Assembly: GCA_021784535.1 (NCBI GenBank)
Contig: JAJYHW010000049.1
Span: forward strand, 1 to 32,095
Length of the DNA stretch: 32,095 nucleotides
Reading direction: 5' to 3'
Source: a bacterium
GTDB taxonomy: Bacteria; Patescibacteriota; Microgenomatia; Levybacterales; UBA12049
Each line of letters opens with the position of its first letter. Within the stretch, counting starts at the first letter, position 1. Below the pieces are notes generated by a model. That model ran no database searches. It was not told the origin of the DNA and saw nothing but the letters and a program-made list of their open reading frames with translations. A program made the translations under genes and the position numbers. This document shows positions 1-32,095 of this stretch, piece by piece.

Positions 1-185
1 ATAAGAAATGGAGGTGAAAATGTTACCTTAAAATCGTCGATTATTGGTCTTGACATTGGGGTACACTTTAATGATCTTATCAATTGGATCAATAATTACG
101 GCTCCTGCATCTGCGATATGCGGATTATGAAGATTAGGAGCTTTTATTTCTTCTGAAATCGAATAATGTGGCCTTGCAGTACATA

Positions 186-211
186 TAGATCTCACATTAT
201 GAAACTGGACT
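186..211. repeat. IS630 terminal inverted repeat (end nearest the transposase stop)
   Basis: tagatctcacattatgaaactggact matches the reverse complement of 1281-1306 at 23 of 26 positions. The transposase stop codon (197-199) lies inside it. Confidence 0.85.
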
Positions 212-1246
212 AAGCTCAAGGAGTTTGTAGGGGAATTTTGTTGTATTGAGAAAATTGACAAAGGTATCAGTTACTGTATCAATATTTTCAATAAAATGAT
301 TATGGGTAACTTCTTTTCGTCCTTCCCGCCACACATGTTCCTGCGGGTTTTCCTCAGGAGCGCACGGAGGAAAGTAGATAACTTCCATATTCCCATCTTC
401 CTTCATAAAATTGGTAACCTCACAGCCTTTATGGCTGCCTGGGCCATCCCAGATGATGAGTATGTGCTGGGTTGGATATATGTTCCTGATTTTGATTAGT
501 TGTTCTTTCGTAAGATACATATTCTGCCAGCTTGCTTTGAAGGCATGCTCAACTCCTGTTTTAACATTTAAAAATCCATAAATACTCCTGCCTTCTTTTT
601 TGTTGTTAATCTCAACTTGTGGGTATTCATTGGCTGGTAACCAGATTTTTTGAAAGGTTGTTTGATTTGACAGTTTCATCTCGTCTTCGCAGAGAATTAC
701 GGTATGCGAATCTTTCCACGCTTTGGTAATTTTTCCTTTGTTCTCTTTTCTCCAGGCATCTACTTTTGCCTGGTCATGTTTTTGATAGATTTTCCCTGGT
801 TTATGGTAGGTAAACTTTGCTTGCTTAAACATCAGATAATACGAGGTCTTCGATTTGTACAAAACGTCATAGGTATCCTCAATATATTTCCCCAAGACCC
901 CTGTGCTCCAGTAGTCAAAACTCTCATCGAACCCAACATCTTTTGGCTTTTTGGTCTTGACTGTTTCAACAATCTTTTTGAGTTGCCTTTTTGTTAAAAG
1001 CCGTTTCGGTTCCCCTTTCCGTTTTGTTTGAATTGCTTTTATACCATCTTTCACATATGCTGACCGCAGAGAGAATATTTGTGAGCGGGAGTAGCCTGTG
1101 TATTCGATAATTGTTTCGATATCTTTCTGTGCATTGAGCATTTGGATCGCTTTTCCGCGTTTGAATGCTTTAATATCGTTTGTTTTTGCAGTAAATGTTG
1201 CAAGCTCGTCAACTTTTTCCTGAGATAATCTGGGCAGCAGTCTCAT
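197..1246 (-). CDS. IS630-family DDE transposase (N-terminal HTH plus DDE domain)
   Basis: The 349-aa ORF has an N-terminal helix-turn-helix-like region. Its C-terminal half carries typical IS630/Tc1 strings (ILCEDEM..., ILIIWDGPGSH, FPPCAPEENPQEHVW), and it is bounded by the IRs. Confidence 0.85.
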   Translation of the reverse strand: MRLLPRLSQEKVDELATFTAKTNDIKAFKRGKAIQMLNAQKDIETIIEYTGYSRSQIFSLRSAYVKDGIKAIQTKRKGEPKRLLTKRQLKKIVETVKTKKPKDVGFDESFDYWSTGVLGKYIEDTYDVLYKSKTSYYLMFKQAKFTYHKPGKIYQKHDQAKVDAWRKENKGKITKAWKDSHTVILCEDEMKLSNQTTFQKIWLPANEYPQVEINNKKEGRSIYGFLNVKTGVEHAFKASWQNMYLTKEQLIKIRNIYPTQHILIIWDGPGSHKGCEVTNFMKEDGNMEVIYFPPCAPEENPQEHVWREGRKEVTHNHFIENIDTVTDTFVNFLNTTKFPYKLLELSPVS

Positions 1247-1280
1247 TGGACTATCTACGCTACCACATTCTGCCTACCAA

Positions 1281-1306
1281 AGTCCAGTTTCATCATGTGA
1301 TGTCTA
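1281..1306. repeat. IS630 terminal inverted repeat (end nearest the transposase start)
   Basis: agtccagtttcatcatgtgatgtcta is the partner of 186-211. Confidence 0.85.
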
Positions 1307-1598
1307 TAGACAAATGGCAATTCCTTTTTCTCTCACTTTTTTTAATGCTGTAACGACATCCGGATGAGGGTGTGGAGAATTATAACCAATCTTTTCGCCG
1401 ATGATAACACCATCAACATCAAGTATTATTGCTTTTATCATTACTTGAGTATTTTATCAGAGATTAAGCAAACATTGGAATATAAAACTCACCATTTTGT
1501 GCGTAAAAGATTCTAACGTCCTTCACGAGCCCCTGCACTCTTAGCTCCAATTTATACCTAAAACTCTTTACCCACCCGCAAAGTGACATAAGAAACTC

Positions 1599-1607
1599 TG
1601 ATATAAT
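1599..1607 (+). promoter_or_regulatory. Extended -10 promoter (TGA-TATAAT) 6 nt upstream of the HAD ATG; predicted leaderless mRNA
   Basis: tgatataat lies at 1599-1607, followed by atctcc and the ATG at 1614. There is no SD. Confidence 0.5.
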
Positions 1608-1613
1608 ATCTCC

Positions 1614-2270
1614 ATGAATAAAGCCTTTATTTTTGACATGGATGGGGTCATTGTTGACAGCGAGAAAACATGGCTTGAGTACGAAAATAATTTGTTGGAA
1701 AAAATATTAGGTAATGAAATAGTTGATAAAATCGGCGATACTGTCGGGATGAGTGTTAAATCTATCTATGAACGTGCCAGAGAATTGGATTTTTCAATGC
1801 CTTATAAAAAATTCCAGAAAATATATGATGATATTGCCTTTTGTGTTTATGCTCAAGCTATTATTACTCCCAACGTTGAAAAACTAGCAGAATTTCTAGT
1901 TGCACAAAATATCAAAATTGGTATAGTAAGCTCTTCTAATATTGGCTGGATAAATCAAGTTTTATCCAGATTAACCTTCAGGGATGATATCACAGAAATT
2001 TTATCCCTTAATTCCCGAAATGATATACAACATAAACCATACCCCGATGGATATAACGAAATGATGCATATATTACATGCTTCTCCAGCACAAACCATTA
2101 TTCTTGAAGATTCCAATAAAGGTATTCGTGCAGCAAAAGCCTCAGGCGCCTTTACTATTGCTTATACTCAAAACCTGATCCCAGGATATAAGCAAATCTC
2201 TGCTGATGCAAAGGCAAATACTATGAACGAAGTTATAAAAATCACTAAAAATCATTTCTTAACTGCATAA
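1614..2270 (+). CDS. HAD-IA family hydrolase (beta-phosphoglucomutase/sugar-phosphatase-like)
   Basis: The 218-aa ORF starts with motif I FIFDMDGVIVDSE. It also has a later VSSS motif and an EDSNKGIRAAKASGA motif typical of HAD-IA. Confidence 0.8.
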   Translation: MNKAFIFDMDGVIVDSEKTWLEYENNLLEKILGNEIVDKIGDTVGMSVKSIYERARELDFSMPYKKFQKIYDDIAFCVYAQAIITPNVEKLAEFLVAQNIKIGIVSSSNIGWINQVLSRLTFRDDITEILSLNSRNDIQHKPYPDGYNEMMHILHASPAQTIILEDSNKGIRAAKASGAFTIAYTQNLIPGYKQISADAKANTMNEVIKITKNHFLTA

Positions 2271-2320
2271 TTTTGTATCTAATTGTATAAAATGGGCTTC
2301 GATAAAGCCGCTCACATAGA

Positions 2321-2348
2321 AAAACTCCGTCTATGAAGACGGAGTTTT
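2321..2348. terminator. Bidirectional intrinsic terminator between the convergent HAD and hsp20 genes
   Basis: aaaactccgtct-atga-agacggagtttt forms a perfect 12-bp stem with A/T runs on both sides. Confidence 0.7.
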
Positions 2349-2369
2349 GAGTTTGTAATAGTAATTTAA

Positions 2370-2807
2370 TTACTTATCATTACCTGACCCTAATTGAATT
2401 TGAATTTTTTTAGGTTGTGATTTTGGAGATTTCATAAATGCAACAGTCATAATCCCATGCTTGTATGTTGCCGTAGGATCCACGCTTGTTTCAATATCCC
2501 CTGGCACAGCTACTCTATAGGAAAATGATTTTGTTGCTTCTCTATAGTACTTTCTTTCTTTATCCTTTTCTTCCTCCTTTATCTCTCCCCTAATCCAGAG
2601 ATACCCATCTTGGGTAGTAATCTCAACATTCTTTGGATCAATGCCGGGAAGAGCAGCCTCTATATATACCTTCTTATCGTCTTCTGATACAGAGAGTCCG
2701 CTTGGACTACTTGGTGCTGTTAACCATTCATCATCCTCGTTCCATAGAGATGGCATTTGGATTGATGGGAAAGTAAAAAAATTTCTTGGAATGAGATCGT
2801 ATGCCAC
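2370..2807 (-). CDS. Hsp20/alpha-crystallin family small heat-shock protein
   Basis: The alpha-crystallin core reads VYIEAALPGIDPKNVEITTQDGYLWIRGE...FSYRVAVPGDI...ATYKHGIMTVAF. I place the start at the GTG at 2807, 7 nt after a strong SD (ggaggtg, 2820-2814). The TTG at 2855 used by the ORF track lies inside the predicted -10/CIRCE region. Confidence 0.85.
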   Translation of the reverse strand: MAYDLIPRNFFTFPSIQMPSLWNEDDEWLTAPSSPSGLSVSEDDKKVYIEAALPGIDPKNVEITTQDGYLWIRGEIKEEEKDKERKYYREATKSFSYRVAVPGDIETSVDPTATYKHGIMTVAFMKSPKSQPKKIQIQLGSGNDK

Positions 2808-2838
2808 TGGTGTCACCTCCTCTCTAAAAAATTCTCTA

Positions 2839-2865
2839 TTAGCAATAATATACAACGAGTGCTAA
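2839..2865 (-). promoter_or_regulatory. CIRCE-like HrcA operator (TTAGCAata-N9-GAGTGCTAA) upstream of hsp20
   Basis: One half-site matches the CIRCE consensus TTAGCACTC-N9-GAGTGCTAA at 9/9 positions and the other at 6/9, with exact 9-nt spacing. It overlaps the -10 of the hsp20 promoter. Confidence 0.65.
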
Positions 2866-2876
2866 TTATTTGTCAA
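2848..2876 (-). promoter_or_regulatory. hsp20 promoter TTGACA-17-GTATAT
   Basis: On the minus strand ttgaca (2876-2871) is followed by a 17-nt spacer and gtatat (2853-2848). Confidence 0.55.
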
Positions 2877-2885
2877 GAGGAGAAT

Positions 2886-4304
2886 TCACAATGTGACTTC
2901 TTTTTCAATAAAATTGATCATTCTCAAAAAGCGATTCTTCCGCTGCTCTTTATTGAAAAATGAAGGAAGCTCAGCGAGCAGATTGAGTGCTGAAATAGAC
3001 AGCAGCTGATGTTTTATTTCTGCGATTTCTATCTCAGGATAAAGAAGAAAAGAAATATTGCGAAGAACCACCACTGTCCGGTAGTATAAAACGATATTTG
3101 GAGGCATTTGTATTTTATATTTTTGAAGAAGCTTCAATGTTTCCAGAAATTCATTCCGGCTGCGGAAAGAACCTTCCTTCCCTCTTCTTCCGCGGGTCTC
3201 ATAAACCTGCTGTAGATGCGAGACAAAATCCTGCTTCAATTTCTCCATATTATCGATATGCGGATATCCACATAGCTGCATCAATGCTTCAAAAGTATTC
3301 TCAAAATCATGCAGCCAAAAACATCTCACGTAGCGCAAGCAAATAATTCGCTGCTTTCTGGTCAATCTTCCGCAAATGCCAAAATCGATATAGACAAGCC
3401 GGTTATTCTTTGTATACATGATATTCGCGGGATGAGGATCGCCATGAAAAAATCCCTGAAGATAGATTTGCTTTAGCGAATCTGTGGTTATCTTCATCGC
3501 TGTGTCTTTTCTTAAAAACCCTGACTTTTCAAGCTGCGTGAGCAGCTTTTTATCATTATTGCGTATTGCCAATAAAATTTTGCTCAACGTTACGCCCTCA
3601 ATATATGCTGTCGTCAGAATTCTTTTACTTGAATACGCTTTATACACTTCAGGCGCCGTTATACTGCCACGTTTTTTATTCACATGTTTGCCATATTCCT
3701 CAGTCAATGCAGCTTCTATCTGATAATCCAGCTCATTTTGTGTCCAGAATGCAAATTCACAAACAGCATCAGTACATTTATTCGGCCCAAAGGTGAACAA
3801 ATCGATAACCACGGCGCATACTTTCATAAGAGCGATATCTTCCTGAACAATTTTTGCGATATCGGGTCTTTGCACTTTTACAACAACTTTTTCACCTGAC
3901 ATGAGCCGCGCTTCATGTACCTGTCCAAAAGAAGCTGCCGCAAGCGGCTGCAGATTAAAATTTGCAAACAAATCCTCCGGTTTCTTATGAAATTCGGATT
4001 GGAAAATGCGTATAACAGCTTCAGATGAAAAAGGAGGCATCTGTTCAAGTAAATAAAACAATTCTTCACAATAGATCCGTGGGAGAACGACGGGATAAAT
4101 GGAAAGAAATTGACCGAATTTTACAAAAACCGAACCCAACTGTTCAATATGTTCACGCAGCAGTATCGCACGCTTTTTATCAACCTCTTCAGATGCCCCC
4201 CGAATCCGGATAAACGCCTGATACGCAAATGACAATGATACTGCGATGATGCGTAACAAGCGTCCGGTTTGCCGCATTTTCTTCTTCATAGCATGATCTG
4301 ACAT
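2886..4304 (-). CDS. ABC1/UbiB/AarF-family atypical protein kinase
   Basis: Hallmarks are FVKFGQFLS, AAASFGQVHEARL..GEKVVVKVQRPDI, FFHGDPHPANIMY and YIDFGICGRL. I place the start at ATG 4304 (MSDHAMKKK...), which avoids overlap with the upstream gene. Confidence 0.85.
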   Translation of the reverse strand: MSDHAMKKKMRQTGRLLRIIAVSLSFAYQAFIRIRGASEEVDKKRAILLREHIEQLGSVFVKFGQFLSIYPVVLPRIYCEELFYLLEQMPPFSSEAVIRIFQSEFHKKPEDLFANFNLQPLAAASFGQVHEARLMSGEKVVVKVQRPDIAKIVQEDIALMKVCAVVIDLFTFGPNKCTDAVCEFAFWTQNELDYQIEAALTEEYGKHVNKKRGSITAPEVYKAYSSKRILTTAYIEGVTLSKILLAIRNNDKKLLTQLEKSGFLRKDTAMKITTDSLKQIYLQGFFHGDPHPANIMYTKNNRLVYIDFGICGRLTRKQRIICLRYVRCFWLHDFENTFEALMQLCGYPHIDNMEKLKQDFVSHLQQVYETRGRRGKEGSFRSRNEFLETLKLLQKYKIQMPPNIVLYYRTVVVLRNISFLLYPEIEIAEIKHQLLSISALNLLAELPSFFNKEQRKNRFLRMINFIEKEVTL

Positions 4305-4315
4305 GTGCAAAAAAA

Positions 4316-4672
4316 TTACGCTTCTGCCTCCTGTTTCTTTTTGCAATTATCACAGACTGTCAGCTTTTTTGCTGAATTCTCCAGAAAGGCAAGATTGATA
4401 CTTGATCCTTTCGATACATCTTTTCCGCAAAAATCACATACAGTATCTTTGTTTAACGTGATTGATTGATATCCCAGAATCGCATCTTCTCTATGCAGCT
4501 TCTTCCGAAGTTTTTCATCCACCAGATTAAACACTTCACTTGAGAGATCCAGAGAATCTTCGACAATATTTCTAACTAAATTTGAAATCGTTACTCTCCG
4601 TTTTTTCGCGTCCTTTGAGAGCTTATCATACGTCTCATCTGATATTCTTGTGTGTACAACTTTCTTTTGCAT
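4316..4672 (-). CDS. Ribbon-helix-helix (CopG/Arc-like) DNA-binding protein with a C-terminal CxxC...CxxC zinc ribbon
   Basis: The N-terminus HTRISDETYDKLSKDAKKRRVTISNLVRNIVEDSL fits the RHH beta-alpha-alpha pattern. The C-terminus carries CDFC...(24 aa)...CDNC. A strong SD (gaggagg) precedes the ATG. The stop lies 11 nt before the ABC1 kinase start. Confidence 0.6.
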   Translation of the reverse strand: MQKKVVHTRISDETYDKLSKDAKKRRVTISNLVRNIVEDSLDLSSEVFNLVDEKLRKKLHREDAILGYQSITLNKDTVCDFCGKDVSKGSSINLAFLENSAKKLTVCDNCKKKQEAEA

Positions 4673-4696
4673 ACGTCACCTCCTCTCATAATCTGA

Positions 4697-4714
4697 TTAC
4701 ATTGTATACAATGT
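4697..4714. promoter_or_regulatory. Perfect 18-bp palindrome, a candidate operator for the RHH protein
   Basis: tacattgtatacaatgta is its own reverse complement. It lies 25-42 nt upstream of the RHH start and overlaps the predicted -10. Confidence 0.55.
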
Positions 4715-4737
4715 ATCACATTGCCTGCTTTTTGTCA
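4709..4737 (-). promoter_or_regulatory. Promoter TTGACA-17-TACATT for the RHH/ABC1-kinase operon
   Basis: On the minus strand ttgaca (4737-4732) is followed by a 17-nt spacer and tacatt (4714-4709). Confidence 0.55.
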
Positions 4738-5246
4738 AGTGCCTTTTCACCGACACTCTTTTGCTTGTATTTGCGCTGTTTTCTCCGCTTGAAAAACTGG
4801 GTCTCGTTGTGACGGAAAAAGTAGGCCCCATGGGCTTCTTCTTTATCATTTTTGCCTAGACAGTTCTCTGGCTCGGGTGGAATATTCTGGCGCCTGGTAA
4901 ATTCCGCTTTGATCCGCATCCTGCTTTTGTGTTATGGCTTTTTATCTCAAACCTCATCCAAATCCATCTTATGCCGCTTTTTATGGTCAGGCAAAACATT
5001 CAATCAAAACACAATGAGTTGAGGGCTGAACATAACTATCAAACAAATAAAAAAAGCAGAAAAAGAAATTGAGACAATTCTTTTACATCTGGAAAATCAG
5101 GAAAAAATTCTGTTGGATCTACAAAACGGATTGAAAATATGGGATACAAATAGATGGCGTTGGTCCATAGATTCGAAAATATACAAGCGCCTCATGATGC
5201 CCTAAATTATTACAAAATTCTTAATATCTTTTTGTAAACTGAAGCT

Positions 5247-5813
5247 ATGACTGCTTCGCAAGAGCGGGTTGGAGAACTTCAAGGACATTCTCCTCCAAAA
5301 CCGGAGAATGGGAGGAAAAGGGAAACATTAGAAGAAACCATCAAAGCAGAACTTGCGCGTGCAGGAGCTACGCTTCAATGGCCTTTTCATACAGACAAAA
5401 TGTCAAGAAGCCCTACTGATGTAAGCTGTTCTCCTCCTGAATCTCCACCAGGTATTTTGATAACAACTCAACCGGGATCTCCTGTTCGCTCCCCTGCAGA
5501 CGCCGATGGAATAACAATAATAAAACAGCCAGATAGCTTGTATGCAATACTACTTCAAATAGCCGGAACCAATATAGCAATTACTTTAAGCGGTTTATCT
5601 GAGGTTTTTCCGAAGGCAGTAAGCTTATACCAAAATAGGCCTCGCCAACCTGACAAATTGAGAATTCAAGCAGGGGATCTATTGGGAAGTCTTGGAAACG
5701 GCCCACTTGGACTCTCTATGACATGTCATATGACAACAACGCATCCAGTAGACTCACAAACAGTACAAAGCTTATTTACCTCATTGCCTCCATTGACAAA
5801 ACCCCTGCTATAA
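5247..5813 (+). CDS. Hypothetical protein, Pro/Ser/Gly-rich N-terminal half, no recognisable family
   Basis: The 188-aa ORF has no competing ORF on either strand and stops 13 nt before guaB on the same strand. Sequence strings include SPPKPENG and SCSPPESPPGILITTQPGSPVRSP. I see no signal peptide. Confidence 0.5.
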   Translation: MTASQERVGELQGHSPPKPENGRKRETLEETIKAELARAGATLQWPFHTDKMSRSPTDVSCSPPESPPGILITTQPGSPVRSPADADGITIIKQPDSLYAILLQIAGTNIAITLSGLSEVFPKAVSLYQNRPRQPDKLRIQAGDLLGSLGNGPLGLSMTCHMTTTHPVDSQTVQSLFTSLPPLTKPLL

Positions 5814-5826
5814 GGTAAAGTAAATT

Positions 5827-6969
5827 ATGGAAAAGCAAACTTCTCTTCCTCTTGGCATCACCTTTGACGACGTGCTTTTGATCCCCGGTTATGCTGATTT
5901 CTCCCGATCTGATATTGATTTGTCTACTCAGTTAACAAAAAAAATCAAACTTGCTGCTCCATTTGTTTCTTCTCCAATGGATACTGTCACTGGCAGTAAA
6001 CTTGCAATTGCCCTTGCTGAAATGGGTGGCATAGGTATTCTTCATCGTAATTTAACAATTGATGAGCAAGCAAAAGAAGTCCAGGCAGTTGCCAAACGAA
6101 ACCTTTTAGTCGGTGCTGCAATTGGAGCCAACGTAGGCTTTGAAGAACGTGCAGAAGCACTTATCAAAGCAGGCGCTTCAGTCATTCTTATTGATTCAGC
6201 ACATGGTAATGCAAAAACAGTCATCGATGCCATTAAATATATTAAAAAGACATTCTCAAAAATGGAAGTTATTGCAGGAAATGTCGCAACTAAAGAAGGT
6301 GCAGAAAATTTGATAAAAGCTGGCGCCGACGCTCTCCGTGTCGGGATGGGGCCTGGAGCAATTTGTACAACCAGAATAATTTCAGGAATGGGTGTCCCCC
6401 AGCTCACCGCTATTATGGAAACAGTTGCTGTTGGGAAAAAACATGGTGTTCCGGTGATTGCTGACGGCGGCATTAAATATTCAGGTGACATGGTAAAAGC
6501 ATTTGCAGCCGGTGCATCAACGGTTATGATGGGAAGCTATTTTGCCGGCGCACTGGAGGCTCCCGGAAAAACTCACGAACTGAAACCAGAACAAGTACCT
6601 TCACGTTTTAAGAGTATTTTGAGTAAAAAGCAGGCAACCTATACATTCAAAGAATATCGTGGGATGGGATCAATTGCTGCGATGCAGGAAGGCGCAAAAA
6701 TTAAATCAGAAGACGAATTCCACGGAAAGAGCTATAAGGATCGTGTGCTTGTTGCTGAAGGGGTTGAATCATTAACGCCAGTCAAAGGAACGATAAAAGA
6801 TATTATCGACCAAACAGTCGGCGGGATTCGCTCAGGAATGTATTATGTTGGCGTAAAAACAATCGAGGAACTGCAAAAGAAAGGTCGCTTTATGCAAATC
6901 ACCCAAGCATCACTCACCGAAAGTCATCCGCACGATATCATGATTACCAACCCAGGAGAGAATTACTGA
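5827..6969 (+). CDS. guaB: IMP dehydrogenase, short form lacking the CBS/Bateman subdomain
   Basis: Strings include [13 protein letters not shown], the catalytic loop [22 protein letters not shown], the flap [10 protein letters not shown] and the C-terminal [34 protein letters not shown] joins the two barrel halves directly, where E. coli GuaB has about 115 aa of CBS domains. Confidence 0.9.
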
Positions 6970-6987
6970 ATTTACAAAATTTCCCCC

Positions 6988-7016
6988 TTGTATTCCTGAA
7001 ATCCTGTCAGTATAAT
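6988..7016 (+). promoter_or_regulatory. purA promoter TTGTAT-17-TATAAT, leaving a very short (about 4-5 nt) leader
   Basis: ttgtat lies at 6988-6993 and tataat at 7011-7016, with the ATG at 7028. There is no SD. Confidence 0.5.
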
Positions 7017-7027
7017 GAGAACGCTTT

Positions 7028-8296
7028 ATGGCCGCCACGCTCATCATTGGCTCACAATGGGGTGATGAAGGAAAGGGGAAGATTATTGATTTCCTATCTG
7101 CCAAGGCAGACTACATAGTCCGCTACCAAGGAGGCAATAATGCAGGCCATACGGTCATCAACAACTACGGCACATTCCCCCTCCATCTTGTCCCTTCAGG
7201 TATTTTCTCCAAAGCGACAGCTTGCATCTCCAATGGTACGGTTCTGGATCTTGAAGTACTTGCAGAAGAAATAGCGATGCTTGAAAAAGCAGGAATCAAA
7301 CTCAACGGAAGACTGCTTATTTCTCCACGATGCCATATCATCATGCCCTATCACAAACTGCTGGACAAACTCTATGAACAAGCAAAAGGCGCCGGAAAAA
7401 CAGGCACGACTGGACGTGGAATCGGTCCGGTATATGCTGATAAAGTCAGTTACCAGGGGATCAGACTGTATGACCTAATGAACAAGAAACAATTCTCAGA
7501 CAAACTCAAAGTCCAACTTCGTATAAAAAATCCCATTCTCAAAGTATTTGGGGAAAATCCGCTCACGCAAAAAAACGTCGAAAAGATGATCTTTAAGGCA
7601 TATTCCAAAATTAAATCATTTATCGTTGAACCCTACCCTGTCCTTTCCAAAGCTGCAAAAAACAACAAACATATTCTTTTTGAAGCAGCTCAGGCAGTAT
7701 TTCTGGACAATGATTGGGGTACCTATCCCTATGTTACTGCCTCAAGTATAACCACAGGCGGCATCAATGCAGGATGCGGAATACCGGTACAAAACATAAC
7801 TGATGTTATAGGTGTTGTCAAAGCATACACCACGCGCGTCGGCGAAGGCCCTTTCCCGACAGAGCTTCTTGATAAAGAAGGAGCATATTTGCAAAAAAAA
7901 GGAGCGGAATTCGGCGCGACAACCGGCAGGCCCAGGCGATGCGGCTGGTTTGACGCGGAGCTTGTGAGATTTGCCTGCGAATTAAATGGCTTTACCAGCA
8001 TTGCAATTACCAAACTCGACGTTCTTGATACTATGAAACAAATAAAAATCTGTACCGGCTATACCTATCGAGGCAAGCCTGTCAGGTATTATGACGGGGA
8101 CGCTGAATTTTTGAAAAAAATAAAGCCTGTCTATAAAATACTTCCCGGCTGGCAACAATCAACAAAAGGAATAACTCAATTTGAAAAATTGCCGCAAAAA
8201 GCGCAAAATTATATAAAAGAACTTGAGAAATTGATTGGCGTCAAAGCTATTTATATCTCAACAGGCCCCAAACGTGAGGAAATTATTGCCCGCTAG
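7028..8296 (+). CDS. purA: Adenylosuccinate synthetase
   Basis: The 422-aa ORF has the N-terminal P-loop GSQWGDEGKGKIIDFL. It also carries GGNNAGHT, TGRGIGPVYADK and GATTGRPRRCGW. Confidence 0.95.
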   Translation: MAATLIIGSQWGDEGKGKIIDFLSAKADYIVRYQGGNNAGHTVINNYGTFPLHLVPSGIFSKATACISNGTVLDLEVLAEEIAMLEKAGIKLNGRLLISPRCHIIMPYHKLLDKLYEQAKGAGKTGTTGRGIGPVYADKVSYQGIRLYDLMNKKQFSDKLKVQLRIKNPILKVFGENPLTQKNVEKMIFKAYSKIKSFIVEPYPVLSKAAKNNKHILFEAAQAVFLDNDWGTYPYVTASSITTGGINAGCGIPVQNITDVIGVVKAYTTRVGEGPFPTELLDKEGAYLQKKGAEFGATTGRPRRCGWFDAELVRFACELNGFTSIAITKLDVLDTMKQIKICTGYTYRGKPVRYYDGDAEFLKKIKPVYKILPGWQQSTKGITQFEKLPQKAQNYIKELEKLIGVKAIYISTGPKREEIIAR

Positions 8297-9009
8297 ATAT
8301 CACCTCGCAGATATCTTTTTCTCTTCTCCTCAGAAAATCGCTCGATGGCATAGCGCAGCATCGTTCGCGGCATAGCTTGATATCGAGGCTTAAGATACGT
8401 TTCTAATTTTTCCTCAGATACTCTTTTGCCTGTTTCCCGAAGCATCCAGCCGACTGCTTTATGAATTAAGTCATGTGAGTCATGCAATAATAAATCGGAG
8501 ATAGCAAACGTCATATCGGTTCTGCCATTTTTTATAAAAGCAAACGTTGCAACGATTCCAATTCTCCGTTCCCAAAGAGATGTTGATTTTGCCAATTCAA
8601 AAAGAACCTCATTCAAAACGGCTACGTTATCATTATATAGCCACGTTCCTAAAATTTTTTCTGCCGACAAATCCACCAGATCCCAATTATTGATATATTG
8701 CGTATGAGCCAGATAAAAATCAACGATTATTTTTTGTGTCACAATATCACCTTTTTGGAATCTAAAAATTAAAATAAGAAGCGCAATCAGCCGCTCTTCA
8801 TGAATCTTTGACTGTAACAAACAAGTGACATCTGCCATTGGCAAATTTTGATACTTCTTTGCTATTTTCCTGGCAGATGGGACAGTAAGACCGCAAAAAA
8901 TATCTTCTTCTCCATATTCACCTTTGCCTGTTTTGAAAAAACGGGGAAAAAATGCCGCCTTTTCAGGATCAGATGCTTCTTTGACGGCAATACGCAAGTC
9001 GTCTAACAT
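8293..9009 (-). CDS. DNA alkylation repair protein (AlkD-like HEAT-repeat glycosylase family)
   Basis: Strings include FFPRFFKTGKGEYGEEDIFCGLTVP, INNWDLVDLSA, LWERRIGIVATF and HKAVGWMLRE. I place the start at ATG 9009 (MLDDLRIAV...), which gives 238 aa and removes the overlap with guaA. Confidence 0.75.
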   Translation of the reverse strand: MLDDLRIAVKEASDPEKAAFFPRFFKTGKGEYGEEDIFCGLTVPSARKIAKKYQNLPMADVTCLLQSKIHEERLIALLILIFRFQKGDIVTQKIIVDFYLAHTQYINNWDLVDLSAEKILGTWLYNDNVAVLNEVLFELAKSTSLWERRIGIVATFAFIKNGRTDMTFAISDLLLHDSHDLIHKAVGWMLRETGKRVSEEKLETYLKPRYQAMPRTMLRYAIERFSEEKRKRYLRGDI

Positions 9010-9015
9010 AGACCA

Positions 9016-9024
9016 ATTATAACA
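9016..9024 (-). promoter_or_regulatory. Extended -10 (TGT-TATAAT) 6 nt upstream of the alkD-like ATG; predicted leaderless
   Basis: The minus strand reads tgttataat-tggtct-atg. Confidence 0.5.
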
Positions 9025-9032
9025 ATTTCTCC

Positions 9033-9060
9033 TTGACGAATAAATCACAGCCGTTATAAT
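9033..9060 (+). promoter_or_regulatory. guaA promoter TTGACG-16-TATAAT, 6 nt upstream of the ATG; predicted leaderless
   Basis: ttgacg lies at 9033-9038 and tataat at 9055-9060, followed by gaatgc and the ATG at 9067. Confidence 0.55.
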
Positions 9061-9066
9061 GAATGC

Positions 9067-10584
9067 ATGATTCTTATCGTCGATTTTGGTTCGCAGACTG
9101 CTCATCTTATCGGCAGACGCCTGCGGCAAATTGGCACCACAGTTGAATACGTCCACCCCGAAGATGCAATAGAAGAAGCTAAAAAACTCAAACCTAATGG
9201 TATTATCCTTTCCGGCGGCCCATCCTCAGTATATGATAAAGGAGCACCTACCGTTTCAAAAGAGATATTTAAACTCGGCGTACCTATTCTTGGCATTTGT
9301 TACGGCTGGCAGTTGATGGCCAAGCTTCTTGGCGGCAATATCAAAAATACCACCAAAGAATATGGGCCTGAAAAAGTTACGATTGAAAAGCCTCTTGGTA
9401 TTTTGGGTAAGCTTCCAAAAAAACAGTTCACTGTCATCGTCTCTCATGGAGATACTGTGGTTACTCTCCCTGAAGGCTTTAGGAAAACAGCTTCTACAAA
9501 AACAGTTGCATTTACAGCAGTACAGAATATTGAAAAACACCTTTATGGCGTCCAATTCCACCCTGAGGCTCACCATACTGAGTATGGTCTCACTATTCTC
9601 CAAAACTTCGCAGCCATTTGCAAAGAAATCTATAAACCGATTTCTCTTGACCCTGAAAAAATTATCAACGACATTGCAGAAACTGCCGCGAATCAAAAAG
9701 TAATTTGCGCAGTATCAGGAGGTGTTGACTCAACAGTTGCTGCTTTTCTTATCGGCAAGGCAATCGGCAAAAATCTGATCCCGGTCTATGTCGAATCAGG
9801 ACTTATGCGCCAAGGAACAGATGAGCGAGTTAAAGAAATATTTTCCAAACTTGTCCGTGCAGATTTAGTCATCATTGATGCTAGAAAACGCTTTCTTAAC
9901 AAGCTAAAAGGAATTACTGATTCTGAACAAAAACGCAAGATAATTGGCCGTCTCTACGTTGAGATTTTCCAGGAAATTGCCCTTCAGCATCCCGAAGCAA
10001 AATTTCTCGGACAAGGGACTATCTACTCGGATGTCATCGAATCAAAAGGTTCCAAACATGCATCTCGCATCAAATCTCATCACAATGTCGGCGGTCTTCC
10101 CAAGGATATGCATCTCAAACTCCTTGAACCGCTTCGTAATTTTTATAAAGATGAAGTCCGTGAAATCGGCAGACTCGCCGGTCTCCCTGAAGAAATCGTC
10201 ATGCAGCAACCCTGGCCAGGCCCCGGAAATGCAATTAATATTATGGGAGAAGTCACAGAGAAAAGATTGGCACAAGTCAAGCAAGCAGATGAGATTGTTG
10301 TTGAGGAAATGAAAAAAGCAGACCTGTATAATAAAGTTTTTGAATGCTTTGCAGTCATGACTGATGCATATAGTACGGCCGTCAAAGGTGATGAACGTTT
10401 TTATGGTGAAGTAGTCGCTATCCGATCCATTGATACCGCCGATCTTATGACTGCTGAGTGGAGCAGAATTCCTCATGAAATATTGGCTAGAATGTCCTCT
10501 CGAATAGTAAATGAAGTACCTGAGATTTCCCGTGTAGTGTACGATATTACTACGAAACCCCCTGCTACTGTAAGGTGGGAATAA
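9067..10584 (+). CDS. guaA: GMP synthase (glutamine-hydrolysing)
   Basis: The 505-aa ORF has a GATase domain (GICYGWQLM, HGD), the ATP-PPase motif SGGVDSTV, and the conserved C-terminus (KPPATVRWE). Confidence 0.95.
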   Translation: MILIVDFGSQTAHLIGRRLRQIGTTVEYVHPEDAIEEAKKLKPNGIILSGGPSSVYDKGAPTVSKEIFKLGVPILGICYGWQLMAKLLGGNIKNTTKEYGPEKVTIEKPLGILGKLPKKQFTVIVSHGDTVVTLPEGFRKTASTKTVAFTAVQNIEKHLYGVQFHPEAHHTEYGLTILQNFAAICKEIYKPISLDPEKIINDIAETAANQKVICAVSGGVDSTVAAFLIGKAIGKNLIPVYVESGLMRQGTDERVKEIFSKLVRADLVIIDARKRFLNKLKGITDSEQKRKIIGRLYVEIFQEIALQHPEAKFLGQGTIYSDVIESKGSKHASRIKSHHNVGGLPKDMHLKLLEPLRNFYKDEVREIGRLAGLPEEIVMQQPWPGPGNAINIMGEVTEKRLAQVKQADEIVVEEMKKADLYNKVFECFAVMTDAYSTAVKGDERFYGEVVAIRSIDTADLMTAEWSRIPHEILARMSSRIVNEVPEISRVVYDITTKPPATVRWE

Positions 10585-10587
10585 CTT

Positions 10588-11298
10588 ATGATTTCTGTAG
10601 TCATCCCTGCATATAACGAAGAAAATGCCATTGAGGCATGCCTTACGGCATTTCAAAACCAAACCACCACTCACCCATTTGAAGTCATCCTTGTCGATAA
10701 TAATTCGACAGATAAGACGGTCGAAAAAGCAAAAATATATGCAGACAGGATACCACTGAAAATCATACATGAGAAGAAAAAAGGTCGCGGAGCAGCCCGA
10801 AAGACCGGTTTTGAGGCGGCCCAGGGACATATTATCCTTTCAACCGATGCTGATACGGTTATCCCTCCTCACTGGATTGAAACAATGACAGCGCATTTTG
10901 CAGACAGCAGTATTATTGCCATTACCGGCACAGGCAAAATCACCGACAGGAAAAAATTGATAAATGCTTTTTTTAATTTTCTGCAGCCCATGAGCATGCG
11001 GGCATATCGGCTGACTTTCGGACATTATTGGCTGACGGGTTTTAACTTCGCTATTACCAAAGACGCGTATAAAAAAGCCGGCGGATTTAAAGAAGAATTA
11101 AACGCGCAAGAGGATGTCGAATTGGCATTTCGAGTTAAGAATATCGGTAAGATCAAATTTGTTAAAGATGTTCCGGTTTTGGTGTCCGGGAGACGGTATC
11201 AAAAAGGTTTTTTCATAGGATTATCCTCCTATGTCTCCACGTTTGTCGGAATTGTTCTCTTCAAAAAGACAAACTTAATCCTCTCAGACCCACGGTAA
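10588..11298 (+). CDS. Family 2 glycosyltransferase
   Basis: ISVVIPAYNEE, ILVDNNSTDKT and STDADT (DxD-like) are typical of GT2. The start lies 3 nt after the guaA stop. Confidence 0.8.
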   Translation: MISVVIPAYNEENAIEACLTAFQNQTTTHPFEVILVDNNSTDKTVEKAKIYADRIPLKIIHEKKKGRGAARKTGFEAAQGHIILSTDADTVIPPHWIETMTAHFADSSIIAITGTGKITDRKKLINAFFNFLQPMSMRAYRLTFGHYWLTGFNFAITKDAYKKAGGFKEELNAQEDVELAFRVKNIGKIKFVKDVPVLVSGRRYQKGFFIGLSSYVSTFVGIVLFKKTNLILSDPR

Positions 11299-11355
11299 AA
11301 TTTAAACCTTGTTTTTCCTGTAGTTTTGTGATATATACAAGTCGAGCTCTAAACT

Positions 11356-12531
11356 ATGGATCCTGCAGCAACACAAGCACAATTTACCAAATTGCAACGT
11401 ATTCTGCATTCGCAGCGTATCCTTCATGCTGACCAAATCGCGGAAAAGACCAATCTTGATCTTTCTCTTAACGCGATTATTGATGCTATCCACGAGCCCA
11501 TTCTCATTCTGAATAGAGAATTAACAATTCAGTCAATCAATAAAGCTTTTCTGAAAAAATTCACTGTAACCAAACGCAAAACAATAGGGATCAATCTGAT
11601 AGAGCAGGCCAAACACATCCCGCAGATGGGCAATATGGTCACGCAGCTGAAAAAACTCAGCAAGAATAACACTTCTTTTGAAGAACTTGAAGTGACATAT
11701 CCTTTTCTCCACGGCGGTAAGAGAACAATGCTCGTTAATGCCAAAAGTATTATCTATGACAAAAAACACACTGGTGTCATCCTTCTCAGTATTGAAGATA
11801 TTACCCGACAAAGATTGGTCGAACGACAAAAAGATGATTTCGTTGGCTATGTCACCCACGAACTCAAAACACCGATAACATCGCTTTCTGCTTTTATCCA
11901 GCTTCTGCAGGGGTATCATGCCAAAACAGGCGATAAAAAATCGCAATTTCTTCTCGCGAAAGCCGCGGAACAGCTACAAAGACTAACAAGCCTGCTCAGC
12001 TCTTTCACCCATGTCTATCAAGCACAAACCGGCAAGCTGGAACTGCATAAAGAAAGTATTGATCTGTACGAACTTGTCCGTGAAACAGTTGAAACATTCC
12101 AATACACTACCTCGACACATGCCATCACTATCGATGGGAACATCACCAAGCCTATTATTGCGGATAAAGAACGTATCCGTCAGGTTATTATCAATCTGCT
12201 GATCAATGCAATAAAATATTCCCCAGAAGCAGATACAATCATCGTGCATTTTAAAGAAGAGCCGCAACAGGTTATTGTCAGTGTGACTGACTTTGGTCCG
12301 GGAATCCCCAAAGAGGCACAAAGCCATATCTTTGAACGGTTCTTCCGTCTTAACGATAAATCGAAATACACTGCCAAAGGGTTAGGACTCGGCCTCTATA
12401 TCTCGCTTGAGATTGTCAAGGCACACAAGGGAAAATTGTGGGTTGAGAGTAATCCCGGCGAGGGCGCGACATTTTTATTCTCGTTACCGTTTGACAATCG
12501 AGAAATTATAAGCAAGTCGCTGATGGTATAA
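11356..12531 (+). CDS. Soluble sensor histidine kinase (PAS-like, HisKA, HATPase_c) with no adjacent response regulator
   Basis: It has the H-box THELKTPITS, the N-box LLINAIKYSP, the G-boxes DFGPGIP and GLGLGLYIS, and no TM segment. Confidence 0.85.
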   Translation: MDPAATQAQFTKLQRILHSQRILHADQIAEKTNLDLSLNAIIDAIHEPILILNRELTIQSINKAFLKKFTVTKRKTIGINLIEQAKHIPQMGNMVTQLKKLSKNNTSFEELEVTYPFLHGGKRTMLVNAKSIIYDKKHTGVILLSIEDITRQRLVERQKDDFVGYVTHELKTPITSLSAFIQLLQGYHAKTGDKKSQFLLAKAAEQLQRLTSLLSSFTHVYQAQTGKLELHKESIDLYELVRETVETFQYTTSTHAITIDGNITKPIIADKERIRQVIINLLINAIKYSPEADTIIVHFKEEPQQVIVSVTDFGPGIPKEAQSHIFERFFRLNDKSKYTAKGLGLGLYISLEIVKAHKGKLWVESNPGEGATFLFSLPFDNREIISKSLMV

Positions 12532-12751
12532 AAAAACGAATAAACCCTTAATCGTTATTAGCAACAATCAACCACAATTCGCTATTATTAGCATAGATAT
12601 GTTGCAGGATTTACAAAAATTACTTCTGTTAACTCTGTGCAGGGACTGTTGCATCTCGCGGAATAGGCAGAACAGACGCATACAAAAGGACCAAAAGATT
12701 TGAGTCAAAATCTGGACAACTATATTTGGGATAAATAGCTGTCCCAAAGAA

Positions 12752-13474
12752 TCATTCTACCTTCTTTACTTCAATTTTATATTTGGAAAAGAATCTTGTC
12801 TTTTTAACGCGTTCTTCGTTCCTGTCTCTCTCACGAGAATTTATTTTGAAATACATTCCTGTGAAGAAACCAAGCGCACTTCCCAAAAGTGTCCCGCCGA
12901 TGACATCACTTGTCCAGTGCTCTCCCAGATAGACGCGGGAAATAAGCATCGTGATATCATAAAAAACAAGCAATCCTGCAAGAATAATTTTTGTCAACAA
13001 ATTCAATCGTTTACTTTGATAAATCAGGATAAAGCAAATAACAGAAAAAAACATAGTTCTCCCAGCATGACCAGACGGATACGAATTCAATTTCTGAACA
13101 TAATACATCGGGGATTGTTTCATTTCCTGTGTTCGCAGCATAAACTCAGGCGGCGGCGGATGATGAACAAATGTCTTTCCAAATATCTCAATCAAATGAA
13201 ATCCGATAAAAAACGCCATGGCAATTATTCCTGCGCGTATTTGCTTTATCGCCACAAAAAGTATAATCAAAATTACCGCCATAAATTCAAATTGCCCGAT
13301 GGTGCTTAAGAGAGAAAACGGGAAATCAAACCGGCTGCTGATGTGATCCTGCAGACGAACTGTCGTATTAAAATCAAATTGGGTGAAGAGATTCTTATGA
13401 ACGAGGTAAGAAAAAAAGAGAAAGAACAAAAATAAAATACTTCCTGAAAGAAAATAAATAAATCGCCTTGACAT
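12752..13474 (-). CDS. PAP2-family membrane phosphatase (undecaprenyl-diphosphate/lipid phosphatase-like)
   Basis: It is a multi-TM protein with the PAP2 motifs PSGH (YPSGHAGR) and SRVYLGEHWTSD. Confidence 0.8.
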   Translation of the reverse strand: MSRRFIYFLSGSILFLFFLFFSYLVHKNLFTQFDFNTTVRLQDHISSRFDFPFSLLSTIGQFEFMAVILIILFVAIKQIRAGIIAMAFFIGFHLIEIFGKTFVHHPPPPEFMLRTQEMKQSPMYYVQKLNSYPSGHAGRTMFFSVICFILIYQSKRLNLLTKIILAGLLVFYDITMLISRVYLGEHWTSDVIGGTLLGSALGFFTGMYFKINSRERDRNEERVKKTRFFSKYKIEVKKVE

Positions 13475-13480
13475 TATTTT

Positions 13481-13489
13481 ATTATATCA
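13481..13489 (-). promoter_or_regulatory. Extended -10 (TGA-TATAAT) 6 nt upstream of the PAP2 ATG; predicted leaderless
   Basis: The minus strand reads tgatataat-aaaata-atg. Confidence 0.5.
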
Positions 13490-13506
13490 TTATTCTATGC
13501 CAGCTC

Positions 13507-14391
13507 CTATTTAAGATCCAGACTCTTGAGAAATGCAACGAATTCATCCTTGATATCAGGATGCTGAAGGGCAAACGCGATCACTGTCTTGAGATATTCC
13601 ACTTTATTTCCCGTATCATAATAATGGCCATTCACGATTTCACACGCATAGACAGGATAGCCTGTCTTGATCAATTCATCAATTGCTTCAGGCAGGTAGA
13701 TTTCTCCACCGGTGCCGGGTTTTTGATTACGTAAAATCTCAAAAATTTCAGGTGGTAAAATATAGGCTCCGTGTGTTGCCAAATCAGACGGTGCTTTATT
13801 GGGTTCAGGTTTCTCAACAATTTTTTTAATCTTATAGACATTCCCTTCGACATTTTCCACCTCGGCAATACCATAGCGCTTGAGGTCTTCCTTGTGCTCA
13901 ATTCTGACTCCGGAGATCACAGCGCCGCCATAACGGGCATGAACGTCCATCATCTGAGCAAGACGCGGCGGGTTGCTATAGATAAATTCATCTCCCCAAA
14001 GGACGGCAAAAAATTCATTATCAATTACCGGTTCTGCAGACAAAACAGGCGTCCCGTTGCCATACATCCCTTTCTGACGGATGTAAATAAAATTCGCCAT
14101 GTCAGAAATCGCCTGTACCTGCTTTAAAAGCTCATCCTTATGACCTGCCTGCAAATTTTTGATCAAGTCCTGGTTGGGAAAATCAAAATGATCTTCAATT
14201 GCCCGCTTGAGCGCGCCGGTAACAATAATAATATCTTCAATACCTGCAGCAACTGCTTCTTCAGCGACGTATTGAATGACAGGCTTATCAACAACAGGAA
14301 GCATTTCCTTTGGCATCGCCTTGGTCTGAGGTAAAAAACGTGTGCCAAATCCCGCTGCCGGAATGACTGCTTTTCTGATTTTCTTTGCCAT
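13507..14391 (-). CDS. galU: UTP--glucose-1-phosphate uridylyltransferase
   Basis: KAVIPAAGFGTRFLPQTKAMPKEMLPVVDKP and VEKP are signatures of the family. I place the start at ATG 14391 (MAKKIRK...). Confidence 0.9.
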   Translation of the reverse strand: MAKKIRKAVIPAAGFGTRFLPQTKAMPKEMLPVVDKPVIQYVAEEAVAAGIEDIIIVTGALKRAIEDHFDFPNQDLIKNLQAGHKDELLKQVQAISDMANFIYIRQKGMYGNGTPVLSAEPVIDNEFFAVLWGDEFIYSNPPRLAQMMDVHARYGGAVISGVRIEHKEDLKRYGIAEVENVEGNVYKIKKIVEKPEPNKAPSDLATHGAYILPPEIFEILRNQKPGTGGEIYLPEAIDELIKTGYPVYACEIVNGHYYDTGNKVEYLKTVIAFALQHPDIKDEFVAFLKSLDLK

Positions 14392-14398
14392 ATAACGA

Positions 14399-14407
14399 AT
14401 AATAGCA
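14399..14407 (-). promoter_or_regulatory. Extended -10 (TGC-TATTAT) 7 nt upstream of the galU ATG; predicted leaderless
   Basis: The minus strand reads tgctattat-tcgttat-atg. A possible -35 (tgtaca) lies 17 nt upstream. Confidence 0.45.
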
Positions 14408-14536
14408 AAACAGTTCTCCCTTGTACAGTACAATTTTTGCTCATCTTTTTTGTCAGGTTTTGGTCAAGTAAGAATTATGTAAGAGAGAGACACTTTTATT
14501 CAGCTATTATAGCTTAACTGAAAGAAGGTTTTATCT

Positions 14537-15601
14537 ATGCCAGTAATGCTTGGCGAGCAAATTCCAAAATGCGTGGTTCCCGTGACAGACACAGCGATTG
14601 CACAAGCCGCTAGAATGGGAAGCTCTCTCGGCTTAGGGAAACAAGATAATAATATTGCACCTATATTTCCTCATACTTCATTTAAACAGCGTGGTGTCTG
14701 CTATGAATCAAATGGCTTGCGTCAAGGATACCTTTTGGTAGCGCAGGCAACTCCAAGAATTGTATTACCAGAAGGAGCACTTCTCGCTTCACGTATGGGC
14801 TCCATCAATCTTGCACCTTTTTCAGTCAGAAAACAACCTACGCAAGCAGGTCTTGCTGTTGCGGAACTTGACCATATCGATGACAATCGTTTACCCGGAG
14901 CAGTTATCCTTCTCGTCGGGCAACAAAGCGTAGATCGAGAACCTTTGGATGAGAAACAACTATATGCTTTAACGACATTGGATGACCTCATTGCTTATGC
15001 TCATGCATATATAACAAAAACAAATGTCGATCGCAAGAGCGCAACAGGTCACAGTGATATCACCTCTAAGTCTGCAATAGGACCGCGTATGGCAATCAAC
15101 CATGTCTTGAAATCACTGGATACACCAGTGCCTGAAGATGAAATGACGCAAAACAGGCGACGCGCTGCAGGAGTTCCTCTCAATATCGATCCTGTCTCAC
15201 TCTATAAACTATTCTCCGATCAATTCAACACTATTCATTCCAACTTAACAGAAGTAACATATACGCCGCCTCAAACTATTAGTGCCATTGAACGATGGAT
15301 AACGCTTCAATTGACTCAAGGCAAAAATACATTAGCCACTTACTATGAAGCGGCAAAACGAGTCATGCAAGCACAATTACATGCTCAATCTGAAAAGAAA
15401 AGAGGCGAAGACGCCTTTATAGACCAAAAGGTGCAAGCATTGCAACGCGAAATCTCTCCCACTCCAAAACCGCATTTTCCTCCCCTTCCGGAAATTATTT
15501 TTTTTTCAGACCCCATGAGACCACAAGCAGCAGAAAATCTCAAACATTTTAGAGAAGAAAGAGCGACCAGAATGAATACTTATCAACGAACTGGCCGGTG
15601 A
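14537..15601 (+). CDS. Hypothetical protein (354 aa), no recognisable family, locally elevated GC
   Basis: This long ORF has a plausible SD (gaaagaagg). The protein is rich in Gln/Ala/Pro/Leu and poor in Lys/Ile compared with its neighbours. Sampled 60-nt lines run about 47-55% GC against about 38% in neighbouring genes. Confidence 0.55.
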   Translation: MPVMLGEQIPKCVVPVTDTAIAQAARMGSSLGLGKQDNNIAPIFPHTSFKQRGVCYESNGLRQGYLLVAQATPRIVLPEGALLASRMGSINLAPFSVRKQPTQAGLAVAELDHIDDNRLPGAVILLVGQQSVDREPLDEKQLYALTTLDDLIAYAHAYITKTNVDRKSATGHSDITSKSAIGPRMAINHVLKSLDTPVPEDEMTQNRRRAAGVPLNIDPVSLYKLFSDQFNTIHSNLTEVTYTPPQTISAIERWITLQLTQGKNTLATYYEAAKRVMQAQLHAQSEKKRGEDAFIDQKVQALQREISPTPKPHFPPLPEIIFFSDPMRPQAAENLKHFREERATRMNTYQRTGR

Positions 15602-15638
15602 TTCAAAGAGACAATATCTAGAGAAAAGCTCATTTTGC

Positions 15639-15667
15639 TTGACAACTTCTTTTCCAAACTCTACACT
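15639..15667 (+). promoter_or_regulatory. glmS promoter TTGACA-17-TACACT
   Basis: ttgaca lies at 15639-15644 and tacact at 15662-15667. This predicts a leader of about 70 nt. Confidence 0.55.
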
Positions 15668-15684
15668 ACTTCAAGATAAGTCTT

Positions 15685-15715
15685 AAAGTCATAAAGAGAA
15701 TTGCTTGATGACTTT
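15685..15715 (+). repeat. Hairpin in the glmS 5' leader built from heptad-like units
   Basis: aaagtcat (15685-15692) pairs perfectly with atgacttt (15708-15715). The flanks read taagtct/taaagtc and gatgact/tttgaca/tgatgac with 7-nt spacing. Confidence 0.5.
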
Positions 15716-15742
15716 TGACATGATGACATTTGGCTGTTACAT

Positions 15743-17605
15743 ATGTGCGGCATATTTGGCTATATCGGTAAAAAAACAAACGCGACAGAGATCGTTTTTG
15801 GCGGGCTCAAAACGCTTGAATATCGCGGATATGATTCCTGGGGAATAGCAATCAAAGATCAAAGATCTAAGATCAAAGATCAAAGGCTAATCGTTGAAAA
15901 AGAAACTGGCAAACTACCAAATGCTCTTCCTAAATCTTCAATACTAAATCTTCAATCCTCCCTCGCCATTGGTCATACCCGATGGGCAACGCATGGCGGC
16001 GTGACTGTAGCCAACGCACATCCGCATCTGGATTGCTTCAAGCAAATTGCTGTTGTTCATAACGGTATCATTGAAAATTTCCAGGAGCTCAAAAAAAAAC
16101 TTGCAAAACAGGGACATATATTCCACTCCCAAACCGACACGGAAATTGTCCCTCATTTGATTGAAGAAATCATGAATCCTTCTTCCCTGAGCGAACGAAG
16201 CGAGTCGAAGGGGGAAAATCAAACTAGCCTTCGACAGGCTCAGGCAAAAAAAGAATTTACAACTGCAGTCCGTGAAGCTTTTAATCAACTACAAGGGATG
16301 AATGCAATTGTTGCCGCATACGCTCCCTCAAATGAAATCATTGCTGCCAAAAATGGATCACCGCTTGCAGTGGGAATCGGTAAAGATGAATTATTTATCG
16401 CTTCGGACGCTTCGGGCATCTCAGAATACACAAAAGACGTGATCTTTCTCGCAGATCACCAGATGATTATTCTTGGAGAAAAGCTAAAACTTCTTAAGCT
16501 TCCAAACGGAAAAGCAATCAAACCGGAAATAACCAAACTCACCTGGCATTTTGAAAATACAGAAAAAGGCAACTATCCGCACTTCATTTTGAAAGAAATT
16601 CATGAGCAACCCAACGTTATTAAACATATTGCCCTCGCCTATTCCGACGAAGCAAAAAAACTTGCAAAGTTGATCAAAAAAGCATTCGGCACCTTTATGC
16701 TCGGTTGCGGCACCGCATCATATGCAGGACTTGCAGGTACCTACCTTTTCTCATCAATCGCAAGAAAACATATCAACTTCACCATCGGCTCTGAATTCAA
16801 ATATCTTGAAGATTACGTACAAAAAGGCACACTCGTGATCCCTATTTCGCAATCAGGTGAAACAATTGATGTTGTCGAGCCGGTTGAAAAAGCCAGAAAA
16901 AAAGGCGCGACTATTGCCGCGCTTGTCAATGTCCCTGGCTCTACTCTCTATCGGCAGGCAGATCACAAATTCCTGCTCGGTGCAGGCCAGGAAAAAGCAG
17001 TTGTGGCAACCAAAAGTTTCATGAGCATGTTCTCAATTCTCTTTCTCACAGCATATACTATTATCGATAAGCCGCAGGATGCCAAAAAACAGCTTCTCAT
17101 CGCAGCTGAAAATATCAACATGATTTTAAAAGATAAAAATAAAGCTAAGATCAAAAAACTTGCAGAAGAAATCAAAAAAAGTGAACACATCTATCTCCTC
17201 GGACGAGGACTAGCCTACGCGACTGCTCTGGAGGCGGCACTAAAAATCAAAGAGACAAGCTATGTGCACGCGGAAGGTTTTGCCGGCGGAGAACTCAAGC
17301 ATGGCGTCATTGCGTTAATTGAAAAAGCAACTCCGTGTATTATTTTTGCGCCGGATGATGATACCTATGAAGAAATTATTTCAAACGCGCAGGAAGTAAA
17401 AGCGCGCGGCGGCTTCATCATCGGCATCGGTCCCAAAAATAACGAAGTTTTTGACCGGTTTATTCAAACAGCAAGCTGCAGAGAAGCAACATTGCTTGGA
17501 CAAATCGCCGTTGCACAGCTCCTCGCCTATTATCTCGCACTCGCCCGAGGTATCAAAGATCCGGACAAACCCCGCAATTTGGCAAAATCCGTAACGGTAA
17601 AATAA
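15743..17605 (+). CDS. glmS: Glutamine--fructose-6-phosphate aminotransferase (isomerising)
   Basis: The N-terminus is MCGIFGYIG (catalytic Cys2). It also has HTRWATHG, two SIS domains, and the C-terminal PRNLAKSVTVK. Repeat-derived extra segments are listed separately. Confidence 0.95.
   Translation: MCGIFGYIGKKTNATEIVFGGLKTLEYRGYDSWGIAIKDQRSKIKDQRLIVEKETGKLPNALPKSSILNLQSSLAIGHTRWATHGGVTVANAHPHLDCFKQIAVVHNGIIENFQELKKKLAKQGHIFHSQTDTEIVPHLIEEIMNPSSLSERSESKGENQTSLRQAQAKKEFTTAVREAFNQLQGMNAIVAAYAPSNEIIAAKNGSPLAVGIGKDELFIASDASGISEYTKDVIFLADHQMIILGEKLKLLKLPNGKAIKPEITKLTWHFENTEKGNYPHFILKEIHEQPNVIKHIALAYSDEAKKLAKLIKKAFGTFMLGCGTASYAGLAGTYLFSSIARKHINFTIGSEFKYLEDYVQKGTLVIPISQSGETIDVVEPVEKARKKGATIAALVNVPGSTLYRQADHKFLLGAGQEKAVVATKSFMSMFSILFLTAYTIIDKPQDAKKQLLIAAENINMILKDKNKAKIKKLAEEIKKSEHIYLLGRGLAYATALEAALKIKETSYVHAEGFAGGELKHGVIALIEKATPCIIFAPDDDTYEEIISNAQEVKARGGFIIGIGPKNNEVFDRFIQTASCREATLLGQIAVAQLLAYYLALARGIKDPDKPRNLAKSVTVK
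15851..15885 (+). repeat. Five tandem heptamers (ATCAAAG x4 plus ATCTAAG) inside the glmS coding sequence
   Basis: The DNA reads atcaaag atcaaag atctaag atcaaag atcaaag and encodes IKDQRSKIKDQR. This loop is about 5 aa longer than in E. coli GlmS. Confidence 0.8.
16186..16244 (+). repeat. Palindromic (REP/RPE-like) element embedded in frame in glmS
   Basis: cctgagc (16186-16192) pairs with gctcagg (16238-16244), and gtcgaagg (16204-16211) pairs with ccttcgac (16228-16235). It encodes ...SLSERSESKGENQTSLRQAQ..., part of a segment about 26 aa longer than the equivalent E. coli region. Confidence 0.75.
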
Positions 17606-17623
17606 TTATTGCCCTGTTGATTA

Positions 17624-17652
17624 TTGATAGTTATAGAGAGATATGATAAAAT
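17624..17652 (+). promoter_or_regulatory. Candidate promoter TTGATA-17-TAAAAT for secE-nusG-rplKA
   Basis: ttgata lies at 17624-17629 and taaaat at 17647-17652. Confidence 0.4.
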
Positions 17653-17691
17653 ACGAAGACTTGACACCATTTGGATGGTGTATTTGTAGTC

Positions 17692-17874
17692 ATGATCACA
17701 CCGGTAACGTTTGTTCGCCAGTCATATGATGAATTAAGACAGGTTGTTTGGCCGTCACGAAAAGAAATATTTCGATTAACAGGCATTGTGATCATTTTAA
17801 GTATTCTGACAGGGCTTTATATCGGAGGGCTTGACTGGATCTTTACACAGGCCATACAACTGTTATTGAAGTAA
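17692..17874 (+). CDS. secE: Preprotein translocase subunit SecE
   Basis: It is a 60-aa protein with a single C-terminal TM segment. The string ELRQVVWPSRKEI is typical of SecE, and the gene sits immediately upstream of nusG. The ATG at 17692 is preferred to the TTG at 17671. Confidence 0.8.
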   Translation: MITPVTFVRQSYDELRQVVWPSRKEIFRLTGIVIILSILTGLYIGGLDWIFTQAIQLLLK

Positions 17875-17878
17875 TGTG

Positions 17879-17933
17879 AAATGACCAATGACACATATCT
17901 AATTGGTCATTTATCATTGAGCATTTATCATTT
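17879..17933 (+). repeat. Heptad-periodic hairpin in the secE-nusG spacer
   Basis: aaatgaccaat (17879-17889) pairs with attggtcattt (17902-17912) over 11 bp. The arms read aatgacc/aatgaca and ttggtca/tttatca/ttgagca/tttatca. Confidence 0.6.
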
Positions 17934-17938
17934 AATTT

Positions 17939-18523
17939 ATGGATACACCAGTACAACAAAAACCAAGAGAAACAGACGAAAAGACACAAGCTCTTTCTGA
18001 CAAAGGCAAGTGGTATATCCTTCATACGTACGCGGGCCATGAAAACAAAGTTGAACGGTCACTCAAACAGCGTGTCGAATCAATGAAATTTACCGACCGC
18101 GTATTTGATATCATCGTTCCGACACGAAACACCATCAAAGTCTCGCAGGGCAAAAAAGAAACTGTAAAAGAAAAAATCTTCCCCGGATACGTTCTTGTGA
18201 AGATGATTCTTGATGATGAAACATGGATTATGGTACGAAGCACGCCAGGTGTCACCTCTTTTATCGGCGCTGGCAATAAGCCAACACCGATTTCTGAAAA
18301 AGAAGTTGAAGCGATTCAGAAATTCATGAAACTGGAAGAGCCGATGTATAAAGTGCAATTCTCAGTCGGCGAAGCTGTCAAGATCACTGACGGACCATTC
18401 ACAGAATTTTTGGGAACTATTGAATCTATTGATGAAGCGCGAGGAAAATTAAAAATACTAGTCAGTATTTTTGGTCGCGAGACACCGGTAGAGCTTGATT
18501 TTCTTCAAGTGAAGAAAATCTAG
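17939..18523 (+). CDS. nusG: Transcription termination/antitermination factor NusG
   Basis: KWYILHTYAGHENKV marks the NGN domain, and a C-terminal KOW region (GEAVKITDGPF) follows. Synteny with secE and rplK supports the call. Confidence 0.95.
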   Translation: MDTPVQQKPRETDEKTQALSDKGKWYILHTYAGHENKVERSLKQRVESMKFTDRVFDIIVPTRNTIKVSQGKKETVKEKIFPGYVLVKMILDDETWIMVRSTPGVTSFIGAGNKPTPISEKEVEAIQKFMKLEEPMYKVQFSVGEAVKITDGPFTEFLGTIESIDEARGKLKILVSIFGRETPVELDFLQVKKI

Positions 18524-18527
18524 AACA

Positions 18528-18586
18528 GGGCATAGTGGATAGTGAATAGGCAAACTTTTCTCTATCCCCTATAACCTATAACCTAA
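18528..18586 (+). repeat. 59-nt structured element, copy 1, ending 3 nt before the rplK ATG
   Basis: gggcatagtggatagtgaataggcaaacttttctctatcccctataacctataacctaa is identical to 19013-19071. Confidence 0.9.
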
Positions 18587-18589
18587 TCT

Positions 18590-19012
18590 ATGGCTAAAAA
18601 AATAAAAACACTTATCAAGATAGCACTTCCTGCAGGAGCAGCAACACCGGCACCGCCCGTCGGTACAGCTCTTGGACCTCATGGACTCAACATCATGGAG
18701 TTTGTCAAAGCGTATAATGATAAGACAGCTGAGCTTAAAGGCAATATCATTCCTGTTGTGATCACTGTTTACGAAGATCGCACTTTTAGTTTCATCACAA
18801 AGAAACCACCAGTTGCTGAAATGATTAAAAAGGCAATTGGCAAAGATAAAGGCAGTCAGAAACCTGGACGTGATAAAATTGCTGTACTGACGATGGATCA
18901 AGCGCGAAAAATTGCAGAAGACAAATTGGAAGATTTAAATACTGACGATATTGAGATGGGTGCCCGCGTTGTCGCTGGGACAGCCCGCAGTATGGGAATT
19001 GCTGTTGAATAA
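18590..19012 (+). CDS. rplK: 50S ribosomal protein L11
   Basis: The 140-aa ORF carries [24 protein letters not shown], typical of L11. Confidence 0.95.
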
Positions 19013-19071
19013 GGGCATAGTGGATAGTGAATAGGCAAACTTTTCTCTATCCCCTATAACCTATAACCTAA
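19013..19071 (+). repeat. 59-nt structured element, copy 2, starting right after the rplK stop and ending 4 nt before the rplA ATG
   Basis: It is 100% identical to 18528-18586. Confidence 0.9.
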
Positions 19072-19075
19072 ACTT

Positions 19076-19930
19076 ATGGGAAAAATCAGAATTAAAACAA
19101 TCGGAGATGAAGAACAGGAGAAAGTAGACGCAAAAAAGGCGCAAGCTCGAGCTATTGCTAAAAAAGCCCGTGAAGAAGCTGAGGCACGAAACGCAGCTGC
19201 TGAGGGAAATAAACCACAAGCGCAAGAAGCTAAAACTGAAAAACAAACTGAGCAAGCTACTCCTGAGCCTAAAAAAGAGAAGGTTGTAGTAAAAAAAGCT
19301 ATTTCAAACAAAAAGAAACAGTCTGACAGTTACCAGAAAGTCACCGCTTTTGTTGATAAAAACAAAAAATATAAACTGAGTGAGGCTCTTTTGCTTCTCG
19401 GAAAACTCAAAAGAGCAGCATTTGATGAAACTGTCGAACTTCATATCAATACTACTGAAAAAGGGATTTCAGGAAGCCTTACTCTTCCCCATGGAACCGG
19501 AAAAACAACACGGGTTACTGTCGCAAATGCAAGTGAAGATCCAAAACAGGTGGATGATCTGATTAAAGCAATCGAATCGGGCAAAATTGACTTTGATGTC
19601 CTGATAGCAACTCCTGAAACAATGCCAAAATTGGCAAAGGTTGCCCGTGTCCTAGGACCCCGTGGCTTGATGCCAAATCCGAAAAACGGCACCGTCACAC
19701 CAAAACCTGATGAAATCGCGAAAAAATTTGCCGGCGGCCAATTTAATTACAAAACTGAAGCTAAATTCCCGCTTCTGCATCTTGCAGTTGGCAAACTCTC
19801 TTTTGGCGATAAAAAACTTGAAGAAAATATCATCACAGCAATACATGCTGTCAAAACAAAAAATATTAAATCCATAACCTTAAAACTAACCATGAGTCCG
19901 GGAATTAAAATCGAAACAGCAAGTCTTTAA
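19076..19930 (+). CDS. rplA: 50S ribosomal protein L1 with an N-terminal Lys/Ala/Glu-rich extension of about 80 aa
   Basis: The L1 core begins near YQKVTAFVDKNKKYKLSEAL and includes LPHGTGK and GPRGLMPNPK. No alternative start codon lies closer to the core. Confidence 0.9.
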   Translation: MGKIRIKTIGDEEQEKVDAKKAQARAIAKKAREEAEARNAAAEGNKPQAQEAKTEKQTEQATPEPKKEKVVVKKAISNKKKQSDSYQKVTAFVDKNKKYKLSEALLLLGKLKRAAFDETVELHINTTEKGISGSLTLPHGTGKTTRVTVANASEDPKQVDDLIKAIESGKIDFDVLIATPETMPKLAKVARVLGPRGLMPNPKNGTVTPKPDEIAKKFAGGQFNYKTEAKFPLLHLAVGKLSFGDKKLEENIITAIHAVKTKNIKSITLKLTMSPGIKIETASL

Positions 19931-20215
19931 TATGCTTTCGTTACGACAAAAGCAACTCTACGAAACATATAAACACTCACATAACAGCAACTTTTAATCG
20001 ACTTACCTGTCGAAAAGAAATAATCAAAAGTATGCCAGCATGCCCGGCTTATCTCCTTTTTGATCACTTTTGTGATAACATCAAACCTGTATTGTTCTTG
20101 TTGGATAAGTTGAACATCTGCCATACAAGCATTAAAAGATTGCTTCACTTTAGTATTTTTCCGTTTTAAAAAACTGCCCGTTTCTATTCTTGTCTAATAA
20201 AATTTTAAATAGATA

Positions 20216-20244
20216 TTGACAAATGCAATTTTATCGCATATACT
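20216..20244 (+). promoter_or_regulatory. Promoter TTGACA-17-TATACT for the Fur-family/metal-ABC operon
   Basis: ttgaca lies at 20216-20221 and tatact at 20239-20244. Confidence 0.65.
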
Positions 20245-20251
20245 AATGCGA
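20234..20251. promoter_or_regulatory. Inverted repeat TCGCAT-N6-ATGCGA overlapping the -10, a candidate Fur/Zur-type operator
   Basis: tcgcat atacta atgcga has 6-bp perfect arms. It resembles the TCGnA...TnCGA-type Zur boxes of Firmicutes (recalled, not checked). Confidence 0.5.
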
Positions 20252-20264
20252 GTTAGTTGCAAAT

Positions 20265-20692
20265 ATGGTAAACGCAAAAATAAAACATGATTGCAAAACA
20301 GAACTAAATTATGTTGCTCTTCGCGCAACACCGGCGAGAATTGCCATCATGAAGCTACTGACAAACCGCTGGATGTACAAACAATGATAGATTATCTAAA
20401 TCAACAAGAAATTAAAACTGATCCAGCAACAGTCTTTCGTATTGTTAATATGTTCAAAGAAAAAGAACTTTTACAATCTATTCAATTAAATGAGAGAAAA
20501 ATCCGCTATGAATTATCTTCAAAACCATATCATCATTTTGTCTGTGAACAATGTGGTGCTATTCAAGACATTTCAGACTTCAGTATTAAAGCAGTTGAAG
20601 ATGAAATTCAGGAAAAAAGACATATTAAGATAAAAAGTCATTCTCTAGAATTTTTCGGACTCTGTAAGGATTGCCAAAATAAAACAAATTAA
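20265..20692 (+). pseudogene. Fur-family metalloregulator (Zur-like) with a -1 frame discontinuity near 20358-20366
   Basis: Frame A from ATG 20265 gives MVNAKIKHDCKTELNYVALRATPARIAIMKLLTN..., a typical Fur N-terminal helix, and stops at 20385-20387. Frame B continues KPLDVQTMIDYL...TDPATVFRIVNMF...HHFVCEQCG...CKDCQ. The total of 428 nt is one nt short of a 142-aa Fur-sized ORF. Confidence 0.75.
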
Positions 20693-20694
20693 TT

Positions 20695-21609
20695 ATGAAA
20701 AAATCAGTATTTTTTATTATTATTGTTCTTCTTATCATCGGCTTCTTAGGATTCTTACTAGCAAACAGAAAACAGACAAGTCGATTGTCTTCATCAACCA
20801 TTCAAATCGTTGCGGCAGAAAATTTCTATGGAGATATCGCAAAACAACTTGGTGGAAATAAAGTACAAGTTCTGAGTATCCTTTCCAATCCGAACGCAGA
20901 TCCACATGAATATGAGTCAAGTGTCCAGGATGCAGCAGCGGTTTCAAAAGCCAATATCGTTATTAAGAACGGAGATGGATATGACACATGGATGGACAAA
21001 TTACTTTCAGCTTCCCCAAATGCAAATAGAGTTGTACTAACTGGTGCAGATATTGCAAACCATAAGCTACCTGATAATCCTCATATATGGTATGGTATTG
21101 ATAATATACAAACCATTGCTGCAAGCATAACTAATGCTCTGAAAAAAGCTGATCCAGCAAATAGTGCAACATTCGATAGCAATCTCCAAACCTTTGATAA
21201 CTCTCTACAACCATTGCGTCAAAAAATGAATGACATTAAAACAAAATATAATGGTACACCTGTTGGATTAACGGAAACAATCTATCTTTATCAGACAGGG
21301 CCAATGGGACTCAACGTTTTAACGCCAATCGCATTTGAACGTGCTATTGCAGAAGGGAATGATCCATCGGCAAATGACGTTGCAACGGCAAACGATCAGA
21401 TAACGAAAAAACAAATAAAAGTATTGATCTACAATGCTCAGACAGTAACTCCGATAACAACCAACTTACAAAATAAAGCAAAAAGTAATAACATTCCGCT
21501 AGTAACAGTAACCGAAACCATGCCGACAAATAAACATTACCAAAGCTGGATGATGGATCAACTGAATAATCTCCAGCAGGCGTTGTCAACCAGTTCCGTC
21601 TCTCATTGA
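20695..21609 (+). CDS. Metal ABC transporter substrate-binding protein (ZnuA/TroA/MntC cluster A-I family)
   Basis: It has an N-terminal TM or signal anchor and the strings ENFYGDIAKQLGG, NADPHEYE and NPHIWY. No His-rich loop is present, so metal specificity is open. Confidence 0.85.
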   Translation: MKKSVFFIIIVLLIIGFLGFLLANRKQTSRLSSSTIQIVAAENFYGDIAKQLGGNKVQVLSILSNPNADPHEYESSVQDAAAVSKANIVIKNGDGYDTWMDKLLSASPNANRVVLTGADIANHKLPDNPHIWYGIDNIQTIAASITNALKKADPANSATFDSNLQTFDNSLQPLRQKMNDIKTKYNGTPVGLTETIYLYQTGPMGLNVLTPIAFERAIAEGNDPSANDVATANDQITKKQIKVLIYNAQTVTPITTNLQNKAKSNNIPLVTVTETMPTNKHYQSWMMDQLNNLQQALSTSSVSH

Positions 21610-21628
21610 GATATAAAACAATAATCAT

Positions 21629-22396
21629 ATGCAAACATCTACTATCGAACTTAATAAAGTAGCTCTTACACTAAATGAAAGAACGATCCTCCATGATATC
21701 TCTCTTATCATAAACGAAGGTGAATTTGTGGCCATTCTTGGACCAAACGGTGCGGGGAAAAGTACGCTTCTCAAACTTCTTTTAGGCCTCTATAAACCAA
21801 CTGCCGGTAATATAGCTATTCTTGGTAAATCACCCAAACGTGGAAATAGAGATATTGGTTATGCTCCTCAGCACCGGACACTTGAGACGGATTTAGCACT
21901 TCGCGCAAGAGATGTTGTAGGATTTGGGCTTGATGGTAACCAATGGGGCATCACACTGCCCAATAAAAATCGCGACAAGTATATTGAACAAGCACTGGAT
22001 GAAGTTGATATGCTTCATCTTGCAAATATGCCCGTCGGGCAACTGTCAGGCGGCGAACAACAACAATTGCTTATTGCACAAGCGTTATTAACTTATCCCA
22101 AAATTCTTATTCTTGATGAGCCGCTTTCTAATCTTGATATTATTCATTCAGAAGGAATCGTTTCGCTTATCAATAAGATAGCCAGAAGCCGTAAAATGAC
22201 TGTCTTATTGGTAACCCACGATGTAAATCTGCTCCTTCCTGTTATTGATAAAGTACTTTATATGGCAAATACCCATTGCGCAATTGGTAAACCGGAAAAA
22301 GTTATCACCAATGACAATCTTACCCAGTTGTACGGGTCTCCTGTTGAAGTGATAAAAGCCCGTGGACGGTTATTTGTCATCGGTGAAGAAACATAA
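21629..22396 (+). CDS. Metal ABC transporter ATP-binding protein (ZnuC-like)
   Basis: It has Walker A GPNGAGKST, the signature LSGGEQQ and Walker B ILILDEP. Confidence 0.9.
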   Translation: MQTSTIELNKVALTLNERTILHDISLIINEGEFVAILGPNGAGKSTLLKLLLGLYKPTAGNIAILGKSPKRGNRDIGYAPQHRTLETDLALRARDVVGFGLDGNQWGITLPNKNRDKYIEQALDEVDMLHLANMPVGQLSGGEQQQLLIAQALLTYPKILILDEPLSNLDIIHSEGIVSLINKIARSRKMTVLLVTHDVNLLLPVIDKVLYMANTHCAIGKPEKVITNDNLTQLYGSPVEVIKARGRLFVIGEET

Positions 22397-22400
22397 CTTT

Positions 22401-23207
22401 ATGCTTGAAATATTGCAGTATCCATTTATTCAAAACGCATTTATTGCATCCCTTTTTATTTCAGCAGTTTCTGCTATTGTCGGCTATTTTATCCTTGCAA
22501 GAAAACTTACTTTTGCAGGACATGCATTTTCTCATGTAGGATTTGCCGGAGCAGCAGGTGCTGTTTGGCTTGGGATCAATCCTTTATGGGGTCTTCTTTC
22601 ATTCACAATAGCTGCTGCTGTAGCAGTTGGTTCATTAGGGAAACAATTCCGGGAACGGGATGTGCCAATTGGTATTATCCTGACTCTTGCGATGTCATTC
22701 GGCGTACTCTTTTTATTCCTTTATGCAGGATATGCTGAAGAAGCTTACAGTATTCTATTTGGGACAATTCTTGGAATCAACACAACCAATGTCCTTATCA
22801 CAGCTCTTTTTAGTCTTTTAACAATTGGTGCGATTGCTTTCATTTTTCGTCCGCTGTTATTTAGTTCTATTGATCCGGAAGTAGCTGAAGCACGTGGTGT
22901 TCCAACAAATTCTTTATCAATCATTTTTCTTATCCTTGTTGCGATAACGATTTCAATTTCAGTACAAATTGTCGGCGTTCTTCTTATTTTTACCCTTCTT
23001 GTCGGACCCGCAGCAACAGCAATGAGGCTTAGCAAAAATCCGTATAATGCAATCGGGCTTGCTGTTCTTCTTGGGCTTTTGTATAGCTGGGTAGGAATTT
23101 TTCTAGCTGCAATTACTAATTTACCCGTCTCTTTTTATATTGCGACACTTTCATTTGGTGTATATTTACCGGTTCGGTTATATATTAATTCACCAACCAA
23201 AAAATAA
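22401..23207 (+). CDS. Metal ABC transporter permease (ABC-3/ZnuB family), copy 1
   Basis: It is a multi-TM protein with FSSIDPEVAEARGVP, typical of the ABC-3 family. I place the start at ATG 22401 (MLEILQYPFIQNAF). Confidence 0.85.
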   Translation: MLEILQYPFIQNAFIASLFISAVSAIVGYFILARKLTFAGHAFSHVGFAGAAGAVWLGINPLWGLLSFTIAAAVAVGSLGKQFRERDVPIGIILTLAMSFGVLFLFLYAGYAEEAYSILFGTILGINTTNVLITALFSLLTIGAIAFIFRPLLFSSIDPEVAEARGVPTNSLSIIFLILVAITISISVQIVGVLLIFTLLVGPAATAMRLSKNPYNAIGLAVLLGLLYSWVGIFLAAITNLPVSFYIATLSFGVYLPVRLYINSPTKK

Positions 23208-23209
23208 CT

Positions 23210-24070
23210 ATGCTTGAATTACTAAGTCATCAATTCGTACAAAATGCCTTTATTGCGGGTACAATTATTGCAATAGTCTGTGCTATTGTCGGCTATTTTG
23301 TCGTATTGCGACAACAAGCATTTGCATCCCACGCGCTCTCGCATATCGGTTTCGCAGGAGCAACGGGTGCAATTCTTATAGGATTTAGCTCTTTAACAGG
23401 TACATTTATATTTACCGTACTGGCAGCACTCGGTATGGGAACGCTTGACAAACGGCTAGCGGGAAGAGATGTTGAGATAGGGATGGTATTATCATTTGCG
23501 CTGGGTCTTGGTATATTGTTTCTGAAAATTTATACTACCAACGCGAATGAGGCAGTTGGCATTCTTTTCGGGTCAATCTTAAGTGTTACGTCGTATGATT
23601 TATTTTTGAGTATTATTACCGGAGCTATAACACTTCTTTTTGTTATCTTTTTATTCAGACCTCTTCTGTTTGCATCAGTTGATCCGGAAGTAGCTGAAGC
23701 ACGGGGCGTTCCAGTAAAACTTCTTTCAAGTGTATTTATGATACTACTTGCAGCAGCGGTAACAGAAGCTATTTTAATCGTAGGTGTACTGTTAGTCTTT
23801 GCCTTACTTGTTGCTCCCGCTGCTGTTGCACAGCATTTAAGCAAGAGGCCTTTTCTTACTATACTTTATTCTATCTTTTTTGGATTATTCTTTACCTGGG
23901 GAGGATTACTGCTTGCCTTATTATTTCATGGTCCAGTGAGCTTCTTTATAGCAGGATTGGCATCTCTTTCATATTTAGTAATTGTTCCATTTGCCCATCT
24001 TATTTCACCTCATTTATATAATACCTTTTATCACTCCAATAGGGAAAATAAATTTAATGTTGAAGTTTAG
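23210..24070 (+). CDS. Metal ABC transporter permease (ABC-3/ZnuB family), copy 2 (tandem paralog)
   Basis: MLELLSHQFVQNAF and FASVDPEVAEARGVP parallel copy 1. Confidence 0.85.
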   Translation: MLELLSHQFVQNAFIAGTIIAIVCAIVGYFVVLRQQAFASHALSHIGFAGATGAILIGFSSLTGTFIFTVLAALGMGTLDKRLAGRDVEIGMVLSFALGLGILFLKIYTTNANEAVGILFGSILSVTSYDLFLSIITGAITLLFVIFLFRPLLFASVDPEVAEARGVPVKLLSSVFMILLAAAVTEAILIVGVLLVFALLVAPAAVAQHLSKRPFLTILYSIFFGLFFTWGGLLLALLFHGPVSFFIAGLASLSYLVIVPFAHLISPHLYNTFYHSNRENKFNVEV

Positions 24071-25209
24071 TTATTAGATAATTTTAATGATTTTGTAGCA
24101 TAATATGCAGCAAGATAAGTGACTATCGGAACTACAAGAACAAGTCCCATTGTCCCTGAAATAGTTCGGATTATTTCTTCATTAAGTGTTTCGCTATTCA
24201 GGATTACCCAAAGAGGATAGTAAGAGGAATTATAAAAAAGAAAAATAAAAACGGTAAGAGATGAACCCGCATAAGCAAGAACTAACGTGTTAATAATTGA
24301 TACCACATGCTCTCGACCAACACGCAATCCTTTCCAAAATAATTGTTTCTGATTAAGTTGTTTATCAGTTTTTGCCAATTCAAAAATAGTTGCTGTTTGA
24401 GTAGTCGTAATATCATTCAGTGCGCCAAGAGTTCCTATAATTATTCCGCCTAGAAGTAGCCCTTTCAAATTAATTAAATGTCCACTACCGAAATGAACTA
24501 AAATTGAATTTTCATCAATATATCCAGTCAGTAAAGAAAGATTAACAAAAAGAACTGACAAACCGACAGTCAAAAGGAGTACAAAAAACGTTGAGACAAG
24601 TGCGATAGTAGTTTGTTTTGAAAAACCATGAGCAGTATATGTCGTAAGAAGCAAAATCACTACAGCACCTATAGTACAAGTCGTCAAAGGATCAGAACCG
24701 GAAAGAATTTGAGGAGCAACAAAAGCAAAAATAACTGCAAGACTAATTCCGAGTCCGATAAATGAACCAAGCCCTCGCCATCCAACAATAAGCATTACAA
24801 AAACAACAAAAACAACAACAATCAACGAGAGTGGTGCTAAGCGATATCTACTTTCAATACTATATGTTGGTTTCCCTGTAGAGCTACTGGCCTTTTGCAG
24901 GATTACGGAATCACCAATATGTAATTCAAGATCACTGACCCCTTGAGTATCATACTGTACTCGAACATTTTGTCCTACGTCATTTCCATTCTGTATTACA
25001 ACGTCCAGAGTTTCAATCGCTGAATGATAATCTGAATACGGATTTTGTTTTATCCCTTCAATTCAGACAACCGTTGCTTTCATAAATTCAGTGGTAAGAG
25101 ATGTTGAAGAGACTTGTTGGGCATGAGCAAGAGGTGCTGACAGAAAAATAACAATACTTATAAAACCGATTAGAAAGAGAATAAAATAATTAAGTCTTCT
25201 TTGAAACAT
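24067..25209 (-). pseudogene. YibE/F-family membrane protein interrupted by an in-frame TGA (25063-25065)
   Basis: The ORF-track piece (24067-24825) is only the TM domain. The same frame continues upstream to ATG 25209 and encodes a signal peptide (MFQRRLNYFILFLIGFISIVIFLSAPLAHA) plus the usual extracytoplasmic N-domain. One TGA at codon 49 breaks it. The total of 381 codons is a typical YibE/F size. Confidence 0.7.
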
Positions 25210-25695
25210 ATACATTAAGTATCTCATGAATTTAGATTTTAAGAAAGCTGTTTTGCGATATGTAAATTTCAGAGTTTCTGACGTGAATCACTGAGGAGAA
25301 GAGTTCTTATCTCTAGAAAAGGGTTTAAATTTTGCAATCTCCAGGTGCCAAAGAGTGACCTAAGTATTGATTTTGTTAATTCTTTAGGAGATTTTGTCCC
25401 AAAGAATATTTTTTTAATGACAATTTTCTTACTGCTCTTTCTGTTATATTGTTTCAGAGCTGAACACCTTCATATCTCTTGAAGGTCTATGAGTGCTTGC
25501 TGCAAAATCTCAATATCACTGGCTTGCCGGTAAATGATTGCAATCAACTCTCCTTTTGACAGAGAAAGTAACTCCATAGACAGTATAATTCAACGTTACT
25601 TACTTTGATATGGTTTTAGCAATGACTTTGAAATTTTTCTAAGAAAGATACGTCTGTCTATTCTTTGCCTATTCTTTTCCTTTAAAAGCCGACTA

Positions 25696-25724
25696 TTTAC
25701 AGATTGCAAAACTCCTGCTATAAT
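25696..25724 (+). promoter_or_regulatory. Strong promoter TTTACA-17-(TGC)TATAAT, a candidate rplJL promoter
   Basis: tttaca lies at 25696-25701, followed by a 17-nt spacer and tataat at 25719-25724 preceded by TGc (extended -10). Confidence 0.6.
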
Positions 25725-25793
25725 AGCATTATATCCAAAGACAGTAGGCGGAGCGTAAGCGACATAAATCCTACCGAGGAGCAACATGAGTTA

Positions 25794-25859
25794 AAAGTTC
25801 AAGATTAAAAAGTAAAAGTTATAACTTTTCACTGTACATTTTGAACTTTACGCTCTCTA
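25794..25859 (+). repeat. Heptad-periodic hairpin inside the rplJ leader
   Basis: aaagttcaa (25794-25802) pairs with ttgaacttt (25851-25859), and aaaagtt pairs with aactttt at the apex. The arms read aaaagtt/caagatt/aaaaagt/aaaagtt. Confidence 0.6.
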
Positions 25860-25860
25860 T

Positions 25861-25884
25861 GACACTCCTCGGAGTGTCTTTTTT
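25861..25884 (+). terminator. Canonical intrinsic terminator (attenuator candidate) 127 nt upstream of rplJ
   Basis: gacactc-ctcg-gagtgtc is followed by tttttt. Confidence 0.7.
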
Positions 25885-26011
25885 ATTTTGAAAGGGAGAG
25901 AGCGAGAAACACAAAATTTTTTTTCGTTTTCACTAGATTCTTATTGCCAAGGATGTAAGGCTTCTGAGAATTTGAAAACAAAAAAATTTTCGTTTCCGAG
26001 CGAAAACAACT

Positions 26012-26560
26012 ATGGATAACACAACAGTTAAAATCAGCCAAAATAGACAGAAAAAAGAACAGCTTGTTGCTGAATTACAAGAAAAAGTTAAAAAATCTAC
26101 CGGCATGGTCTTTGCCAACTATCAAGGCCTCACTCATCAGCAACTGGAAAATTTAAAAAAGAACCTGAAGAAAACTGAATCGGAATTTGTCGCTGTTAAA
26201 AATACCCTTTTGCAAATTGCACTAAAGGATAAAATTGACAAAGAAGCAACAAAAGAATACTTCGAACAGCCAACCGGTGCAATGTTTATCTATAATGATA
26301 TTGTTAATCCTCTCAAAGAACTTTCCAAAACAATTAAAGAATTAAAAATGCCCGTTATCAAATTTGGTATTCTTGAAGGAAAATTTGTTACTGACAAAGA
26401 AGTTACCAAAATTGCATCGCTTCCCCCGCTGCCTGTCCTTCGCGCGCAGCTGCTTGGACAGATGCAGGCACCTATCTCAGGACTGCATCGCGCTTTGCGA
26501 TGGAACTTACAATCTCTGGTAATGACACTTAATGCAGTTAAAGATAAAAAAACGGCTTAG
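26012..26560 (+). CDS. rplJ: 50S ribosomal protein L10
   Basis: The 182-aa ORF carries typical L10 sequence (FANYQGLTHQQLENLKK, LPPLPVLRAQLLG) and lies next to rplL. Confidence 0.95.
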   Translation: MDNTTVKISQNRQKKEQLVAELQEKVKKSTGMVFANYQGLTHQQLENLKKNLKKTESEFVAVKNTLLQIALKDKIDKEATKEYFEQPTGAMFIYNDIVNPLKELSKTIKELKMPVIKFGILEGKFVTDKEVTKIASLPPLPVLRAQLLGQMQAPISGLHRALRWNLQSLVMTLNAVKDKKTA

Positions 26561-26563
26561 GTT

Positions 26564-26628
26564 TTAGGGACTAGGTTCTAGGGACTAGGAAAATTATAAA
26601 ATTCTAAACCCTAACACCTAACCCCTAA
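26564..26628 (+). repeat. Heptad-periodic hairpin in the rplJ-rplL spacer
   Basis: The 5' arm is ttagggac/taggttc/tagggac/tagg and the 3' arm is ctaaacc/ctaacac/ctaaccc/ctaa. They pair as helices of 6, 5, 5 and 3 bp separated by 2x2 mismatches. The strong SD (gaggagg) of rplL follows directly. Confidence 0.75.
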
Positions 26629-26644
26629 TGAGAGGAGGTGTAGT

Positions 26645-27037
26645 ATGGCAAAATTAAATAAAGATGAATTGATGCAAGCAATTGAAGAAATGTCTGTTCT
26701 TGAACTTTCCGATCTCGTGAAAGCACTGGAAGAAAAATTCGGTGTTTCCGCTGCTGCTACAATGGTTGCTGCTGCACCTGCGGGTGGGGCTGCTCCAGCG
26801 GGCGGAGAAGCTGCTGAAGAACAAACAGTATTCAATGTCGTTATTGCGAACGCCGGTGCTCAGAAGATCGCTGTTATTAAAGCACTTCGAGAACTTGTTC
26901 CAACTCTTGGCTTGAAAGAAGCAAAAGACTTAGTTGATGCGGCTCCGAAAGAAGTCATGAATCAAGTCAACAAGAAAACTGCTGAAGAAGCTAAAGAAAA
27001 ATTAACAGCTGCAGGAGCAACTGTTGAACTGAAATAA
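26645..27037 (+). CDS. rplL: 50S ribosomal protein L7/L12
   Basis: The 130-aa ORF has an Ala/Gly/Pro hinge and the C-terminal domain [10 protein letters not shown]...[10 protein letters not shown]. Confidence 0.95.
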
Positions 27038-27041
27038 AAAA

Positions 27042-27088
27042 ATCAGGAAGTCGGAATCATTACTACTGTTTTCACTTCCTGATTTTTT
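27042..27088 (+). terminator. Intrinsic terminator after rplL
   Basis: atcaggaagt (27042-27051) pairs with acttcctgat (27074-27083) and is followed by ttttt. The loop is long (22 nt). Confidence 0.65.
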
Positions 27089-27340
27089 GCTGTTTAGCAA
27101 CTATAGATCATCTAAGAACGAGGTGTATATTGTCAGAACGATGCTGCCTTGTTGAAATGATAAAAAACGCAGCACTAGCATAATACCCCCGAATACAACG
27201 TAGCCAAACAATAGATAAATCCAAAAAATATATATACCGAACAAATAGCAAATTGTATATTGACAACCCTGCAGTAGTTTGTTACTGTATATATAGTTAA
27301 ATTGTAGATTGATCGCTATCAATACAGTTGACTCGAGTAT

Positions 27341-27550
27341 ATGACGAACCAGAAACTCTCTATTGATTCCCTCCCTGATCTCCTCACTGTCCGTGAAGTA
27401 GCCGAAGTTCTTAGAGTATCTCCGCTCACTATCAAACGCTGGGGCAAACGCGGTAAATTACCGGCTATTCGGATCAATTCCCGCGGCGACCGCCGGTACA
27501 AAAAAGAAGCAGTCCTCTGGCTTCTTGGTATTCAGACAAAAGGAGAATAA
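27341..27550 (+). CDS. Small helix-turn-helix DNA-binding protein (MerR-superfamily, excisionase-type HTH)
   Basis: LLTVREVAEVLRVSPLTIKRWGKRGKLPAIRI...RRY matches the excisionase-family HTH pattern. The protein is 69 aa. Confidence 0.7.
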   Translation: MTNQKLSIDSLPDLLTVREVAEVLRVSPLTIKRWGKRGKLPAIRINSRGDRRYKKEAVLWLLGIQTKGE

Positions 27551-27554
27551 ACTC

Positions 27555-27563
27555 TGTTATAAT
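27555..27563 (+). promoter_or_regulatory. Extended -10 (TGT-TATAAT) 6 nt upstream of the hexokinase ATG; predicted leaderless
   Basis: The sequence reads tgttataat-caaaga-atg (ATG at 27570). Confidence 0.5.
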
Positions 27564-27569
27564 CAAAGA

Positions 27570-28697
27570 ATGAGTAAGCAGCAATCAGAATTAATTCAGA
27601 CTCCTGATTACCACCAAATACAACAAAATTTTCTCAACGAACTGATTCTCTCTTCTCAGAAAAAACCCTCAAGCCTCTCTTTTATCAGACATGACCTTCC
27701 TGAAAAACCACTAATTATCAGTGGCATCGTCCAAGGGATAGTGATCGGCGGAACAAATTATATTCTTTCAACTGAGAAAATACACCCTGACGGCTCACGG
27801 AAAATTATCGAGCGGAAAAATGGGGTGTTGCCGGTATTTGCTACCAAACAAACCTTTGTTGATTTTATGAACGACCACCTTGACAGCCGCGCTGATGCAA
27901 TCGGTATTAATTTCGGCTTCCAATTAGCTCCCGCTGAAACAACAGACGGAACTCTTGATGGTTATATCCGTGCGAAAGGAACCAAAGAACATACCTTTAT
28001 TGGGATTGACGAACCGATAGGATCACTCGTTAAAATGATTTACAAAAAAAAATTTCACAAAGAGGTACTTACTTCAATTGCCAATGACACAATTTGCTTA
28101 CTTATCGCTGGAGACGGAACAGAAACTGCTTCTCTTATTGCTGGAACAGGATTCAATATAGGATTTGTCAGTAAAGATAAGAATCAGACTACTCTTGTCA
28201 ATCTCGAAGCCGGTAATTTCGATAAATTCGAACTCCCCCCTGCCCTGCAGCGCATTGACAAAGAGACCAAAAACCCCGGTTATAAACTGTTTGAAAAAAC
28301 AGTTTCAGGAAAATATCTGACACGCTACTTTAACGAAAAAATAAAAGAACTTAACCTCCCTATCCAGTCACTCTCAACAAGCCAGGAATTAAGCGAATTA
28401 TCCAACGTGGATCATGCAGATATCGCAGGAGATCTGGCACGCGCAATCATCACCCGCTCTGCATTTCTTGTCGGGACTATTATTGCAGCGCTATATAAGT
28501 TCAGCGGTGAACCTGAACAGTTCACAATCGTCGGTGAAGGAAGTCTCCTCTGGGACGGCTGGCAATATCACGAAAATATAAAAAGGAAACTTACAGAACT
28601 CGGAGTATCAAAAGACGTAATCAATATAAAACACATCAAAGACTCAAGCATCAACGGCGCAATAGGACTTATCGCTCCCTTCCACAAAAAAAGCTGA
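27570..28697 (+). CDS. Hexokinase-family sugar kinase (eukaryote-type hexokinase fold, not ROK)
   Basis: The ordered motifs match hexokinase. They are IVIGGTNYIL (phosphate-1), GINFGFQL, ANDTICLL, LIAGTGFNIGF (phosphate-2), NLEAGNF, NPGYKLFEKTVSGKYL, VGEGSLL and SSINGAIG. I place the start at ATG 27570. Confidence 0.8.
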   Translation: MSKQQSELIQTPDYHQIQQNFLNELILSSQKKPSSLSFIRHDLPEKPLIISGIVQGIVIGGTNYILSTEKIHPDGSRKIIERKNGVLPVFATKQTFVDFMNDHLDSRADAIGINFGFQLAPAETTDGTLDGYIRAKGTKEHTFIGIDEPIGSLVKMIYKKKFHKEVLTSIANDTICLLIAGDGTETASLIAGTGFNIGFVSKDKNQTTLVNLEAGNFDKFELPPALQRIDKETKNPGYKLFEKTVSGKYLTRYFNEKIKELNLPIQSLSTSQELSELSNVDHADIAGDLARAIITRSAFLVGTIIAALYKFSGEPEQFTIVGEGSLLWDGWQYHENIKRKLTELGVSKDVINIKHIKDSSINGAIGLIAPFHKKS

Positions 28698-28703
28698 ACC
28701 TGT

Positions 28704-29615
28704 TTACGCAGCATTTGCTGTAGGATGAGGAAGCGAATGTGCGGGAGTTGGTCGCATTCCCGGCAAATGAGCAATTCCGCTGAATAAAACACCCAACAAT
28801 AATATACAGATCACCCAACCAATTCCCGAAACTATCCAAATCCATCTGATAGAAATTTCCTGCGGTATGGTTGTAGCAGCACGAATTTGTTTGTATACCA
28901 AAAAAAGGTACGCGTTAACAAACCACCCCGCGAGGATAGAATACGCGATATAAACAAGTGTCAAAAGGAAATCTCCACCCGCGTATTTGTTAAGTATTGA
29001 AGAAATCACACCTGCAATAATTTCAACAAGCAAAAATCTAACCAACACCTCCCAAAAATGACTTTTAATCAAATAATAGCTCCGTTGCAATGCTACAATG
29101 CCGGATTGTTTTTCCAGAACCACTTCGTACACGACAAAGAGAAAAAAGAATGCAATCAATAAACCAGGAATTACCAAAAGAGTAAGTCCTCCCAGATAAA
29201 GCAGCACGGCAAGCAAACCTGTCAAAAGAAATGGCCAGAAATAATTTTTGCTTTGCTTGATAAGGCTGATCAACGAATCAGCTTTTTTCCCCTGCAAAAT
29301 AAAAATACTGACAATAGGGACGATGACGTTGATTGCAACAAGTGATGCCAAAAAAAGGATAACCCAAAGACCGAGTAATACCAGAATACTTATATGAAAT
29401 GGAGTTAAATGATGAAATACCTCAAAATGAGTTCCTACCGCAACAAACGTGACCGGCAATGAAATCAATATACCTATCAATACAGCAAGAAAAACATATG
29501 CGACAATTAACCCGATTAATTTAAGATAGCTGAACCAAGTTTTTTTAAATAGTATCCAAGTTTCTTGCAATAATTGTTTTATTGAAGGCAGGGATGATGT
29601 TTTTTTCTCCGGCAT
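28704..29615 (-). CDS. Polytopic membrane protein of unknown function
   Basis: The 303-aa ORF has about 6-7 hydrophobic segments and a short polar N-terminus. I recognise no catalytic motif. Confidence 0.65.
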   Translation of the reverse strand: MPEKKTSSLPSIKQLLQETWILFKKTWFSYLKLIGLIVAYVFLAVLIGILISLPVTFVAVGTHFEVFHHLTPFHISILVLLGLWVILFLASLVAINVIVPIVSIFILQGKKADSLISLIKQSKNYFWPFLLTGLLAVLLYLGGLTLLVIPGLLIAFFFLFVVYEVVLEKQSGIVALQRSYYLIKSHFWEVLVRFLLVEIIAGVISSILNKYAGGDFLLTLVYIAYSILAGWFVNAYLFLVYKQIRAATTIPQEISIRWIWIVSGIGWVICILLLGVLFSGIAHLPGMRPTPAHSLPHPTANAA

Positions 29616-29623
29616 ACTTTAAG

Positions 29624-29651
29624 AGTATACCGCTCCTTGCTAAAAATGCAA
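29624..29651 (-). promoter_or_regulatory. Promoter TTGCAT-16-TATACT, 8 nt upstream of the ATG; predicted leaderless
   Basis: The minus strand reads ttgcat-(16 nt)-tatact-cttaaagt-atg. Confidence 0.5.
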
Positions 29652-29823
29652 GTGCAAAACTTTTCTCAAAAATATTTTTTTAAGTTCAATCATATCAGTT
29701 TATCCTAAGATACCAATCTAAACAAAACCACGTGCTGTGAAAATTGATAATAATAACAGCAAATAAGAAAAAATAACAACTATTATCTACATCAATCTAT
29801 AAACAATATGGTCTAACTATACA

Positions 29824-30615
29824 TCAAGAGAAATAGTCTTTGCTAATCATAAAAATAAATTCCAAAAGAGCCAGTTGACGTCGCCACCGCCAGGGCTGAA
29901 CGATAAGACGGAATAACCATTCAAATCCTAAAAATCTGATAAGAAAAGGTGCCCTGGGGACAACGCCACTGATAAAATCAAAAGATCCTCCCACTCCCAT
30001 TGCTGCTTTTACTGGAATTTTATGTAAATGTTCGTAAATCCATTCCTCCTGTTTGGGGACACCGTATGCGACAAACAGGATGTCTATAGTAGTATCCGGT
30101 ATTATGTAGTTTGTATCATGCAAATTGCCTTGCTTCTTATCTTGATACTTACTACTTGCTACTTGATGCTTTTCTTTAAACAGAAAATCAGACTCGTTCC
30201 ATTCGCTTCCGGCAAAGCCGACCTTGATCCAAGGGTACTTCTGCAGTAAGCACTCAGCGGCCTTTTTTGCTACTCCATCTTTGCCGCCCAAAAAGCCCAT
30301 GGATAAAGGCTTTTCAGAGGTAGTCCTACACAACTCGTCTATAAAATCTACTCCTGTTATTCGCTCTTTCAGTGGTTTACCCATAAAAGTACTCGCAAAA
30401 AAGAGTCCGACCCCATCAGGCAAGGCTATATCAGCTGAGTTTAACATCTTCTTATACGCTTCATGCTTTTGCGCATATACAAGCATTTCGGGGTTAGGTG
30501 TAATGATAGAGATCTTATCAGAAGCTGTATGTAGCCGATCAATCAAATACTCTAGGATCTTTTCTTTCCGTTCATTGGTTATGGATACTCCAAGGATAAT
30601 ACATTTTTGTAGCAT
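29824..30615 (-). CDS. WecG/TagA/CpsF-family (GT26) glycosyltransferase
   Basis: PNPEMLV, ALPDGVGL, GVPKQEEWI and the C-terminal PWRWRR string are typical of GT26. It contains a repeat-derived extra segment (listed separately). Confidence 0.85.
   Translation of the reverse strand: MLQKCIILGVSITNERKEKILEYLIDRLHTASDKISIITPNPEMLVYAQKHEAYKKMLNSADIALPDGVGLFFASTFMGKPLKERITGVDFIDELCRTTSEKPLSMGFLGGKDGVAKKAAECLLQKYPWIKVGFAGSEWNESDFLFKEKHQVASSKYQDKKQGNLHDTNYIIPDTTIDILFVAYGVPKQEEWIYEHLHKIPVKAAMGVGGSFDFISGVVPRAPFLIRFLGFEWLFRLIVQPWRWRRQLALLEFIFMISKDYFS
30129..30170 (-). repeat. Six heptad units embedded in the GT26 coding sequence
   Basis: The plus strand reads cttgctt cttatct tgatact tactact tgctact tgatgct (42 nt, or 14 codons). 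It encodes ...KHQVASSKYQDKKQ..., in a region about 20 aa longer than I expect for this family. Confidence 0.65.
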
Positions 30616-30861
30616 ACTTCACACAACTACTATATTAGATTAAAATAATATATTTATTATAATAATTCGATTATTCGTTCTCATATTGTGTTCGTATTTT
30701 ACGCTTGTAATATATACTTTTACTTTTAATTACTGTAAACAAATTTCAATTATTTTTATTTTTCCTATAGTACCTTTATATTTGTGAAAAATACTATTGT
30801 TTTTTTATTACTTTATTGTTTCACTCGTCATTACAATACTTCTCCAGGACTAAATGTTAAA

Positions 30862-31908
30862 CTACTTTCTATTAATGCTGCGCTTATATAACTCAATGTT
30901 TTCCATAGCAACGCCTGTCCCCCTGGCAACACATAGCAAAGCATCTTCCGCGTTGTGACAAGGTACTCCTGTCATGTGAGTCATAAGCTTGTCAAAATTT
31001 GTAAGAAGAGATGTGCCCCCTGACATCACAATTCCTTTGTCTATAATATCTGCTGCAAGCTCAGGTGGACACTGCTCTAGCACTTCCTTAACTCCTTTGA
31101 TAATTTCGATAAGGACTGGATTGATAGCCTCATTGATCTGTTCTTCATCTAATACGACGGTTCTGGGCAATCCTGTAATTGTATCACGCCCTCTGACTTC
31201 CATAGTCTTATATTCTTTTCCTTGCCTGCCGGCAGACGGGCTTTCTGCATCAGGCGCAGCATTACCTATTTCAATTTTTATTGCCTCAGCTGTCGTCTCT
31301 CCGATCATTAAATTATATTTTCGTTTGATATATGAAGTAATCGCTTCATCTATCTTATTTCCCGCAACTCGAACAGAACTGTGCACTACAACGCCGCCAA
31401 GTGAGATCACAGCAGATTCAGTAGAGCCGCCGCCTATATTGACAATCATATGACCTGCAGCTTGTGCAATAGGAATCTTTGCGCCAATTGCCGCAGCAAG
31501 CGGCTCATCAATCAGATATGCTGTTTTTGCCCCTGCAGACATCGTCGCATCAAGAACTGCACGACGCTCCACCTGTGTCACGCCGGAAGGAATGCATACC
31601 ATCACTTCGGGTTTGATAAAATGACGCTTCCCGCAGACTTTATCGATAAAATACGACAACATTGCTTCGGTTATCGTATAGTCTGCGATCACTCCGTCCC
31701 GAAGAGGACGAAGAGCGGTCACGTTACCCGGAGTCCGACCGAGCATCTCTTTTGCTTCACGCCCCACAGCAACGACGTGATTTTCCTCTGCCGTAACAGC
31801 AACGACTGTCGGCTCATTGAGCACAATACCCTCACCTACTACGTACACAAGTGTATTCGCAGTTCCAAGATCAATGCCGATTCGTTTGGTAGAAGGGAAA
31901 CTAAACAT
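30862..31908 (-). CDS. mreB: Rod-shape-determining protein MreB
   Basis: IGIDLGTANTLVYV, IDEPLAAAIGA and IVNIGGGSTE mark the actin-like ATPase. I place the start at ATG 31908. Confidence 0.95.
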   Translation of the reverse strand: MFSFPSTKRIGIDLGTANTLVYVVGEGIVLNEPTVVAVTAEENHVVAVGREAKEMLGRTPGNVTALRPLRDGVIADYTITEAMLSYFIDKVCGKRHFIKPEVMVCIPSGVTQVERRAVLDATMSAGAKTAYLIDEPLAAAIGAKIPIAQAAGHMIVNIGGGSTESAVISLGGVVVHSSVRVAGNKIDEAITSYIKRKYNLMIGETTAEAIKIEIGNAAPDAESPSAGRQGKEYKTMEVRGRDTITGLPRTVVLDEEQINEAINPVLIEIIKGVKEVLEQCPPELAADIIDKGIVMSGGTSLLTNFDKLMTHMTGVPCHNAEDALLCVARGTGVAMENIELYKRSINRK

Positions 31909-31980
31909 AATTTTCAATTTACAATTATTAATTTTCAATCAATACTGCAATTATTAATGATAATTGAGAAATAAATCATT

Positions 31981-32000
31981 CCACGGGCTTACGCCCATGG
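31981..32000 (-). repeat. Subterminal hairpin of an IS200/IS605 element end
   Basis: The minus strand ccatgggc-gtaa-gcccgtgg forms an 8-bp stem (one G-U pair) with a GNRA loop. It begins 3 nt after the tnpA stop. Confidence 0.55.
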
Positions 32001-32002
32001 TA

Positions 32003-32095
32003 TTAGTCTAGTTCAAGCACAGCTTGTCCAGTATCTTCTTTTCCTTGATTCTCAATATACTTCTTTACCACCTTCTCATTTAAACCAACTGTCGA
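32003..32095 (-). CDS. tnpA: IS200/IS605-family Y1 transposase TnpA, C-terminal 30 codons (partial, runs off the window)
   Basis: The translation STVGLNEKVVKKYIENQGKEDTGQAVLELD* matches the characteristic IS200 TnpA C-terminus (STVG...YI.NQ..ED). Confidence 0.7.
   Translation of the reverse strand, partial: STVGLNEKVVKKYIENQGKEDTGQAVLELD

Follow-up and report, generated by a model that had tools for sequence, protein, structure and literature searches.

The hairpins that lie between the ribosomal-protein genes of an uncultured Candidatus Levybacteria (CPR) are real and non-random, and they are not conserved regulatory RNA. We consider them probably to be heptanucleotide SSR arrays in inverted pairs, born by slippage, copied locally and tolerated, with side effects that are REP-like at most. 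The window, the whole stretch of 32,095 nt that was analysed, carries five hairpins (E1 to E5) in its secE-nusG/ribosomal-protein cluster, all on the forward strand and all with two 7-nt periodic arms, as described in the first-pass annotation. The core pair seen most often in the heptad arrays is TAG with CTA, one to each arm.

E1 (17879..17934), in the secE-nusG spacer, is of the TGA/TCA type. Its start lies 5 nt 3' of the secE stop codon (17872-17874) and its end 4 nt 5' of the nusG ATG (17939), and it consists of a perfect 11-bp stem (17879-17889 / 17902-17912) around a 12-nt loop, with TGA every 7 nt in the 5' arm and further NNNNTCA heptads in the 3' arm beyond the stem. The nusG-rplK spacer holds E2 (18527..18586), a 60-mer of TAG heptads (cores at 18533, 18540 and 18547) and CTA heptads (18562, 18569, 18576 and 18583) around the loop GCAAACTTTTCT, starting 3 nt past the nusG stop codon and ending 3 nt before the rplK ATG. 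E3 (19012..19071), in the rplK-rplA spacer, is a second copy with 100% identity over 60 nt, so that the two are not independent examples; its first nucleotide is the final one of the rplK stop codon, and its end lies 4 nt 5' of the rplA ATG. The shared fold of E2 and E3 has helices of 2-6 bp separated mostly by single mismatches (dG ~-20, z -3.0 to -3.7). In E5 (26558..26628), between rplJ and rplL, five TAG cores are spaced by 7 nt (26558, which is the rplJ stop codon itself, 26565, 26572, 26579 and 26586), and four CTA(A) units follow past a 15-nt loop (26604, 26611, 26618 and 26625). The predicted fold comprises four 5-6-bp helices with 2x2 A/C-type loops between them (dG -23.7, z -2.6). 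The pattern of 4 paired and 2-3 mismatched positions per heptad, suggested earlier for the whole set, is thus an approximation only, from which E1 with its perfect stem and extra 3' heptads departs.

E4 (25794..25859; z -4.9) is a long, variable and weakly 7-periodic hairpin in the rplJ leader, and it had been grouped with the others as belonging to no named family. It lies within a known RNA, the L10 leader (Rfam RF00557; 25717..25894, E=2.5e-4), between the L10-binding part and the terminator. Similar to other members of RF00557, the leader sits directly upstream of rplJ, has the conserved 5' L10-binding part (CCAAAGACAGUAGG...CCUACCGAGGAG), and ends in a terminator stem (25861-25878) with a T-run, the 5' half of which, CUCCUCGG, is complementary to CCGAGGAG; a promoter-like site (25696-25724) lies before the leader and extends into its 5' end. 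The window leader differs from the family in its extra ~65-nt hairpin with 7-periodic arms in the variable segment, because of which it scores 43 bits against a gathering score of 44; orthologous leaders exceed that score in two relatives (L001 and L027). The corresponding region varies in length and sequence among relatives and forms a heptad hairpin in one of them (L009). In E4, a genuine L10 leader has undergone an expansion.

A proposed sixth example, in the glmS leader (15685..15716, forward strand), is a genuine stem-loop (dG -12.2, z -3.4). It repeats every 8 nt rather than every 7 and therefore falls outside the heptad set. Within the glmS coding region, ATCAAAG is repeated five times (15851..15885, forward strand) at a variable loop of the product, which in several relatives is shorter by 6 aa; this shows the same 7-nt repeat process at work inside a gene.

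The periodicity withstands comparison with shuffled sequence. Autocorrelation at period 7, tested per arm against 2000 shuffles, was significant in both arms of all five elements (p<=0.004 per arm), with scores of 6/7 and 18/24 for E1, 12/15 and 16/20 for E2/E3, 14/21 and 12/20 for E4 (p=0.004 each) and 18/25 and 15/19 for E5. Among periods 3-11 only 7 was significant, except in the 5' arm of E4, where period 6 was also seen. Across the window, four period-7 and four period-14 segments scored >=10 where dinucleotide shuffles predict ~0.07, an excess of ~50-fold, and other periods gave 0-1. The same two periods dominate in 27 Levybacteria loci (42 and 41 for periods 7 and 14, other periods 1-15) and recur in 53 other CPR loci (46 and 36). 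Noncoding DNA, which makes up 12% of the sequence, holds 69 of the 112 arrays, and 25 of these 69 have an inverted partner within 100 nt (<=2 mismatches per 14 nt; controls: reversed, 0; complement, 10). TAG/CTA is the most enriched trinucleotide (47 vs 19.6 expected), and the variable unit positions are contiguous in 24 of 58 cases (16.7 expected, p=0.026), a core-plus-linker pattern; both observations hint at a constraint on the core.

The arrays are also concentrated in the cluster, as had been noticed from the window alone. All four internal cluster spacers of the window carry them, against none of the 26 other spacers (30 in total). Across 88 CPR loci they occur in 27 of 181 cluster spacers and 21 of 562 codirectional spacers (odds ratio 4.5, p=9e-7, a value that is optimistic since the relatives are phylogenetically non-independent), and the enrichment in internal secE-rplL spacers is 4-7-fold. 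Such a bias is not expected from a purely neutral process, unless it results from local copying or from a high level of transcription. The TAG/CTA inverted heptad design is widespread, with at least 120 matches in JGI metagenome contigs of GC 0.31-0.68. Among the matches listed, none of 80 lies inside an ORF, and the arrays fill their spacers: the median distances to the ORFs on either side are 8 and 11 nt. In IMG/VR, TAG/CTA inverted arrays of period 7 likewise gave at least 120 matches, compared with 33 for period 6, 16 for period 8 and 25 for a complement-only control.

Comparison with relatives separates what is kept from what is not. In orthologous spacers the heptad phase and a 3-4-nt core (TAG/CTA or TGA/TCA) recur while the remaining positions vary: three genomes with 89-93% identical NusG (L089, L090 and L092) carry TAG/CTA heptad hairpins there too, but with different sequences, and the secE-nusG spacer of L090 has a TGA/TCA-type element, as in E1. 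To this extent the expectation of conserved phase under sequence drift was borne out; complementarity specific to individual units was not seen, and the closest relatives (L085 and L087, NusG 95-97% identical), like L027, leave 1-13 nt between the genes at the sites where 60-80-nt elements lie in the window. Matching elements occupy different spacers in different genomes (rplK-rplA of L092 and nusG-rplK of L094; rplK-rplA of L091 and rplJ-rplL of L089; rplK-rplA of L027 and secE-nusG of L005). Each genome has its own unit flavour, common to neighbouring spacers: identical unit pairs make up 7.6% between spacers within one genome and 0.48% between genomes (p=1.7e-6), and similar arrays sit nearer each other (median 2.1 vs 5.0 kb, p=7e-4). 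No element changed copy number across four strains of 99.92-99.97% identity, and the arrays are thus not hypermutable at that scale.

The elements pair an array of units that share a short conserved core, TAG in most cases and TGA in some, with a second array past a short loop, in which the core is complementary (CTA or TCA). We favour an origin at the DNA level, where replication slippage in a 7-nt register would probably have generated the arrays. Copying among nearby spacers, by template switching, gene conversion or some unknown mobilisation, may then have spread the arrays, and slippage and copying together would give each genome its own flavour. The periodic mismatches would follow from arms made of tandem units that are alike only in the core, rather than from selection for a bulged structure. 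Compact CPR operons, whose spacers are very short, may tolerate arrays of this kind: since 7 is not a multiple of 3 and the core is a stop codon, every frame of either strand meets a stop, so that flanking genes are not extended, and the start region of the following gene would remain usable. In polycistronic mRNA they would be bound to fold, right behind the upstream stop codon, as imperfect stem-loops with energies between -14 and -24 kcal/mol. Any effect would probably resemble that of REPs, either protecting 3' ends or influencing termination and re-initiation, and would be secondary and not conserved. The full complementarity of E5 at its sole variable paired position (G-C, U-A, G-C, A-U) counts against this explanation, as do the cluster enrichment, the hints of constraint on the core and the constant copy number in the four strains.

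The first-pass annotation had preferred selection on structure over copying, and one reading of this kind would make the elements intercistronic RNA hairpins that shield the upstream cistron from 3' exonucleases, or that couple or insulate translation between cistrons. If they were coupling hairpins, the all-frame stops and the stem would halt any ribosome, the downstream start would be freed only with upstream translation, and the stoichiometry of SecE, NusG, L11, L1, L10 and L7/L12 would be tuned. REPs close to stop codons affect mRNA stability and translation. The cluster enrichment is in keeping with such a role, as are the starts 0-5 nt past stop codons (the first unit of E5 being one), fold energies below those of shuffles (z -2.4 to -3.7), the lack of a Shine-Dalgarno sequence on inspection between E2 and rplK and between E3 and rplA, and the rplL Shine-Dalgarno sequence (26632-26639) left free beside E5. 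Flanks in an unbiased metagenome sample, moreover, include rpsM-rpsK, rplX-rplE, rpmE, groES-groEL, dnaK-dnaJ and sucCD. However, the absence of the elements in the closest relatives means that a hairpin function cannot be required; arm complementarity is no better for the real unit order than for permuted units (158 vs 160), which gives no unit-by-unit covariation; and two comparisons of sense and antisense folding gave no bias (22 vs 16, p=0.25; 13 vs 22, p=0.39). Many metagenome arrays also lie beside ordinary metabolic genes or between convergent genes, and the exact identity of E2 and E3, with units common within genomes far more than between them, points to copying. Selected hairpins are accordingly an unlikely explanation.

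Copying could also be the work of a transposase encoded elsewhere in the genome, acting on non-autonomous elements of the MITE, REP or REPIN kind. The identical 60-mers 485 nt apart, the occurrence of one element in non-orthologous spacers of different genomes, the genome-specific flavours and a DDE_3 transposase fragment adjoining secE in L085 are compatible with mobility, and so is the location, mostly 3' of ORFs and between genes that run in one direction or converge, as for REPs (PMC3733652). Inspection of E2 and E3 revealed neither a target-site duplication nor a clean terminal inverted repeat, the GTAG/CGTC-tagged short palindrome of REPs (PMC3733652) is missing, and unit number and sequence vary continuously, as in arrays and not discrete elements. 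With only two copies in 32 kb and the E2 core not found in the JGI metagenomes, mobile elements are rather improbable.

A periodic scaffold, in which a DNA- or RNA-binding protein coats both arms with one heptad core per subunit, has precedents in ribbon-helix-helix repressors on 7-bp operator arrays and in cold-shock and S1 proteins on RNA; the omega repressor of pSM19035 uses a 7-bp register. The conserved 3-4-nt cores with variable linkers, present in direct and inverted orientation, would suit such a protein, and Csp, S1 and CsrA have been proposed to bind TAACTGA heptamers (PMC4679880). The cores vary, however, within the genome (TGA/TCA in E1, TAG/CTA in E2, E3 and E5, AAGTT-like in E4) as well as between genomes, none of the arrays has a candidate protein linked to it, and close relatives do without them, which makes a scaffold very improbable. 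Weak intrinsic termination between cistrons, also suggested at first, or attenuation is a hardly credible role: the elements are stable stem-loops in transcribed spacers and the leader containing E4 does regulate via termination, but no T-tract follows the stems of E1, E2, E3 and E5, none of which the terminator scan reported, although it detected the terminator of the L10 leader, and ending between nusG, rplK and rplA would sever essential downstream genes that lack a promoter of their own in the 60-nt spacers.

Inverted heptanucleotide SSR arrays do have named counterparts, contrary to the initial impression, and arrays of this class occupy intergenic gaps in many bacteria. Heptamers are the most abundant class of long SSRs, with polymerase slippage as the proposed cause (Mrazek et al. 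2007, as cited in PMC4679880 and PMC4692102). Similar to these heptanucleotide LSSRs and to the cyanobacterial STRR (Mazel et al. 1990, as cited in PMC4692102), the window arrays are tandem 7-nt units, far over-represented compared with other periods and mostly intergenic, with species-specific units dispersed over many loci and slippage proposed as the cause; as far as those accounts go, they differ in being short (2-5 units), imperfect, mostly in inverted pairs and built on the stop-codon core TAG/CTA. Our literature search found no report of LSSR/STRR-type heptanucleotide repeats for a CPR/Patescibacteria host. REP, BIME and REPIN sequences (Di Nocera et al. 2013, PMC3733652; Bertels & Rainey 2011, PMC3116915) are also short imperfect palindromes, often in inverted pairs that form larger hairpins, species-specific, transcribed and placed behind ORFs where the neighbouring genes are unidirectional or convergent, but they are single 20-40-bp palindromes, tagged by GTAG or CGTC and RAYT-linked, without internal 7-nt periodicity. 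The TAACTGA repeats of marine Beggiatoaceae, cyanobacteria and Bacteroidetes (MacGregor 2015, PMC4679880) share the stop codons in the heptamer, the position directly before start codons without a Shine-Dalgarno sequence, the presence in ribosomal-protein operons and a forward orientation that is impossible inside ORFs; they have one fixed sequence and are nearly always direct repeats (one indirect in 170 sets), unlike the inverted pairs with many unit sequences described here. The layout is also that of the GGGAATC and GGGGA(T/C)T repeats of Xanthomonas and Nostoc (PMC4692102), with 70-75 inverted heptamer-repeat pairs of stem-loop potential per Xanthomonas genome (Rehm et al. 2015, PMC4692102). 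These too are closely spaced convergent arrays with conserved and variable unit positions, transcribed within operons and kept at the same site in related species while length and sequence vary, although their units are G-rich and form G-quadruplexes, whereas the window units lack four G3 runs. What is new is thus the CPR lineage, and the kind is already known: SSR/STRR-type arrays in inverted pairs, as in Xanthomonas and cyanobacteria.

The intergenic elements of the secE-rplL cluster are best read as heptad simple sequence repeat (SSR) arrays in inverted pairs: tandem 7-nt units, a loop, and a second array with a complementary core, TAG/CTA or TGA/TCA. They extend a known kind of repeat to a new lineage and do not constitute a new RNA family. 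From its NusG relatives, the window (G+C 34-44%) is assigned to Candidatus Levybacteria, CPR/Patescibacteria (Microgenomates group). Its cluster consists of secE (17671-17874), nusG (17939-18523), rplK (18590-19012), rplA (19076-19930), rplJ (26012-26560) and rplL (26645-27037), with a Fur-like gene and a zinc/metal ABC transporter (20291-24070) after rplA and before rplJ. The first-pass annotation had described five hairpins with heptad arms in this cluster, and the description was a good one. All five were found where it had placed them, in the secE-nusG (E1, 17879-17934), nusG-rplK (E2, 18527-18586), rplK-rplA (E3, 19012-19071) and rplJ-rplL (E5, 26558-26628) spacers and in the rplJ leader (E4, 25794-25859); period-7 autocorrelation was significant in each arm (p ≤ 0.004), and no other period was consistent. 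TRF reported period-7 repeats at 17907, 18568, 19053, 26565 and 26610. At a score of at least 10, the window holds four period-7 and four period-14 segments, compared with ~0.07 expected from dinucleotide shuffles, while other periods gave zero or one segment. The feature is real and clearly non-random. The association with the ribosomal cluster also held, heptad arrays being present in 4/4 internal cluster spacers and 0/26 other spacers of the window, and the genes around the elements are all codirectional. A supposed sixth member, the hairpin in the glmS leader (15685-15716), has a period of 8 and falls outside the heptad set.

The clearest example is E5, where TAG recurs at 26558, 26565, 26572, 26579 and 26586, the first of these being the stop codon of rplJ, and CTA(A) follows in the second arm at 26604, 26611, 26618 and 26625. 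The element folds into four helices of 5-6 bp each with 2x2 loops between them. E2 and E3 are the same 60-mer, present in two copies within the window's 32 kb, and E1 has a perfect 11-bp stem with extra heptads on the 3' side.

The same signal was found in a sample of 1.2 Mb of CPR loci. Across the Levybacteria loci, periods 7 and 14 yielded 42 and 41 segments, respectively, versus 1-15 for other periods. Although only 12% of the bases are noncoding, 69 arrays were noncoding and 43 coding, and 25 of the 69 had an inverted partner within 100 nt, versus 0 and 10 in two controls. Arrays occurred in 27 of 181 internal spacers of the secE-rplL cluster versus 21 of 562 other codirectional spacers (odds ratio 4.5, p = 9e-7, an optimistic value because the loci are related to one another), at densities of 2.7 and 0.41 per kb, respectively. 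Within 20-kb loci, identical units made up 7.6% of within-genome pairs and 0.48% of pairs between genomes, a 16-fold difference, and similar arrays sit nearer each other. As intergenic status is itself set by stop codons, a stop-codon test by ORF context would be circular, and trinucleotides were instead counted in the unit consensuses; TAG/CTA was the most enriched (47 observed, 19.6 expected). The variable unit positions were somewhat clustered (p = 0.026).

In four strains of 99.92-99.97% identity the elements are unchanged, with no indel in any of them, and the unit numbers of arrays vary between species. At most of the element positions the spacer is 1-13 nt long in loci L085 and L087, whose NusG is 95-97% identical, and in the related loci L027, L001 and L002. 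Three others (L089, L090 and L092; 89-93%) carry hairpins of the same design but other sequence in the same spacers, for example GGGTATAGAGTTTAGGGTATAGGGTATAG-loop-CTAGTCCCTAAACCCTAGACCCTACCCCCTAAACCCTAA between nusG and rplK in L090. The common plan is (NNNN-TAG)n, loop, (CTA-NNNN)n, with TGA/TCA in place of TAG/CTA in the secE-nusG spacer of both the window and L090. Near-identical elements also occupy non-matching spacers: that between rplK and rplA in L092 resembles the nusG-rplK element of L094, and the same holds for rplK-rplA in L091 and rplJ-rplL in L089, and for rplK-rplA in L027 and secE-nusG in L005. Searched with blastn-short, E1, E2/E3 and E5 had no homologues in 80 related loci, and the E2 core had 0 exact matches among JGI metagenomes.

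The spacers of these relatives hold other small structures as well. An 84-nt hairpin (TCGCAGAA...GCGCTTGAAAG) lies in the rplK-rplA spacer of L092 (8088-8172) and, ~90% identical, in the nusG-rplK spacer of L094 (932-1015); it represents a second family of small spacer elements in the clade, one without heptads. A mini-hairpin, CTCCTGAAAGGAG, stands directly 3' of a heptad arm in the rplK-rplA and rplJ-rplL spacers of L009 and the rplK-rplA spacer of L027; there, just 5' of the start codon, the Shine-Dalgarno sequence forms its stem with an anti-SD lying upstream.

One of the five elements, E4, probably belongs to an L10 leader. The region 25717-25894 matches RF00557 over its full length (1-138) with 43 bits versus a gathering score of 44 (E = 2.5e-4), and the orthologous leaders of L001 (48 bits) and L027 (44.6 bits) score above that threshold. 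The rplJ leader is treated as a member of RF00557 whose bit score is lowered by the E4 insertion, which has the L10-binding part on one side and a terminator (25861-25878) on the other. The equivalent segment ranges from ~25 to ~90 nt in relatives and is again a heptad hairpin in L009. The terminator's CUCCUCGG has its complement upstream in CCGAGGAG, from which we infer that E4 would fall within the loop of an antiterminator helix, where expansion would be tolerated. Rfam at gathering thresholds gave no match in the whole window; in E-value mode the L10 leader was the sole credible match there, and those to mir-3156, NsiR4, IS009 and CrcZ were due to chance.

Several further features of the window are recorded here. 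In the region 5' of secE (17624-17681), a small hairpin, ACACCATTTGGATGGTGT, comes after a promoter-like site, TTGATA-17-TAAAAT, and L087, L089 and L091-L094 share the conserved motif GATAAAATAC...GACTTGACACCAT... upstream of their secE genes. Ribosomal protein L1 (19076-19930, 284 aa) has an N-terminal extension of ~80 aa rich in Lys, Ala and Glu, and its NCBIfam match begins at residue 81. The Fur/Zur-like regulator 5' of the metal ABC transporter (20256-20692) has a frameshift near 20366, with the first 40 codons in one frame, closed by a stop, and the remainder in another; the region shows 0 nucleotide differences in the near-identical strains L081, L082 and L084 (L083 ends short of the position). 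A YibE_F-family membrane-protein gene on the minus strand (24067-25227) contains one in-frame TGA at 25063-25065, which gives rise to an apparent 770-nt 'noncoding' gap; the gene could be a pseudogene or subject to readthrough or recoding. The near-perfect long hairpin 3' of rplL (27030-27096, AAAAAATCAGGAAGT...ACTTCCTGATTTTTT) lacks heptad periodicity and looks like a bidirectional terminator, the mir-3156 match there being spurious. In glmS (15743-17605), a coding heptad array (ATCAAAG x5, 15851-15885) and a 14-nt repeat (15930-15956) are translated as IKDQRSKIKDQR. The variable loop holding these residues has 6 aa fewer in L003, L085, L027, L002 and L090, so the 7-nt repeat process also makes in-frame protein insertions.

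In the mechanism we propose, the arrays would be made and reshaped at the DNA level and copied locally. They would be tolerated since stop codons in the core, repeated every 7 nt, block every reading frame. The periodic mismatches would be a by-product of tandem amplification, the amplified units having only their core in common. The main rival, REP-like effects on mRNA stability or translational coupling, is plausible, as RNA stem-loops of -14 to -24 kcal/mol lie just 3' of stop codons. A required function is opposed by the fact that the closest relatives lack the elements, by the lack of covariation between arms, whose complementarity was no better than with permuted unit order, and by the lack of strand bias, sense-strand folding being no stronger than antisense in either of two samples. 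The cluster enrichment and the conserved core are explained only in part; each may owe something to local copying, to high transcription or to weak selection.

The design extends well beyond the CPR. The pattern TTAG-N4-TAG-N4-TAG-N(4-30)-CTA-N4-CTA-N4-CTA-N4-CTA gave at least 120 matches in JGI metagenome contigs of G+C 0.31-0.68, where a rough estimate from composition predicts ~1 by chance. Among the matches listed, the element lay within an ORF in 0 of 80 loci examined and filled the spacer, the median distances to the ORFs on either side being 8 and 11 nt; the upstream ORF was often closed by an array TAG, and the flanking genes were codirectional in 35 cases, convergent in 11 and divergent in 2. 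The genes recognised there by inspecting protein sequences included rpsM-rpsK, rplX-rplE, rpmE, groES-groEL, dnaK-dnaJ, sucCD, ndk, ilvC, zwf/gnd and purE. In IMG/VR, the TAG/CTA pattern gave at least 120 matches at period 7 versus 33 at period 6 and 16 at period 8, and a complement-only control gave 25 versus at least 120 for the inverted pattern. Overall, the inverted TAG/CTA design is period-specific, spans a GC of 0.29-0.72 and includes viral contigs. Many of the IMG/VR matches listed have cyanobacterium-like units (TTAGTCG, TTAGTGG), and several metagenomic and 'viral' contigs (L167, L233, L288 and L292) carry at least three TAG/CTA heptad hairpins in a few kb, those of L167 at 3144, 4579 and 5974, the first between rplX and rplE. 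It is conceivable, but we think improbable, that (TAG N4)n-loop-(N4 CTA)n is a selected pan-bacterial intercistronic module, offering all-frame stops with an insulating or coupling stem-loop, or a target for a conserved factor, and preferentially recruited to highly expressed operons (secE-nusG-rplKAJL, rpsM-rpsK, rplX-rplE, groESL, dnaKJ).

The remaining candidates were rejected. The weak terminators suggested by the first-pass annotation do not fit E1, E2, E3 and E5, which have no T-run after the stem and were not detected in a terminator scan. An L1-binding site in E2/E3 has no Rfam support, and the nusG-rplK spacers of relatives measure 7-13 nt. The flanks of E2 (TAGAAC / TCTATG) and E3 (GAATA / ACTTATG) share no target-site duplication, as a MITE would require; G-quadruplexes fail for too few G runs (GGG, GG, GGG, GG in E5, none in E1, E2 and E4); and the CPR-associated TIGR arrays, with a 36-nt repeat, differ in period and size.

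Reading the elements as SSR arrays removes a tempting false lead, namely that they are new ribosomal-protein autoregulatory RNAs, and brings the unexplained bacterial excess of 7-nt repeats to reduced CPR genomes, where arrays are the chief content of operon spacers otherwise 1-13 nt long. For annotation, they account for oddly long spacers, genes without a Shine-Dalgarno sequence, Rfam matches below threshold (the L10 leader here) and small in-frame protein insertions (GlmS here). The stop-codon core, the unit flavours that neighbouring spacers share locally and the several-fold secE-rplL enrichment make it more testable why the unit is 7 nt and why it comes in inverted pairs. Our literature search found no report of such heptamer arrays in Patescibacteria.

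Among known systems, the ribbon-helix-helix protein omega of pSM19035 binds contiguous 7-bp WATCACW units 5' of promoters. The arrays described here have other unit sequences, and their arms are split by a loop. REPs share with them a location 3' of ORFs, between unidirectional or convergent genes, and inverted pairing. However, REPs are defined as single palindromes of 20-40 bp in which a 6-13-bp stem encloses a short loop and which carry GTAG or CGTC as a terminal tag (PMC3733652); such a tagged palindrome is absent from these arms, which are arrays of ATAG/TTAG/CTAG units, and membership in REP/REPIN families was rejected. The TAACTGA heptamers of Beggiatoaceae carry stop codons and lie just 5' of start codons without a Shine-Dalgarno sequence, and also inside ribosomal-protein operons (PMC4679880). 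Xanthomonas has ~185 GGGAATC arrays, 70-75 of them inverted pairs with stem-loop potential, which keep their position between species but not their length and sequence (PMC4692102). The arrays here likewise form convergent complementary pairs close together, though without the G-rich, G-quadruplex-capable unit (four G3 runs). In most bacterial genomes, no class of long SSR is more abundant than the heptanucleotide repeats, polymerase slippage being the proposed cause (Mrazek 2007, as summarised in PMC4679880 and PMC4692102). Several traits of these LSSR/STRR heptamers, namely head-to-tail 7-nt units, a period-7 excess, a mainly intergenic location and, within 20-kb loci, genome-specific dispersed units, are found in the arrays described here.

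Follow-up and report, generated by a model that had tools for sequence, protein, structure and literature searches.

The spacers on both sides of rplK (L11) are filled by one and the same 59-nt element, GGGCATAGTGGATAGTGAATAGGCAAACTTTTCTCTATCCCCTATAACCTATAACCTAA, a palindrome built as a heptamer ladder, i.e., as two opposed arrays of 7-nt repeats. Intergenic elements of this class are frequent in the candidate-phyla clade concerned, and many other phyla have them as well. We think it probable, though far from certain, that the pair represents a slippage-born palindrome recently copied across rplK, which on the mRNA is a tolerated intercistronic hairpin. The copies lie in a window of 32,095 nucleotides, the whole stretch of DNA that was analyzed, and the closest taxon-named proteins are labeled Candidatus Saccharimonadales or other candidate-phyla taxa. 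The surrounding genes were identified by their Pfam domains, which also confirmed secE (SecE) in the window. The two copies and their neighbors are arranged as follows.

17939..18523, + strand: nusG (Pfam NusG and KOW)
18528..18586, + strand: copy 1 of the 59-nt heptamer-ladder element, filling the nusG-rplK spacer (exact match and fold)
18590..19012, + strand: rplK (L11), between the two copies (Pfam Ribosomal_L11_N and Ribosomal_L11)
19013..19071, + strand: copy 2, identical to copy 1, filling the rplK-rplA spacer (exact match)
19076..19930, + strand: rplA (L1) (Pfam Ribosomal_L1, residues 111-275; the domain begins only at about residue 111)

An earlier note on this DNA had described a perfect 59-nt repeat in front of rplK and rplA. 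The two copies indeed match with 0 mismatches on the + strand, and their identity reaches one base further in the 5′ direction (A at 18527 and 19012), giving 60 nt. The stop and start coordinates also bear out its description of the repeat as filling both spacers. Copy 1 begins 4 nt past the TAG of nusG (18521-18523) and stops 3 nt short of the rplK ATG (18590), and copy 2 begins directly past the TAA of rplK (19010-19012) and stops 4 nt short of the rplA ATG (19076). A search of the 32-kb window for a third copy found none when 3 mismatches were allowed, nor when the limit was raised to 12 substitutions, and none of 100 shuffles gave a match in the 3-mismatch search. Direct reading likewise agreed with the note on the Shine-Dalgarno sites: no GGAG-type site stands ahead of rplK or rplA, whereas rplL has GAGGAGGTG.

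The exact L11 sequence is on record in seven contigs. Four of these were read, two of them from NCBI MAG assemblies (one being GCA_027424635.1) and two from ENA assemblies, and each carried the same two copies, so the pair is not an assembly artefact. In the strain variants L212 and L213, one substitution was found in copy 1, which shows that the two copies are free to drift apart. It turns a predicted G-C pair into G-U, a single data point.

Each arm of the element comprises three 7-nt units, so that the whole reads NNNATAG three times, a 12-nt center, and CTATNNN three times. The arms were located as follows.

18532..18549, + strand: 5′ arm of copy 1, with ATAG at 18532, 18539, and 18546 (period 7; direct reading and inverted period-7 array detector)
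18562..18579, + strand: 3′ arm of copy 1, with CTAT at 18562, 18569, and 18576 (period 7; array detector)
19017..19034, + strand: 5′ arm of copy 2, with ATAG three times at period 7 (array detector)
19047..19064, + strand: 3′ arm of copy 2, with CTAT three times at period 7 (array detector)

Tandem Repeats Finder reported an array of period 7 with the unit CCTATAA at 18568-18585 in copy 1 and an array at 19053-19070 in copy 2. The 5′ arm gives TAG in all three frames, and by symmetry so does the opposite strand.

The predicted RNA fold departs from the symmetric AUAG/CUAU ladder that had been proposed in the note. The minimum-free-energy structure is a register-shifted hairpin of 17 pairs over positions 1 to 49 (-19.3 kcal/mol, z = -3.7), in which the third CUAU unit and the final bases are single-stranded and the only loops are symmetric ones of the 1x1 and 2x2 types. 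The unpaired 3′ stretch, made up of the last 10 nt of the element and the 3 to 4 nt before the AUG, is devoid of G. In the minimum-free-energy structure, the tails were placed as follows.

18577..18589, + strand: unpaired, G-free 13-nt tail, UAUAACCUAAUCU, from the hairpin to the rplK AUG
19062..19075, + strand: unpaired 14-nt tail from the hairpin to the rplA AUG

TATAAC occurs twice in the 3′ arm, and TAGGCA stands 17 nt upstream of the first occurrence, as could be expected of a transcription signal, be it an internal promoter for short-leader mRNAs or, between cistrons, a terminator or attenuator. We find this reading scarcely credible. A consensus scan revealed no promoter-like or terminator-like site within either copy, and the final T that is conserved in such motifs is missing from TATAAC. 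Nor does the element resemble an intrinsic terminator, with its GC-rich stem and subsequent T-run: no T-run follows the stem, and the 3′ tail reads CCUAUAACCUAA. Moreover, the elements of relatives are unrelated in sequence.

The same architecture recurs with other sequences at two more junctions of the window, where the array detector and Tandem Repeats Finder identified the following elements.

17873..17932, + strand: sister element with ATGAC / GTCAT units in the secE-nusG spacer
26557..26628, + strand: sister element with TAGG / CCTA units in the rplJ-rplL spacer

The rplJ-rplL element is predicted to fold into four short helices with 2x2 loops between them, and the Shine-Dalgarno sequence GAGGAGG follows it. 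The occurrence of the same build at secE-nusG and rplJ-rplL indicates that this type of element is not specific to L11 or L1. A heptamer array in glmS (15851-15885) was also considered as an inserted hairpin and was rejected, as the corresponding peptide is common to a relative and the region has no significant fold.

The loci of relatives were collected through L11. Those whose L11 is 96-98% identical to that of the window showed the following.

L214, nusG-rplK: hairpin of CTTAG-type heptamers
L209, nusG-rplK and rplJ-rplL: TAGCG type, one element common to both spacers
L006, rplK-rplA: TAGG type
L210, rplK-rplA: CTAA type plus a Shine-Dalgarno site
L215, L216, and L008: element absent, with spacers of 1-13 nt, also without a Shine-Dalgarno site

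Elements of CGAA, GTAGA, AAAGT, and TATAAAT types were found at the same junctions in more distant candidate-phyla relatives. Position and architecture thus recur among relatives; sequence and presence do not.

Matching pairs such as that of the window are also found elsewhere. In two further, independent lineages, rplK is flanked on both sides by one element, with copies about 90% (L018) and about 92% (L028) identical. Other spacers can be matched as well, namely secE-nusG with rplK-rplA in L023 and nusG-rplK with rplJ-rplL in L015. Elsewhere in the fetched flanks, copies of the elements were rare. The identical pair of the window is what a recent local duplication or conversion would leave. 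The fallback offered by the earlier note, a structured spacer or mobile unit kept identical by gene conversion, comes close to the data. As for mobility, no target duplication was evident at the two junctions (aaca...tct vs taa...actt), and no terminal-repeat signature of a mobile element was seen at the two copies.

The main proposal of the note was that the 59-mer is a duplicated operator, to each copy of which free L1 would bind and thereby repress rplK and rplA. This was a reasonable idea at the outset, since dual L1 sites before rplK and rplA exist in more than 40% of Firmicutes (PMC3616713), and the L1-binding autoregulatory RNA is likewise a short stem-loop situated directly before each of these genes. 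A 2x2 loop of the predicted hairpin (G3 C4 / A46 A47) could also hold a G-A pair beside G-C pairs. The L1 leader is described as a stem of 6-12 bp whose asymmetric bulge, with conserved pairs on either side, contains a G-A pair together with an unpaired A (PMC3616713). In the E. coli L1 site, GGGGAGCC...GUUAUUACCC, which we read as GGG-GA-GCCUC...GAGGC-GUUAUUA-CCC, GGAG is located at the asymmetric bulge. Unlike that site, the 59-mer has neither GGAG nor an asymmetric bulge, and on the features open to testing it does not qualify as an L1 leader. Searches of the window against Rfam 15, by gathering threshold and by E-value, gave no match, and the E. coli rplK leader, run as a positive control, was also unmatched, so the blank result carries no weight with regard to L1 leaders.

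The comparison of relatives also speaks against the operator. An L1 operator is expected to be conserved because it mimics the conserved L1 site of the 23S rRNA, yet where L11 is 96-98% identical, the spacers of relatives contain unrelated hairpins or are without one, and this turnover is a strong argument against the operator reading. Elements of the same architecture precede nusG and rplL, genes unrelated to L1, and in many phyla the class adjoins unrelated genes. The proposal is thus unsupported, and we regard an L1 operator as very improbable. For annotation, the lesson is that comparative support is needed before a repeat ahead of ribosomal-protein genes is labeled an autoregulatory leader.

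We then surveyed 746 kb of rplK-anchored loci, window excluded, for inverted arrays with periods of 4 to 12, using a strict and a loose rule. Period 7 gave 8 inverted arrays under the strict rule and 32 under the loose one, as opposed to at most 1 (strict) or 7 (loose) at any other period. Shuffled sequence yielded none at period 7 and never more than 1 at another period. Inverted arrays are thus specific to period 7 in these loci, which are mostly from candidate-phyla relatives. Such an element was present in 30 of 178 ribosomal-cluster spacers and in 23 of 673 other spacers (odds ratio 5.7, p = 4e-9, with crude gene calls).

To follow the ATAG/CTAT version beyond these loci, one genome per species was scanned with the pattern ATAGnnnATAGnnnATAG-N(4-24)-CTATnnnCTATnnnCTAT. 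The ladder occurs in at least 120 genome contigs, with less than 1 expected by chance. According to the record titles, the matches listed come from Cyanobacteria, Bacteroidota, Acidobacteriota, Planctomycetota, Chloroflexota, Firmicutes, Nitrospirota, candidate-phyla bacteria, and others, and the ATAG elements of different genomes are not demonstrably homologous. Among the 121 elements in the matches listed, 62% of the arm positions outside the fixed pattern are complementary, and none of the elements lies inside an ORF. The exact core was absent from viral contigs, and the generic ladder was found there in only 8 contigs.

The placement of the elements follows a consistent geometry. In the matches listed, the elements lie a median of 4 nt past the upstream stop codon, and the stop codon is often the TAG of an early unit, which produces distances of -4, -11, or -18. 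The 5′ tail, from stop codon to hairpin, has a median of 3 nt, and the 3′ tail, from hairpin to AUG, a median of 13 nt where a Shine-Dalgarno site is absent. A 3′ tail of that length corresponds approximately to the single-stranded stretch needed by the 30S subunit. The position and geometry of the element look constrained.

No such sign was obtained from the strands. In the ribosomal-protein spacers, 18 elements folded better in the sense and 14 in the antisense orientation (p = 0.38), so there was no strand signal, and G-U pairs numbered 67 in sense and 72 in antisense. Across phyla, the corresponding numbers were 30 and 37 among the matches listed (p = 0.75), and there was no bias as to whether the purine-rich arm comes first or second. 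Equal folding of both strands without a preferred arm order means that selection on the transcript's own structure has left no signature.

Equal folding of the two strands leaves room for a purely DNA-level, functionless palindrome. The element would then be neutral or selfish DNA, a by-product of replication slippage and template switching at short repeats that is harmless on the mRNA, and we regard this as possible though doubtful. The absence of an arm-order preference agrees with it, as do the variable presence of the element among relatives with 96-98% identical L11 and a gene orientation like that of ordinary intergenic DNA (67 co-directional, 17 convergent, and 10 divergent pairs of flanking genes among the matches listed). 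It does not readily account for the 5.7-fold excess of such elements in the ribosomal-protein operon spacers of genomes that are small and compact, for the consistent geometry with about 13 nt free before the AUG, or for the repeated occupation of the same junctions in independent lineages.

The opposite reading is that heptamer-ladder hairpins are functional intercistronic punctuation of highly expressed operons across phyla, serving as initiation or reinitiation platforms or as processing or stability sites. The unit would be homogenized within each genome, and the rplK pair, which is seen independently in three lineages, would set the ratio of L11 to L1 output. We consider this reading unlikely.

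We favor the recently copied palindrome tolerated as a hairpin, for which the following course of events can be proposed. The arrays would grow by slipped-strand expansion of a 7-nt unit, and template switching would copy the array in inverted form to give the second arm. Among the longer microsatellites of bacteria, heptanucleotide repeats are the most over-represented. For such microsatellites, slippage of 7-nt units has been proposed (Mrazek et al. 2007, as cited in PMC4679880 and PMC4692102). The elements turn over rapidly and would be copied by conversion between nearby spacers of ribosomal-protein operons, the rplK pair being one such recent local duplication or gene conversion.

With the operon transcribed as one mRNA, the element would fold there into a hairpin of about -19 kcal/mol, beginning 0-4 nt past the upstream stop codon and leaving 13-14 nt up to the next AUG. 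Of the 63-66 spacer bases, about 49 would thus be looped out, and the initiation region would remain single-stranded and G-free. Translation of rplK and rplA could proceed as it would with spacers of 1-13 nt, either coupled to the upstream cistron or through Shine-Dalgarno-independent initiation. As these genes are without a Shine-Dalgarno site whether or not the element is present, the initiation route may be the same as in the element-free relatives. Any further effect would be a general one, on mRNA stability or processing or on the tuning of coupling, and specific feedback by L1 is not part of this proposal. If the hairpins do affect coupling or mRNA stability, they would constitute a simple, fast-evolving means of tuning ribosomal-protein stoichiometry in very small genomes.

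According to a review, translational coupling is reported to be reduced when structure lies just past a stop codon (PMC12548453). This point counts against the coupling part of the proposal.

The direct array CCTATAA x2.6 of the 3′ arm (CCUAUAA in the mRNA) ends 3-4 nt from the start codon, where there is no Shine-Dalgarno site. By analogy with the TAACTGA repeats, for which such a mechanism has been proposed (PMC4679880), the heptamers, above all those of the pyrimidine/A-rich 3′ arm, might be a platform for a putative trans-acting factor (S1, a cold-shock protein, or similar) that would drive or regulate Shine-Dalgarno-independent initiation and subject L11 and L1 to the same control. The cold-shock protein CspB binds one heptamer per protein (PMC4679880). 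The use of one unit in different spacers of a genome and the enrichment at translation genes, here as well as in the TAACTGA case (PMC4679880), are in keeping with this view. We nevertheless regard it as distinctly unlikely. The unit differs in very close relatives, which means that the factor would need little sequence specificity, and some elements stand upstream of a normal Shine-Dalgarno site.

TAACTGA repeats, which are known from marine Beggiatoaceae, Cyanobacteria, and Bacteroidetes (PMC4679880), resemble the element in several respects. Their arrays, too, end a few nucleotides before start codons without a Shine-Dalgarno site, occur in ribosomal-protein operons, and contain stop codons in all frames (PMC4679880). 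In that register, the unit of the window reads TAACCTA and agrees with TAACTGA in 5 of 7 positions. What sets the TAACTGA repeats apart is that their arrays are direct, an inverted partner being present in one of 170 sets, whereas here the inverted partner makes a hairpin.

Opposed arrays are known from Xanthomonas, where two GGGAATC heptamer arrays lie close together in intergenic DNA, and as here their length and sequence vary among close relatives while their position is kept (PMC4692102). The Xanthomonas units are G-rich and have been studied as quadruplex formers; a quadruplex is impossible for the AT-rich 59-mer. The STRR hairpins of filamentous cyanobacteria are also made of 7-bp units and situated between genes within operons, and their roles are likewise only proposed: those between hupS and hupL were suggested to stabilize transcripts or to couple translation (PMC2670836). 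They differ from the 59-mer in phylum, unit sequence, and gene context, and the 59-mer is distinguished by its two identical copies around one gene and by filling the whole spacer from stop to start.

The 59-mer has the features of heptanucleotide inverted arrays, namely a 7-nt unit, opposed complementary arrays, an intergenic location, and fast change at a kept position. It joins the loosely defined kind of heptamer repeats represented by STRR, GGGAATC, and TAACTGA in a new phylum and gene context. To the description of this kind our data add that its inverted, hairpin form is specific to period 7 and is found in many phyla. They also add its concentration in, and copying between, ribosomal-protein operon spacers, as observed in rplK-anchored, mostly candidate-phyla loci. 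REP/BIME elements and MITEs share with these elements that they are short, genome-specific intergenic palindromes, often located between cotranscribed genes and present in more than one copy per genome. No heptamer periodicity has been described for those families, and within 32 kb of the source genome the 59-mer has two copies, both at rplK.

Many of the ATAG-type elements in genome contigs of other phyla (L085-L204) are entered by the upstream ORF, which terminates at a heptamer TAG, indicating that the array itself provides the stop codon. The stop-to-array distances of such run-in ORFs are -4, -11 or -18.

The following additional features were recorded in the window:

15676-15735, AAGTC/GACTT repeats in the glmS leader, immediately 5' of the ATG, that fold into a hairpin (-15 kcal/mol)
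15851-15885 and 15930-15956, within the glmS ORF, a tandem array of five ATCAAAG heptamers together with two copies of a 14-nt repeat
17873-17932, heptamer hairpin of ATGAC/GTCAT units in the secE-nusG spacer, -17 kcal/mol
19076-19405, Lys/Glu/Ala-rich N-terminal extension of L1, approximately 100 residues
20291-24070, Fur and ZnuA/ABC zinc-uptake operon inserted between rplA and rplJ
26557-26628, four-rung heptamer ladder of TAGG/CCTA units in the rplJ-rplL spacer
30141-30165, period-7 array of 3.6 copies of CTTGCTA, detected with Tandem Repeats Finder

The first unit of the rplJ-rplL ladder includes the rplJ stop codon TAG, and a Shine-Dalgarno sequence, GAGGAGG, lies 3' of the ladder. In the closest relative (rplK-anchored loci L005/L205, fetched through L11, as were the other relatives' loci below), the same spacer carries a homologous but diverged element. 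An element much like this ladder is found in relative L006, sited at rplK-rplA instead. The secE-nusG spacer, which holds a hairpin in the window, is only 1-4 nt long in most close relatives. That of L209 contains TAACTGT-type heptamers (L209 9205-9239), which resemble the published TAACTGA repeat.

The hairpin of the glmS leader may belong to the same class of heptamer hairpins, with a weak z-score. The repeats inside the glmS ORF showed no significant folding; they fall in a variable loop (KDQRSKIKDQR), and this loop peptide is also present in relative L205. Two other period-7 arrays were noted. The CTTGCTA array is located inside a minus-strand ORF (29824-30615), and a direct-only array of TTTTCCA units lies 3' of rplK in L209 (10424-10462), whose contig resembles a long-read assembly with frameshifted genes.

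The Pfam L1 domain begins at residue 111, and the start of the N-terminal extension, MGKIRIKTIG, is kept across candidate-phyla relatives. In the closest sister lineage, whose L11 is 98% identical, a 95-residue ORF is found between rplK and rplA (L205 10427-10714; also L005 and L206-L208). It is flanked by spacers of 3 and 8 nt and has no Pfam match.

Relatives harbor a large ORF of 700-880 residues in the rplA-rplJ interval in place of the zinc-uptake operon, and ricin-type lectin domains are present in this ORF wherever Pfam detects any domain. The rplKA and rplJL pairs are thus set apart in this clade.
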